The notes below the pieces were generated by a model. That model was not told the DNA's origin and did not search any database. It worked only from the letters and a program-made list of their open reading frames with translations. Both the position numbers and the translations under genes were made by a program. 64,000 nucleotides of DNA from Nitrospirota bacterium (GTDB lineage: Bacteria; Nitrospirota; UBA9217). The stretch lies in contig CAVTRN010000002.1 in assembly GCA_963737155.1 (NCBI GenBank), forward strand, positions 448,001 through 512,000, given 5' to 3'. The first letter of the stretch is position 1. Each line of letters starts with the position of its first letter. This document shows, one piece after another, positions 1-64,000 of this stretch.

Positions 1-115
1 ATATGATTTAATCAAAAATAACAGTCCCAACCGTATTTTATATCTGATCCTTATATGCTCTACGGGTTGTAAACTACCCATACTTAATAGACAGACTCAA
101 AAATAAGGAGTTTAA

Positions 116-1291
116 ATGCAGACGACCATCGCGCAGAAGAACGAGCTTCCTGTTGGGGAACTCATCACATCTAACGAGTTGGTCGCACCTCAGATTATTG
201 TGAACAAGGTAGCTGAGCGGTTTTTCGGCACAACTGACTTGGATGCAATCGCCGTGGTCGAGAAGAAAGAACCCGTCGGCCTTGCAACGAGGACGAAGCT
301 GCTTTTTACGCTGTTCCGAAGATATGGATTCGAACTTTACGGAAAATACCCAATAATAGCCTTAGCTGACAAGACTCCTCTCATCGTGCGCGAGAGTGAG
401 CGGCTTGATGTTGTCATTGACAAGGCCTTAGAGCGGCTGCCGCAGGACATCTACGACGAGATCATCGTAATCTATGCGGATGGCACCTATAAAGGCCTTT
501 TGTCGGTCAAGCAGCTCGTGATCCAGCAAAGCAACGCTCTGGCAAGCAGCATTCTTCAAAAGGAAATAGCCAGTGCTCGGGCGCAGGAGCTTGAAAAAAT
601 CAATCAGGTAAAATCGCAGTTTCTCGCCAACGTCACCCATGAACTTCGGTCTCCGGTGAATGCCATAATCGGACTTGCCGAGCTTCTGCGTATGTCGGCA
701 GAAAAGGGCTCGATCGAACAGATAAAAGAACGCCTCTCTTTTATGATCTCGAGCGCGACAAGCCTCAGAACTATTATCACGAATATCCTGGATTTGTCGA
801 AGATTGACGCAGGAAAAATGGTTGTGGCGTTTCAGGAGGTTAATGTTGTATCACTCATATCCGAAATTGCGGAAACAGCCCGCATCCTTATCGGGAAAAA
901 ACCAGTGACCGTGGAGGTAACGGCGCCTACGAAGACAGTGATGCTAAATACGGATCCCATAAAACTGAGACAAATCCTCATGAACCTTACAAGCAATGCG
1001 GCGAAATTTACCGAATCCGGCAGAATCGAGATTAAGCTCTCTGTCCTCGGAAGCAGTCTGGCAATCGCCGTCAGCGACACCGGTATTGGTATAAAAGAAG
1101 AGGACCTTGGTAAACTCTTCGCTGCCTTCAGCCAGATCGAAGACGCCAAAACAAAGAAACACGAGGGCACGGGGCTCGGACTGAAGATCAGCAAGAATCT
1201 AGTGGAGCTTATCGGCGGGACAATCTCGATCACAAGCATCTATGGAGAGGGGACGACGTTCGTCTTATCGTTTCCGTCACAAATAAATTAA
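116..1291 (+). CDS. Sensor histidine kinase with N-terminal CBS-like pair
   Basis: H-box FLANVTHELRSP, N-box NLTSNAAKFT, G1 DTGIGI and G2 GTGLGL; RBS AGGAG; no transmembrane segment. Confidence 0.9.
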   Translation: MQTTIAQKNELPVGELITSNELVAPQIIVNKVAERFFGTTDLDAIAVVEKKEPVGLATRTKLLFTLFRRYGFELYGKYPIIALADKTPLIVRESERLDVVIDKALERLPQDIYDEIIVIYADGTYKGLLSVKQLVIQQSNALASSILQKEIASARAQELEKINQVKSQFLANVTHELRSPVNAIIGLAELLRMSAEKGSIEQIKERLSFMISSATSLRTIITNILDLSKIDAGKMVVAFQEVNVVSLISEIAETARILIGKKPVTVEVTAPTKTVMLNTDPIKLRQILMNLTSNAAKFTESGRIEIKLSVLGSSLAIAVSDTGIGIKEEDLGKLFAAFSQIEDAKTKKHEGTGLGLKISKNLVELIGGTISITSIYGEGTTFVLSFPSQIN

Positions 1292-1312
1292 GAAGACAGA
1301 GAGGGTTTTACA

Positions 1313-1684
1313 ATGCAGAATAAAAAAAGAGTGCTCATAATCGATGATGACGAGTTGCATCTTTACACCACGAAAGAGCTAATTCAGAATGAATATATCG
1401 AGGTCGATACACATAAAAATTGGCCTGGCGCAACTAATCGTATAAAAGACTTCCAGCCCGATCTCGTGCTTCTCGACATAAATATGCCTGGGCTCTCCGG
1501 GGATAAGCTCGCTGAAGTCATCAAACCTTACTGCGATTTGGCGCAGACTTCGATTGTCTTTCATTCGTCCAACGACGAAGATAGCCTAAGAGAACTTGTT
1601 AAAACGCACAGTGTTAAAGGATATATTTGCAAAGGCGATATCAAGGACTTGCGAAGCAAGGTCAATCAGTATCTCAATTTATAG
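1313..1684 (+). CDS. Single-domain response regulator
   Basis: Receiver motifs LIIDDD, LLDINMPG and YICK; directly downstream of the kinase. Confidence 0.88.
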   Translation: MQNKKRVLIIDDDELHLYTTKELIQNEYIEVDTHKNWPGATNRIKDFQPDLVLLDINMPGLSGDKLAEVIKPYCDLAQTSIVFHSSNDEDSLRELVKTHSVKGYICKGDIKDLRSKVNQYLNL

Positions 1685-1764
1685 GCTGCCAGGAAGGCTC
1701 TACAAGAGGTGATCATACTTGAAGTGAAAGATGCAAGAAAATACTTGTCGTTGACAATGCGGTG

Positions 1765-3948
1765 CTACCCGTGACTTTGCCATGGATCGTATGGCGCTTG
1801 GGGCACGGCATACTCAAACATTCCCCGCGCATCGCTGCTTTTAACCGGTTTTGAGAACAGGTAGCCTTGACCATACTCGCAGTTTAGCATTTTGATCTGC
1901 GCCACCTGAATCGGCGTTTCCAGGCCTTCTGCAATTACATCAATTTTCATGTCATGCGCCAGCAATATGATTGTCCTGACGATCTGCTGGTTTTCGCCAT
2001 TTGCACCCATATTGTTGATAAACGAACGATCGATCTTGAGTCCGTCGATGGGCAGTCGGTGGAGATAACTGAGTGAGGAATAACCAGTCCCGAAGTCATC
2101 AATAAAAAGCCGGACTCCCAGCGCCTTCAAACGAGATAGCCTGCTGATCGCTTCCTCAGGGTTTTCGATGATGACGCTTTCCGTAATCTCTAGTTTCAAG
2201 GCATTGGGATTCAGCCCGGTATCGTTAAGAACTTGCTGAACGAAATCAACCAGATCAGACTGGACCATCTGCTTATTCGACATGTTGACACTTATGAAGT
2301 CTGGTGAGTACTCCATGCATTCCTTCTGCCATTCGACCATCTGCCTGCATGATTCGCGGAGTACCAGCCTGTCTATGGCTACAATCATGCCTGTTTCCTC
2401 TGCCATCTGTACAAAGGCCCCTGGCAACATGAGTCCGCGGTCAGGGTGCTGCCAGCGGACAAGGGCTTCAAATCCGGCAAGACGATTCGTATCCAGTGAG
2501 TAAATCGGCTGATAAAATACTTCAAACTCCTTGCGCGCAATGGCTCTTCTGAGATCGGTTTCCAGATGCATCCGTTCGAGAGCATGTGCGTGCATTCCCG
2601 GCTCAAAAACGGTAAATTGCTCCCGGTCGCTCGACTTTGCCTGATACATGGCTGTATCGGCATCGCGAAGAATCTGATCCGGGTTCTCATAGACCGGCGA
2701 ACCAAGCGCGATGCCGATGCTAGCGGCAGTGAATACATCGTGACCGCCCACGGTGAAGGACGACTCTAAAGCCGTGCCGATACGCTCGGCGATATATGTG
2801 GCATTGGACAGCCCGCCGATGTCCTCAAGGAGGACAACGAATTCGTCTCCTCCAAGACGGGCGATTGTATCGTGCGGTCTGAGACAGGTAACGAGGCGTT
2901 TACCGAACTCAATGAGAAGCTGATCGCCAACTCCATGACCAAGACTGTCATTGATCACTTTGAAACGATCAAGGTCGAGAAACAGCACAGCATAGAGGTA
3001 TTCTTTATGGCGCTTTGAAATCTGAATTGCATGTCTCAGACGGTCGATGAAAAGCGCTCGGTTTGGCAGGTTAGTCAATGCGTCATGAAACGCGTCATGC
3101 TGAAGCTGATTCTCGATTGTTTTCCGCAAATTGATTTCCATCAAAAGCTCCGCGGTGTGTTTCTCAACCTGTGTACGGTAAGTGCTGAGGCTATGACGCA
3201 TCTTATCGAAAGATTGAACTAGATCGGCGGTCTCATCGTTTGTATGCACTTCGATGGGGGAATCAAATTTTCCTTCCACAATATCTTGTGTCGCAGACTT
3301 GAGCTGTATCAATGGCTGTGTAATGTTGTCAGTGATGAAAATGGCCAGGATAATAATAGCGGTGATCGCGATCAGTAACATAATAAGGAGAATTATCCGA
3401 TTATTTGCAATCTTATTCACCTCCTGGCCCGTCCTGACGGCATAGATATTTATCTGCTCTCCGACCAGTCCCTGGATAACGGACTTCGTATCTCGCCACA
3501 TTGGTACTTCCTTCTGCACAAGCAAGTCCGCTGCTTCCTTTGCCTTCCCTGCGATAGCGAGGCGCTGGACCTCCAGTTGTAGTTCGTGATTTTTGGCCCA
3601 GAGATATTTTATTTTCATCAATCGATCACGCATGGAAATGGGCGCATGCTGAGATGCCTGTGCCATATATTCCCCGAATGATTTATCCGCTATTTCGTAG
3701 TTTTGCTTTGCCTTATCGTCAGAGGGATTGATTAAGATGTTTCGTGTAGCTTGGCCTGTTTGCAGGCCCTCGACATACATACCGTTCAGAGGGGCCAGCA
3801 ACTCTAAGTCCGTATCGACCATAGTCGCAATTGTCTTTTCCGCGCTACTGCTTTGAAGGAACGAAAGCGTTCCGATGACACCCATACTGACGATGGTCAG
3901 AGCGATGAGAACAGTTAATTTACCCCGAATTTTTAATTGTTTAAACAT
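1765..3948 (-). CDS. Membrane diguanylate cyclase/phosphodiesterase (periplasmic sensor-HAMP-GGDEF-EAL)
   Basis: Two TM helices, HAMP, ARLGGDEF, FEALVRW and DDFGTGYSS; start moved to the ATG at 3948 (MFKQLK). Confidence 0.92.
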   Translation of the reverse strand: MFKQLKIRGKLTVLIALTIVSMGVIGTLSFLQSSSAEKTIATMVDTDLELLAPLNGMYVEGLQTGQATRNILINPSDDKAKQNYEIADKSFGEYMAQASQHAPISMRDRLMKIKYLWAKNHELQLEVQRLAIAGKAKEAADLLVQKEVPMWRDTKSVIQGLVGEQINIYAVRTGQEVNKIANNRIILLIMLLIAITAIIILAIFITDNITQPLIQLKSATQDIVEGKFDSPIEVHTNDETADLVQSFDKMRHSLSTYRTQVEKHTAELLMEINLRKTIENQLQHDAFHDALTNLPNRALFIDRLRHAIQISKRHKEYLYAVLFLDLDRFKVINDSLGHGVGDQLLIEFGKRLVTCLRPHDTIARLGGDEFVVLLEDIGGLSNATYIAERIGTALESSFTVGGHDVFTAASIGIALGSPVYENPDQILRDADTAMYQAKSSDREQFTVFEPGMHAHALERMHLETDLRRAIARKEFEVFYQPIYSLDTNRLAGFEALVRWQHPDRGLMLPGAFVQMAEETGMIVAIDRLVLRESCRQMVEWQKECMEYSPDFISVNMSNKQMVQSDLVDFVQQVLNDTGLNPNALKLEITESVIIENPEEAISRLSRLKALGVRLFIDDFGTGYSSLSYLHRLPIDGLKIDRSFINNMGANGENQQIVRTIILLAHDMKIDVIAEGLETPIQVAQIKMLNCEYGQGYLFSKPVKSSDARGMFEYAVPQAPYDPWQSHG

Positions 3949-5223
3949 CTTCTCACCCGCTGATTGTATGAGGCTTCTGACATGGCTATACCGACATTGC
4001 CTTGGTGATGCGATGTAATTCCTTTGATCGAACCAGTTGATAATTGAAATCGCAGAGCCCAAGGCTGGGAGATAAGAATAATCAACAGGGCTGATAGCGA
4101 AAACCCTCTAGTCTCATTTTATAATACATGAATGTTCGTCAGCGGCATCATGTAATCTTTTACGGTGAGATCAACTTTCGTTATATCCCAGAACTACACG
4201 AGGAGTCGGATGTGGTCAGATTTTGAAGCATCATATTTAAATGAGGTCAAGCTATCTTCTAAGGAAATCAAAACACCCTAACCGTCATGACCAGCGGTCT
4301 TGTCTTCATGTCCATTCTTTCGAAGTGATCAAAAATGTCAATCGATATGAGCAATGAAGTGGTCTCGTTTTACATGAGAGGCACAAGTCTAAACTGCATA
4401 TCTCATAACGACATATATTATCAGGTACTCTTTATTGTTGAATTATGTGCAATTCCAAAGGTGAGTTCACCGATTAAGACGTGATCACTGAGCATTTGAT
4501 GTTTGTATACATATCGGTCTTTCCCCTGTAAGCTTTAAGAAATTCAAAATTTATTTTAAGAATAAGCAATAGGGGAAGGGGCTAATAAGCATAATAATTA
4601 TTATCACAAGTCTGAACGCAGTTCAAATTAAGATCGTGTTACAGATGGGAAAAATTAAAATAAACAAGGTGATGTTGCGGTGTTTGCAAAATATTTGTCC
4701 CTAATTCAGAGACCATAAAGTGCCGGTAGACGTAATTCACGGCGTTTTGCTTTGAACGAGGCGAACGTGCTTTAAAATTTTGCCACTATCGGTTTGAGTA
4801 TGAACCTCACGGGTTTTAACTATCTGTACCGCTGACGGAAATAACGGTCTCATGCATGATGTGACTCGTTTCGACGTAATAGTATTGTTTGCATTCGCCG
4901 TTGGGGGCAGACGCAACAATGGTTTAGTTGTCGATTAACATTTTCAACTGTAATTTGCAATCACGATAAACAAACATATAGTTCCGCTTATTCTCTGGGG
5001 TCGAGTCTGTTTCTCCGATTGCATTGCCCGCATTCTGCATGCCAACTACCGTTCCTGGTAATTTCTCAGCCAAGAGCGCGTGGCCTGCCACTTTGGTGTT
5101 ACAGCCTATGAAATCCTTTTTACGAATTAAGCTCGTCTGACGGCGCCTTGACATCTACCCTGCAGACAGTAAAGTTAAACTAGAATTGCAACGAGAAAGA
5201 TGATAGCAAAGGAGGTGAAAGCA

Positions 5224-5427
5224 ATGACGTACAGCATGACATGCAGTTGCGGCCACGTAATGACGGTCCAAGGCAATACGAGAGACGAAGCCGCCAAGAA
5301 CATGAAGGCATTGATGACTGAAGAATCGGTGACTGAACATATGGCACAGAAACACGCGGGAGAAAAAGCGCCTACAGTCGGGCAAGTGCACGCAATGATC
5401 GAGCAAGGATTGAAGGCTACAGCGTAA
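5224..5427 (+). CDS. Small putative metal-binding protein (DUF1059-like)
   Basis: RBS AGGAGG before ATG 5224; CSCGH at the N-terminus and EHMAQKH motif; followed by a terminator. Confidence 0.7.
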   Translation: MTYSMTCSCGHVMTVQGNTRDEAAKNMKALMTEESVTEHMAQKHAGEKAPTVGQVHAMIEQGLKATA

Positions 5428-5458
5428 CATCTCTCGGGTCGATTTTGATAATGTTCTG

Positions 5459-5486
5459 CCCGCAAACTCCGGTCTGCGGGTTTTTT
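5459..5486 (+). terminator. Rho-independent terminator
   Basis: CCCGCA...TGCGGG stem followed by TTTTTT. Confidence 0.7.
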
Positions 5487-5653
5487 CTGTAGGAGCAGAA
5501 CCACCGGACACAATCAGGCGGGACACAGAGATGAATATTGATGAAAAAGATTGTTCATGACATCAACGCACAATTCCATGTACGCAGTTCCCTCTATTCG
5601 GATAAAAAACAACAAGGTTATCGTTTCAGCTTGGCTAAGAACGCATGAGGTTA

Positions 5654-6517
5654 TTATTGGTCGCGTTCTTTCGAGGCTTCTTTCTGGCGAGGGGTAAGTA
5701 TTTCCTGCACTTCCAGAAAATCTTCAACGCCTAAAGCGACAAATAAACTTTTAATATCGCTTCCCGGGGTTTTAGCGAGGGTATTTTCATTATCCGGCAT
5801 TGGGGATTTCAACACCAGCTTCCCGTATTTGCCAAAGCTGTCTTCCGTAAGGGCTTCAGCCAGTTTAATAATGCCAGCGACAGAAAGATAATATTCATCA
5901 AATTCCAGCGCTGACATGTCAAGAACCTGATTCAAGGAAGGATCGAGGCCGAGCCGGTCAATGATGCGAGCCGCCAAATGCCTCTGGTTTTTTTGAATAA
6001 AGTCATCAGCAATGTGCATACCTATTTCGCGAGCCTTCATGAGTATGTTTCCCCCGAGTTGGGCAAGCAAACCCCCTGTTTCTATTTTTCGGACGATTTC
6101 GTCCTTCATGTTCATCTCTTCTGCGATAATTCTACCGAGTATTCCGATGCTTGCGCTTTTCGCTGCCCGTTTTCTGGCCGCTGGTCCCTTGTCGAGGAAA
6201 AACAGGGATACGGAAAAGAGGAGAAGCTTGACCCGTTCCGCGCCCATGAGTATAACGGCACTGAAAAAGTCCGGAACCTCTCCATGGCTCATGCGGTTGA
6301 AATAAATCGAGTGGGCTATCTTCAGTATTGTCGCGGAAACTTCTGGATTGTTGACAGATATTTTCACCCCCAGATCCTGAAGCTTTCGTTTGCTCGCATT
6401 CACATCATCCAGTATGTTCAGCTCGGAAAAATCAACTCCCAGATTCATGCGGGAGAATATTGCATTTTCAATGTTTTCAAGGGATTTCAAATCTTCGTGG
6501 GGGATGGAATTTACCAT
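5654..6517 (-). CDS. HDOD-domain protein (degenerate HD)
   Basis: NPEVSATILKIAHSIYF...SAVILMG matches HDOD; GLLAQLG replaces GLLHDIG; RBS AGGAG. Confidence 0.78.
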   Translation of the reverse strand: MVNSIPHEDLKSLENIENAIFSRMNLGVDFSELNILDDVNASKRKLQDLGVKISVNNPEVSATILKIAHSIYFNRMSHGEVPDFFSAVILMGAERVKLLLFSVSLFFLDKGPAARKRAAKSASIGILGRIIAEEMNMKDEIVRKIETGGLLAQLGGNILMKAREIGMHIADDFIQKNQRHLAARIIDRLGLDPSLNQVLDMSALEFDEYYLSVAGIIKLAEALTEDSFGKYGKLVLKSPMPDNENTLAKTPGSDIKSLFVALGVEDFLEVQEILTPRQKEASKERDQ

Positions 6518-6781
6518 ATTTCTCCTTTTATCAGATTCCCAAAATTCTCATTTTGGGAAATGATTGAGATATAAAAGCTAGCATGTATCATGTTGGAACT
6601 TCTGTGAAATTCGATTAGTATGCAGTCCTGATTCACCAGACTGAAGCGTCCGTATACTCCGCGTCCAAGCTTGGTATTTCCGATAAATAACTATACAAGT
6701 ATGGTAGCCTTAAATTCCTAAGCGTTTCAAATCAAAGCTCAAATAATTTTTAAACAATAACTCACTAATTACAAGCTTACT

Positions 6782-7340
6782 TGTAGCGCACCCGGTACCC
6801 TGGACACAAGATAAAACTTATGCGACGGCCATCAGTTGATGCTCATTGTATGCTTGTCGCGGACTTTTAAAGCCGAGTTTCTCAACCAGCCAGTACTTGT
6901 TGTATCGCTCGATGAAGTCTGCTAGCGCTATGCGAAGCTCCTCGATGATCCGATAGGTTCGGCCATAGATGACCTGCTCTTTGAGAGTCCGATAAAAGCG
7001 TTCTGCCACGCCGTTGGTTTCCGGCTCGGCAACGTAAGCGAAACTCGGTGCGATCCCCCAGAACTTGATCTGGTTCTGGAAGTGGTCCGCTGCCGCAGGA
7101 TCGCCGCCTCGTTCCTTGAGCGCGGCCTCTACACCCTGGTAGGCTTCGATGCCCAACTCACGGGAGAGAGCATCGATCGATTCGCCGCGAAGCAAACGCA
7201 GGACGACTTCCTTCTTCCTGCCTACGCTCCAGCGGACAACTTCAGGTGAAATAGACGGCTTGACTTCTTTTCCCATTAACGGCCTCCTTGGACTTATGTT
7301 TTAACATAAAATCGTGTCCAAGAAAAGCGGGGCCGCTATA
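6782..7340 (-). mobile_element. Internally deleted, non-autonomous IS (IS3/IS481-like), 559 bp
   Basis: Imperfect terminal IRs TGTAGCGCACCCGG..TGGACAC and TATAGCGGCCCCGC..TGGACAC; direct repeat ATTACAAGCTTACT at 6768-6781 and 7341-7354. Confidence 0.85.
6818..7276 (-). pseudogene. Transposase remnant: HTH N-terminus fused in frame to the rve integrase C-terminus
   Basis: RWSVGRKKEVVLRLLRGES joined to PETNGVAERFYRTLKEQ; the two catalytic Asp regions are missing. Confidence 0.85.
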
Positions 7341-7600
7341 ATTACAAGCTTACTCCTATTTTGACTGATTTTTTGCGTTACCCATGGATAAAGCGTGTAT
7401 CTAATACTTAAGTTGTGCACAAATCAGTAGATCTAAAATGAAGCCAATGCTTTTATTGGGAATAATTGGGCATTTGTAATTTAACATGGGTTTCCCGTGA
7501 TGTAAAGTTCTGTTCACATCGTGGTTAAATCGTAAAATAGTGTCGAAATAAAAATACGACAATGCATACTCAAATCGTAATTTATAGTGGAGGTAGTGTA

Positions 7601-7899
7601 TTAATAACTAAAATTGAAATCCCGATCACGATAAATGACGGGTTCTGCCGTAAATGGCAAAATAAAGAATTTCTTTGTTCGGCTCTGTGCTACGAGAGAA
7701 TTTCGGCTCAGAAAGCGATATTGATGAATGGTCAGTTTCGATGAGAGGGCTGGGTGGGATCTTTTCGATTTAGTCGATATGATATAGGAGTTAAAAGACA
7801 TATTCGGTAGCGATGTTGATCTTGTAGAAAAAGGAGCAATTCAAAACCCATTCCGGCGGTATGCTATCATGACAAATAATGAGGTGCTCTGCAGCCTAA
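7601..7899 (+). pseudogene. MNT nucleotidyltransferase antitoxin (type VII TA), decayed
   Basis: Reading across frameshifts gives FCRKWQ..LFGSVLRENFGSESDID..WDLFDLVDMI*ELKDIFGSDVDLVEKGAIQNPFRR; in-frame TAG at 7785-7787. Confidence 0.8.
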
Positions 7900-8201
7900 T
7901 GAGAGGGACGCTGCCTACTTGTGGGATATGCTGGAGGCTGCTAAAACAATTCTGCATTTCAAAGGAGGCTTGATATTTCATCATTATCAACAGGGGAAAA
8001 AGGCTAAAACTCGCGATTGAACGTTCCATTGAAATCATAGGCGAAGCAGCGTCGAGGTTGTCCAATGAGTTTCGAGAGGCAGAAATTTTCTGGAAAGGGA
8101 TTATAGGACAGCGCAACGTTCTTACCCACGAGTACGATGAGATTAAATATGAGCGAGTATGGGCTGTGGTAACCCAGCATGTCCCCGATCTTATAAAATG
8201 A
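7889..8201 (+). pseudogene. HepT/DUF86 HEPN RNase toxin, frameshifted
   Basis: ERDAAYLWDMLEAA, then a frameshift near 8000, then LAIERSIEIIGEAA..GQRNVLTHEY (RX4HXY); start ATG lost. Confidence 0.82.
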
Positions 8202-8556
8202 GTCCGGTGTTTTTTGACCTCCCATTCACGCTAAATTACGAATCCCCGAATAATTGAAGAATATTGCATGAACAGAATAGCCTTGTATGATGGAATTTGA
8301 ATTAAAGAGATTTTAGTATAAGTACGATGTATCATTTTACCGACCCTCCGGATAATTGCGCAGCAGTAACTGAAGTGCACCAAATAAAAGTAATCAATGG
8401 TGAATGTAACTATGAGAAAATCCCTCTTAGAATATCCTCTAGAACTCTTTGGATGCAGTTAAGTTGCATAGTTGCATACACTCTTGACAATTGCGAATTA
8501 TTGTGGTAATCTTATTCCAAGATTTAATAAATTAAAAAAGAAAAGAGGCGATACAT

Positions 8557-8847
8557 ATGAAAAAGCTACTACTTCTTTTGAGTGTTTTAGTGATCGCTCT
8601 TACCTTCGGATCTGCCTACGCTGGCAGCAAAGATATGAGTGCAGGTGCGTATAATGGGATTACGGTGTTTGAACCGGCTCCTGCTGTAGCACACGGTGTT
8701 GATCTTGGATCAGGCCCCATCTTAGCGAACGGGATCACGGTATTTGAAAGTCGCCCGGCGGAATCCAAGGCGGCAGGATCGGCTGCAGGCAGCTTACGTG
8801 AAACGAAGCCAAGCATGGAACTGAGGAATGGAATTACCGTTTTCTGA
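8557..8847 (+). CDS. Small secreted protein with three NGITVF repeats
   Basis: RBS GAGG; signal peptide ending AYA; repeats YNGITVFE, ANGITVFE and RNGITVF-stop. Confidence 0.85.
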   Translation: MKKLLLLLSVLVIALTFGSAYAGSKDMSAGAYNGITVFEPAPAVAHGVDLGSGPILANGITVFESRPAESKAAGSAAGSLRETKPSMELRNGITVF

Positions 8848-8951
8848 TACACGGACCGCAGAGGAGCAAAGCGAATCGCTCCTAAATTAGAAAAGGTAAT
8901 ACGATTTAGTGGAGGTCTTTAAAGAAAGCGAGAGATGCATCTACTCACATG

Positions 8952-8981
8952 AAAGCAGGCTGAAATTTAGCCTGCTTTTTT
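8952..8981 (+). terminator. Rho-independent terminator (group IIC intron insertion site)
   Basis: AAAGCAGGCT-loop-AGCCTGCTTT stem with a T-tract. Confidence 0.8.
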
Positions 8982-8984
8982 GTT

Positions 8985-9475
8985 GTATGCTAGGCATGGC
9001 ACACTGTACTTTTAGTACGGGCCGTTCAGATAGGGTGTCTGATCGGCGACTCGGAGGTGCAAGTTCCTCTACGGGCCTTGATAGGAGGAACTGTTAGCCG
9101 AACAGCACGGGTGTCCGGGGCGGCCCCGAATCTGAAGGAAGCTGTAAGCAAAGTCCGGCCTGACGAACAGAAACCGCATATGAGGCAGCCACATCTGGGC
9201 GAGAGAGCGATAGCACTCAAAGCCCGATAACCATCCAGCAGGTGTGGAAGTAGATGTGGCGGGTATATGGGATGAAAGTCCTGCGTCTTACGCTGAGACC
9301 TGTCGATTTGCTTTGTGCGATCGATGCCGTAAATTGTTGTGAAAGATCGACAGAAATCAGCAGGGGTGGTAGTAGTCCAGCAACCAACCGGATGAAGCGC
9401 CGAACATGGTAGACCGGTAAGGTGTCGAAGACCCGACGAACGAAGGAGACGCACACAAGAAGGCTGAGATGTAGA
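8985..9475 (+). mobile_element. Group IIC intron 5' fragment (domains I-III; no RT ORF, no DV/DVI)
   Basis: 5' end GTATGCTAGGCATGGC just after a terminator; class C motifs GGGTGTCC..GAATCTGAAGGAAGC, CATATGAGGC, GAAAGTCCTGCGTCTTAC and DIII AGAAATCAGCAG..GTAGTAG..CCGAAC. Confidence 0.8.
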
Positions 9476-10555
9476 TATGATCGAATTTGCCAATAAGACG
9501 CCACAACCGGTATCGGGATTGATGACGCCGTGAAGATGTAGTCTAAATCCTTTCGGGTTATAATTATTGTCAAACAAAACACATTATCCTTTCTATTGAG
9601 TTTTATTATTCGTCGGTATAACTTTAACAGATAAAAGTCGTCATGTTTGCAATCGAGAAGTAAATCAAGCTGTCACAAGGACATGACGCATGAAGCAACG
9701 AAATGAAGGACATTGGTCTTTGATGAGATCCGCTTCGTTATTGTAGACGGTGTGGAATGAGGCATGGGAGCTATATTTCCCCGCCTGTTGTCGAATTTGC
9801 GCCTGCCCATACCCACATAAAGAAATTAGCAGAACTACCGATAAGAATAGCAACAGGAGGCAGATATGCTATTAGTGTACGGTTTATATCAGATCATCCA
9901 GCCTGGTGTCTGGAAGCAGACCATTGAAATTCAGAACGACGGTCACATCATCGGGTTCGTGGATCGTGAAAGAACGCAGACAGGAATAAAGACAAGAACG
10001 CGGAACATGCAGGGCGATGTCGTAGAATACGCATGCTTTGAGTGGCTCCTGCGGCAGACTGGGTGAGGTGTCCAACCCCCTTGGGGCCTGCTTCTTGAAA
10101 TTTTTTAGAACGGAGTTTCATTTCTTATCCTGCCGGGAGCATAATGATTATAATCCACGATATTTTTCTCCCAAAATACGAATTACCCACAACGTTGAGT
10201 TGCGGTCTCATTTATCCAGAATAAATGCGGCTGTTCACACGTCCCGGGAAAAAGGGCAGAAAAAAGAGAATGCCATCAGTTTAATACGTTTCCCTTAAAA
10301 CCATGTTACTAGATGGTAAATTTTATCCGGCAGAGGGAATGTCAACGAACACACATGGTTTTTTAGTTAGCGAATTCTGAATGAAACTTTATGAGATATA
10401 AGAATATCAACTACAAAGATTATAAGAAGAAAATGTTGATGGCAATTTTCAAAAAGAATTATCACATTCCTAACAATTAATTCTCCGAACTCCACCTACT
10501 TTATTGCACTGTCAACAAAACAGTATATGCTCGTGTGCTTAGCACTATGCGTAGG

Positions 10556-11620
10556 TTATCCCAACTTCCCAAATGGGCATACCGGATACCTGCACACGTC
10601 GCATTTCAGGCAGAGTCCGCCATGTCCAAGGGCCGCCACCTCTTTGCGTCCTATCCGATCTCCGGCGAGCACGCGGGGAAGGATGAGATCGAATATCGTG
10701 GTTTTTGCGTACATGCCGCAGGCCGGAATGCCGATGATGGGAACATCTCCGAGATATGCGGTGAGGAACATCGCACCAGGAAGGACCGCCGAACCATAGG
10801 TGATGTCCGCAGCGCCCAGTTCCCGTATAGCTAACCGCGTAACGTCATCAGGGTCCACGGACATGCCGCCCGTGGTAATCAGCAGGTCGGCCCCGGCTTT
10901 CAGCAGTTCCCGCAGCCTGTCCACAATGAACGCTTCATCGTCCGGCGCATAGTAGATGCCGACAAGTTCCCCGCCGACATCCTCCATTTTCTTCGTGATG
11001 ACTGGTGCGAAAGCGTCTTTGATTTTGCCGCTGTATATTTCATTCCCCGTGATCACGACGCCGACCTTCGGCTTTCTGATTTCCCGTACCCGGATGATCT
11101 TTCCAGCCCTTTCACCGATAGTGATCGCCGTGTTCACGACAGTTTTCTTGACTACAAGAGGAATGGCCTTGGTCCCCGCGACTAGCTGGCCTTTTTTAAC
11201 TAGCGTATTTGTGTGGAGCGTTGCGCACATGACCTCGCCCAGCATGTTGAATGCAAGCAGCGCGTCACGATTTATCGTGAGGAGGCCATCTCGCTCGGCA
11301 ACAATACTGATCTTGCCCTCCTTAGGCTCGCCCTTAATCACGACGCCTTCCCCCATGAGCGCAGTGGCGAGCTTAAATGCCGCATCATTCTCGTGCATCT
11401 CTTCTTCGGCGACCTGAAGCACGAAGAGATGCTCCTTGCCGAGTCGCTGGAGATGACAGACATCTTCTTCGCGAATAAGGTGGCCTTTTTTGAAGGCGCA
11501 GCCCTTGAATTCGCCTGGCCTGATCTCGGTTATATCGTGCGCGAGGATAGTGCCGACTGCCCGTGCAACCGGAATAGCTTTCATTGTTGAACCATGGGTT
11601 TCATGCGTATCGTCACACAT
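10556..11620 (-). CDS. Molybdopterin-binding protein (MoeA/MogA-like)
   Basis: GVVITGNE, ITTGGMSVDPDD and YGSAVLPG; C-terminal CLKC..C.YPVCPFG; RBS GGAGG before ATG 11620. Confidence 0.85.
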   Translation of the reverse strand: MCDDTHETHGSTMKAIPVARAVGTILAHDITEIRPGEFKGCAFKKGHLIREEDVCHLQRLGKEHLFVLQVAEEEMHENDAAFKLATALMGEGVVIKGEPKEGKISIVAERDGLLTINRDALLAFNMLGEVMCATLHTNTLVKKGQLVAGTKAIPLVVKKTVVNTAITIGERAGKIIRVREIRKPKVGVVITGNEIYSGKIKDAFAPVITKKMEDVGGELVGIYYAPDDEAFIVDRLRELLKAGADLLITTGGMSVDPDDVTRLAIRELGAADITYGSAVLPGAMFLTAYLGDVPIIGIPACGMYAKTTIFDLILPRVLAGDRIGRKEVAALGHGGLCLKCDVCRYPVCPFGKLG

Positions 11621-11978
11621 GTGAGCCTCCCCTGAATATTGACATAAATCTTTTATCAACAATCTTTTGTATGCCTTTTTCAAGCGCTGCATATTTCTTC
11701 AGGAACTTCCGTGCATCATCTGTCAAAGTAGCACCACCGCCGTTCCTGCCGCCTGTTTGCCGTTCGATAAGCTTCACACCCAACCGCTCTTCCATGGCCC
11801 TGATGTGGCCCCATGCTTTGCGGAAGGATATATCGACTTCCTGCGCAGCACGGTTGATAGAACCGTGGGAATCTATGGCCTCCAGGAGAATGCGTCTGCC
11901 CCGTCCGAATACGGGTTCACCGCTTACTTCGATCCATATTTTCGATCTGATATCGAACCCGTTATGACTTTTCTGCAT
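11613..11978 (-). CDS. ModE-like winged-helix molybdenum regulator (HTH only)
   Basis: FGRGRRILLEAIDSHGSINRAAQEVDISFRKAW..GGRNGGGATLT. Confidence 0.85.
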   Translation of the reverse strand: MQKSHNGFDIRSKIWIEVSGEPVFGRGRRILLEAIDSHGSINRAAQEVDISFRKAWGHIRAMEERLGVKLIERQTGGRNGGGATLTDDARKFLKKYAALEKGIQKIVDKRFMSIFRGGSHV

Positions 11979-12585
11979 AACGCACCGCCGAAAAAGAATC
12001 TTTCACTGCATAGTAGCCGCCCTGTGCGCAGGGAGCACACAGGACCTTTCCATCCTGGTAGACTTCTCTCATGTCCTGAACATGCTCGCCGCAGGAGTCA
12101 CACTGCACTCTTCGCATGGGTCTGCCCGGCATGTCCTCGGGTCGCACTTTGACAGCAACCTCCATCACGTCGAAAAGCTCTATGTCATCCATGACCTTGT
12201 AAGCCTCAAGTTGTCCCGCGTATTTGTTCTCATTGTCGTGGAAGTATTCCTTCGCTTTCTCCCGCGATTCCTCCCTGGCAACAATCCTGATTGCCTTGCC
12301 TGTCTTGAGATTCAGGTATGTCGCTGCCATCTTGCCGTAATCCATGAATTTCATCGTCCTGTGACCGAGACTGCAACCGGTGACCGACTGGACCGCATCG
12401 GTCGCGCACCTGTCCATCTCAACGAATACGATGAGGTTCTTTCTGTGCGTCCCTTTCGGGTCAAAAATCCCGGTCTCCCGGAGTCCAAGCATGGACATGC
12501 GCACTCCGAGTATTTGCCCCGCGCAGAGATGTCCATGCATTTTTATCGATTCCTGGAGAAGGTCTTCAAAATTCAATCGGGCCAT
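11962..12585 (-). CDS. FmdE-family protein with C-terminal zinc finger
   Basis: HGHLCAG and RCATDAVQSVTGC motifs; CDSCGE...CAPC. Confidence 0.88.
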   Translation of the reverse strand: MARLNFEDLLQESIKMHGHLCAGQILGVRMSMLGLRETGIFDPKGTHRKNLIVFVEMDRCATDAVQSVTGCSLGHRTMKFMDYGKMAATYLNLKTGKAIRIVAREESREKAKEYFHDNENKYAGQLEAYKVMDDIELFDVMEVAVKVRPEDMPGRPMRRVQCDSCGEHVQDMREVYQDGKVLCAPCAQGGYYAVKDSFSAVRYAEKS

Positions 12586-12654
12586 AATTTTACTCCCTCA
12601 ACAAACCCGGTATCGCATCCCAAACTATTTTTGTCAGGATAAACGCATCCATCC

Positions 12655-12920
12655 GTTTGTTCTCCACAAGTATGAATATGTGAGATTCGTATTAAGCACA
12701 TTCGGCATGTTGAGGATTGACAGCGATGTCCGAGAGGTTCATTTCACCCTCACCCCTTCTTATAGGAAACCCAAAAGGTTCAACCGCACCTCGTCCTTCT
12801 CATCCCGGAATTCACTTTGAAGTGAGACTTTGGAAAGGAGGTTGCATCCATGCTCTTTACCGCATCAGGCATATGGCAGCTACTACACATGTTCTTCGTC
12901 TGTGCAGTGGCAGCAAGTTC
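12655..12920 (-). pseudogene. napB: NapB-like diheme cytochrome c remnant
   Basis: Minus strand reads LLP/TAQTKNMCSSCHMPDAVKSMDATSFPKSHF (CxxCH at 12873-12887), then a degraded second heme site and LVENK; stops and frameshifts present. Confidence 0.6.
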
Positions 12921-12934
12921 ATTTGACGCCTCTG

Positions 12935-13861
12935 TCAGTGTGGTCTCCCAGGGTGGAAAAACAGGTTGGGACCTCCGCGTGCCTTGCCCTCTTTGTCCAT
13001 CAGCATGTCCAGTGCAAGGGTGGCCAGGTCGTCTGCCGTCACTTCCATCTGCGGGTCTTTTTCCAGGTAAAGCAGTTTCAGATAGAAGTTGCAGTCGTTG
13101 CAGCTTTCCGCCTTGATTGCGCCATTCGAGCCTTCCACGATGTGGTAGTCGATTCCTTGGGTGGATTCGCAGGAACTACATTTGATCCGTACCATATGCC
13201 ACTCCGAGGCGCAGAGGGAGCAGGACAGGTAACGGAGTCCCTGCTCGGCGCCGCCGCTATGCACGATGCCGGCGTTCGGGTACGAACCGCACACAGGGCA
13301 CAACCCGCCCCGTTCCAGTCTGCCGAACGCGTCTTCTTTCAAAGATAACGCCATCCGAACCCAGTAGACCTGCAGGGCCGCAGCGACAAACGGCAGCTCT
13401 TGGGGAGAAACAGCGGCCAGGTTTCCCGCCAGGATTCTGTCCGCCCTCTCCTCCAGCCCGGTTTCACTCGTCTGCATCAGGACTGATGCGGCATCGCGTG
13501 CAGCCGAAGGAAGATAGTCCTTGCTCATCTGCTGGAGAATCATGGTGAGCCCCCTGCGCCATTCCGGGTTCCGCGGCCGGGACCGGGCGTCGAGGAGTGG
13601 CATACCCTGCTCACGGCATCGCTTTTGTTTATCGGGGCCAGGCAGAGACAGCGCGGGGAATTGATTCAAAGCCTCCTGCTGTCCATCAGCGAGGAGCGCT
13701 AGGAAGGCAAGATAATCGCCCAAAGGATGTCCTTTGGACAGGAATCGAAGTCGTTTTGCTCGTCGTGCGAACACATCTTTTGCAGGGAGAAAGAGAAGTC
13801 GGATCTCTCCCAGGTGTGTTTCCAGCTTGCCTGGCTCAAGGATTCGGTTCTCCGTGTTCAT
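12935..13861 (-). CDS. fdhE: Formate dehydrogenase accessory protein
   Basis: CPVCG, CSLC, CSSC and CNDC pairs; ADDLATLALD; follows the gamma subunit. Confidence 0.93.
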   Translation of the reverse strand: MNTENRILEPGKLETHLGEIRLLFLPAKDVFARRAKRLRFLSKGHPLGDYLAFLALLADGQQEALNQFPALSLPGPDKQKRCREQGMPLLDARSRPRNPEWRRGLTMILQQMSKDYLPSAARDAASVLMQTSETGLEERADRILAGNLAAVSPQELPFVAAALQVYWVRMALSLKEDAFGRLERGGLCPVCGSYPNAGIVHSGGAEQGLRYLSCSLCASEWHMVRIKCSSCESTQGIDYHIVEGSNGAIKAESCNDCNFYLKLLYLEKDPQMEVTADDLATLALDMLMDKEGKARGGPNLFFHPGRPH

Positions 13862-14490
13862 TTGCCTCCTTTGTTCATCTCCCGGTACCATGCCGGGTGA
13901 TGCTGTTTGGCCCAGGCGCGCCTGACCCGGCCGTACAGCATGGCACCGATGCTCTCCTTCATCCAGATGGCGGCATAGATGTGGAAGAGGATCAGGCCGA
14001 TCATGAAGGCGGCCGACGCGGCGTGAATCACGGACGCGAAGCGAATCAACCCTACCGGGAAGAGGAATGAAAAATAGGCGCGCCAGATCACAATGCCGGA
14101 CAGGATGAGGAGCGCCATGAAGATCGCCATAAGCCAGAACAGGAGCTTTTGGCCGCCGTTGAACTTGCCTGTCTCCGGCATGTTCCGGTCATCGCCGTCG
14201 ACCAATTGGCGGACACGGCTTAGCCATTCCCAGTCCGTCGGGAGCATGACGTTAATCTGCCGGTAATGGAAGAACTCGACGCCGAAAGAAATAGTCATTG
14301 CCACCCCGAAGAAGGGATGAAGGATGCGGGTCCAGACGCCGCCGGCGAACAGCAGGGTCAGCGGGTAGTAGAGGGGCTGAAAGAAACTAAGCCCGGATAG
14401 CGCTGCCAGGAAAAAGAGCATTGCCGTCAGCCAGTGGTTGGCTCGCTCAGACGGTGTATACCTCATTAGTTTTTTTGGATCATTTTTCAT
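13858..14490 (-). CDS. fdnI: Formate dehydrogenase gamma subunit (cytochrome b556)
   Basis: RANHW, RILHP, KFNGGQK and WAKQHHPAW; four TM helices. Confidence 0.93.
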
Positions 14491-15361
14491 CTTTGAACTC
14501 CTTCTCGTTCTCTTCCGAGACTTCGTTGGGGCCCTTGGTTACATAATGGAATGCGGCACCGAGGATGCCAAGGCCAAGAGCCAGCGAAGCCAGCGGCTTG
14601 GTGCCATCTTTCCACAGAGAGACCATTGCGCTGATAGAGGGGTCCTTGGGGAGACCACGGTACAGCTCAGGCTTGTCGGCATGCTGAAGCACATACATCA
14701 CATGGGTGCCGCCGACCCCTTGAGGATTGTAGATTCCCGCCTTATCATAGCCGCGGCTTTTCAGGTCGGCGACTCGTCCCTCCGCGTGGTGGATCATATC
14801 ATCCTTTGTGCCAAATACGATGGCTCCGGTGGGACAGGTCTTGACGCAGGCCGGTTCCAGGCCCACCGCTACCCGGTCGGAGCAGAGAGTGCATTTGTAG
14901 ACCTTGCAGTCCTTTTTCGACAGACGGGGAATGTTGAATGGGCAGCCGGTGATGCAGTAGCCGCAGCCGATGCAGTTCTCCTCGTGGAAATCCACGATGC
15001 CGTTGCTGTACTGCACGATGGCTCCTGGCGCGGGGCAGGCCTTGAGGCAGCCCGGCTTGGCACAGTGCATGCACCCGTCCTTGCGAATCAACCATTCCAG
15101 ACCCCGGTCGGTTTCCACTTCTGCAAAGCGCATCACAGTCCAGGAATTTGCGGTCAGGTCCATCGGGTTGTCGAGAACGCCATGGTCGGTACCGATGACG
15201 TCGCGGGTGTCGTTCCACTCCATGCACGCCGCTTGGCAGGCCTTGCAGCCGATGCATTTCGAGACATCGATCAGTTTCACTACCTCCTGGGTTTGGCGCT
15301 GGCTTGGCGAAGGGGTGGTGGTGGCGGAACGGCGGATGATATCGAGTGATTGGAGTGCCAT
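14480..15361 (-). CDS. fdnH: Formate dehydrogenase beta (Fe-S) subunit
   Basis: Four ferredoxin Cys clusters ([11 protein letters not shown] and others); C-terminal TM helix. Confidence 0.95.
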
Positions 15362-15369
15362 AATACCTC

Positions 15370-18300
15370 CTATGCCTTCTCAATGTTGACGAGGAACGAC
15401 TTGAACTCCGGTGTCTGGGTGTTCGCATCGCCCACGTAGGGTGTCAGGATGTTTGCCAAGTAACCGTTTTTGGCAATGCCCTTGAACCCCCAGTGGATCG
15501 GGATGCCCACATGATGGACTGTCTTGCCATTGACCTGGAGCGGCCTGATGCGCTTGGTCACCACCGCTACCGCCTTGATGAAGCCCCGGTTGGACCACAC
15601 CTTGACCCAGTCGCCGACCTTGATGCCCTTCTCCTTGGCCAGCTCCTCGCTTATTTCCACGAACTGCTCCGGCTGAAGGATGGACGATATGCGGGTATGC
15701 TTGGTCCAGAAGTGGAAGTGCTCGGTGATGCGGTAGGTGGTCCCGGCATAGGGGTAGTCCTTGCTCTTACCGAAAGCCTCCCTGTCGTCCTTGAACACCC
15801 GCGCCGCCGGGTTGTTGATCACCTTCGGGTGCAATGGATTGGTATCGATTGGGGTCTCGAAAGGCTCGTAGTGCTCGGGAAAGGGCCCTTCCGCCATCTT
15901 GTCCAAGGCGAACAGCCGCCCAACTCCTTCTGGCAGCATGATGAAGGGGCTCATGCCTTCGCTAGGGGCGGAATCCGGTTTGAAGTCGGGCACGTCGGCG
16001 CCGGTCCACTTGCTGCCATCCCAGTAAACCAGTCTGCGATTCGTGTCCCAGGGTTTCCCGGAGAGGTCGCAGGAGGCGCGGTTGTACAGGACACGCCGGT
16101 TGGCCGGCCACGAGAATGCCCAGTTCAGGGTGGTGCCCAAGCCCGACGGGTCGTAGTTGTCCCTCCGCGCCATCATATTGCCCTTCTCCGTCCATGCCCC
16201 CGAATACAGCCAACATCCGCAGCTGGTGGACCCGTCGTCCTTGAGCTGGGCGAAACTGTCCAGCTGCTGGCCTTTCTTCACTATTACCTTGGTTGGATCT
16301 TTGGGATCGGTAAGATCCGCCAGGGCCTTGCCATTGTACTCCCTCGCCAATTCCTCGGGGGCTGGCGAGTTCGGTATCAAGTGATCCCAAGTAAGGTTCA
16401 GGATCGGGTCAGGGAGGGTGCCTCCATCCTGCCGGTACAATTCACGAAGCTTGAGGAAGATACCAGCGATGATGTCGGCATCGGGTTTGGCTTCTCCCGG
16501 CGGTGAGGCGCCCTTGTAGTGCCATTGCAGCCATCGCCCGCTGTTGGTAAGGGAACCGTTCTCCTCGGCGAAGCACGTGGAGGGGAGACGGATAACTTCG
16601 GTCTGGATCTTGGTGGGGTCCACATCGTTGTATTCGCCATGGTTCTCCCAGAAGCACGAGGTTTCCGTGGCCAGTGGGTCGATTACCACCAGGTATTTGA
16701 GTGTGGACAGTGCGCTGATCAGCTTGGCCTTATTAGGGATTGAACCCAGTGGATTGAAGCCCTGGCAGAAGTAGCCGTTCAGCTTGCCCTGGTGCATCAT
16801 TTCGAACGCCTGGAGCACGTCGTATTCCTTGTCCAGCTTGGGCAGCCAGTCGTAACACCAATTGTTGTCCTTGGTGGCGGCTTTACCGAACCAGGCCTTC
16901 ATCAGGCTAACGTGGAACTTGGCGTAGTTGCTCCAATAGGACAACTGGCCTGGGCGCAGGGGCTTGAGGGCTCGCTTGCTGATGTAGCCTTGGTAATCGG
17001 TCTCCTTGTCGTTGGGCAGGGTGAGGTAGCCAGGCAGGAGGCTGGACAGGAGTCCCAGGTCGGTTAGCCCCTGGATATTGGAGTGGCCCCGCAGGGCATT
17101 CACCCCGCCCCCCGCCATGCCCACATTGCCCAGCAGCAACTGCACCATGGCTGCGGTACGGATCATCTGTGATCCCACCGAGTGCTGGGTCCAGCCTAGG
17201 GCGTACATGAAGGTCAAGGTGCGGTCGGGTACCGAGGTGGTGGCAATGATCTCGCACACTTTGAGGAAGCTATCTTTGGGGGTGCCGCAGATGTTGCTTA
17301 CCACCTCCGGCGTGTAGCGCGAATAGTGCGTCTTTAGCAGTTGTAGCACGCAGCGAGGGTGATTCAGGGTTTCATCCACCTTGGCATAGCCGTCCGGTCC
17401 GATCTCATAGGCCCAGGTAGACCGGTCGTACTTGTGTGCCGCTTCGTCGTAGCCTGAGAACAGGCCATCATCAAAACTGTAGCCTTCCCTGACGATTAAG
17501 GAGGCGTTGGTGTAGGCCTTGACGTATTCGTGCTGGATTTTGTCGTGGCTCAGAAGGTAGTTGATTACCCCGCCCAGGAAGGCGATGTCTGTGCCGGTGC
17601 GGAGCGGGGCATAGAGGTCCGCCACCGCTGCCGAGCGGGTGAAACGGGGGTCTACCACGATGAACGTGGCGCGGTTGTGGGCCTTAGCCTCGGTCACCCA
17701 TTTGAAGCCGCAGGGGTGCGCCTCGGCCGCGTTACCGCCCATGACGATGATGACGTTAGCGTTCTTGATATCCACCCAGTGATTGGTCATTGCACCGCGA
17801 CCGAATGTTGGGGCCAAACTGGCCACCGTGGGTCCGTGTCAGACCCGGGCCTGATTGTCGAACACCAGGATGCCGAGGCTGCGGACGAACTTGTGGGTGA
17901 TGTGACCGGATTCATTGCTGGAGGCAGAGGCTGCCAGAAAGCCGGCGGTCAGCCAGCGGTTGACCGTGGCACCGTCGCTATTCTTGGCGATGAAGTTCTT
18001 GTCCCGGTCGTCCTTTATCAGCTTGGCCACCTTTGTAAACGCCTCGTCCCAGGAAATTCGTTTCCACTCGCTGGAGCCAGGGGCACGGTATTCCGGGTAC
18101 TTGAGCCGATCCGGGCTATGGATGAAGTCTACCAGAGCGGCACCTTTCGGGCATAAGGTACCACGGTTCACCGGATGGTCCGGATCGCCTTCGATGTGGA
18201 AGATGGACAGCTCGGCGTTTTTCGCCTTGTCCCCAAGACTGTGCATGATCAAGCCGCAACTCACCGAGCAATAAGGGCATGTATTACGCGTCTCGGTACT

Positions 18301-18426
18301 GCGGGCCAGCTTGAACTCACGCACCTCCGCCAGCGCATCGACAGGCGAAAAGCCAAGGGCCGCAACACTGGAAGTTCCCAGTCCGCCAGCGCAAACCTTG
18401 AAAAACTGTCTCCGTGTCACGTGCAT
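15370..18426 (-). CDS. fdnG: Formate dehydrogenase-N alpha subunit, selenocysteine-containing
   Basis: Tat signal TRRQFFK and CPYCSVSC; the ORFs 17839-18426 and 15370-17826 are in frame across TGA 17839-17841 ([14 protein letters not shown]). Confidence 0.97.
17805..17838 (-). promoter_or_regulatory. Bacterial SECIS element of fdnG
   Basis: UGA, 11 nt, then GG-U-GGCCA/GUU/UGGCC-CC hairpin with a bulged U, as in enterobacterial fdn SECIS. Confidence 0.88.
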
Positions 18427-19536
18427 TTTTATCCCTCCCTTTATCTCTCGATGCTTTGCGCGGATGGCAATGTAGCGCAGACGTTTGGCACCTGCCTTCC
18501 GGGCTTGATTGATACATTACGGGCATAAGCCCGCACAACTCCTCTGTTCAATCCCAGACCGGCCAACTCCACCGCGATAGCCGCGCCGATATTCCGATTG
18601 AAATGTTAAAAACTGCCATCAGGCATTGTTGTCCAAAATAAACTTTACATGCCTAATTTTGACAATATAAGTTGTTGATTTGTAAAGATAATGAAATGTT
18701 GACTGAAAACAGGTTCCAAATCAACGCTATACGTAGTCCAATCGCCAGAATCCGAAGGCGTCTATGGTTTTCCTAGCAGAAGCTGTGCAGGGCCGCTAAT
18801 AGCTTCTTTTATCATGTTATGGAATATTTCTAGGTTGAAGAAACGCTTGCCATTCATAAAAATGCAGTCCAAGATAAAAACTATTTTGGACAATAGTCGA
18901 CGTCAGGTTACTTTCATGGCATCTTATCTCCAGTCCAAGGGATAAATTATGCTCTTCCAAAAGATTAGCGCGTATTTATGTGGCTGTCAAGACCATCAAT
19001 CGAACAAATTACACTTTGTAAATTGACTTTTACTTTCCTGAATCAAATTGACCTTCTCCCCAAAAAAGGTCAGCCAAAAAATTATAATTCTAGCAAAATT
19101 AATCTGAAGATGAGGATTTTGCCATGAAGAAAACGAGGTGCCGAAGTTTTTTTTGGGAGTGACGGGAAGGACTATAATTTCCCAGAAATCTTCTCGTTTG
19201 TCCTCGTCGTATGGGTGGTTTGGGTGTCAATCGCACTGACGGAGCTAACACGGCGACCGGTGTGCTTGTTATGACAACATTGGAAGTGTTGGCGAATGAA
19301 CGATGGAGGAGGAAAATGTCAGATCCGCAGAGTAGCGCTTTGACCAAAAACGTGATACAGTGGAACAGAGCATCAGGGATGCTGGCGAATCCCAACGTGT
19401 TCGACATAGCGACCTCCGGAAGATATAATTGTACCGTAATCTGAAAAGAACCAGTGTTTCGCAAAATCCAGGCGTAAACTCTGTTGTCCGCAAATGGGAG
19501 GAAGATAGACTACTGGGGGAATGGAGGGTAAGAAGC

Positions 19537-20154
19537 ATGCGGACAAAACAAAAACTGATATTGTCTGTTTTATCTGCTGGAACAACCCTGTTGATCCTTT
19601 TTGGCATCTATTGGGCTTATTCCACCATCATAAAGCCTGTTCCGACCGGGATTGAACAGGCGTTTAATCCTAGCGGGGATTTTACCCTTATGGATGACAG
19701 CGGAAAAGTTTTCCATCTCAGGGATAACCGGGGTAAAGTCGTTCTTTTGTTTTTCGGCTATACCTCTTGTCCGGGTAATTGCCCATGGACAGTTGCCAAA
19801 TTGGCCAGGGCTCGTACTCTCCTCGGCGCGGCCAGTCAAAGGGTAATGACCGTTTTTGTAACGGTCGATCCACAACACGACACCTCTGCCAGGCTGAAAG
19901 AATATTTGACATGTTTCGACATGAACGCCGTGGGTCTGACGGGAACCAAAACGCAAATCGATAAAGTGGTTCACGCTTATAATGCGTATTATGAAAAGAT
20001 ACCCACCAAATCGGCGCTGGGGTATATTATCAACCACACCAATATCGTCTATCTCATCGACAAGCAGGGGAAAGTGCGTTATTTATTCCACCAGGATGAC
20101 GATCCCGAAAAAATGGCCAAGGTTATCAGAGAGACGGCCAGCACTGGCACATGA
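19537..20154 (+). CDS. SCO/SenC copper chaperone
   Basis: N-terminal TM anchor; FFGYTSCPGNCP (CxxxC), TVDPQHD and conserved His in INHT. Confidence 0.9.
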   Translation: MRTKQKLILSVLSAGTTLLILFGIYWAYSTIIKPVPTGIEQAFNPSGDFTLMDDSGKVFHLRDNRGKVVLLFFGYTSCPGNCPWTVAKLARARTLLGAASQRVMTVFVTVDPQHDTSARLKEYLTCFDMNAVGLTGTKTQIDKVVHAYNAYYEKIPTKSALGYIINHTNIVYLIDKQGKVRYLFHQDDDPEKMAKVIRETASTGT

Positions 20155-20667
20155 TGCGCGGGCTGGTGCTAAGCTCGCACCGTGAATATTGTGACGAGGG
20201 CCAACAATGCAGTTTGTAGTCTGCACCATTATTGCTGTAATCTTTAATAGCATCACGCGAAGCATCTGCCAAAAGCATTGAACAGTTGCATCGGCCCTTT
20301 GACGCGAATCCTTCTGAAGATTATCTCCTTGGACATTGTACTTTCTTTATGCAGCACCTGCAGCTAGGTTTTTGCATCTGCGTGCACTCGTATGTCCGGG
20401 AGTCCTGCATGTCCCCCTTTTATGCTGATTGTTTTGTCTTTGATAAAATAATGCACATCAAAAAGGTCCTTAAATGCTCAGGTTAATTGCGCACAGGTTC
20501 TAATATAAATAGTTTAGTTTACCGAAGTGTCAAAAAAAGAGTCATGCTAGTGAATCCTTATACAAAAATCTCGTGCGCTAATGAGGATGATCGGAGGCGT
20601 TCATTCATTAAAGTTCAATCACTATAAACCGATAAGAATACTGATATAACAACTCTTGGGAGGCATT

Positions 20668-21975
20668 ATGTATCAGCGGCTTTCAGTAAATTTAGGCAAT
20701 CTGCTCCTTTCTCTATCAGACTCTCTGGATCTTGTAGATTCGTCGATTGCCCTGCATCAACAGCGTGCCGCGTTCATATCATGGGAGATGGGAAAAGCCG
20801 CCGGTCTGGCCGACGACGCAATCGAACGGCTTTTTGCTGGAGGCCTGCTCCATGATATCGGGGCATTAGCTCCTGAAGAGAAGATAAGTCTTCACCAGTT
20901 CGAATCAAGAGATATCTTGACCCACTGCATAAGAGGAAGCGTCTTATTGGAAACAGTGCCTTGGCTTAAATCTTCTGCAAAGATCGTCAGGTTTCATCAT
21001 CAGGAGTGGAATCGTTGGAATGAACCGATCACCAATCCCGCCGTCCTGGAATCACAGATACTTTTTCTAGCCGATTATCTTGAACGGATCATTCGACGAA
21101 ACGTTTACATTCTTCATCAAAATGAACACCTTTCCCGGAACATAACCGAACTCGCCGGTACTTCTATTCATCCGGATGTTGTCGATTTGTTTCAAAAAAT
21201 ATCGCGCCGCGAGGAATTTTGGCTTGATCTTGTTTCGCCACGGCTCTATTCGCTTCTCCTGAACAATGGGCCGTACCGGCGTGTAGAGATAGACCCTTCG
21301 GCGATAACAGCTGTCGGTGAACTCTTTCGAAATATCATCGACTTTCGGTCTCGGTTTACCTCTACCCATTCATCAGGAGTCTCGGAATGTGCAGGCATAC
21401 TCGCGGAACTCTTCGGTTTCAGCGATACTGAGGCAGATATGATGCGGGTCGCTGGAAATTTTCACGATATCGGCAAATTGGCGGTGCCGAACTCTATCCT
21501 CAATAAGCCGGACAAATTGACCAAGGAAGAGTTTGCCGTCATGCGTCAGCATACCTATTTTACCTATTCAATCCTGAACACGATCGGTGGCCTTCAGCAT
21601 ATCGCCGAGTGGGCGGCATTTCATCATGAGAGACTCGATGGTTCAGGCTATCCCTTCCACCATGAATCAGGCCGGATCGGTACGGGCGCAAGGATCATGG
21701 CAGTGGCGGATATATTTACGGCAATTGCCGAGGACCGGCCCTACCGCAAGGGCATGGGATACGAAGAAATCAAGAATGTCATGAAAAAGGTAGCAGACAT
21801 GAATAACGTCGATAAGAGAATCGTTCGACTTGTGCTTGATAATTATCCCGATATTGTAAAAAAAGTGAAGGAACGCCAAGTGGTAACCAAGGAGTTTTAC
21901 GAACGACAGTTTGCGGTAATCGATACAGTAACGGCAGATACATCGGGATATGCTGGTACGACTGACAACTTATGA
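20668..21975 (+). CDS. Tandem HD / HD-GYP c-di-GMP phosphodiesterase
   Basis: Degenerate first HD domain; second domain has FHDIGK, HHERLDGSGYP and EDRPYR. Confidence 0.9.
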   Translation: MYQRLSVNLGNLLLSLSDSLDLVDSSIALHQQRAAFISWEMGKAAGLADDAIERLFAGGLLHDIGALAPEEKISLHQFESRDILTHCIRGSVLLETVPWLKSSAKIVRFHHQEWNRWNEPITNPAVLESQILFLADYLERIIRRNVYILHQNEHLSRNITELAGTSIHPDVVDLFQKISRREEFWLDLVSPRLYSLLLNNGPYRRVEIDPSAITAVGELFRNIIDFRSRFTSTHSSGVSECAGILAELFGFSDTEADMMRVAGNFHDIGKLAVPNSILNKPDKLTKEEFAVMRQHTYFTYSILNTIGGLQHIAEWAAFHHERLDGSGYPFHHESGRIGTGARIMAVADIFTAIAEDRPYRKGMGYEEIKNVMKKVADMNNVDKRIVRLVLDNYPDIVKKVKERQVVTKEFYERQFAVIDTVTADTSGYAGTTDNL

Positions 21976-22566
21976 AAATGAAGCAAGCTATTTTTTGTGG
22001 AATGGGGAGTGGAGCATCTGATCATTTTAATGTCGCGGGCATTCACTTGTTGCGTTAATAGCAATCATTAATGTTTTCTCCTTATTCCCGCTAGCCTAAA
22101 CAGGCCTGAGCCAAACAGCCAGATGGCGGCTGGGATCGGCGTCGAAAATACATCAGAAAGTATATTGACGAGGACGGTTTTTTACCGTCCTCATAGTTTT
22201 TGATATCACGAGCGTGGTATTCTTGTAATCTCCCTCTCGAAGGGGGCGATATCTCTGGTGTGATGAGCTACACCAGTTGGATCGCATGTTTCTCCAAAAC
22301 GATGGAAAGTGGGATTCTACCATTGCCATAAATAATGTCCATATGGTTACTGGCTACTAATGCGGATTGCCAATTGTATGACGATGGTGTTAATTCAGCA
22401 TCACCACAATCACGCGACTTTAACAGATAATTCTTAAATAAACTCGACAGTGATCTTAGAAGGGTTGTCAACTTGAGGTTTTGAGTAGAAACTCACAAGC
22501 GCCAGGATGTATTGCCGTCTTATTTAATGGTATAAAAAATAAAGATATGAATTGGAATAAAGTGAC

Positions 22567-23040
22567 CTAAAATGGCTTAAAAACCATCCAGTAAACATTA
22601 ATCATGGGTAGAATTGTGGCGATTATTCCAAAAACGGTCCAAAGCCGGCCGAGGCGCCAGTACATTCGCGGGATATCGCTTCCTTCGGTAAAAGCTTTGG
22701 CGATACGTGCCAGTTTAATCTGAATTGGTATAAGGATGAGCACCCAGATTATTCCTGATATAATGAACAACCAAAGTCCCCACCCAAGCCAACGTACGTT
22801 CCAATAATCCATGTTGAGACGACGGGCATTTAAAATTCCAGTAATGAAAATTAACAGTACTCCACCTGTAGTGAAAACGATGTCAGTCAATGTAACTTGC
22901 CGCTGTGCATAGGCTATCAGCATGGACTGCTTTGTTCGATCGGCCATGGTTTTCCACCATCCGGTGATAATGATATTACCGAGGAAAATTACAACTCCTA
23001 AAATATGAAGACTTTTTAGAAGGAGATATGTGTTAGTCAT
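22567..23040 (-). CDS. DUF2269-family membrane protein
   Basis: LKSLHILG start, four TM helices and MVFKP end. Confidence 0.82.
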   Translation of the reverse strand: MTNTYLLLKSLHILGVVIFLGNIIITGWWKTMADRTKQSMLIAYAQRQVTLTDIVFTTGGVLLIFITGILNARRLNMDYWNVRWLGWGLWLFIISGIIWVLILIPIQIKLARIAKAFTEGSDIPRMYWRLGRLWTVFGIIATILPMINVYWMVFKPF

Positions 23041-23343
23041 TCAAGCATTTTCCCTTTTAAAAAAATGTTAAATAATGATCATGGCCCAAGTTCTAATTCA
23101 GGCTTGCTACTTGTACTCTGCGGAACCTATTAACTCAACTGCTTCACATTCCAGGCAGAACAGTTGACTAAAAAATGCGAGCGGAATTATTCATTTTTTC
23201 ATGAATTCCGCGTCTCCCAGCCACACCTACAACTGTGTAGTTTTTAAACTTCAAACTGTCCTCAGATTCTCGAAGAAACTTGCCGATCAAACGTTCGTTT
23301 GCCCCTTACGGGGACGACATGATTTTCAGAAGGTAAATTTCTA

Positions 23344-23898
23344 TTAAGGTATTTGGATAAACTTTAATGCCACGCCGATAAGTGCGGCCTGCTCTTTGCT
23401 CATCTCGCCCAAGCTATCACGTCGTTCTGTCATGCGTCGGAAGCGAGTGAAATCTGTAGGCAAACCCTCTGTGTCGACGAGATAAGCAATTTTTTGGATG
23501 ATCACCCTGATGTCTTCCGGATGTTTTATCCGGCCTTTGATCTTTGGAAAATATTTCACCTTCATCCGAGCTCTGGCGCTATCGAATTCGACATCTGTCA
23601 CTCGGTGCATCGCGAGGATAACGTAATCGCCGAGTGATTGCCAAAAGATTTCATCGTGATCTTTCCAAGACGGAAGGTAAAAGCGCAATAAGGCAGGTTG
23701 CTTTTTCCCGTTTGGCGTTATGTTCTTATAAAGAACGACTGGAAAACTATCTATCTCCTTATGATCGATCTTTTCTAGCTTCTCAAACAGATTTATTCTT
23801 TGCTGTTTGCGAAAAAGTTTATCGATCTGATCTAAAACGCCGCCCTGTCCAAGACCGTCCTGAACTTTCTCGAGTACTGTTGTTAATGAGTTTGACAT
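23344..23898 (-). CDS. Hypothetical protein (184 aa)
   Basis: RBS AGGAG before ATG 23898; protein-like composition; no family recognised. Confidence 0.6.
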   Translation of the reverse strand: MSNSLTTVLEKVQDGLGQGGVLDQIDKLFRKQQRINLFEKLEKIDHKEIDSFPVVLYKNITPNGKKQPALLRFYLPSWKDHDEIFWQSLGDYVILAMHRVTDVEFDSARARMKVKYFPKIKGRIKHPEDIRVIIQKIAYLVDTEGLPTDFTRFRRMTERRDSLGEMSKEQAALIGVALKFIQIP

Positions 23899-25051
23899 TG
23901 TCTGACTCCTTAATATTATTCTAAACTGTAGCAAACCGCCTAGCTGTCAGATGGAGATCATTGTTAGTACGGCCGGGAAACGCTCTCCATGCAGTCTTTG
24001 CGCCATTAAAAATCACTTGACCGCCAGTTTTGACATTCGTTGCATATATTTCTATTGCTACTTCCCAATTCCAACAAACCACTCTGAGACCTTTCTTACT
24101 ATCTTATCATAAGCACATGTAATAGTAGTGCGACAGTCATTAAATCCCTACTCGGAAGTCACGTTGGAATAGTGACATTATGTTTAATTTGTTAGCCGGC
24201 TTAAAGAAGATCTAACTACTGAGAATTGCAACTTGTAAATTAAAGTGTTTCAAAAGATGATATACATAATATATGCAGGGAGCATTCAATGCTGCAATTA
24301 TGAAGGTATTTCACCATCTTTCAACCTCATTTATTGCCAGGGACCTCTCTGCTTTATAATTGAATTACGAGATCCTCACCATACTCTGTTGATCAGGAAC
24401 CTACCTTAATTTTATTGCTTTACTCGCGTGTTGTATACCTGCCGGTGAAATAGGCCGCTCAAAAAAGAACAAAAGATAGTCAAGTTCCAAGGGGGATGTT
24501 CGTGAACAAGGTGTAACTCTTCTCGAACACAGGTGCCACAATGAAAAGATCCATCCCCGCGACAACTACAGGAAAACCACTACCGTTTTCAATGGGCTTG
24601 CGAGGGGGGAAAATAATTAAAGTAAAATGGCGATATCGGCGCGAAGCCAACGGGCGCTCCGACTGCGTGAGTAACGAGAGTTGTCGTCGTAGAAAGGTGT
24701 TGATGGCCGACACTACGAGCAATCCGCAGTATGTCCAGCCTGCAAGTGCGTGAGCAAAGACAACAGACGTCGTAGACAGGCTTCACCCAGACAAAAATAA
24801 CTTGACATTACCAAAATAATTTGGTAAGATCGCAGATATGGATGGGTAACGGGTATGAGAGACTTACTCATAGGTGTCTCATACTGTAAAAGATAAAAAT
24901 ATTCATACTTGTCTAATCGTGCCAAACTTAATAAATCAAAGAGGATGAGAGGAGGTTACAACTGAAGGATATTGTCGTCGTATTAAGTGAATTATTAAAA
25001 ACAAGGAAACTATATTTATCTTAATCACATTCAAGTATTCCGCTGTTAATC

Positions 25052-25140
25052 GCCACGTACTTTTGGCAAACCCGGTGAAAATCGGTGACGCAAAGCTATA
25101 GGGGCTTCGGTTTAAAACCATGCTAGCCAGCTGCCAGACA
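25052..25140 (+). promoter_or_regulatory. Cyclic di-GMP-I (GEMM) riboswitch
   Basis: GGCAAACCCGGT-GAAA-ATCGGTGACGCAAAGCTATAGGGGCT...TGCTAGCCAGCTGCC, about 60 nt upstream of ATG 25201. Confidence 0.92.
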
Positions 25141-25200
25141 TGAATGTCTATTCTTTCCGTCGCCATTTTTGCCTTACTTCAGCACTCACAAGGAGGCAAA

Positions 25201-26502
25201 ATGAAAACATTCGATTCCAAATTTAATATTTTTCTTTCTTTTTTGATGATGTTTGTTCTAGCTGCATGTGGCGGAGCCGCGTCGGAAAATACTGCAACAT
25301 CTGGCGTTAGCGAAAATTCCGCAGCGGACCAGATTATCGCGACTCCGACATCTCACTCAGTCCCACTGAAGGAAATGGATTGTGAAGCTGTTCGTCCGCT
25401 GCAAGGAACCGGTATCGGCGGTACCCTTAGCCCGGCTGATCTTCGAACGCACTACAATCTCCCGGCAACAACAAAGTTAAATGGAACGAACCAGACGATC
25501 GCCATTGTCGATGCGCCTGGATCTTCGACGATTGCCACCGATCTCAACGCATTTAGCTCATACTATAAATTGCCTGTTTGCAACACCAGCAATCCGTGTT
25601 TTGAGGAAATAAATCAGAGCAATGGTGCTACAAACAGCGGCTGGGCTGTTGAAATCAGCCTGGACGTAGAGTGGGCACATGCCATCGCGCCGAATGCAAA
25701 GATACTGCTGGTAATAGCTAAGAGTTCATCGTTTTCCGACATGATGACTGCTGTAAACACAGCGGCAAGCGAACCCGGCGTGGTGGCTGTAACTATGAGT
25801 TGGGGAACTGCTGAATTTATTACGGAAACCGCTACGGCATATGATGCTATATTTCAGAAATATCAGGCAAAAGGTATAACATTTATAGCCTCCTCTGGCG
25901 ATGCTGGTGACAATGGTACAAATCAGTCATGGCCGGCAGCGTCTCCTTACGTGACCACTGTAGGCGGGACATCCATCAAAAGCTTGCTGGCGTCTTCTGC
26001 CCCAACGCCGGCCACAGAGGTAGTTTGGATTGATAGTGGCGGTGGCGCAAGTATGTATGAAACGATGCCAAATTACCAGAAAGCGTACCTAGCCGGGACG
26101 ACAGTACTTTCTGAGAGTAATGGCAAGCGTGTTTATCCAGATGTTGCTTATGATGCTGATCCGAACGCCAGTCCGGTAGGTGTATATTCCAATGGCGATT
26201 GGTATGCCGTTGGCGGGACAAGTGCGGGCTGTCCACAATGGGGAGCAATTATGGCTTTGGTTGCCAATTACCGCGTTGTGGCTGGCAAAACCACGCTACA
26301 AAGTTTGGTCGAAAATACTGCTGGCGGGTTTAATGGGGTAATCTATCAAGTCAAGCTTGAATCGACCAGTTTTTTCGAAATCACAGAAGGGTCTGACGAT
26401 ACTTCGTCCAGACCGTGCGCGTTATGCACGGCTTCCGATGGATATGATGCATCAACTGGTTTGGGTGTCCCCAATGTCACCAAATTGCTCAGTTTTTTTT
26501 GA
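25201..26502 (+). CDS. S53 (sedolisin/kumamolisin) peptidase, lipoprotein
   Basis: Lipobox LAAC; EISLD, SSGDAG and GGTSAGCP catalytic motifs; GYDASTGLG; RBS GGAGG. Confidence 0.9.
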   Translation: MKTFDSKFNIFLSFLMMFVLAACGGAASENTATSGVSENSAADQIIATPTSHSVPLKEMDCEAVRPLQGTGIGGTLSPADLRTHYNLPATTKLNGTNQTIAIVDAPGSSTIATDLNAFSSYYKLPVCNTSNPCFEEINQSNGATNSGWAVEISLDVEWAHAIAPNAKILLVIAKSSSFSDMMTAVNTAASEPGVVAVTMSWGTAEFITETATAYDAIFQKYQAKGITFIASSGDAGDNGTNQSWPAASPYVTTVGGTSIKSLLASSAPTPATEVVWIDSGGGASMYETMPNYQKAYLAGTTVLSESNGKRVYPDVAYDADPNASPVGVYSNGDWYAVGGTSAGCPQWGAIMALVANYRVVAGKTTLQSLVENTAGGFNGVIYQVKLESTSFFEITEGSDDTSSRPCALCTASDGYDASTGLGVPNVTKLLSFF

Positions 26503-27007
26503 GGTTAACAATGCATCATGGGAGCAGGCAGAGATAGAATGGTTTTCATTGGCTACGTGACTGCGCCTGTTTCTTTATAATAAATCGGAGGTGCCGTTAT
26601 GCATAAAGCCCTCAATTCCAAAGCACTCCTGATAGTGCCAACCAGACGTAGAGCCGAAGCAGGTCAATATTTTCGGTTCGATTCGGAATGTTGAAGCGCA
26701 TCGTTATGGAGAAGACTAAAGTTCCGCTGACGATCAAGGGGATCGCCCTATTTGCCGCCGGTGGTGGACGCGTCACAATGACGGCGGTGACATCAATTCA
26801 GGCGTGCCGCCGTTTCCGGACAGCGTTTTCGGTACCGTCAAGTTAAATAGGACTCCGCTTGACGGCGCTTCCAACACAGTCTTCGACACCTGTACTAACT
26901 CTATATGCCGCGTAACGACAACCGATGCGTACATTAACTACACTTATACCGGCATGCAGACCTCGGACATTCGAGCGCTTTCTTCTTGCGGAGCCAGCTA
27001 GTTCAGG

Positions 27008-27349
27008 TTAAACTTTCTTCGCGAGGTATGCATCCATGACCCTGGCCGAATATACCAGGGCCGCTCCGGCGTTCACGGCGATTGCAACCCCGAGCGCTTC
27101 CATGATCTCTTCCCGCGTGGCCCCATTCTTAATTGCGGCATCCGTATGCGTGACGATGCAGCCGTCGCACTGGCGGGTAACACCTACCGCCAGCGCAATC
27201 AGTTCGCGGGTTTTGGGATCGAGTTTCCCGAGTTTCGCAGGAGCGCTGCTGAGGTCGCGATACCCCCGGACCGTATCAGGATTGATCCTACCGATGTCTG
27301 CTATAGTGGCAGCGAGTTGTTTATGATAATCATTCCAATCAAGCATCAT
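27008..27349 (-). CDS. Carboxymuconolactone decarboxylase / AhpD-like protein
   Basis: LDPKTRELIALAV..QCDGCIVTH..GATREEI. Confidence 0.9.
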   Translation of the reverse strand: MMLDWNDYHKQLAATIADIGRINPDTVRGYRDLSSAPAKLGKLDPKTRELIALAVGVTRQCDGCIVTHTDAAIKNGATREEIMEALGVAIAVNAGAALVYSARVMDAYLAKKV

Positions 27350-27570
27350 GGTCTGGTCCTCCCTTGTGCGTGGGGCATCCGAAATATAATAGGTAATCTA
27401 TCTGTGTCACCCTGCTACTTGTTGATGAATCTTAATTGAATCTTGCACCGCGTTCCTCATTGCCTGTATATGTAAAGATCAGGAAGAAGACACGAGAGCA
27501 TGTGAGCAAGCGAATTAAAAATGCGCGTATTTGTAAAATCCCAGCCGTATAATATTTAGCTCATCTATGT

Positions 27571-28347
27571 TCATTCTATGGGGAATGAGACTCCGGACAA
27601 GCGAGCACATTCTGAAAGATATCTATCCTGCGTAGCGGCATCTGATGCTGACGGGTGAAAATTCCGATGTTTATGATGATAAAAATATTTTCCTGAGACC
27701 AAAGCTTCCCTTTCCTGGCTAGTAGCCAGCCAAACCTGTGTTTTAGGTGCTTCTTCTAGGCTATCGGGTGCGCCCGGTCCACCCATCTTAGTGGCCACCC
27801 AGCCAGGTTCCAGTGCATTGGATAATACGTTGGGCCATTTACGAGCAACAGCAAAGGCAAGGATGACATTATGTAATTTAGAATCGGCGTAGGCGCTGGA
27901 TCCATCCCAAGGCCTGGTGTTCCAGGTCAAATCTTTCAAAGTGGGGTCGCCACTTCGATGCATGCCTGAACTAATATATACTAACCGGTTTGGTTTTTTG
28001 ATAAGGCATGTCAGAATGTATGGGGCTAATGAATTTATGGCAAAAACATGCGGTAAACCATCAATAGTCTGGATGCGATTTGTTTCACGATAGCCAACAC
28101 CTGCATTATGGATAATGGCTTCAAATAGGCCTAGCTCATTTACCTGCTCCGCAACGTGTTTCGTTTCAGCAATACTGGCAAGATCACCAAATACGGCGGT
28201 TTCAGCTCTGGGAACACTGGATAATGCTTCTTTAGCCCGAATTTGATTACGGGCATGTAATACTACCTGGTGGTCATTTGCAACCAGTAATCGAGCAGCC
28301 ATTAGACCTAGTCCATCGGCCGAGCCAGTAATAAATATCTTTGCCAT
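27571..28347 (-). CDS. Short-chain dehydrogenase/reductase
   Basis: TGSADGLG, HNAG and YADSK. Confidence 0.9.
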   Translation of the reverse strand: MAKIFITGSADGLGLMAARLLVANDHQVVLHARNQIRAKEALSSVPRAETAVFGDLASIAETKHVAEQVNELGLFEAIIHNAGVGYRETNRIQTIDGLPHVFAINSLAPYILTCLIKKPNRLVYISSGMHRSGDPTLKDLTWNTRPWDGSSAYADSKLHNVILAFAVARKWPNVLSNALEPGWVATKMGGPGAPDSLEEAPKTQVWLATSQEREALVSGKYFYHHKHRNFHPSASDAATQDRYLSECARLSGVSFPIE

Positions 28348-28406
28348 AAGAATCCCGTGTTATTTAGATAACGAAGGTTCATTAATAACAAAATGCAATA
28401 ATCAAT

Positions 28407-28814
28407 TTATTTTCCTTCAATCGGGTATCTTGCCTTTTCCCATTCTATCCAACCGCCCTTCAGTGCATAAACGCTAGGATGGCCCATCTCTATAAGTTGG
28501 AGTGCCACACGGGCACTAGTTCCCTCGTCATGTCAAGCGCAGTACAGAACAATCGTTTTCTTTTTAATGTATTTCTTGGCCCATGATGCGACATTCTGTG
28601 GATCTTCCCTAACCGCACCTCTGATCTTGGAGTTGCTCTTTCCCCAATCGTGTTCTGTTCGAACATCTATAATGACGATATCTTTGTCGCTAAATCGCAT
28701 CCTGAGTTCCTCTTTTGACATTCTTGGAGCATCAGACGGTGCGACTGCGAAAGTCAAAAGCGAGCTAAATAATATTAGGATCATAAAAAGACCAAATATG
28801 AATTTTTTAATCAT
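28407..28814 (-). CDS. Exported rhodanese-domain selenoprotein (C-A-U)
   Basis: In-frame TGA at 28533-28535 after IVLYCA; readthrough gives HDEGTSARVALQLIEMGHPSVYALKGGWIEWEKARYPIEGK*, completing the rhodanese fold; SECIS-like hairpin follows. Confidence 0.88.
28499..28532 (-). promoter_or_regulatory. Putative SECIS of the rhodanese gene
   Basis: AGUGCC-CGUGU-GGCACU hairpin whose loop begins 22 nt after the UGA, with G at loop position 2. Confidence 0.72.
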
Positions 28815-29691
28815 GCATGCCTCCTTTGAATGTTCCCAGAATACCCAATTCCGGGAATCCATCACATATTGAACATGAAACATGACACACAGTATTTCAT
28901 GTCATAGATGAATAAAGCGAGAAGTTTTGTTGCTCAATAGGGAAAAGTATAACCGAATTTCTCTGCAAGATAAAGCAGAAAAGAAGGGCATTCTAGCATA
29001 CGCAGATTTCATAGAGCATTGAGCACAAAAAGTTCCAACTGACAATCTTCACTTCTTGGGATTGCTAACGCCTTTCGACCAACACGTACTGTTTAGGCTT
29101 CTTTCTGCAAAAAGGCAAGAAGCAGACAAAAGCCTAAACATTGTTAAAAAGGATGCTAATACCTCCTGTAATTTGCAACGTCCAATGTGGGCGGGTTACA
29201 GAGGCAAAAAGGAGGAACTTTGCCATCAGAAAATATGCAAAAAAATAAAAGGGTCAAATTGCACTATCGTTTCAAATTTTTTTGCAAAACGTTTATCAGT
29301 TGTCGCACGTAAAAACATTATGATAGATAATACTTTCTATATATATTTTCAATCCTTTTTTATCGTTTTATTAATATTGACACCTATGTATGTATAATCT
29401 ATTCTATAAATATATTACTACTTAATTTACTTCCACCATCCCGTGCTGTGACAGGGGAATATCATCGCGCAAGACGCAGGGGTGCGAGCTCAGAAGTTGC
29501 AGGTTGTTTCTTGCCTTCATGATGTCTCAGATTTCATACCGCAGATAAGCTGCGGCATTAATATGTTCTCGATCGACTAACGGAAGCGTCAGACATCTAA
29601 ATTGATTCAGGTACATTTGGATGAAGGATGCTTATTTGAAGTTTGGCTAAGGATTAAATAATCGAGACACCAAAGACGGGAAAACCCGATT

Positions 29692-32568
29692 ATGAGGGAC
29701 GATCAAAATATAAAACAGCAATCCATTGATGATCTGGGCGAGCTACGCCGGATGATCGCCGATGCGGAAAAGGCTCTGACTGAGGAGAAAAAGATCTCGG
29801 ATACGATGATAAATAGTCTGCCGGGGATTTTTTACCTTTTTGACGAACAGGGCAGATTCCTACGCTGGAACAGGAACCTTGAGCTTGTTTCAGGCTACTC
29901 AACGGCGGAAATATCAAGCATGCATCCCCTGGATTTTTTTGAGGGTGAAGACCGACGTATTGAAGAAGAACATATCCGCGAAGTATTCCAAAAAGGTCCA
30001 ACGACCTCGGAAGCGGAGATCGTTTCGAAAGATGGACATAGGACCCCCTTCTATTTTACCTGCAGAATGATCGCTGTCGGTGATAGAAGGTGCGCTATCG
30101 GAATGGGGATAGATATCGCCGAGCGGAGGAGGGCGGAAGAATCAGTCAGACTGCTTAACAACCAAAACGAACTTATCTTGAATTCGGCAGGGGAAGGGAT
30201 CTATGGTGTAGACCTAAACGGCAATTCGACGTTCATCAACCCTTCCGCGTCAAAGATGATCGGGTGGGAAGCTGGGGAACTGAGCGGTAAAAGGCAGCAT
30301 GATCTCATGCACCACTCGAAGCCGGACGGAACGCCTTATCCCAGTGAAGAGTGCCCGATCTACGCAGCGTTTAATGACGGAAGAGTCCATCACGTAACTG
30401 ACGAGGTATTTTGGAGAAAAGATGGCACGTGCTTTCCTGTCGAGTATACCAGCACCCCTATTATGGAGAACAACAGACTGGTCGGTGCAGTAGTCGTGTT
30501 CAGGGATGTGACGGAGCGAAAATACGTTGATGAGGAAATAAAGAAGAACTATGAAAGGCAGACTGTATTAAACTCCCTTCTGAACCTCTCGCTGCAGGAT
30601 GTGCCCCTCGAAGAGATGCTCAGGCGCGCACTTGAACTTATCCTTTCGATCCCTTGGCTCGTCGTTCAATCGAAGGGGCACATATCCATCGTCGAACATG
30701 ACCCCGGCATGCTCGTGTTGAAGGCCCAGAAAGGATACACCGAAGGATTGCACAAGACCTGTGCTGTCATCCCCTTCAGCAAATGTATCTGCGGCCGCGC
30801 GGCATTATCAAAAGAGATCGTCTTTGTCGACCGCGTTGATGAACGTCATGATATTTGCCACGACGGGATGACACCTCATGGCCACTATTGCGTCCCGATC
30901 ATATTCAGTGACAATGTAATTGGCGTGATAAATGTGGTTGTAAACGAAGGACACAAAAGCACTGACTGGGAGAAAGCATTGCTGTTGGCAGTTGCAAATA
31001 CCCTGGCGGGTATTATTGTTCGCAGGCGCGCGGAGGATTCCCTCCTGGAGAGCGAACGAAAATTACAGGCCATCACCGATGCAGCTTCCGATGCCATAGT
31101 TCTGATTGACGATGAAGAAAAGATTGTCTACTGGAACTCAACGGCGGGCAAGATGCTCGGCTATCAACACGAGGAGGTCGCGGGACAGAGTATCTCAGTC
31201 GTTATTCCACCAAGGTATCGGGAAGCACATGTCATAGCATTTCGCCGATTTGTTGAGACAGGGCAGGGAACATTACTGGGAAAGACGTATGAGGTCGCGG
31301 CACTCAAGAAAGATGGATCCGAAATCCCTGTTGAACTCTCTATTTCTGCTGTCCGACTAAAGGGCAGATGGCATTCCGCAGGAATCATCCGAGACATCTC
31401 AGACCGGAAAAGGCTCGAGCAGCAACTTCTGCAATCTCAGAAGATAGAGGCTGTTGGCCAGCTTGCCGGTGGGATCGCCCATGACTTCAATAATATTCTC
31501 TCGGCCATCGTCGGCTACGGAGACATTCTTCGCATAAAAATGAAGCCTGATGACCCGCTTCGCGTGAATGTCGAGCACGTGCTGGATGCTGCAAAACGGG
31601 CAAGTGACTTGACGGCAAGCCTTCTCGCCTTTAGCCGACAGCAGATTCTGCACATCCGACCTATCAATTTAACCATGGTTGTCCGGCAATTCGAACACCT
31701 CCTGAGAAGGGTTATCGGTGAAGACATTGAACTTAAGACAGTATTCAAACAGGACGCTGTGACGGTCAATGCAGATAGTAGTCAACTGGAGCAGGTGTTC
31801 ATGAACCTCGCGATCAATGCGCGGGATGCGATGCTGAATGGTGGCTCCTTTTTCATCGAGATAGGCACGGTTGAACTGGACGATGCCTTCATTCGGGCTC
31901 AGGGTTATGGCGAGCGGGGGCGGTATGCACTTGTGTCGGTAACAGATACGGGGATTGGGATAGATGAGACGACGCGGAAAAGAATCTTTGAACCATTTTT
32001 TACGACGAAGGAAGTGGGGAAAGGCTCGGGCCTCGGCTTATCGATTGTATACGGGATAATAAAGCAGCATCATGGCTACATCAATGTTTATAGTGAACCG
32101 GGAAAAGGGACAACGTTCAAGATATATCTTCCTCTGTGCGAAAGAGAGGCTGAAAGACGACCTTTGACTGCTGACAACCCACAAGAGAAATTACCAAGGG
32201 GGACGGAAACCGTGCTGGTCGCCGAGGATGATAAAACACTGCGGAAGCTATCCCATACGGTGCTCGAGGAGTTTGGTTATACAGTGATTGAAGCGGAGGA
32301 TGGGGCAGACGCCGTGAACAAGTTTATCATGCATAAAGACATCATCAAACTCGTTATCCTTGATATGATCATGCCAAAGAAGAACGGCCGAGAAGTTTAT
32401 CAAGAGATAAAAAAGGTACAGCCTGTGATAAAAGCACTTTTCGTAAGCGGATACTCGGCTGATAAGAGAATTTCCGAGGATCTCCTGGATAAAGGCATAG
32501 AATTTCTTATGAAACCGCTCTCACCGATGGTCCTACTAAAAAAAGTGAGAGATGTACTGGATTCATAA
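29692..32568 (+). CDS. Cytoplasmic hybrid histidine kinase (PAS-PAS-GAF-PAS-HisKA-HATPase-REC)
   Basis: Repeated PAS/PAC motifs, AGGIAHDFNN, FEPFFTTK, GSGLGL and a C-terminal receiver (ILDMIMP). Confidence 0.93.
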   Translation: MRDDQNIKQQSIDDLGELRRMIADAEKALTEEKKISDTMINSLPGIFYLFDEQGRFLRWNRNLELVSGYSTAEISSMHPLDFFEGEDRRIEEEHIREVFQKGPTTSEAEIVSKDGHRTPFYFTCRMIAVGDRRCAIGMGIDIAERRRAEESVRLLNNQNELILNSAGEGIYGVDLNGNSTFINPSASKMIGWEAGELSGKRQHDLMHHSKPDGTPYPSEECPIYAAFNDGRVHHVTDEVFWRKDGTCFPVEYTSTPIMENNRLVGAVVVFRDVTERKYVDEEIKKNYERQTVLNSLLNLSLQDVPLEEMLRRALELILSIPWLVVQSKGHISIVEHDPGMLVLKAQKGYTEGLHKTCAVIPFSKCICGRAALSKEIVFVDRVDERHDICHDGMTPHGHYCVPIIFSDNVIGVINVVVNEGHKSTDWEKALLLAVANTLAGIIVRRRAEDSLLESERKLQAITDAASDAIVLIDDEEKIVYWNSTAGKMLGYQHEEVAGQSISVVIPPRYREAHVIAFRRFVETGQGTLLGKTYEVAALKKDGSEIPVELSISAVRLKGRWHSAGIIRDISDRKRLEQQLLQSQKIEAVGQLAGGIAHDFNNILSAIVGYGDILRIKMKPDDPLRVNVEHVLDAAKRASDLTASLLAFSRQQILHIRPINLTMVVRQFEHLLRRVIGEDIELKTVFKQDAVTVNADSSQLEQVFMNLAINARDAMLNGGSFFIEIGTVELDDAFIRAQGYGERGRYALVSVTDTGIGIDETTRKRIFEPFFTTKEVGKGSGLGLSIVYGIIKQHHGYINVYSEPGKGTTFKIYLPLCEREAERRPLTADNPQEKLPRGTETVLVAEDDKTLRKLSHTVLEEFGYTVIEAEDGADAVNKFIMHKDIIKLVILDMIMPKKNGREVYQEIKKVQPVIKALFVSGYSADKRISEDLLDKGIEFLMKPLSPMVLLKKVRDVLDS

Positions 32569-32857
32569 TGAGTGTCGCATAGAGGGTGCCCGCAAGGGTT
32601 TTGCTATATATCTCTTTAGTCGGGTCATATTGAATGCTTGCGGTCGGTAGAATTACGACACTCTAGTCGAAGAACTATTCCAGTGAGATTGTTGGGGAAT
32701 TGTAGAACTGCCAGGAGAATAGCATTTCTGAAGGCGACACCGAAACACAGAACTCGGATGGATTCGCATCAGATAAATCGCGGTAATATAGCGAATGTGT
32801 TCATCTTCCCGCATGTAATATGCGCACTCAAAAAGATTAAAAGTGACCCGATAAATG

Positions 32858-33511
32858 TTATTTCAAAGTGCGATATTTTTCGGCTAATTCTGCTGCTGTG
32901 CCAGCATTTAAGTCATCACCGGCGGCCCGATACGCTTCGGCTAAATGTTGGTACGTCTCGGCTAGGTATGTAGAATTGCCCTTTGGCAGCAATTCCACTG
33001 CTTCTTTCAGCGCAGATATCGACTCCGGGATTCTGCCCAGCCGCAGATAAACCACTCCCATTGTATCCAGGTAGTAGGCCCGGTGTTCCGGGGTCTCCGT
33101 AATGGCTTTCCTGATAAGAGTCTCGGCCTTGTCTGTACTGGTGTGCTGCTCCAGATAGACCCAGCACAGATTGTTATAGATGTCCCCGTTTTCCGGCTGG
33201 AGCTTTATGGCCTTCTTGTATGCGGACTCTGCATCGGAATAATTCTTCATCCGGAAAGAAAGATCGCCCAAAAGCAGTAGGGAAGTCGTGGACTTTGGGT
33301 CTTTTTTGAGCGCAGCGCGATATTGCTCTGCGGCAAGATCGTATTTCTGCTGAGACTCATAGATTCCACCGAGCTTGTTATGCTCCTCGACCGAGAGTGG
33401 ATCATTAAGAATAATGACCCTTGGAAGTGAACAACTAGAAATGAAGATTAACGCCAGGACGTAAGTGATTGTCGCATATGTGCGGATTTCGGATGAATAG
33501 TTATTGCACAT
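32858..33511 (-). CDS. TPR-repeat lipoprotein
   Basis: Lipobox-like FISSC; several TPR units (AESAYKKAIKLQPEN, YYLDTMGVVYLRLG); overlaps the upstream C39 gene. Confidence 0.82.
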   Translation of the reverse strand: MCNNYSSEIRTYATITYVLALIFISSCSLPRVIILNDPLSVEEHNKLGGIYESQQKYDLAAEQYRAALKKDPKSTTSLLLLGDLSFRMKNYSDAESAYKKAIKLQPENGDIYNNLCWVYLEQHTSTDKAETLIRKAITETPEHRAYYLDTMGVVYLRLGRIPESISALKEAVELLPKGNSTYLAETYQHLAEAYRAAGDDLNAGTAAELAEKYRTLK

Positions 33512-34121
33512 GACGAGTCCCGTCTGACCTGGGTTCGATCTTGAGCATCCAATTACCCGCCCTGGCCCACTCCTTGTTGAATTTATCATAGCCGATCAGA
33601 CTGTTCGGCGTCGAACCGTCATGGCATATGACAATGTCATGAACATCGTCATATCCGATCGCCGTTATATAGTGCGGCTGATGATAGAGGCTGAACCCGA
33701 GGTCGAGCAGGCAGATGACTGGAGTTCCTTTACGGATAGCAAATTTTAATTCCGCGAGCGTCCCAGAGGAGGAAATTGTTTCGAATCCCGCTTTGCGAGC
33801 AAAATCTTCCATGTCCATCGGTAGTGTACCGCCGAGCTTAGGGAGATAGACTGTTGCGGTAATGGTCTTCAGACTTACTGGATGGCCCCAAAATGCGAAT
33901 ATGCTTGCGAGAGCTGCCGGACCGCAGGTGGATTCACTTTGCCGATAAAAGGGTACGTTTTCTATATAGTGACCGCGTGTTTTCAGACCCGGCCACAAAT
34001 CAGCGAAATTCCTTTTGGCGCATCCCGTTGGGAAACTAACGATCAAAAGAAGCGAGAAAAGAATAACGGGCCATGCGCATGTTATATCGTGTACGCGGCC
34101 CATAGGATTATGGCGTTCCAT
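33501..34121 (-). CDS. C39-family cysteine peptidase (PA2778-like), probable lipoprotein
   Basis: VPFYRQSESTCGPAAL (Cys), PHYITAIGYD (His), CHDG (Asp); N-terminal hydrophobic segment ending TGC. Confidence 0.85.
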   Translation of the reverse strand: MERHNPMGRVHDITCAWPVILFSLLLIVSFPTGCAKRNFADLWPGLKTRGHYIENVPFYRQSESTCGPAALASIFAFWGHPVSLKTITATVYLPKLGGTLPMDMEDFARKAGFETISSSGTLAELKFAIRKGTPVICLLDLGFSLYHQPHYITAIGYDDVHDIVICHDGSTPNSLIGYDKFNKEWARAGNWMLKIEPRSDGTRHVQ

Positions 34122-34544
34122 CTATCTGATCTCAACACGATGCTGAAGCAGGTAGACGAGAACAACAACGAGAAGAGCCACGACAAGAAGGCCTACGATC
34201 AACCCGCCGACGTCCCCTCCCGCCTGAAGTGATGCTGTGTGCGTCGCGAGTTGACTTATCTGCTCGTCGGACATCGTATTGATTCGTGACATAACTTCCT
34301 CGGGGGAGAGTCCATAATCCAGAAGTTTTTGCCTCACGATCTTCGATTCAAGCGCAGTCCTTATCCTAACCATGTCCGCAGTTCTACCGGCTGACATTAT
34401 CGCCGCGCCGGAAACATCCTGATGTGGTGCAGCAGGGAGGAACATTGCCTCAGCCGGCTGAGCGAAGGTAGAAACCGCGATGAGCGCTGCTACCAGATAG
34501 AGTATGAGCGGCTTTGCATAGAACGCCTTGAGCATACCATTCAT
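34122..34544 (-). CDS. PA2779-family protein (copy 2)
   Basis: Signal peptide; RINTMSDEQISQLA..LQAGG followed by a hydrophobic C-terminal helix. Confidence 0.85.
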   Translation of the reverse strand: MNGMLKAFYAKPLILYLVAALIAVSTFAQPAEAMFLPAAPHQDVSGAAIMSAGRTADMVRIRTALESKIVRQKLLDYGLSPEEVMSRINTMSDEQISQLATHTASLQAGGDVGGLIVGLLVVALLVVVLVYLLQHRVEIR

Positions 34545-34576
34545 CTTGATTACCTCCAATTCTAGCGATAACCTTG

Positions 34577-34966
34577 CTACTTCGTGATTATCACTCTGTG
34601 ACCCGTGGTCTCAAGTACGACAATTGTGATAATCGCCACAAGGAGGAGAAATATCACGATGCCAAGACCATCGTCTGCACCTGCCTGTAGAGAGTCCAGG
34701 TTTGCGGCAAGCTGATGTGTCTGTGCGTCAGAGAGCCTGTTGATCCGCGCCTGGGCATTATCCGCGGTGAGTCCGAAATCCATGAGCCGTTGTCTGATCA
34801 GGTTCGACTCGAGCGCTTTCTGAATGGTGTCCAAGTCGGCTTTTCGGCTCGTTGTCATCTGGTTGGCGGGAATGAACATCGCCCAACCCTGCACGGGCAG
34901 GGTGAGGGTAAACATCGCAAGCATCAGATAGGCAGAAAGCAATTTCATGAATGTATTTTTCCTCAT
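34577..34966 (-). CDS. PA2779-family protein (copy 1)
   Basis: Signal peptide; RINRLSDAQTHQLA..LQAGA followed by a hydrophobic C-terminal helix; RBS GGAGG. Confidence 0.85.
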   Translation of the reverse strand: MRKNTFMKLLSAYLMLAMFTLTLPVQGWAMFIPANQMTTSRKADLDTIQKALESNLIRQRLMDFGLTADNAQARINRLSDAQTHQLAANLDSLQAGADDGLGIVIFLLLVAIITIVVLETTGHRVIITK

Positions 34967-35566
34967 GAGTTTGCCTCCTTTCATAAGTAATTACCATGTC
35001 GAATATTTAAATACCCAAACTTACTATTAATTTAATTATACCAGTGTTCACTCAAACCAGAGCACTCGTGCAAGAACTTTTTTTCATCCTACTTTTTCTA
35101 AGCGAGCCTTTCATTTACACCTGTGATGCGATGATGGTGAAATTCGTGTTTTCCCATATCCCAGTCTTTACCTAATACGTAAATGCTCCCTTACCCAAGA
35201 GGGTTGGCGGATTGTAAGACTGCACAAAAAGCCCTGTCAGAATTCAAAGGGCAGACCACTTCGATCCTTTTGGATGCGAATTTTAGTTACCGCATTGATC
35301 GTCGGCTTTATTTATTGACATAAACTTCCAATTCTAAACATTTCTCTACTGATCACATAGCGGGACCTCGTGCCCTTTCACATATCCTGCCTTCTCGCTC
35401 CATGTGATCACAAGCTTCTTGGAATTAGCCAGAGGCACGTTGCCGCGATTTCCAAGAGTGTCTTCTACTGTACGGGTGCCGCGGACATGCCTCTTTAGTT
35501 TTCAAAAAACTTTTGACAGAACCTCCATTGCGTCGAGGTTGGTTCTCTTCATGCCACTCACTGCGA

Positions 35567-37501
35567 TCAAGGAGCTGTAACCGTCCGCGGTGCCGAGCGG
35601 TTCAGGTTTTCTTCAAAATTCTGAACAAAGAGGTGATCAAGAATCTGGACAGTCAGGATGATCGACAAAGCGCTGTTCAACCTTCTCTTCAACAGTGAGT
35701 TGGAGGAAAGCAGCTTCAAAATCCATCGCGATGCAAGGACTTGTCGATAACTGAAAATGCCGCTTTTCGCGATGGCTTCACGGCTGAGATATTTATCGAA
35801 AAGGGTTTCTAGCCCGGGCCATCGCCCCTTTTCGATCCACAGAGGTGGGGCGGAGTAGGGCCATTTCTTCCGTGAGCAGATAGCCTCGGTGAGTCGCTCC
35901 CTGAAGGCTTCGCGCAGAATATATTTCTCCACGCCGTTACGAATCTTGAAACGGTCCGGGATGCGGCGCGCCGCTTCAAAGAGATGGTGGTCCAGGAAAG
36001 GAGTCCTGCCTTCAATGGAATGTCCCAATTCAGGTCGGTCGCCAAGGACAGTGAGCAGGTAAGGGGCGAGCATGTTCTTGATCCAGGCATATTGCATTTT
36101 CCTCGCCAATGGCCGCCCTTCCGTCTGATCCCGATCGATGCGCTTCACAAGCCTCTCAAGGGGATGGCGTGCGGTAAGCCGGGGCCTGTGTTTCCTGTCG
36201 AAAAAGCCGAGAACGAGTTTTTGAACTTTCGGCGACAGCGTAAAAACGTAGTCCGGCATGGGGACGAACCCGAGTGTTTCCAGCATCCCACCTGTCTGCG
36301 AGCGCTTCGGCGCCTCTTGCCCTTTCAGCTTGTTTACCATCTGATCGAGGAGCGACCCTTTCCCCGACTGGAAAATGATGTACCCCAGGAACACCTCATC
36401 AGCACCCTCCCCGGTGAGGATGACTTTTACGTGCTTGCGCGCGAGACTCGACAGCATGAATTTTCCGACGCCGTGGAAGTTGCTAAAGGGCAACTCCGTC
36501 ACCCAGATACAATCCTCAGTATTTGCCAGGAGTGCTTCAGGACCGCACTCGATGGAGTGGAACTCCGCCCCAATCTGCGCCGCCATCTCCCGCGACAGCC
36601 GGTCTTCATCGAATGCCTCGTCCTGTGGGAAGGAGATGTTGAAAGCCAGCACCTTTTCGCGGTGATATTCGGCAACCGTGGCTGCGACGATTGCCGAATC
36701 GATCCCCCCGCTGAGATAGACGCCTACGGGAACGTCGGCTCTGAGGCGCAAGCGTACGGCCTCGTCGAATTTCTCCCGAACCATTGCAAGGCAGCGGTCA
36801 AAATCCGTTTCGTCCACTGCGTCCTTTTCTGGCGGCAGATCACAGTCCCAGTAACGCTTCATTTCGTGCGTGCCTTCTCTTAGGTTCGCAACGAGCAGAC
36901 ATCCTGGTGGGACGGCTTCGACCGCCTCGAACATCGAGTCAGGGATCACCATGCTGAAAAAATCGCGTATGGCTTCAATGCTGAGCCGGGGAGTGAGCAA
37001 TCCAGTTGCCATCATTGCCTTGGCCTCCGATGCAAAAATCAGACGTCCCTCCTGATCGTTGAAGAAAAGCGGCTTAATCCCGAATCGATCTCGGACAGCC
37101 AGCAATTTTTGGTTGCGCCGGTCATAGAGGAGGAAGGCAAACTCACCACGGAGGTGATCGACAAAAGCGAGGTCGTATTGCTGGTACAAATGGATAATCA
37201 CTTCGGAGTCGCTGCCGGTGCGGAACACGTGACTGTGAAAGATCAGATCTTCGCGCAAGCGCTCGAAATCGTAGATCTCACCGTTACAGACGAGGACGAT
37301 ATCCCCGTCCTCTGAATACAGGGGTTGGGCCCCGGTCGCCAGGTCGATGATGGAAAGCCGCGCATGTCCCAGGGCCACGGGGAATTCGGGGTCAAGGAAC
37401 GTCCCGCTGCCGTCTGGTCCGCGATGGTGCATCGAATTGATAGCTCGCTGCAGTGTCTGTTCGGAAACGGAATGGCCCATCACCCCCACGATCCCGCACA
37501 T
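35567..37501 (-). CDS. asnB: Asparagine synthase (glutamine-hydrolysing) / AsnB-like amidotransferase
   Basis: N-terminal MCGI, HRGPD, LSGGIDS, TGEGADE and RTPFLD; RBS GGAGG. Confidence 0.92.
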   Translation of the reverse strand: MCGIVGVMGHSVSEQTLQRAINSMHHRGPDGSGTFLDPEFPVALGHARLSIIDLATGAQPLYSEDGDIVLVCNGEIYDFERLREDLIFHSHVFRTGSDSEVIIHLYQQYDLAFVDHLRGEFAFLLYDRRNQKLLAVRDRFGIKPLFFNDQEGRLIFASEAKAMMATGLLTPRLSIEAIRDFFSMVIPDSMFEAVEAVPPGCLLVANLREGTHEMKRYWDCDLPPEKDAVDETDFDRCLAMVREKFDEAVRLRLRADVPVGVYLSGGIDSAIVAATVAEYHREKVLAFNISFPQDEAFDEDRLSREMAAQIGAEFHSIECGPEALLANTEDCIWVTELPFSNFHGVGKFMLSSLARKHVKVILTGEGADEVFLGYIIFQSGKGSLLDQMVNKLKGQEAPKRSQTGGMLETLGFVPMPDYVFTLSPKVQKLVLGFFDRKHRPRLTARHPLERLVKRIDRDQTEGRPLARKMQYAWIKNMLAPYLLTVLGDRPELGHSIEGRTPFLDHHLFEAARRIPDRFKIRNGVEKYILREAFRERLTEAICSRKKWPYSAPPLWIEKGRWPGLETLFDKYLSREAIAKSGIFSYRQVLASRWILKLLSSNSLLKRRLNSALSIILTVQILDHLFVQNFEENLNRSAPRTVTAP

Positions 37502-37886
37502 ATCACACCTCCCATGGAACTTGGTCTTTCTTGGGATTCGCCCTACGCGCAGCGAGGGGAGAACCACATTGAGCAGACCCCCTAGATAAATCCGGTTTTT
37601 CGGTGTTATTTAGTTTAGTAGTGAACTTGCTTATCACCTATGGTGCTTTCGACCATATGCTTGTTTTCCAGTGAGGCAACCTCTTTGATAAGGGATTCTA
37701 TTGGTAAACGTTAATAATTTTCCAAAAGAAATTTTCAATGAACCAAAAAATTTGTAACATCAACACTCGAGGAAGAGATATATTAATTAGGGGATAGATG
37801 ACCAGATCAGGATAGCAGGCAAAATATTTATTTGTAATCTACCCAAGACAGTAATCTCCTGCCAGGAATGTATCTTATAGTCTCTT

Positions 37887-38771
37887 TTATCGCACCAGGT
37901 GCATCCGCTGGTGCACCTGGATGCGCATTCCCTTCGCATAACCACTCGCCATGTAATCTGTTGTGTGCATAATTGCGAGACGGCCCATCCTGTCGAGAGC
38001 AATGAGGCCGGCCTGGCCGTGAATGCGAAGCAGGCCTTTTAGAGCTGCACGTGCTGCTGAAGCGGGTGTCCCATCCACCATCAGCAAACAAGTCTCTTTT
38101 GCGAGGGATCTTCTCAGGATGTGTTCTCCTGACCCGGTGCAGGAAACGGCACCGCTCACGTTCTCCGCGTAGGTTCCGGCGCCGATGATCGGCGAGTCTC
38201 CCACCCGTCCGGGGAGCATTGCGTAGGTTCCGCCGGTGGATGTTCCCGCCGCCAAATTTCCTCTTACATCCAGCGCAACTGCTCCCACGGTCGAGAAATA
38301 TTTCTGGTAGAGCCGGACGACCTCTTGTTCCCGCTGAAGAAGCTTCTTCAATTTCTCCCGCAATTCCTTTGACGGCCTGGGAAGCCGCGCAAGACCTCTT
38401 GCGATCCTGCACGCGCCCATATCCGTCATGAGCACATGCGGGGTGTTCATCACCCTTCTTGCCGCCTGGATGGGATTGCGAAAGCCTTCAAGACCGGCAA
38501 CTGCCCCAGCTTTCATTTCTGTTCCTTCCATAAGCGAGGCATCGAACCTCTGTACGCCATCGAGCTGCAGCACTCCACCCAGTCCCGCGTTGAACATACC
38601 AGAGTTCTCCATGACGGTTACTGATGCGACTACAGCGTCAAGGCTACAGCCCCCGTTCAAAAGGATCGTGTAGCCTTTTGCAAGAGATTCTGCCAAGACA
38701 TCGAGAGACGGTTTTTTTGGCGGCTTATATCCAGCGCCACCGTGCACGAGGAGTACCGGATTCGCTTTCAT
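37887..38771 (-). CDS. iaaA: Isoaspartyl peptidase / L-asparaginase (Ntn hydrolase)
   Basis: VHGGAG, S|TVGAVALD, TSTGG..GRVGDSPIIGAG and SCTGSGE. Confidence 0.9.
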   Translation of the reverse strand: MKANPVLLVHGGAGYKPPKKPSLDVLAESLAKGYTILLNGGCSLDAVVASVTVMENSGMFNAGLGGVLQLDGVQRFDASLMEGTEMKAGAVAGLEGFRNPIQAARRVMNTPHVLMTDMGACRIARGLARLPRPSKELREKLKKLLQREQEVVRLYQKYFSTVGAVALDVRGNLAAGTSTGGTYAMLPGRVGDSPIIGAGTYAENVSGAVSCTGSGEHILRRSLAKETCLLMVDGTPASAARAALKGLLRIHGQAGLIALDRMGRLAIMHTTDYMASGYAKGMRIQVHQRMHLVR

Positions 38772-38917
38772 AGCTCGAGCGTACAATAACGGAAGGGAAA
38801 AGGCAAGAGGAGTTCAGGTTGATTTCGCGCCAAAAAAATCGGAAGGGATGACCCATAATTTCAGAGTGAAATGTTTATTTGCCAATACTGGCAACTGCTG
38901 CGAAGTACAGGAAGTCA

Positions 38918-39259
38918 TCAAACTTCTCCAATCCCTCCTTCAACTGAGTCGACAACTAACTTTTCTGCAACTGCAAGGATCTTTTCCGCTGTCTTCTCAA
39001 TAACTTCATCACACGTTTTTGCCTTTGACAGAATAAAATAACTTTGTTTTTCGAGAAAGCTGATGATTTGTTCATGCTTGATCTTATTTTCATCGAAATG
39101 AATTAATGCGCTGCCGATAACAGCGTTGGTTTCTACCGATGTTATTCCTTCCAATTTTTGTATCGTATTTCCGAATGTCGCCGCATTCTGCGGATTACTG
39201 TGGATGAACGGAGTTTGAATTCTTATTCTCCCGTGCACGTAATGGTAATAATAATCCAT
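38918..39259 (-). CDS. HMA2-like small protein
   Basis: YHYVHGRIRI..GITSVETNAVIGSALIHFD pattern. Confidence 0.75.
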   Translation of the reverse strand: MDYYYHYVHGRIRIQTPFIHSNPQNAATFGNTIQKLEGITSVETNAVIGSALIHFDENKIKHEQIISFLEKQSYFILSKAKTCDEVIEKTAEKILAVAEKLVVDSVEGGIGEV

Positions 39260-39628
39260 GAAAACCTCGCCTTCATATTTTGCACTGCACTGAATTGTGT
39301 GTTAGGCAAATCTGTGCTCATTATACTACAATAAACTTATAAAAACACTAGGCAATGGTCAATCCCTTTTTGGACGACCAGCATATTTATATTCTCCTCT
39401 AAGGATATGGCGTTCGCATCTTTGACTCAGCACCAGATATTGTATCGGGTGGAGAACTGGAATTTTGACGATGATGAATGAAGGCTGACGCACTATGAGT
39501 TCCAAGGAACTGAAACTTCAACAGCTACAGATAAGACATCGCGTAGAACGTTACAGGCGATAAACTTCATCTCTATTAAACTCAGATGCGCGACCTTCCA
39601 CAGTATCTAAGACGAGACGAGTGGTAGG

Positions 39629-40903
39629 TTAAACTTTCCAAAACAATAATGATTCCACCGCATCCAATGCAAAAACAGGAATATGCAATTTATCGTACAC
39701 TTCTTTTCGCTCCGCAAATGAATCGTCAATAAACACAGCGTTCATATTTGTAATGTAATCGCATTTCCTTTCGTTTTCACGCAAGACAAATATTTCATCA
39801 AACAACAGCTCGCTAATTGCGAATGTCTTCAGACTCTCCTTAACATCCTGGTTATGCTTGGAAAGCAGAACTATTTTTTTACCCATGTTTCTTGACTGAT
39901 AAAGAAACTTCATGATATTTGTATTTACCGAATTATTGATAACGACCGTGTCATCAAAGTCAATATATACGCAAGAATAATCCAGGGTTATTGAATATCT
40001 TGCAAATAAAGCACGATCTATTTCTATGTCAAGATTGTTGCGAAAACAACTTACGCCAATTCCCATCCTGTCAAATAAGCTTAACTGTATGAAGTTAACG
40101 CCGTCTGCTCTAAATAGCGCCATTGTTCCTGCAATTCTCGGAGCAATTTCCATTAAAACAAGCTCGCCGCTGGCTCGTTCTTTAACCTGATAAAACCAGA
40201 CACCTCGAAATGATAGTGTCTTATTTATAATTTCTCCAATCTTTTGGAATCGAACATCAGTCACCTCCTTTGAATTTACACTGATGCCGTTATTAATCCT
40301 TGATCTTTCTCGTCCTGCGATAAATAATAGGGCTCTGTTTTTATCTGTAAAACAATCGATAGTATATTCTTTCCCGGGTAGATATTCTAATGCGAGTAAT
40401 GTTGGGTCTTTCTTTAAATAAAATTCGGCTTCCTCAATTGTGTTTACCTTATAAGTTCCTTTTGTTCCTTGATCATCATCTGGCTTCAAAAAAATTGGGA
40501 AACTCATTTTCTCGGTTTTAGAATAAACTTTCGGAGTTGGTACAAGCTTTTCAAACAACTCATAAGTTTTCCCTTTTGATCTGCAAATTCTACATGTTTC
40601 CTTACAAGATGTAATTACCGTTGCCTTAATCATATCTTGATTTTCAGCCATTTTTATAACAGCAGAATCATGTGCTGGTACGATAAAATCAATGCTGTAT
40701 CGTTCTGCAACTTTGTTTATTTCTTCTATGAAATTTGGAGCGTCTACAAAGGGAAGACCCCCAACATAATTTTTATAGACAAATTTGCCATGGTCATCAA
40801 TGCTATTTGCCCCAAACAATGTAAAGTGCATTGAATCAGCCAAGGCACGATTCACTTCTAACCCAACTTCTGAACCACATGGGAATACTAATATATTTTT
40901 CAT
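39629..40903 (-). CDS. ATP-grasp protein with C-terminal HAD-like domain (surface polysaccharide-type)
   Basis: PIFLKP, EYLPGKEYTID, MEIAPR and IDFDDT; visibly AT-rich. Confidence 0.8.
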   Translation of the reverse strand: MKNILVFPCGSEVGLEVNRALADSMHFTLFGANSIDDHGKFVYKNYVGGLPFVDAPNFIEEINKVAERYSIDFIVPAHDSAVIKMAENQDMIKATVITSCKETCRICRSKGKTYELFEKLVPTPKVYSKTEKMSFPIFLKPDDDQGTKGTYKVNTIEEAEFYLKKDPTLLALEYLPGKEYTIDCFTDKNRALLFIAGRERSRINNGISVNSKEVTDVRFQKIGEIINKTLSFRGVWFYQVKERASGELVLMEIAPRIAGTMALFRADGVNFIQLSLFDRMGIGVSCFRNNLDIEIDRALFARYSITLDYSCVYIDFDDTVVINNSVNTNIMKFLYQSRNMGKKIVLLSKHNQDVKESLKTFAISELLFDEIFVLRENERKCDYITNMNAVFIDDSFAERKEVYDKLHIPVFALDAVESLLFWKV

Positions 40904-40961
40904 ATTTTAGCGGGCGTTGTATCTAAACACAGGAGTCTATAGGTATTCTGAACGCTGTCTA

Positions 40962-41155
40962 TTATTCACTAAGCGGGGCCGTGATCGGGTCTAACTGTTT
41001 AGCTTTACACCCGGGATGGAAATTGAGAAAAATGCCGACCCCGATGACGAATATCGGATCGACGATAAAGGCTTCCTGATGGGTGGACATAGTCCATCCC
41101 AAAGCGTACCCAATGGTGGAAGAGTCTATCATCCCCCACAAAAAGACTCCCTACA
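40962..41155 (-). pseudogene. C-terminal remnant of a MacB/FtsX ABC permease
   Basis: Reads VGIFLNFHPGCKAKQLDPITAPLSE*, resembling the MacB end GIFFGxYPAxKAxxLDPIxALRYE. Confidence 0.55.
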
Positions 41156-41190
41156 ATCACGTTGATCAACTGGTATTAAAAATTATAGTT

Positions 41191-41252
41191 TATCAGAAGA
41201 AACATGACGGGAACATGACGGGAAGATTACAATTTTGTCATCTTGCTGCTAC
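41191..41252 (-). promoter_or_regulatory. CusR/CopR-type operator and promoter, copy 1
   Basis: Palindrome GATTACAATTTTGTCATC plus two 11-bp-phased CATGACGGGAA repeats; overlaps the kinase stop codon. Confidence 0.65.
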
Positions 41253-42716
41253 TGGGGCAGAAGGAAATCGCAGAATGAACGTAGTCCCCCTCTCCAGTAT
41301 GCTCTTTACCGATATCGTGGCGCCGTGGATATCCGTTATGGTCTTTACAATGGCGAGACCGAGCCCCGTCCCTTCGGGATGGAGCGCGCGTGCAGGGTTG
41401 GCCCGGTAGAATCGATTAAAAATATGCGGAAGGTGTTCTGGTGCGATACCGACACCCGTATCGCTCACCCTGATTTCCGTGAAGGAACGACCTTCAGCTT
41501 GTTGGACGTCGATGGAAATTCTGCCGCCAGTCGGAGTATACTTGAGGCTGTTGGACAGCAGGTTGCTGACCGCACGCTGAAATAACGATGCATCGGCCCA
41601 CACCGGAGCATCGCCCGAGCAAGTCACTTCAATCCCATATTCATCGGCCAGGACCTCATAGTACTGCCGGACCACTTCAATCTCCTCTGCGGCGTTGAAG
41701 AGGGTTTTTGCGTTGGTCGTCCACGACTCTTCCGAACGTGCGAGGAAGAGGAGGTTGTCAATCAGACGGGTGAGCTTCCGGTACTCTTCTATGTTCGATT
41801 CGAGGACACGCTGGTATTCATCAGGCGTTCTGGCGCGTGTGAGCGCCACCTCCGCTTCACCCATCAAGTTGTTAATGGGCGTTCGTAGTTCATGCGCCAG
41901 ATCAGCAGAAAACCTCGACAACCGGACAAAAGATCCCTCAAGCCTGTTGAGCATCCCGTCAAATGCGACAGCGAGCGCAGAAAGCTCCGCAGGCCATTGC
42001 CTTGTGCCGATCCGTTCGTCGAGCTGGGTGGCTGTTATTCGTTGGACAGTGCCGGCAATTTCCCGCAAAGGCCGTAGTCCCTTCCGGACGGCGAAGACGC
42101 CGATGCCGGCCGACAAGACCACCCCAAACAATACGCCGGCGATGATGTTTCTCCTATAGTCCGCAAGGACCGTGTTGGTGTGGGAGATATCCAGCGCCAG
42201 ATGCAGGACATACCGTCCTCCCCCTTCCTGCCCAAGCGGTGCCCAGGCGGACATGAGCAGGATAGGTTTGCCCTGCACGGTTCTCCAGAGAGCAACCTCA
42301 TTAGTGGTTTCGCTGGCACGGTTTGGGGAAGGAAAGGGTATCGGGCCCACGGAAAGATCATCCATGCCGGGAGTCACCATCACCTCTTTGTCGCCGTCAA
42401 GCACCCTGACATAAAATTTAAAATATTGATGCGAGGGCTCTTCTTCCTCAACTTCTCTTCGAAGGAGATCAGGATCGGCCAAATGGTTGTGTAAAATACT
42501 ACGCAAGACCTGAACATTATCAGCCAAAAATTTGATGTTTTCCTTTTCCAGACTGGTAGAGATCATCCAGTAAAGGAATCCCGCCGTCAACATAAGCAAA
42601 ACGGCAGTTGAAAGAATGTAGATGATGGTGAGGCGCGCCGTGATGGATGAGAAAAACGATGCAAAGAGACGGGCACCGCGGTTGGCCAAGCGTTTATCAG
42701 CGTTCTTCAAGGACAT
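41238..42716 (-). CDS. Heavy-metal-type sensor histidine kinase (CusS/CzcS-like)
   Basis: Two TM helices, [16 protein letters not shown] and GTGLGL. Confidence 0.9.
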
Positions 42717-43368
42717 ATCCAAGAGCTCGCACCGTATGAATGAGCTTCGTCGGGTACGGGTCGTCGATCTTTCTCCGGAGTCTGCGGATCGCAACGTCTA
42801 CGATGTTGGTGTCGCCATCAAAGTTCATGTCCCATACCTGCTCGGCGATCAGCGTACGAGAGAGAACCTCACCATGGCGTCGCACAAGGAGGGACAACAA
42901 AAGAAATTCCTTGACTGTAAGATCGATACGTTGTCCATCACGAGTAGCCCGGTGGCGGGGAAAGTCTATTTGCAGATCTGCTATCTGGAACAATTCGGGC
43001 TGTCGGGCAGGACCTCGGCGGAGCACTGAGTGGATGCGGGCGAGCAGTTCGGAGAATGCAAAGGGTTTCACTAAATAGTCGTCAGCTCCGGATTCAAGCC
43101 CTTTCACCCGGTCCTGAATTGTATCGCGTGCCGTCAGAAACAGGACAGGTGTTTTTTTTCCCGCGCGGCGCAGTTCGGAAAGAATGGACCAACCGTTACG
43201 ACCCGGCATCATGATATCGAGCACGATGAAATCGTGCACCCCCGTCATAGCAAGAGAGAGTCCGTCTTCACCCTCATAAGCAATGTCGACTTGATAGCCG
43301 TTCTCGGAGAGTCCTTTCCGGAGATAAGCTGCCGTCTTTCTTTCATCTTCGATCACGAGTATCCGCAT
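42697..43368 (-). CDS. Heavy-metal-type OmpR-family response regulator (CusR/CopR-like)
   Basis: [25 protein letters not shown] and [21 protein letters not shown]. Confidence 0.92.
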
Positions 43369-43774
43369 GGCAGGCAGTCAGCGCGAATTGAATAAGGGAA
43401 TGTTACAGGAAAATAAAAAGGGATGCAAGGGCATTCTGCGTTTGGTCTTTTATTTGGGGGTAGGCATTGATGAGTCTGGTCGAAATTTATGTGCTTCAAA
43501 TGATGGGAACATCACCAGCTTCAGGAAACATTCGATATGCTAAATTTAATATTATATACTTTACTACATTCTGAACATAGCAGATTCGACGATCACGTAA
43601 CTGCCGACTGAAGACTATTTTAAAACAGGGAAGCGAAGGTTCATGAAAAGCCCTGGTTACTGCCTTTGGTCAACGGGTGCGCGCCCTGATCGTGATACCC
43701 GGTGCTTATATGTATTATCCGCATGACATCCGGGCATTTTTTTGCACTTCGCACTCGTTCCTTTGAGTTGGTTG

Positions 43775-44626
43775 TCATAAGCGCATTTGCAAACCCAGGT
43801 AGAAAAGTAGAACCGGCTCGTCTCCTGTGACTTTACTGAGGAGGCTCCTGCCAGCCGAAGCTAAAAGGCCGTATTTCTTCGTAAAGTCCCATTGAGTGCC
43901 AATATTGAAAACTGCATTATCTCTTTTGAACTCTTTCGTAGTTAAGCCATGAATTTCACCCAGAATAGTAAGGTTTTTCCGAATATCTACGCCAATGAAA
44001 AATCCGTACAGCCATTCATCTTCATGATGTTTCTCGAATGTATAGCCGATCTCTCCGTCTACCAAAACCGGACCAATTTTTTTTGATACCTCGACGGGGA
44101 GAAGCAAGTTTGTATTATCCTCAGCAAGCCCTCTATTTACAGAAGATGTCAGGGAATTGAACTCGATCTGAGGATAGGTAGACATATTTACTCCATGCTG
44201 TTCCTCATCAAGAAACCGCCATTTAACACCAAAATTCGAATTGCCCAGCCCGCTTTGTGTTCCGATTCCCTGCTCATGGAGAATCAGCCAGGGGATTTCA
44301 TATTTTATTTGGATATTGTCCCCTACACCGTAATTTAGGTCAAGGTTAGGAGCTTCATACGTTGATTCAGTTAGAAGTTTGTCGAGGGTGAGGGCTACGT
44401 TGATTTCCCAGCGTTTATCTCCAGGTGTGTCAGGGTCGTCAGTAAGGAGTGGGGGACTCGCAAAAGCCGGCACTACCATTAAGAAGAGAAGGAATACAAC
44501 AATGCAAAAAAGACAACTAATGTTATGTCTCTTTTTACCGTTGAGGCAAGAACCGTGCTGTGGAACCAGGTTTTGCCGAAGACGAATGAATGGTCGCAGT
44601 GCCTCTAAAGATCGTATATAAGGCAT
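43775..44626 (-). CDS. Putative outer-membrane beta-barrel protein
   Basis: Signal peptide AFA|SPPLLTDDPDTP, amphipathic beta strands and terminal YLGLQMRL; true start uncertain. Confidence 0.7.
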   Translation of the reverse strand: MPYIRSLEALRPFIRLRQNLVPQHGSCLNGKKRHNISCLFCIVVFLLFLMVVPAFASPPLLTDDPDTPGDKRWEINVALTLDKLLTESTYEAPNLDLNYGVGDNIQIKYEIPWLILHEQGIGTQSGLGNSNFGVKWRFLDEEQHGVNMSTYPQIEFNSLTSSVNRGLAEDNTNLLLPVEVSKKIGPVLVDGEIGYTFEKHHEDEWLYGFFIGVDIRKNLTILGEIHGLTTKEFKRDNAVFNIGTQWDFTKKYGLLASAGRSLLSKVTGDEPVLLFYLGLQMRL

Positions 44627-44711
44627 GTTTTTTTGGCAAACCCAAGCATATTATCCATCGGTGTGTTCGTTTGTTCCAGGGCTAATATATTGAAAGTCCA
44701 TTGATCCTGAC

Positions 44712-45569
44712 CTAAAACTTATAGGTAATCAAAACGCCTCGTTCTTTCCCCTCTATCAATGGCACAAAGCCCAGGGTGCTCTTGTGAGAATGGGAGGCAA
44801 CAACCTCTTTACCCGTAAAATACGCTATTGCGGACCCTACAAAGACATCGGATGCCCAATGAGCATTCTCATGGAGCCGTTCGAAGCCTATGAGTAGAGA
44901 GGCCCCATACACCAAGGGGGGGACAATCATGTTATTATACTCTGTAGCAACAACGGTGGCTATTGAAAATGCCGAAGCGGCATCACCTGAGGGGAATGAC
45001 TGGTAGTCCCCGTTGGTCGTAAATCCAGTCCACGTATCGTGCGGGTCCCCTGTATAGGGGCGAGCCCTTCCCGCTGCGTGTTTCAAAACTTCAACAAAAG
45101 CGCCAGTAATAACAAAGCTTTCAGCAGACAGTAGAAATGTTGTCTTGGCTTTATCATCTGAAGCAATGTACCCGTAGGCACCGAGACCAACCACGACAGG
45201 CACAGAGTAAGTGCCTATCTTCTTGGCATCGTCTGAAAGGTTCTGAGTTGTTGCGTTATCGTGTTTTCGAAACCATGTCTTAATCTGCTCATCTTGCGTG
45301 TACAATCCCACAGCGACACCCGTAACGATGGACGCCTCCAGCCAGTCAGACGGGTTCCACCGTGCTGGCGATGTTAAGATATTCATGGTATCTGTCAAAT
45401 AGCCGGTGAAATAAGCCTTGTTTAGATCAACCGATGTCGTCCCCGAGGATGACAATTGGGCACTTTCCGCAGGAACTAGCGAATTGTCCGTGGCAAGAGC
45501 AGATGAAGTTGCGGTAAGAACCAGAAGAGCGACAATACCATATGTTCTCAAAAAATGAATGGACGACAT
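44712..45569 (-). CDS. PAP2-family phosphatase (lipid A / undecaprenyl-type)
   Basis: KHAAGRARP, SFPSGD and ERLHENAHWASDV. Confidence 0.85.
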   Translation of the reverse strand: MSSIHFLRTYGIVALLVLTATSSALATDNSLVPAESAQLSSSGTTSVDLNKAYFTGYLTDTMNILTSPARWNPSDWLEASIVTGVAVGLYTQDEQIKTWFRKHDNATTQNLSDDAKKIGTYSVPVVVGLGAYGYIASDDKAKTTFLLSAESFVITGAFVEVLKHAAGRARPYTGDPHDTWTGFTTNGDYQSFPSGDAASAFSIATVVATEYNNMIVPPLVYGASLLIGFERLHENAHWASDVFVGSAIAYFTGKEVVASHSHKSTLGFVPLIEGKERGVLITYKF

Positions 45570-45763
45570 TTACAAACTCCTATTGGAACAACAGAGTTCA
45601 AATATTTGTAACAGCATATTATAGCGAGTACATACAACATCGTGAGATTGCAACTCTTTTCTAAGTCAGCATGTAAAGATTAAGGTGATTTCGGCTAGTC
45701 CCCTGTATCCAGAATCTTTTTTCTTCGTTCGAATAGCTGTTCATTATTTTCGCCTGCTATCTA

Positions 45764-47467
45764 TCATTCCTGTCGGCAGTTTGCTGCCGGTCCGCCCGCT
45801 GTATAAGATAAAGACGTCGGTCTGTTGGATATGAGCAGTTTGTCTCCTTCCTCCCCCAAGACGTAGGAGCATTTAAGCACGCGTTCAAACTTCTGGTACT
45901 GTTCCCGGTCGATGACGCACAGGGCCCTTTTATTTGAAGCGAAATAGTTCAGCAGCTCTTGTTCACTGGAGAGAATGGCTGCCCTGCGATTCGTGTAGAA
46001 CAAGGCCGTATCTCTTATCCTTCCGAAAAAAACGAGCTTCTCCCCAGGAGGAAGCATACCGTCCATTTCCTTTGCCAGTGCCAGGGTAGAGCGATAGGGA
46101 TTGATAAGGGGAATATAAACCGTGTTGACAACGATGATCCCCACGACGAATGTCGCGGCTAGGGTCGCAAAGGAAGCACGGTAATGCCGGAAGACATGGA
46201 AGAAAAAGGCGACGGTCACGATGCCGGTGAACATAAGCAAGAAACCATACAGGTCATGAAGGTTTATTCCGTACTGCAGTTGTAACTTTATTACCTGCGG
46301 TTGGAACAGCATAATGAACGCCGTACCCGCCAGGAAGAAAACTGGCAGGGGTGCGAGGGACCAGGTAGTGCCTCGGTGCAAGCCGGGAGTCGGGGTCGTC
46401 ATGATTTCCTGCCAGGCCCTCCCGATCAGCAAAGCAGCCGCCGGTAATGCAGGCAGGATATAGGTGCCGAGTTTGGAGCTCGCCACAGAGAAGAAGAGGA
46501 AGATCACCAGGAACCAGCACAGAAGAAAAAGTACACCATCGTCGATCTTCTGCAGCTTCCTATTCAGGGGCCGGAGAAAGGCCAGGGGTATGAAACATGA
46601 CCACGGCAGCATGCCGCCAAGCAGGACTGGAATATAGTAATAAAAAGGCTGGAGATGATGGGCTTGCGTATTCGATAGGAAATTCCCGAAATTTAGCTTG
46701 AGAAAAAAATACGATAGATAATCCGGGTTTCTCATACTTATGAGCACGTACCAGGGTGCGGCGACGAGCAGAAAAATAAGTGTTCCCCATCCCAGGGACA
46801 TCTCCTTCAGGAAATTGAGTCTGCCCTTTACTAGGAGAAAGAGACCGATGATCATGCCTGGCAGCAGGAGCCCGATGGGCCCCTTGGCCAAGGCGGCGAA
46901 ACCCATCGCGGCATAACACAGAAACAGGCGTATCCGGCGATGCCGTTGATTGCTGAACGCGGCGTAAAAGAAATACAGGGCTAGGCTGATGAAGAAGGCC
47001 AGGGAGATGTCGTGCATCACCGTTCGGGAAAGGACGATGAACTCCGGGCTGGTGGCTAGGACCACGCCTGCCAGAAGACCGGCCCGGGAGCCAAACAATA
47101 GCCTTCCGAACGCGTAGCTCACGAGGACCGTCGCAAGACCGAGGACTGCGGCCGGTAGCCGTGCCGCAAATGCTGTGAACCCGAATACGACGAATGAGAT
47201 TGCGGCAAACCAGTTGAAGAGCACCGGCTTGTCATAAAAATTTACGCCGTTTGACTTGGTAGTGACCCAATCACCGGTCAAGACCATATCTTTTGATGTT
47301 GCGGCGTGCATGCCCTCATCGACATCCCACAAGGGTCTGTCGCCCAGTTGAAAGAACAAAACAACGATGCAGAGAGCGCACAGAACGAGAATGGAAAGAT
47401 AGTCCCGTTTCGTGATCCCCTGATCTAACCCTCCCTGCGCAGGAGATTCTGTTACCAATGAGAACAT
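45764..47467 (-). CDS. ArnT-like GT83/GT39 membrane glycosyltransferase
   Basis: WDVDEG, DKPVLFNW, ARLPAA, LAKGPIGLLLP and SSKLGTYILP; many TM helices. Confidence 0.88.
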   Translation of the reverse strand: MFSLVTESPAQGGLDQGITKRDYLSILVLCALCIVVLFFQLGDRPLWDVDEGMHAATSKDMVLTGDWVTTKSNGVNFYDKPVLFNWFAAISFVVFGFTAFAARLPAAVLGLATVLVSYAFGRLLFGSRAGLLAGVVLATSPEFIVLSRTVMHDISLAFFISLALYFFYAAFSNQRHRRIRLFLCYAAMGFAALAKGPIGLLLPGMIIGLFLLVKGRLNFLKEMSLGWGTLIFLLVAAPWYVLISMRNPDYLSYFFLKLNFGNFLSNTQAHHLQPFYYYIPVLLGGMLPWSCFIPLAFLRPLNRKLQKIDDGVLFLLCWFLVIFLFFSVASSKLGTYILPALPAAALLIGRAWQEIMTTPTPGLHRGTTWSLAPLPVFFLAGTAFIMLFQPQVIKLQLQYGINLHDLYGFLLMFTGIVTVAFFFHVFRHYRASFATLAATFVVGIIVVNTVYIPLINPYRSTLALAKEMDGMLPPGEKLVFFGRIRDTALFYTNRRAAILSSEQELLNYFASNKRALCVIDREQYQKFERVLKCSYVLGEEGDKLLISNRPTSLSYTAGGPAANCRQE

Positions 47468-47674
47468 TATAATACTGCTCCTTATATTGCGCCAATTCTG
47501 AGGAACCCATAAAAATCTGAATTAACCATGGGATCACCGCAGGCTCGGAGTAAACCAATTTAATAATTTATTTAACTGTCTCTGTGTGCCACAATGGCGG
47601 ATTTCTGACTTTATCAAATATACCGTATTTTAGCGTTCCATTTAGGTGTTTTCCGCGATGCTGGCGTGTACACA

Positions 47675-49089
47675 TGTTTTGCCTCAGTCGGAAGTGGACA
47701 GTGTAGCCATCTGAGTTAAGGGATATCCGGATGCCCCGGATCGGGCGCTTTTCTCATATACCTGCTGTCTCTTGACTCTGCGTTGTTCCCGGGCGGCTTC
47801 AAGCTTCTGATCCCGTTCTTTGAAAATCTCCTTATCCCTACCGTTCAGTTTGTCTGCGGGGGCGATGTAACCGATGGCGCTATGGAGTCGGACGGTGTTG
47901 TAGTGCTCGATGTACTCTGCCACAAGTCTCCTGGCTTCGTCAAGTGAGAGCGGTGTCTTCGGGCGAATGCATTCTCCTTTGATTGTTTTATGGAACCGCT
48001 CCAGTTTGCCGTTTGACTGCGGATAATAAGGCGACGTCCGTACATGCGTCATACCGGACAGCCGAATGAACTCTTTGAAGTCCTTGGCGATGAACTGTGG
48101 ACCGTTGTCCGATATGATCCGGGGACGCGCTTCCGGGAACTTCTCCTTTGCCTTTTGAAGGATGATCTCGATATCCGTCTCCTCCATCTTCTCCCGGATC
48201 TCCCAGTGGATGATAAAACGACTGCATCCGTCGAGAAAGCTGCACAAGTAGTAAAACGTGCCGCAAATGTTGATGTATGAAACGTCTACGTGCCAATGTT
48301 CGTGGGGCAGAAGCGGCTGAACAAAGCCGGTGCCCTTCTTGCTGGGTTTTTTGTTCCACCGCTCTAAAAGCCCTGCCTTTGAAAGAATACGCCATACACT
48401 GGCGGGGCTGACTGCAACCACGTTCCGGTCGAGCATCATGAACGTGAGCCGCCGGTAGCCTTCAAGCGGGTTATTGATGCAGAACTGAATAATTGCTTCT
48501 CGTTCCCATTCCTCCAGCCAAAAATCACGAGGGATGGGGGCATTATGCTCGTTGACCTTGCCGTAGCGTTTGATCCAGGTGTAGAATTTGCTCTTGCGGA
48601 CGGCAAGCCAGTCGATGAAATGTGTGATCGGGATGCCAGTCTTATCGTTCCATTTCTGGACAAAGTCAACGATAGCGTCTCTTGTATCATGGGGAACCCA
48701 GACGCCGGTTAAAGCTCCCCAAGTTCTTTTTTTAACTTTACATGCTCCTCCATCAGCTCGGACACTACTTCATTCTTTTTTTGGAGCTTCTCTTCAAGCT
48801 GTTGGATGCGCTTCTGATCTTTGCGGTTGGAGCCATTGGTGCCTCGAATGAATGCTGCCGAGGCATTCTCAAACAACTGCTTCTGCCAATCGTAGAAAAC
48901 TTTGGGCTGAAGATGGTACTCGTCGCACAAAACGGAAACAGCGACTCCTTCGGTCAAATGACGTTTGAGGATCATGACTTTTTCTTCGGGTGTGTAGTTG
49001 TGACGTTTCTTTTTCATGGACTTTCCTCCGTTCGAGATAGTAGTGTATCTCAAATCGGCTAAAAGTCCAGTTCACGCTGAGCCAAAACA
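47675..49089 (-). mobile_element. Complete IS3-family insertion sequence (1415 bp)
   Basis: IRs TGTTTTGCCTCAG.. and TGTTTTGGCTCAG..; 4-bp target duplication CACA (47671-47674 and 49090-49093). Confidence 0.93.
47684..49017 (-). CDS. IS3 transposase OrfAB via programmed -1 frameshift
   Basis: OrfA 48709-49017; slippery AAAAAAAG at 48726-48733; OrfB DDE motifs WHVD, SDNG and GKLERF. Confidence 0.9.
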
Positions 49090-49334
49090 CACAGAACGCC
49101 ATGTTGACCGACAGGTCCTAGATTAGACGCGAACCACGCACTCTCATGTGAATCTGTCTTGTGCGAAACCGCAGCCACGACGTTCTTTCTCCGCTCGATC
49201 AACGCGCGGAGACATTTGAATCCGATGTTTTGATAACCAAAGACAAGTATACACTGCTGTTCATGGTTACCCGCAGGCGTCCGCAAGGGATCGAACAATC
49301 GCGTGATGTGCAAGCTTTTATAGATATTGCAGTA

Positions 49335-49396
49335 TATCAGGAGGGATAGGACAGGAACATGACAGGAAGATTACAATTTTGTTATCTTGTTACTGC
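49335..49396 (-). promoter_or_regulatory. CusR/CopR-type operator and promoter, copy 2
   Basis: Ungapped 51/62 match to 41191-41252, including GATTACAATTTTGTTATC; lies upstream of the arnA remnant and arnT. Confidence 0.65.
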
Positions 49397-49754
49397 CACC
49401 GGCGTTGGACAAAGCAATGCATTATATTAACAAATTATGGCGAATGCGGAGTAGTTAAAAAACTCATATAATAGATAGATAAAAAATTGGCTATACTATA
49501 TCTCAACAGACCTAAAAGCTGCTGTAACTGCTAAAAGAGCTGTCTAATTTAGATTGAATTAAATTAATCTGATAAAGTACGACTAAATTATGAGAATATC
49601 CACAGGTTTCAGGAAATTGTTATTTTTCGATTAATCGAAGCATAAAATACATTGAACCACACCACATTCAAAATGAATTGTTCAAAATGACTTTTCAGTT
49701 TATTGACTTGTCAATAAATACCATATTCCCAAGATGTTGCAACTCAATTCATTA

Positions 49755-49770
49755 AGGCATATTTCTTGCT
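49755..49770 (+). promoter_or_regulatory. Putative sigma-54 promoter
   Basis: AGGCATATTTCTTGCT has GG-N10-GC spacing and faces the NRPS gene across the IS110. Confidence 0.45.
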
Positions 49771-50019
49771 GCAATATAAGCGTTGAACTACGTTAAATGA
49801 CGGTGAATCAAGAACATGTACTTGGGCGTCCTTGATGCATAAGCTAAAATACGCTTTTTATGCCCGGAAAAGAGTTGTAGCGCTAGATGAAAAAATCAAT
49901 TGCATGAAATTACTATAAACTCAGGAACTTTAAAACTGATATGGTTGACAGTTGTCAATAGGGAAAATAGTCTCCTGCCCCTTTTTTTCAAAGGGTTCAT
50001 TGTTTCAATATGTTCCAAG

Positions 50020-50190
50020 GCGTAAGGAGGGACGGGGCCGACTTGTGCGACGTTTGATCACTCTGATATTCGCGGGTTTGACCGCAAGACCTTTCTTCGC
50101 CGCGGAGCTGCCTCGCTCTATTAACGGAAGTTCGGCATTGCCTTATTCCATAGTTTGGACGAGGATTCTCCGTAAACGTGGCCGCGTCCC
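50020..50190 (-). ncRNA. Bridge RNA / seekRNA of the IS1111-type element
   Basis: Four ordered guide segments AAACTAT, TAATAG, GTCT and ATATCAGA match the reconstructed target and circle-junction donor; boundaries approximate. Confidence 0.8.
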
Positions 50191-50465
50191 CGCTTATGCC
50201 TTGGAGGTTGTTTATTGTTTGCTTGCGTCCTCCTTTGTTTTGCCTCAGTCGTTTGAGTCGCCATTGTTACCGGGTGACTTCAAGTTTTTGATCCTGTTCT
50301 TTGGAAAGCTCGATGCTCCCGCCTATGTTGACGATTTGAGCGGTTTTTACCTTTGAGGGTTGATTTTTTCTTTCATAAATGCCCCAGGATTGATTTTCCA
50401 GAGACAGTCCATGCCAAGATACCCCCTCAAGTTTTGTGTGACGCCTTGTTCTTGGGTTAATCTTC

Positions 50466-51578
50466 TTATGCGCTCTGGAGATTCACTTCCCGGGCAATTG
50501 CCCATATGAAGCCGCATAGTTCCCTGGCAATGGCGGTTACCACCTTGTTCCTGGGCTTCCCTTTGGCCGTGAGTTTACGGAACCGTCCGCAGAGACGCAC
50601 CTGGGCTTTCCAGGAGATATCACAGATATTTTTCGGCAGCCCCTCCTGCCGCTTGAGGATTACCCGGCTCACTCGGGCCGGCAGACTGTAGGCTTGGGCC
50701 GCTTCAATCAATGCGCGCCTGACGTGGGTGTTTCCGGTTTTGGTGATAGCACCCCGTCTGGTGCTGTCGCCGCTGGAGTATTCGGAAGGGACCAATCCAA
50801 GGTATCCCATGAGCTGCTTGGGATTTTCAAAACGTCCCAAGTCTCCGATCTCGGCCATGGTGGTCGCGGCAGTTACATCCGCGATGCCGCGTAACGATTG
50901 GATTGCGAGTGCAACAGGGGCCGTTCGGCATGTGGGCATAAGCGTTTGAATCTGCTCCGTAAGCCGGGCCACACGCTCTGCGCATTCCTTCACCGTGTTG
51001 ATGTACTCTTGCAGCGTGATCTGCTGTGCAGGGTGTGGCATCTTGATATCAGACAACCAGCGCATGTGGGCTTGGGTCCATGCGGTTTCTCCAGAGTAAC
51101 GGTGTCCATGCCGCAGGAGCATCGCGCCTAACCTCTGCCGGGCAGTGCGATGGGCCTTGACTGCGTCTTCGCGGCATCGGGTCAGGTCTCTCATGGCTTC
51201 ATCATCCTCTTGGGGCACGTAAACAGGAGTCAGTTCTCCGGCCCGATACAGCCTGGCTAGACTTTGCGCGTCACGACGATCGGTCTTGACGCGATCGCCG
51301 CTTTTCTTGGGAATCAGCGATGGTGCCACAACCGTGCATTTGTAACCTCTCTTGGTTAGATGGCGGTATATTTCGTAACCACACGGCCCGGCTTCATAGA
51401 CGAAGTGCAGTTCTGAGCCTTTGCTTTCAAGCTTTCTGACCATTTTGTCCAATGACGCCATGTCGCCGCCGATTTTGCCGTAGTAGCGAACCTCTTGGCT
51501 GCCGCCAAATTCGGCCGTTGCTACAGCTATGGAGTTTTTTGCTGAATCGAGTCCTACGATTGTGATAGAATCTTTCAT
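50466..51578 (-). CDS. IS110-family DEDD recombinase
   Basis: GLD, YEAG and KTDRRD (DEDD); YLGLVPSEYSSG (catalytic Ser region); RBS GGAGG before ATG 51578. Confidence 0.95.
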   Translation of the reverse strand: MKDSITIVGLDSAKNSIAVATAEFGGSQEVRYYGKIGGDMASLDKMVRKLESKGSELHFVYEAGPCGYEIYRHLTKRGYKCTVVAPSLIPKKSGDRVKTDRRDAQSLARLYRAGELTPVYVPQEDDEAMRDLTRCREDAVKAHRTARQRLGAMLLRHGHRYSGETAWTQAHMRWLSDIKMPHPAQQITLQEYINTVKECAERVARLTEQIQTLMPTCRTAPVALAIQSLRGIADVTAATTMAEIGDLGRFENPKQLMGYLGLVPSEYSSGDSTRRGAITKTGNTHVRRALIEAAQAYSLPARVSRVILKRQEGLPKNICDISWKAQVRLCGRFRKLTAKGKPRNKVVTAIARELCGFIWAIAREVNLQSA

Positions 51579-51752
51579 GACCTGCCTCCTTGTTTGTGGC
51601 TCTGTATTTGGACACCCATTGCATCCAAGTATAACCCACGGTGACAAGGGGCAGGTCACTTTTTCAACTGTCAACCATTATGTCTATTATCTACAATGCT
51701 TAGAGGCGAGTCAGACAACAATAAAGGTTGGCTTTCTATTTGAGATGCGAAA

Positions 51753-54700
51753 ATGAAAAAGGTTTTAAAACAAATGAAGCTGATATCAACGAATGATGTA
51801 GGGGCCGGAGAAGAGATACCCCACAATCTTGGAAAGAACATCTCGATGCTGCAGTTGCTCACTGGTGCCGGGCGCCATCAACTGTTGGAAGATTGGAACA
51901 ATAACTCAGTGGCATATCCTGCGAAGGATCTCTGTTTGCACCAGTTGTTTGAAGAGCAGGTTGTGCGAACTCCCGATCAGGCGGCTTTGGCGTTCGAGAA
52001 AGAAAAATTGACCTATAGCGAACTTAACCGTCGCGCTGACCGACTCGCATATCATCTAAAGGGACTGGGGATTGGGCCGGATGTGGTTGTAGGGCTTTTC
52101 ATTGAGCGCTCACTGGAAATGATTGTAGGGATTTTTGGTATTCTAAAGGCAGGGGCAGCTTATGTCCCCATTGATGCCGCATATCCTCAAGAGCGTATCG
52201 GATTCATGCTAAAAGATGCCAAAGTTACATTGTTGCTCACGCAAACCAGCCTTTTGGCAAATCTGATAACTGATGTTGCGCAGACTGTATGTCTGGATTC
52301 GTTCGACTGGAATTGTCCGATAGACTTGATGCACAGTAATGCGCGCGTTGAACCAGAAAGCCTCGCCTATGTGATTTATACGAGTGGTTCCACGGGCCGC
52401 CCGAAAGGTGTCTGCATCGAACATAGAAACATCGTCAATTACGTTTTGGGCATTGCAGAACGGCTGCAACTTAAGCCCGGCATGAATCACGCGATGGTGT
52501 CGACGATTGCCGCCGACTTGGGTAATACGGTGATTTTCCCGGCATTGGTTACAGGCGGATGCTTGCATATCATCTCTCAGAAACGGGTTGAGAACCAAGA
52601 GATGCTATCTGACTACTTCAGCAAAGAAAAAATCGATGTTTTAAAAATCGTACCCTCACATCTATCAGCATTGCAGACTGGGAAAAATCCCGAACGAGTT
52701 ATGCCCCGCAGTTGTTTGATATTAGGGGGCGAGTCCTCGCGACTGGATTGGATCCGGCGATTACGTGCCTTGTCACCGAACTGCGAGATATATAACCACT
52801 ATGGTCCTACGGAAACTACAGTGGGCGTGTTGACTTATCATGTCGAATCGCAATTACCCAGTACACAGTCTGACACGCTTCCTTTGGGTAGACCTCTACC
52901 GAATAGCCGCATTTATGTACTCGATGGAAGGGGACAGCCTGTGCCTATCGGAGAGCAGGGCGAGCTTTATATCGGTGGTAACGGCATAGCCCGTGGCTAT
53001 CTCGGCCGTCCAGATCTAACCGCAGAGAAATTTGTTCCAGATCCATTCAGTTCGGACCGTGGCGGACGCATGTATAAAACCGGCGATCTTGCGCGTTGCC
53101 TGCAGGATGGCAACATCGAGTTTTGCGGTCGGATTGACCACCAGGTCAAGATACACGGCTACCGAATTGAACTCGGCGAAATTGAGGGTGCATTGCACAA
53201 GCACGGTGGTGTACGGGACGCTGTGGTGGTGGCGAGTGAAGATGAGTCCGGTAGTAAGCAGTTGGTCGCTTATGTGGTGCCGAAACGGGGAAAGCAACCG
53301 CTTTGGGGAATCAAAGCGCTTTATGTATTGCCCGATGGCTCACCGGTGGCACATCTGAACAAGAACGAGACGGACTATATCTACAACGAAATATTCACTC
53401 TGCAAGCATATCTCCGACACGGAATTACTATAAATGACGGCGACTGCATTCTAGATGCGGGTTCCAATATTGGGCTGTTTACCGTTTTTGCCAGCAGGCT
53501 GGCCCGGGGGCTGAGGATTATTTCCTGTGAGCCCAACCCTGCCGCATTTGCTTGCCTGCAGGTCAACGCCGAAGCGTGGGGCACAGGGGTGAAATGTTTG
53601 CCATTTGGCCTCTCAAGCGAGAATAAGTCAGCGGACTTGACATTTTTCGAAGGTTTATCACTCTTATCGGGGTTCTACGCTGACGCAGTGACAGAACGCG
53701 AGGTAGTCAAGAACTATGTGTTTAATCAGGAGTTGGAGTTTCAGAACAATGAGCAGTTGGCTGCAGAAATCGGAGAATTGATCGATGACCGGCTCCATGC
53801 AAAGACGGTATCCGCTAAACTGAGAACGCTATCCAGCGTTATTGCCGAGGAAGGCATTGACCGTATTGATTTGCTCAAGATCAATGTAGAAAAAAGCGAG
53901 CTGGATGTATTGGTCGGACTCAGCCCAGGTGATTGGCCCAAGATTCGTCAGTTAGTCATTGAGGTGGATCTGGAAGAAAACGTGAAGCCTATTATCGCCT
54001 TGCTGGAGCGATATGGATTTGAAGTTCTCGTCGAACAGGATCCGCTGCTGAGAAGAACCGAACTGTGTTACGTGTATGCAATTCGACAATCGGCGGCGAG
54101 ATCCGGTCTCATAGCGCAACAGCCCGCCGATGCGCACATCCGCTCACTTCCATCCGCGGACGAAAAGATATTGACATCCACGACACTACGAAAATATTTG
54201 AAAGATAGGCTGCCTCAGTACATGATTCCGTCGGCGTTCGTTCTAATGGACAAGTTTCCGCTAACGTCAAATGGCAAAATTGATCGTCAAGCGCTACCAA
54301 CTTTATCTCACGAGAAGCTACAATCCAGGCAGGATCGTGAGACCACGCACTGAGACCGAGAAGACCCTCGTTGCCATTTGGTCCGAATTGCTAAAAGTGG
54401 AGAACATCGGGATCAACAACAGTTTTTTTGATTTGGGCGGGCATTCATTACTGGCAATTAAGGTTGTATCGCGTATCCGCGATGTTTTCGGTATAGACCT
54501 GCCGATCCAGACGGTGTTTGAAAATCCTACCGTTGCTGAATTGGCTAATTTCTTGACAGAATTCGAGGGTACATGCGGAAGCATTCAACGGATCGAAGAG
54601 ACGCTCGACCAGCATCCAGCAGTCCGAAAAGGGGTTGCAGTAGTTACGGGAGATGCTGCCGGGGGCAAACAGTTGGTGGCTTATATAGTCCCGAATGATG

Positions 54701-55173
54701 GACAGACTGTTCCCGTGAGCGGATTGCGTGATTATTTGAGAGCAAAAATGCCGGATAATATGGTGCCAAATGCTTTTGTGATATTGGAAAAGCTTCCCTT
54801 AACACAAAGCGGTAAGATAGATCGCCTTTCCCTACCTTTACCAATTGATCTACGGCCGGAATCAGGAACCTCTCAATTAGCGGCACGAACGGAGATAGAG
54901 CGCACCATCACGAGCATCTGGCAGACAGTGCTTAAATCAGAAAAGGTTGATGTTAACGATGATTTTTTTGAGTTAGGCGGTAGTTTACTAAGTAGCGCAA
55001 ATTTAATGGCAAAAATTAATCAGACTTTCAAATTAAAACTTCATTTAAGTGCAATCTTTCAGGAACGAACAGTGTCTAAATTAGCTTTGCTAGTCGAAAA
55101 ATCGAAAGCTTATAGTGCTGAATTTACAAATCCTAAAAAAGAAGGCTCATGGCGACTTGGTGGGGGTAAATGA
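51753..55173 (+). pseudogene. NRPS (A domain interrupted by FkbM methyltransferase-PCP-Asub-PCP), frameshifted near 54330
   Basis: YTSGSTGRPKG, YGPTE, YKTGDL, DAGSNIG and LLKINVEKSE; NGKIDR; the next frame resumes PRTETEKTL..FFDLGGHSL; no C or TE domain. Confidence 0.82.
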
Positions 55174-55301
55174 CCATGGAGGGAAGCATTAAATCCAGGG
55201 AGCGCATGCCTGAATTATTTTTAAATCCAAATAGTCATTAACCCGATAGCCTTAAGCATGACGTATTGCATTCCTTGAATTAGCCGTGTGTAGTTGTCCC
55301 T

Positions 55302-56093
55302 CTAAAACGCGCTCTTTATGACACCACCATCAACCCGCAAAGCGGCTCCTGTTGTTGCCGACGCGAGCGGACTGGCAATATAAGCCACAAGCGAAGCAAC
55401 CTCTTCGGGCATTGCAAATCGTTTGATGAGCGAGGTTGGACGAACCTTCACGAAGAATTCCTTCTCAAACTGGTCAAATGATCTTCCACTGGCTCTTGCA
55501 AGTGCATTGACGAAATCAACGACGCCGCGAGATTTTGTGGGGCCCGGCAGAATGCTGTTCACGGTAATGCCGGTGCCGGCAACGGATTCGGCCAGGCCGC
55601 GCGACACCGCAAGCAATGCCGTTTTCGTCATGCCGTAATGGATCATTTCGGATGGAATTTGTACCGCACTTTCGCTGGAGATGAAGATGATGCGCCCCCA
55701 ATTGGCTTGTTTCATGGCGGGCAGGAAAAGGCGGGCAAGGCGTACACCGCTCAGGACATTTACCTCAAAGAATCTCATCCAGTCGCTATCGGGAATCTCC
55801 TCAAATGGTTTCGGTTCAAAAATGCCGAGATTGTTAACCAGAATTTCGACACCAGGATGTTGCCGAGCGAGTTCCTCCGCTGAAACCGCTGCACTCAGAT
55901 CGCCTGCAAATCCCTGCAAGGAACCGCCGGTTGCAGATTCAATCTTTTTCACCACATCTTCGACCGATTTTTGTGAGCGACCGTTGATGATGACCCGTGC
56001 CCCTTCGCGCGCAAGCGCCGTGGCAATAGCCAAACCGATGCCTGCTGTACTCCCACTAACCAGAGCGAGCTTGCCTTTCAGATCAAGATCCAT
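55302..56093 (-). CDS. Short-chain dehydrogenase/reductase
   Basis: SGSTAGIG, VNNLG and YGMTK. Confidence 0.92.
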   Translation of the reverse strand: MDLDLKGKLALVSGSTAGIGLAIATALAREGARVIINGRSQKSVEDVVKKIESATGGSLQGFAGDLSAAVSAEELARQHPGVEILVNNLGIFEPKPFEEIPDSDWMRFFEVNVLSGVRLARLFLPAMKQANWGRIIFISSESAVQIPSEMIHYGMTKTALLAVSRGLAESVAGTGITVNSILPGPTKSRGVVDFVNALARASGRSFDQFEKEFFVKVRPTSLIKRFAMPEEVASLVAYIASPLASATTGAALRVDGGVIKSAF

Positions 56094-56311
56094 AGGTTTT
56101 TCCTTTCAATGAAGCCATGTCCAAAAATCAAACGAACGCATTTCGTAAGTTTCTGGATTGCAAAGAATGAAAACCTCAAGAGATTCAAAAGAATAGAGCG
56201 AATTAGAGCGAAACACGTTCATTTGTTGGTTTTGATTTTAGTTCAGCACCTTGCGATCATTAAAGCGACCCCGCAACCACTCAGACAACAGTAAAAGTAT
56301 GATTTACGGAT

Positions 56312-56776
56312 CTAGATGTTTCGCTTTTTTGGCCTGATATAAATGACTTTTTCAACCGATGCGTGGACAATCCCTTTTTTATCCGTTAGTTCGACCTGGT
56401 ATGTTCTATCTATCGAACGATTTTCCACCAAGTCTTTCCGGATGGCCTCGATGTCCTGATACCCCAACTCGAATCTCGCGAAAAGTGTCGTCCGACCGGG
56501 TTTCTTGAAATTAATACAGGCTGACTTGTCCCAGACCACGTAATTAGGCCCTAGATTTTTTATCAGCATGAGCATGTAGACCGGGTCGACTGCCGCGTAC
56601 ATGCTTCCACCGAAGATGGTGCCTACGTAGTTCCGCGTCTGCCAGGTCAGCGGAAGTTTGACGTGGACCTCGCGAAAATCTCGAGAGATATAAGTGATAC
56701 GCGCGCCCGTTGCGCAATAGGCTGGAAATAGGTTGAAGCCCCACCGGTAAAGTCTTGATCGCAGAGATTCATCCAT
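56312..56776 (-). CDS. DUF4442 / PaaI-like hotdog thioesterase
   Basis: RNYVGTIFGGSMYAAVDP and VWDKSACINFKKPG. Confidence 0.88.
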   Translation of the reverse strand: MDESLRSRLYRWGFNLFPAYCATGARITYISRDFREVHVKLPLTWQTRNYVGTIFGGSMYAAVDPVYMLMLIKNLGPNYVVWDKSACINFKKPGRTTLFARFELGYQDIEAIRKDLVENRSIDRTYQVELTDKKGIVHASVEKVIYIRPKKRNI

Positions 56777-56810
56777 GAGGCAAAATCCTCTAATAACGTT
56801 CTATGCGCGT

Positions 56811-57065
56811 TCAACTCGTTTCGGCGAAGTCAACGTTTGTTTTATCCGCGAGTATCTAAGAAACGAGGATATCGCGCTTATTGCGGAGGACCTCGGCGGT
56901 GAGTCCATGCGGGCCATCCATTTTATGCCCAAAGATTATTCGGTCCGTTTGAAAAGAATTTGGAAAACATTAACATCTACCATCAGCCAAGATAAACGGC
57001 GGTCCTGGAAAATAAGTATTGAGGCCCAGGTAAGCTCAAAGCAGTCAGTGGACATCGGTGAGTAG
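56811..57065 (+). pseudogene. cheD: CheD C-terminal fragment
   Basis: FGEVNVCFIREYLRNEDIALIAEDLGG matches the CheD C-terminal half; the catalytic N-terminus is absent. Confidence 0.6.
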
Positions 57066-57316
57066 TTTAAGCAGGAGATTGGAAAAGGCCACTGCCGAGA
57101 AAATCTCTCCTTCTTATGTGCTGAGCGGGTATCGCGGCTCTATCACTAGTGTTTTGTTTTCCCCTTTTTCATACTCTTCGTCGGTTAAAGGGCGCGACAT
57201 CCCTCCTTAAGAAATCCTATATTCCGAATCCCGACGAGGTTGTAAAACCAAAGCAGTAAGGATTATGTGCCAGCATAGGTCGTTTACCCCGGAAACGCCC
57301 CAAGGATCTTAAACTT

Positions 57317-58231
57317 TCATGTCTTTTTGTGTTTGATAAACGTTCCGTTCTGATACTCTTCGAACGCCAGCTGCAGCTCTTCATCAGTGTTCATCACGAT
57401 CGGGCCATACCAGGCCACGGGTTCGCCGATGGGTTTTCCCGATATGAGCAGAAAGCGCACAGGTAAGTCCTGAGCCGAAACAGTCACCTGATCGCCATCT
57501 CCGAAGAGTACTGCCATTCCGTTGTGAATGTAGAAATCGCGCTCCATGTCGAAATAGTTCACTCCCTCGAAATCGTAGGCATAGGGGTTCTTCTCATTAC
57601 AGAAAACACCTTTGCCGCCGATCACGTAAGCGAAGACCGTATGGCCGCGCGGGGTCCTATGTACAAACTCGGAAAGGGCCGGGACGGTGACATCGAGATA
57701 CTCGGGCTCGATGACAATGTCTCTGACTGGGCCGAGTTTTCCCTCAGCAGTCCCGCAGATGACCTTGACCTTTGCGCCACTCTTCGTCACGACTTCCGGC
57801 ACCTGCGAACTCTTGATATCGCGGTAACGGGGATCCATCATCTTGTGGGATTTGGGGAGGTTGGCCCAAAGCTGAAATCCGTCCATTACGCCTTCGTTGT
57901 CTCCCTTAGGCATCTCCTGATGGATGATGCCGCTCCCCGCAGTCATCCATTGCATATCACCCGATGTAATGATGCCTTTGTTTCCCATGCTGTCGCCATG
58001 CGCGACATCGCCTTTCAGGACATAAGTAATCGTTTCGATGCCCCGATGAGGGTGCCAGGGAAAGCCTTTGATGTATTGGTAGGGATCGGTGTTGCGAAAA
58101 TCGTCGAGAAGCAAGAACGGATCGAAGAGCGGAACCTCGCTGTTTCCAAAAACCCGCCTGAGATGGACCCCCGCTCCTTCGATGGTGGGTTTACTTTTGA
58201 ATACTTTTCTAATCTTTCTATTTTGCGGCAT
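57317..58231 (-). CDS. Pirin-family protein
   Basis: HPHRGIET, WMTAGSGIIHQE and YGPIVMN. Confidence 0.93.
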   Translation of the reverse strand: MPQNRKIRKVFKSKPTIEGAGVHLRRVFGNSEVPLFDPFLLLDDFRNTDPYQYIKGFPWHPHRGIETITYVLKGDVAHGDSMGNKGIITSGDMQWMTAGSGIIHQEMPKGDNEGVMDGFQLWANLPKSHKMMDPRYRDIKSSQVPEVVTKSGAKVKVICGTAEGKLGPVRDIVIEPEYLDVTVPALSEFVHRTPRGHTVFAYVIGGKGVFCNEKNPYAYDFEGVNYFDMERDFYIHNGMAVLFGDGDQVTVSAQDLPVRFLLISGKPIGEPVAWYGPIVMNTDEELQLAFEEYQNGTFIKHKKT

Positions 58232-58399
58232 TTGCAGCCCTCCTTTTTTTGAAAGAGTCCTAGTGAACCAGGCAATAGGGAAGATCCCTCCTTATAAGCA
58301 AAAAGAATGGATTCGAGAGGCACTGGTTTGTCCTCAGAGGAGTGCCGTCAGTGCCAGGAAATATCATGATGAAAAAGCGTCGGCATACGCCGCTCGGCA

Positions 58400-58756
58400 A
58401 ACGAGAACTTCCTCCAACCACCGACGACTTGTACCACCGGGGCGGAGGAGTACGGCGAGCCTGTTCTTTCAGCATCTAAATCGTCAATGCAAGCGATGGT
58501 TCACGTCCCAACGCGATTCCTTGTTAAAGTTGAGTCCGCCCTTAATGACGTGGAGGTGAGAATCGTTGAACTCCGGGATGACTCGCCGCCCGTTAAGATC
58601 GACACGCTTCGGTTCGCTATCGGCAGTTGCGAGAAGTTCATCTCCGCCTCTTGCGACAATGCGGTTTTCCAAAATGGCAAATGCCGAAACCTGGGGATGG
58701 GCATCACCGAGGGCTGTAATTGCTCCATTATACAGAACCAGTTCTGGTGCGTTCAT
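58400..58756 (-). pseudogene. Amidohydrolase (YtcJ-like) 5' remnant
   Basis: VDLNGRRVIPEFNDSHLH, then after a frameshift LKEQARRTPPPRW; truncated. Confidence 0.75.
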
Positions 58757-59154
58757 AGCTTATTCTCCATTGAAGAACGTTGCAGGCAAGGGGAGAAAAT
58801 ACTAACCGGCGCCGACTGCCCATGTGAGAACAATTATTTTGCAAACAGCCACCTAAAAACACTAGTAGTGCCAGAGGACGGCTATCCTAGCCTTTCCAGT
58901 ACAAGCCTTTCGACTAAGTATATCAAACCCAGAGGTTCGATGCGTTAAAGCCTGATTTCGAATTCTACCAAACAAGCCAACCGCCAAGTTGGGTCGCACG
59001 GTTTATCAAGTCAGTTTGATCCATTTGCAGATCTTACTTTTTTTATTGGCGTTGTTTCTTCACCCAAAAATCACAATTTGTAAGGCATTCGCCCACATAC
59101 CCCTTAAACCGATCTTGACAAGTACATATCTTTTGTTATATATTAAAAGAAGAT

Positions 59155-59697
59155 ATGAAAAACAAACCTTTAGACATCGCCCTAAGACTTTACGAGATTG
59201 CAGGCCCGATCTTCGTGTCCTTGAAAGAGGAGGTCAATCCCGCGAGCTATAAGGCGCGCTCTCATCCGGACGTTAAAGAGCTGACCTTTACCCAACTGCG
59301 GACTTTGCTTGCTATTCAGTATGGGAAAGACCAAGTAGGCAAACTGGCCCGAAGCGCTCGGGTCGCTCAACCTTCCATGTCCAAAATCGTTGATCATTTG
59401 ATCAGCCTCGATTTTGTCCGCCGTGATCCTCATCCCACTGATCGAAGGCAGATAAAACTGAGCTTGACTCCGAAGGGCACTTCCAACACGGAGCGTGTTT
59501 GCCTGAAGGCGGCAGAGAAGTATGTGGACGCGATAAAAAATCTTTCCACAAGTGATCAGAAAAAATTGCTCGATGGCATCGCCGTGATTCTCGATGTCAT
59601 CGAAAAAACAAGAAAGGACATGAAACTTGATCCGAAAAGACGCTTTGCTGACTCTCGATTTCCAAAAAGATATTTTCGGCTTTGTCCCCGGTTCTGA
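59155..59697 (+). CDS. MarR-family regulator (C-terminus reads into the next gene)
   Basis: LTFTQLRTL..SKIVDHL..DRRQIKLSLTPKG. Confidence 0.85.
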   Translation: MKNKPLDIALRLYEIAGPIFVSLKEEVNPASYKARSHPDVKELTFTQLRTLLAIQYGKDQVGKLARSARVAQPSMSKIVDHLISLDFVRRDPHPTDRRQIKLSLTPKGTSNTERVCLKAAEKYVDAIKNLSTSDQKKLLDGIAVILDVIEKTRKDMKLDPKRRFADSRFPKRYFRLCPRF

Positions 59698-60187
59698 TGC
59701 AATCATCCCAAAGGCATCCAAAGCCGTGGAATTTGCCCGGAAGAAACAATTTCAAATTATCCACGTGGGACTTGGATTTTCCGAAGGCCATCCTGAAGTT
59801 CCAGATACTGACTCCCCATTTAAGAGGGTGAAGCAAAACAATCTCTTCGTAAAGGGCACCCCATCCGCCGAATTCCACAGCTCTATCGTTCGCCCCGAAG
59901 AGCTGGTGGTCTATAAGCAACGAATAGGTGCATTTTCGGAGAACCAACTCTATTTGATTCTTCGCTCTCGTGGCATTGAGAACTTGGTGCTCTTCGGAAT
60001 TTCGACGAGTGGTATTACTCTTTCCACACTAAGGCGGACATTCGACCTGGATTTCCGATGCGTCGTTATCAAGGACGCCTGTTTCGACGCCGATCAGGAA
60101 GTTCACCGTGTTCTCACCGAGAAGATTTTCCCGACACAAGCAACGGTCCTCACTGTGGATGCCTTCATTGCAGAGCAGGGGGAATGA
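59620..60187 (+). CDS. Isochorismatase-family hydrolase (start likely frameshifted)
   Basis: ALLTLDFQ, YKQRIGAF and GISTSG..KDACFD; the RBS-backed ATG 59620 (MKLDPK) is out of frame with the body. Confidence 0.78.
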
Positions 60188-61468
60188 TTGAGTTCAGAAA
60201 ACTCCCAGGAAACATTGCAGCAATCTGAGGCAAATAACGCGGGGCTGCTCCCTTCCAAAGGATGGCATAAAACATTTTCCGCCTTGCGCAATACTAATTA
60301 CCGCTATTTTTATTCGGGACAAACCATTTCACTAATCGGCACGTGGACCCGCACCGCTGCCTTAGGCTGGGTTTCCTTTCAGTTCACCCATTCGGAATTT
60401 TTGCTGGGTATTGTTTTCATGCTCAATTCCCTTCCTATTTTCCTTTTCGCCGTTTATGCCGGTTCTTTGGCCGACCGTATTCCCAAAATCAGGATTTTTA
60501 CTTTGACTAGTTGGTTTTCGCTTCTGTCTTCATTGACTTTGGCCGTCATGTTGTTCCGTGGTCCCGTTCACATTGCATATCTAATGATCTTTTCCGCCCT
60601 TTGGGGGCTATCCACCACCTTTGAGATGCCGTCCCGGCAGACCCTCATGGTGGAATTGGTGGGCAAAAAAGATTTAGTGAACGCCATCGCGCTTAACAGC
60701 GCCATGGTGAATTCGACCCGGGTCATCGGTCCCGCTATTGGAGGTCTTTTACTGGCTTCCTTCGGGGCTGCCTGGTGCTTTCTTTTGGATGCCATGAGTT
60801 ATTTGGCGGTTCTTTACGCGATTCACAAAATCCAGCTTCCCGCATCGCACTACGCGCCCAAAAAGGTAAAAGCCGACTGGAAATATACTTTGGAAGGATT
60901 CAAATATTTAAAAACAAATTCCACCATAGCCCAGGCCGTAGCCCTGCTTTTCATCATGGGACTGGGAGGCTGGGCCTACCAATCCCAGCTATCCGCTTTC
61001 GTGGTAACCCAATTGCATATGGGCGCCCAAGGCTATGGCTGGCTTTTGGCCCTGAATGGCCTCGGCGCTTGTACCGCCGCTTTATTCGTCGCCGCCCGAG
61101 GATCTCGCATCGTCCGCGTTAAAACGCTTTATACCGGTGCGGGCATTTATGGAGCCTTCATCATTCTTTTCGGTTTCATGCATCAACCGGTCGGCGCGGC
61201 CTTCCTTCTTTTCTTCGCTGGGTTCGGTATCATTTTATTTTATTCCATCGGAAATAGCATCATCCAAACCGAATCACCTGATCACCTGCGAGGAAGGCTG
61301 ATGGGTATTTGGGCCCTGGTCTTCGGCGGGAGCATGCCCATCGGAAGCTTTTGGATGGGCGTCGTTGCCCAAAGGGTGGGTTCGGGACATGCCTTGCAGG
61401 CGGGCGGCCTTTTCTGCGCTCTGGGGGCTTCCGCCGTCTATTATCTGGGCCGCAAAAATCGGTGTTAA
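60188..61468 (+). CDS. MFS transporter (MFS_3/H+ antiporter-like)
   Basis: About 12 TM helices; AGSLADR, NAIALNS and PDHLRGRLMG. Confidence 0.9.
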   Translation: MSSENSQETLQQSEANNAGLLPSKGWHKTFSALRNTNYRYFYSGQTISLIGTWTRTAALGWVSFQFTHSEFLLGIVFMLNSLPIFLFAVYAGSLADRIPKIRIFTLTSWFSLLSSLTLAVMLFRGPVHIAYLMIFSALWGLSTTFEMPSRQTLMVELVGKKDLVNAIALNSAMVNSTRVIGPAIGGLLLASFGAAWCFLLDAMSYLAVLYAIHKIQLPASHYAPKKVKADWKYTLEGFKYLKTNSTIAQAVALLFIMGLGGWAYQSQLSAFVVTQLHMGAQGYGWLLALNGLGACTAALFVAARGSRIVRVKTLYTGAGIYGAFIILFGFMHQPVGAAFLLFFAGFGIILFYSIGNSIIQTESPDHLRGRLMGIWALVFGGSMPIGSFWMGVVAQRVGSGHALQAGGLFCALGASAVYYLGRKNRC

Positions 61469-61790
61469 CCGTTAGCATCCCATCTTCCTGATTCGAGTTT
61501 TCACGGGTTCCATTATTTCGGTCTCGGTGCTCGCCGCGAGTCTGTCGATGGCTGCTTTGCCCTGCGTAATGTTGTTTGCTCCTATGTTTGGTGCTATGTT
61601 GTCTTTTTGGTCGACACTGGATTTCTTCTGGTGGGAACTGTTCTCACCTTGTGCCACCGAGAACTTCCACTTTGCGAATTTAATAGGTCAGAACCTCTTG
61701 CCGAGTCTGGATTGAAAAGAGGAAAAGAATGAACACCAAGTGCGTAGCCAGTTTTTTGATCACACTAATCGACAAAAGGAGAAATTGACG

Positions 61791-62120
61791 ATGGAACGGC
61801 TTAACTACGTATCCTATTTTTTTGGTGGTGCTTTTCTCACAAATGCCATTCCTCACTTCGTAATCGGATTGATAAGGCGTCCTATCCAAGTCCATTTGCT
61901 AAACCGCCCGGGAAGCGGCTTTCCTCATCAACGGTGGATGTGCTTTGGGGATCGTTCAACATAGCAGTTGGCTACTCGCTCATATTTCGCATAGGAATCT
62001 TCGATCTGCGTTGCACGAGTCATGTCCTCGCTGCGGGACCGGGTGCGTTACTTATGTCGGTGCTGATGGCCCGCAATTTGGACAGTTTCACGGAGGCAAT
62101 TCTCCTGGCTCTCGCTAATA
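61791..62120 (+). pseudogene. Small membrane protein, frameshifted
   Basis: RBS AGGAG; YFFGGAFLTNAIPHFV continues in other frames as VLWGSFNIAVGY..; pieces lie in different frames. Confidence 0.6.
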
Positions 62121-62239
62121 AAAACTTGCGGGCGAAAGGTCGGAATGAATCGGGTATACGAGCATATAAAAAAGATCTTGGAATGATTGAGGACTCACCA
62201 TGTGCTAGGTCGCTAAATCCAGCAGTGTTTCCCTGACAA

Positions 62240-62496
62240 CTTACCGTGAACGGGAATAAGGGTGCGCAATTCGTGGTGAGGATCTGATGAAGCTTGCAAA
62301 GTTTTTTGGAATTTGCGGTGATAGTTTTTCCGGACAGCCGGAAGCGATCAGCCTCAGTGTTGATCAACTTGTGTTGGGATATACGGCCGGAACAGGAGGA
62401 CTTCTTTTCTGATACCTTTACCTCCGTTATGGCCAGGTTCCTGATGCCCTCTTGTTCAAGCTAAGCCGTCCTGATGACGGCCGGTACCATTTTCAT
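62240..62496 (-). pseudogene. P-II-like protein remnant
   Basis: MKMVPAVIRT..LEQEGIRNLAITEVK resembles a P-II N-terminus; stop and frameshifts present. Confidence 0.5.
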
Positions 62497-62505
62497 GGCG
62501 TCATC

Positions 62506-62745
62506 TCAGCTCTTCTTGAGATCATCCCTCATTCGCTCAAATTCCTCCTTATTGATCTCTCCTTTAGCATATCTCCTCTTCAGAATGTCAAGGGGCGTTT
62601 CTTCCCCCTTTGGTTTTCCGGCACTGCGAATCATTTTTTGCACTAGATATACAATACCGAGAATTACCAGTACCCTGAAGAGAATAATGAATATCCAGCC
62701 GAACCCCATTCCCCATCCGTAATTACCCCAATAACCCCAGTGCAT
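62506..62745 (-). CDS. SHOCT-domain membrane protein
   Basis: RBS AGGAGG; GWGMGFGW TM segment; ETPLDILKRRYAKGEINKEEFE. Confidence 0.88.
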   Translation of the reverse strand: MHWGYWGNYGWGMGFGWIFIILFRVLVILGIVYLVQKMIRSAGKPKGEETPLDILKRRYAKGEINKEEFERMRDDLKKS

Positions 62746-63228
62746 GTTAGCCAACCTCCTTTCGCACATATCAGGAATACCGATTCTGCCGTGCCTAGTG
62801 CAGTCTGTAAATCATTTCTATTATAGCATTTCTAGTTTCGTCGTTTTTAATGTCCTACACATCTCGTGACAAACTTACACGGCTGAAGCCTGTACTTCGA
62901 TATATGAAAGATATGCTACTGCAAAGAATGCTCGATCGCATCCCGTCTCTCCCAGTATGTGCTTCCCTCTCTGCTTGCGCAAGTCCGACGGGTAGTGTGG
63001 ATACCGAGGGCTCGGCAAGGTTTCTACCGAATAGATCGGGTAGTAGTGTTTATTTATCGATAGCTATCCCAAGGCAAATGCATAGAACCAAACCTTGAGT
63101 AGCCCACCCCAAATTGTTGCCAGGATTCATCAATGCAAATAAGCAAAAGATATTCGTGATAAAGTAATGATCTCAGGTCATTACGGCAAATATATAAAGT
63201 TTATTGCGAAAGAAATGTGCCAGAATAT

Positions 63229-63267
63229 TTAACACAATTTTTACATTACTTTAACAATAATGTAACA
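63229..63267 (+). promoter_or_regulatory. Pho-box-like array (OmpR/PhoB-family sites)
   Basis: TTAACA (63229), TTTACA (63240), TTAACA (63251) and GTAACA (63262), exactly 11 bp apart. Confidence 0.65.
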
Positions 63268-63391
63268 AGTGCGCCGCATAATGTTTTCCTAACATTGTAT
63301 TCGTCGACTGCTGTCAGTACAACATTACATGCTAAAGAATGAAACCAGTTTGCGGCAAGGGTGTAGGGCATCCCTGGAAGAAATGCGGGGC

Positions 63392-63880
63392 ATGGTCCTG
63401 ATACATGAAGCTTCAGAAGCGATCTCCCGTCCTTCCCTTTATTCTCAGCTCTGCATGGATGACGGCGTTGTCCTTTCCGAGGATGATGCAAAAAAGATCT
63501 TAGCGCAGACAAAGAGCTATTCTGATTACACTATTGATGTTGCAGTCTCCGGTGCCACGGTCATGAGGTCTATCGCTTTGCTAATCATGGACAATCTTGT
63601 CTACAAAGGCGCATCGTTAGGCGTCGTCGAGGACGTCATCGTCCATAAGGGCTGGAGAGGTAAAGGCGTCGGTCAAACTATAATGGGAAAAGCAATGTAC
63701 TTGCGCGCATCTAAGGGTTGTTGCAAACTTGCATTTACTCCGAATAAACTTTGCATCAAAGCACCCCTGTTCTTCAAGACAGCGGGATTCGGTGAGCACA
63801 TCTCCAGTTACAGTGTCCCCATCGGGAAGATCAACACAGCCAGGCCGCGCGATGAGGCCTGGAACGGAGCGTCATCATGA
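63392..63880 (+). CDS. GNAT acetyltransferase (PhnO-like)
   Basis: VEDVIVHKGWRGKGVG acetyl-CoA motif; start uncertain. Confidence 0.75.
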   Translation: MVLIHEASEAISRPSLYSQLCMDDGVVLSEDDAKKILAQTKSYSDYTIDVAVSGATVMRSIALLIMDNLVYKGASLGVVEDVIVHKGWRGKGVGQTIMGKAMYLRASKGCCKLAFTPNKLCIKAPLFFKTAGFGEHISSYSVPIGKINTARPRDEAWNGASS

Positions 63881-64000
63881 GTATGAGAGAAAAGGATTTT
63901 ATCATTGAGAACGCCTCGCTTGTCTGCCCGGCAGCCATCATCGAGGATGGAACGCTTGTAGTGGAGAACGGCTTTATCACGGAGGTTCGCTCAGGCCGGA
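63877..64000 (+). CDS. Amidohydrolase-fold protein, 5' end only (PhnM-like?)
   Basis: ATGA overlap with the GNAT gene; IIENASLV..GTLVVENGFITEV N-terminal beta motif; runs off the window edge. Confidence 0.55.
   Translation, partial: MSMREKDFIIENASLVCPAAIIEDGTLVVENGFITEVRSGR

Follow-up and report, generated by a model that had tools for sequence, protein, structure and literature searches.

A probable RNA-guided insertion sequence of the IS110 family with an IS1111-type layout in a Nitrospirota bacterium

Introduction

Bridge recombinases are under development as programmable tools for the insertion, excision and inversion of DNA. One described system is IS621, whose recombinase joins a DEDD RuvC domain to a Tnp domain bearing the catalytic Ser-Gly and works with a single RNA, in which the target loop lies on the 5' side of the donor loop and either loop reads both strands of its DNA with an overlap at a 2-nt core (PMC11208160, PMC11208158, as far as the accessible text of the two papers goes). 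The element described here appears to resemble IS621 in these respects, and also in having CT as its core on the strand chosen in a preliminary description of this DNA, in the pair of bases that follows the core-binding part in both 3' guides and behaves in a handshake-like manner, and in a predicted promoter across the junction of the excised circle. It differs from IS621, as portrayed in those texts, in that its RNA follows downstream of the gene, with a reversed strand relation to the gene, that subterminal repeats of 14 bp are present, that the donor loop has its long match on the 3' strand and its short match on the 5' strand, and that a single closing stem surrounds both loops; its protein is remote (phmmer E 1.8e-10, over residues 223–297 only).

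The IS1111-type elements ISEc11, ISPa11 and ISKpn4 are described with subterminal repeats, a long non-coding region that follows the gene and a promoter at the circle junction, and their seekRNAs with a top-strand match placed 5' of a bottom-strand match (accessible text of PMC11187229). Our locus shares this arrangement as well as the GL-P----SG motif reported there, which here reads GLVPSEYSSG; the recombinases of that family are given as 330–350 aa (PMC11187229), and the present one has 370 aa.

The nearest named recombinases are those of ISSfr2 (56.6% identity) and ISEc45 (47.2%), names that we use as annotated on plasmid records. Both elements have the same RNA downstream of the gene (nhmmer E 8.1e-26 and 6.3e-7, respectively) and the same end geometry, namely core, 5-nt spacer and repeat at one end and repeat, 3-nt spacer and core at the other. 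They differ from our element in having their own repeat sequences, spacers (GAG in ISSfr2; the ISEc45 RNA reads AAG) and targets, and in being without an insert of approximately 165 nt that is discussed below.

Results and discussion

The window, a stretch of 64,000 nt from a Nitrospirota bacterium (GCA_963737155.1, contig CAVTRN010000002.1), contains on its minus strand at 49936–51685 an insertion sequence of 1,748 bp proper with CT (AG on the element's strand) at both ends. In the orientation of the recombinase, the core dinucleotide of the right junction lies at 49936–49937 and that of the left junction at 51684–51685, both placed by the flanks of the six genomic copies and by empty paralogous sites. 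The left subterminal inverted repeat (ATGGTTGACAGTTG, 14 bp, minus strand, 51665–51678) begins 5 nt inward of the core and the right one (CAACTGTCAACCAT, 14 bp, minus strand, 49941–49954) 3 nt inward, so that 10 bp (3+2+5) would separate the repeats in a circle, as had been predicted. Their length falls within the 7–17 bp by which the IS1111 group is recognised. Also as in that group, the longer non-coding region (528 nt downstream of the recombinase gene vs 107 nt upstream) and the RNA (50208–50011) both lie downstream of the gene. The window's copy is 67 bp away from, and upstream of, a large adenylation-domain gene.

Six full copies of the element are present in the genome, 0–5 SNPs apart, with an intact open reading frame in all six and no SNP within the element ends or the guides, and every copy is flanked as AAA|CT...CT|AT. 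Copy 3 (C2:232331–234080) splits a frame of 587 codons, which is rebuilt by excision with one core kept, and nine uninterrupted paralogues of its site read ...GGCAAGAT-AG-TTTGGGACC..., with one AG (CT on the other strand). Judging from the six copies and nine empty sites, the element inserts site-specifically at a core dinucleotide that is conserved, and no longer stretch of the target is duplicated, as is characteristic of the IS110 family. The single CT core that the preliminary description had assigned to the target is borne out by the same flanks and by the empty sites of copy 3, not of the window's own copy, and the check that it had proposed on the sites of the other genomic copies returned AAA-CT-AT in 6/6. 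None of 14 genomes from the same genus contained the right flank of the window's own copy. Pfam had no match at E <= 0.01 for either half of the gene that copy 3 interrupts, and for the intact paralogue of this gene it had TnpB-like matches only, all below threshold.

The recombinase gene (50466–51578, minus strand) encodes a protein of 370 aa with DEDD RuvC-like and Tnp domains (PF01548, E 8.2e-17, 61.8 bits; PF02371, E 1.2e-23, 83.8 bits), and it matches the model NF033542, 'IS110 family RNA-guided transposase', at 273.6 bits against a cut-off of 140. We read D11, E62, D100, D103 and S269-G270 as its catalytic motif; KTDRRD (D100, D103) and SSG (S269-G270) line up with ISCro4, and D11 (in GLD) and E62 (in YEAG) are probably catalytic, judging from their position relative to D11/E60 of IS621 (accessible text of PMC11208158). 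Identity to the canonical IS1111-group proteins of ISEc11 and IS5075 is 23.6% over 96–97% of the length, and other IS110-family proteins in the same genome reach 22–28%, i.e., ISEc11 and IS5075 are no closer. The earlier label 'IS1111-type' suits the layout of the element; the named kin of the protein are ISSfr2 and ISEc45.

Within the downstream region, a structure of approximately 198 nt (50011–50208, minus strand) consists of a long closing stem enclosing two stem-loops, each with an internal loop: stem-loop 1 (50104–50171, minus strand), assigned as the target-binding loop from the fold and from guide/flank covariation, and stem-loop 2 (50048–50103, minus strand), assigned as the donor-binding loop from the fold and from comparison of the donor ends. 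The fold of the non-coding region has z = -4.78, with 0 of 100 shuffles as good. Across 39 aligned relatives, pairing is kept in 95.1% of cells, compared with 37.7–44.1% when the partners are slid, and 28 of the 41 pairs show double (compensatory) changes, compared with 11–14 when slid. The fold and covariation analysis across homologues that had been called for thus yields a conserved structure. A search of Rfam with 49800–51800 (E <= 1) matched no family to the non-coding region, nor did one with three related loci (L016, L099 and L098); a Twister-sister hit (20.2 bits, cut-off 34) and a c4-a1b1 hit, both below threshold and inside the coding region, were put down to chance. An HMM of the RNA found no match behind the ISEc11 gene.

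The preliminary description had read four guide segments from the minus strand of the window, AAACTAT (50156–50150), TAATAG (50123–50118), GTCT (50090–50087) and ATATCAGA (50069–50062), and all four are found at these places. Taken by themselves, such matches are weak evidence, and the pattern is only modestly unusual. A target pair, defined as a sense and an antisense match of at least 6 nt each, both across the core and within 100 nt, arose in 293 cases when the non-coding region underwent dinucleotide shuffling 5,000 times, a donor pair (4+6 nt) in 1,478 of 5,000, and both together, which is the full four-segment pattern, in 97 of 5,000; three more sense 6-mer matches lie outside the RNA structure. 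These numbers, which refer to the window alone, are what could be said for a reading in which the matches are coincidences in a short AT-rich target and the protein chooses the site.

What takes the four matches beyond chance is their position in the conserved structure's two internal loops and the covariation of loops and flanks across relatives; the case for the guides is thus made by comparative data rather than by the window. The 5' target guide UCCAAACUA (50151–50159, minus strand) is complementary to T, the AG core and the right flank TTTGG on the element's strand, and the 3' target guide UUAAUAG (50118–50124, minus strand) equals the left flank and the AG core; it is followed by AG at a handshake position (50117–50116, minus strand), the first base of which equals that of the left end. 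The proposed target segments AAACTAT and TAATAG make up the opposite strands of the first internal loop, except that AAACTAT ends in a T that is predicted to belong to the inner stem and is not a plain guide letter. Both strands vary with the insertion site in relatives. With 25 different 5' guides, the cognate guide is matched at 104 of 150 flank positions (permutations: mean 46.3, sd 5.7, max 71), and for the 3' guides the match is 51 of 100 (mean 26.3, sd 4.2, max 44), a level that 0 of 20,000 permutations reached on either side. Further, a second member of the family in the same genome has other guides (AACCUACUA and CUACUAG) and another site (CTATT-AG-TAGGTGG). The coincidence reading is contradicted by this guide/flank covariation, and we regard it as extremely improbable.

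The donor loop is less uniform. Its 3' strand, AAUAUCAG (50063–50070, minus strand), equals the right end ..ATATC-AG and is followed by AG at the handshake position of loop 2 (50062–50061, minus strand). The proposed right donor segment therefore equals the right end, with the reservation that the last A of ATATCAGA sits at the handshake position and is not a plain guide letter. In relatives this strand varies with the spacer of the right end, which is ATC in the family of the window's element, AAG in L089 and GAG in L128 and L131, and ISSfr2-type RNAs have one mismatch to their own right end. On the 5' strand, AAGAAAGGUCU (50087–50097, minus strand), GUCU (50090–50087) alone is able to pair with the left end, at AG-AC, which limits contiguous pairing in the window to 4 nt. 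In 36 of 42 distinct RNAs an A or C replaces the U that would pair with the first core base; GTCA is the reading in most relatives, and this base is usually unpaired. At the third position of the 5' strand the close family has a mismatch, and agreement with the left end is seen in L125, L126, L128, L131, L089 and L129; taken together, positions 2–3 follow the left end in distant relatives and not in the close family. The 4-nt left donor guide first proposed, GTCT, is thus in the correct register, but we find only moderate support for it as a guide, its pairing with the first core base failing in most relatives. Other pairings of this strand, either with the inverted repeat itself or as a same-sense match to the left end, were inconsistent between subclades when judged by eye.

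The weakness of the left donor match invites a reading in which the RNA guides the choice of target only, the recombinase recognises the ends through the 14-bp repeats, and stem-loop 2 is a protein-binding scaffold whose likeness to the right end plays no part in pairing. Consistent with it, the inverted repeats are kept, together with their spacers of 5 nt and 3 nt, across the 49 loci in which a repeat is recognisable, and an 82-nt seekRNA comprising the target part only supported movement of ISEc11 (accessible text of PMC11187229), from which it follows that a donor loop may not be essential in the IS1111-type architecture. A pure scaffold, however, has no need to vary with the right-end spacer or, at the third position of its 5' strand, with the left end, as is seen in the relatives named above, nor for its first base after the core, where this is not A, to equal the first flank base, as it does in 15 of 16 RNAs. 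We therefore think it unlikely that the RNA guides target choice only.

We suggest instead that this IS110-family element, with its IS1111-type layout, very probably moves by a recombination that its RNA guides. Its DEDD/serine recombinase of 370 aa would bind an RNA of approximately 200 nt made from the region 3' of its own gene. The first internal loop would read both strands of the target, UCCAAACUA pairing with T-AG-TTTGG on the element's strand and UUAAUAG with the opposite strand of (T)AAT-AG, which in practice would give the site (A)AT-AG-TTT, or AAA-CT-AT(T) on the plus strand of the window. The second loop would hold the joined ends of an excised circle, its 3' strand matching the right end and core and GUCU of its 5' strand possibly pairing with the core and the two bases with which the left end begins, and strands would be exchanged at the AG/CT core. 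The circle junction would read ...CCATATC-AG-ACATAATGG..., and would place TTGACA of the right end (49953–49958, minus strand; conserved in relatives) 18 nt upstream of CATAAT of the left end (51677–51682, minus strand), as the -10 part of a promoter that may drive the recombinase gene.

The long non-coding end, put at ~510 bp in the preliminary description, is indeed long, and it owes its length to the insert of approximately 165 nt (50290–50455, minus strand) between stop codon and RNA rather than to a longer guide RNA. The insert is edged by imperfect direct repeats (CCAAGAACAAGG and CCAAAGAACAGG); it is not present in the compared relatives with a non-coding region of ~320 nt, whereas a 91%-identical relative carries it. 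Its core hairpin of 54 nt (50426–50373, minus strand) is found again behind two unrelated recombinases, with 79–85% identity to stretches of the non-coding DNA downstream of the gene in two further IS110-family lineages from the same genus, whose recombinases have 22% and 27–28% identity to that of the window's element. The only analogy that we found is ISPpu9 with Ssr9, an IS110-family element with an extra RNA-like module 3' of its gene; as described in the accessible text of PMC12288879, ISPpu9 differs in belonging to the IS110 group with an upstream bridge RNA, and its module in being flanked by copies of the element ends and moving by itself, while the short direct repeats here are unrelated to the ends. 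That the insert is a portable RNA module and not junk seems doubtful to us. A functional insert would be an accessory element swapped between bridge-recombinase elements, and might, for example, be a signal for processing, termination or stability that releases the guide RNA from the recombinase transcript or protects it.

The position of the insert between gene and RNA bears on a further reading, in which the copies are immobile relics, the recombinase or the RNA being silent, and the insert has uncoupled the RNA from the transcript of the gene. A promoter scan of the minus strand between stop codon and RNA, which found no sigma-70-like site, counts against the main reading. The one RNA run that turned up, a peat metatranscriptome, contained 5% of the words searched and yielded two contigs, one matching 50045–50084 and diverging on both sides and the other matching 50650–50870 with 10 differences; both are fragments from relatives and, being contigs, cannot show transcription. 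The window's copy also differs from the other five in having F24 in place of I24. Another point against the main reading is that the effective target is short, the next guide base beyond AAA-CT-AT being matched in only two of the six copies; AAACTAT occurs 588 times in the genome and nine unoccupied sites are identical to the target of copy 3; insertion is rare, or else other factors play a part. Against the relic reading stand the near identity of the six copies, their intact frames and the ends and guides free of differences, and the 91%-identical relative with the same insert is also multi-copy. We consider it quite unlikely that the copies are relics, and for the genome itself we regard the element as an ordinary insertion sequence that is probably mobile. 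The preliminary description had called it probably active and reprogrammable; copy number and the natural diversity of guides and targets suggest that it may be both.

The element is a sound but ordinary addition to the known bridge-RNA insertion sequences. It adds an example from nature in which guides and a verified empty site can be compared directly, and it belongs to an ISSfr2/ISEc45-like clade, here from an environmental lineage. In the literature searched, we found no paper on the RNA of this clade (resistance-plasmid surveys only for ISEc45, nothing for ISSfr2); the table in PMC11208160 of ISfinder elements for which bridge RNAs were predicted may already include ISSfr2, ISEc45 or ISAzs32-like elements. 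The alignment of the family amounts to natural reprogramming data, with 25 guide sets and their sites, three states of the right-end spacer and handshake-like positions, and it could help to set design rules for recombinases of the IS1111-type layout.

Recombinase, boundaries and empty site

The element, an insertion sequence at 49936–51685 on the minus strand, encodes a recombinase of 370 aa (50466–51578, minus strand) that carries both IS110-family domains (PF01548, E 8.2e-17; PF02371, E 1.2e-23) and passes the NCBIfam model NF033542, 'IS110 family RNA-guided transposase' (273.6 bits vs a cut-off of 140). Its sole matches among solved structures are ISCro4 (E 2.5e-11), whose alignment includes the KTDRRD and SSG of the recombinase, and IS621 (E 1.8e-10), where the match is to the C-terminal 75 residues; by position against IS621 (PMC11208158), D11 and E62 would complete the DEDD-plus-serine motif. 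The layout of the element is IS1111-type. The recombinase is 23.6% identical to each of those of ISEc11 and IS5075, its nearest named counterparts among the 5,000 tblastn records listed being ISSfr2 (56.6%) and ISEc45 (47.2%), and it is longer than the 330–350 aa given for IS1111-family proteins in PMC11187229.

In recombinase orientation the ends read flank-AG-ACATA-[ATGGTTGACAGTTG] ... [CAACTGTCAACCAT]-ATC-AG-flank, and the 14-bp subterminal repeats give the 10-bp spacing in a circle that the preliminary description had proposed. A search of the genome (two contigs, 4.84 Mb) with the element returned 17 matches, comprising six full-length copies, one full relative at 70% identity that was matched as two pieces, plus fragments. 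Between the six copies there are 0–5 SNPs, and all six retain an intact ORF; codon 24 of the recombinase (window 51509) encodes F in the window copy alone and I in the other five, and two copies carry D126E. All six are flanked by AAA-CT...CT-AT (window plus strand).

One of these, copy 3, breaks a 587-codon frame that is regained only if one copy of the core is kept. The broken gene is itself multi-copy, and at nine paralogous sites that lack the insertion the sequence is ...GGCAAGAT-AG-TTTGGGACC..., a true empty site that settles both where the element ends and its core of 2 nt. In none of the 14 same-genus genomes was an empty site found for the copy in the window. Copy 3 (L003, C2:232331-234080) is nested in another mobile element, as seen from this locus and from L124 1046-3290: the interrupted ORF, of 562/587 aa, has TnpB-like similarity that stays below threshold (NF040570, 42 bits vs a cut-off of 100), lies beside a gene for a serine recombinase of the IS607 family (NF033518, 190.8 bits), and recurs in the genome about ten times at 95–98% identity, with a second set at ~59%. 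The left end of the window copy lies 67 bp (51686–51752) upstream of an 866-aa ORF (51753–54353), by eye an adenylation-domain (NRPS-like) gene, whose promoter the insertion may affect; a paralogous stretch at 71% identity lies at C1:683361-683683.

Structure and conservation of the RNA

Downstream of the recombinase gene, a region of 528 nt folds better than all of 100 shuffles (z = -4.78), and the predicted RNA (50208–50011, minus strand) has two stem-loops inside a long closing stem, both of them containing an internal loop. Four guide segments had been proposed, AAACTAT (50156–50150), TAATAG (50123–50118), GTCT (50090–50087) and ATATCAGA (50069–50062); their coordinates are correct, and they form the four strands of the two loops. 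Within the window alone this match is weak evidence, because among 5,000 shuffles the target pair arose 293 times, the donor pair 1,478 times and both 97 times.

Scanning one genome per species gave 79 loci with proteins 51–92% identical, of which 73 were examined (6 partial matches were left out) and 49 carry the element's type of subterminal repeat. With the window, these yield 42 distinct RNA regions, 39 of which were aligned; L060 was left out for its internal duplication, and L063 and L065 because they almost repeat L062. Of the 44 pairs that RNAalifold predicted, 28 have compensatory changes. Pair statistics use 41 pairs, without a hairpin of 3 bp that lies within the donor guide: 95.1% of cells are paired, whereas column shuffles give 84.0%, with 0 of 500 as high as the real alignment, and sliding the partners gives 37.7–44.1%. 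Double changes occur in 28 pairs, compared with 11–14 with partners slid. Eleven plasmid-borne relatives were also fetched, and an HMM of the RNA matches behind ISSfr2 (E 8.1e-26), ISEc45 (E 6.3e-7) and seven more plasmid relatives, with no match behind ISEc11.

Target guides

The 9 nt that follow CUCG on the 5' side of the target-binding loop (the 5' guide) are, in every relative, the reverse complement of T, core and right flank; on the 3' side, the 7 nt leading up to the closing stem (the 3' guide) equal left flank and core. When 46 independent insertions were reduced to one per distinct 5' guide, leaving 25, the cognate 5' guides matched the right flank at 104 of 150 positions (permuted mean 46.3, sd 5.7, max 71) and the 3' guides matched the left flank at 51 of 100 (permuted mean 26.3, sd 4.2, max 44), with 0 of 20,000 permutations reaching the observed value in either case. 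Misses are L022 (2 of 6 matched) and, in part, L039 and L040; the low scores of L060 (0) and L089 (2) come from an alignment register that is off by one base. In the same genome, the 70% relative has guides AACCUACUA and CUACUAG and the site CTATT-AG-TAGGTGG. This relative (C1:1719226-1720770, L007/L009) is 1,545 bp long and lacks the insert described below; fragments of further relatives (L008, L010–L015) are also present.

The guides of the window element predict the site ..TTAAT-AG-TTTGGA. The six sites have (A)AT-AG-TTT in common, the fourth flank base fits in two of six, and copy 3 fits five; the genome holds 588 sites for AAACTAT, 192 for AAACTATT, and a single unoccupied 12-mer compatible with the two guides together. 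This puts the working specificity at ~7–9 bp, with insertion far below saturation. According to PMC11187229, a top-strand match 5' of the bottom-strand match is the seekRNA order of the IS1111 type, reversed in the IS110 type, and relative to the gene the element has this same order; what had been described as IS621 order with a CT core is the IS1111-type order viewed from the other strand.

Core mismatch in relatives

In some relatives the core of the 5' target guide is GG (L028, L029, L031, L036, L054) or AA (L065, L068, L078, L079, L081, L082, L086, L091, L128), with AG in the 3' target guide and donor loop. Their right junctions are GG or AA and their left junctions AG, except in L128 (both AG) and L031 (both GG); L062, L063 and L073 have an AA guide, yet AG at both junctions. 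Mixed junctions of this kind would be expected from top-strand exchange between cores that do not match, and they suggest that these relatives naturally tolerate, and perhaps use, a donor-target core mismatch. Some relatives sit beside repeated, palindrome-like sequences (..CAGGCTGTTGAAAAAC.., ..ATTCCCGC..GCGGGAAT..) in their right flanks, in one set L062–L065, L068 and L073 and in another L028–L036 and L054; REP sequences are likewise known targets of other members of the IS110 family.

Donor loop

The 3' strand of the donor loop, AAUAUCAG, is identical to the right end ..ATATC-AG; neither varies within the close family, which is therefore uninformative either way. Farther out, L089 has the right end ..CAT-AAG-AG and the RNA AAUAAGAG, the plasmid-borne L128 and L131 have ..CAT-GAG-AG with AUGAGAG, and the ISSfr2 type (L110, L125, L126) has ..CAT-GAG-AG with AUCAGAG, one mismatch.

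The picture on the 5' strand is less clear. In nearly all members its GUC pairs with the core's second base and with the first two bases of the left end; a U opposite the first core base occurs in just 6 of 42 RNAs, the window included. Position 3 tracks the left end in L125, L126, L128 and L131 (C:G), L089 (G:C) and L129 (A:U), whereas the window (G opposite A) and L034 have a mismatch there; L062 and the group reading GUAA speak against the pairing. On balance the left donor guide is somewhat more likely than not to be real, but short.

In the 3' target guide, the core-binding AG is followed by the same base that begins the left end in 41 of 42 RNAs, variant states included (C in L062, L063 and L065; U in L068). 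At the corresponding place in the 3' donor guide, 16 RNAs have a base other than A, and in 15 of them it is identical to the first right-flank base; among the 24 RNAs that have A here and a flank to compare, the window's included, that A is identical to the base that begins the left end, and it fits the flank in only 6. These bases mirror the handshake guides of IS621 described in PMC11208158 and PMC13626964. The final A of ATATCAGA is this handshake-like position, while the rest of that segment equals the right end.

Non-coding end, circle junction and overall reading

From stop codon to right repeat, most repeat-bearing loci have about 320–340 nt, a 91% relative 485 and the window 510, the length originally noted; the excess is due to a ~165-nt insert (50290–50455, core 50373–50426) directly after the stop codon, with imperfect direct repeats at its borders. 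Its 54-nt core recurs at 79–85% nucleotide identity in the non-coding regions downstream of the recombinases of two other IS110-family lineages of this genus, 22% and 27–28% identical to the window's (L016/L017, about 1501–1566; L099, L100, L101, L105 and L106, about 1501–1554), roughly 150–230 nt before the right ends of the elements of those lineages. Among 301 phylum genomes, the insert was matched in 4 of 14 other same-genus genomes, three sharing the core with the window's own genome and the fourth being the 91% relative, with the whole insert; outside the genus there was one weak 26-nt match. The core is predicted to form a hairpin, in which 1 of 21 pairs covaries, and no Rfam family matches the insert.

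Circle formation would join the ends, and with one core this places TTGACA (49958–49953) 18 nt upstream of CATAAT (51682–51677), a predicted junction promoter whose two hexamers are kept in the ends of relatives. Junction promoters are documented for ISEc11 and IS621 (PMC12288879). In the single RNA run searched, no transcript of the element was seen, and the fragments there were those of relatives.

As far as sequence comparison can tell, the preliminary interpretation correctly describes a system of a kind that was known before, with the left donor guide modestly supported. The element is a well-documented member of that kind: its empty site is verified, and the natural covariation is strong.
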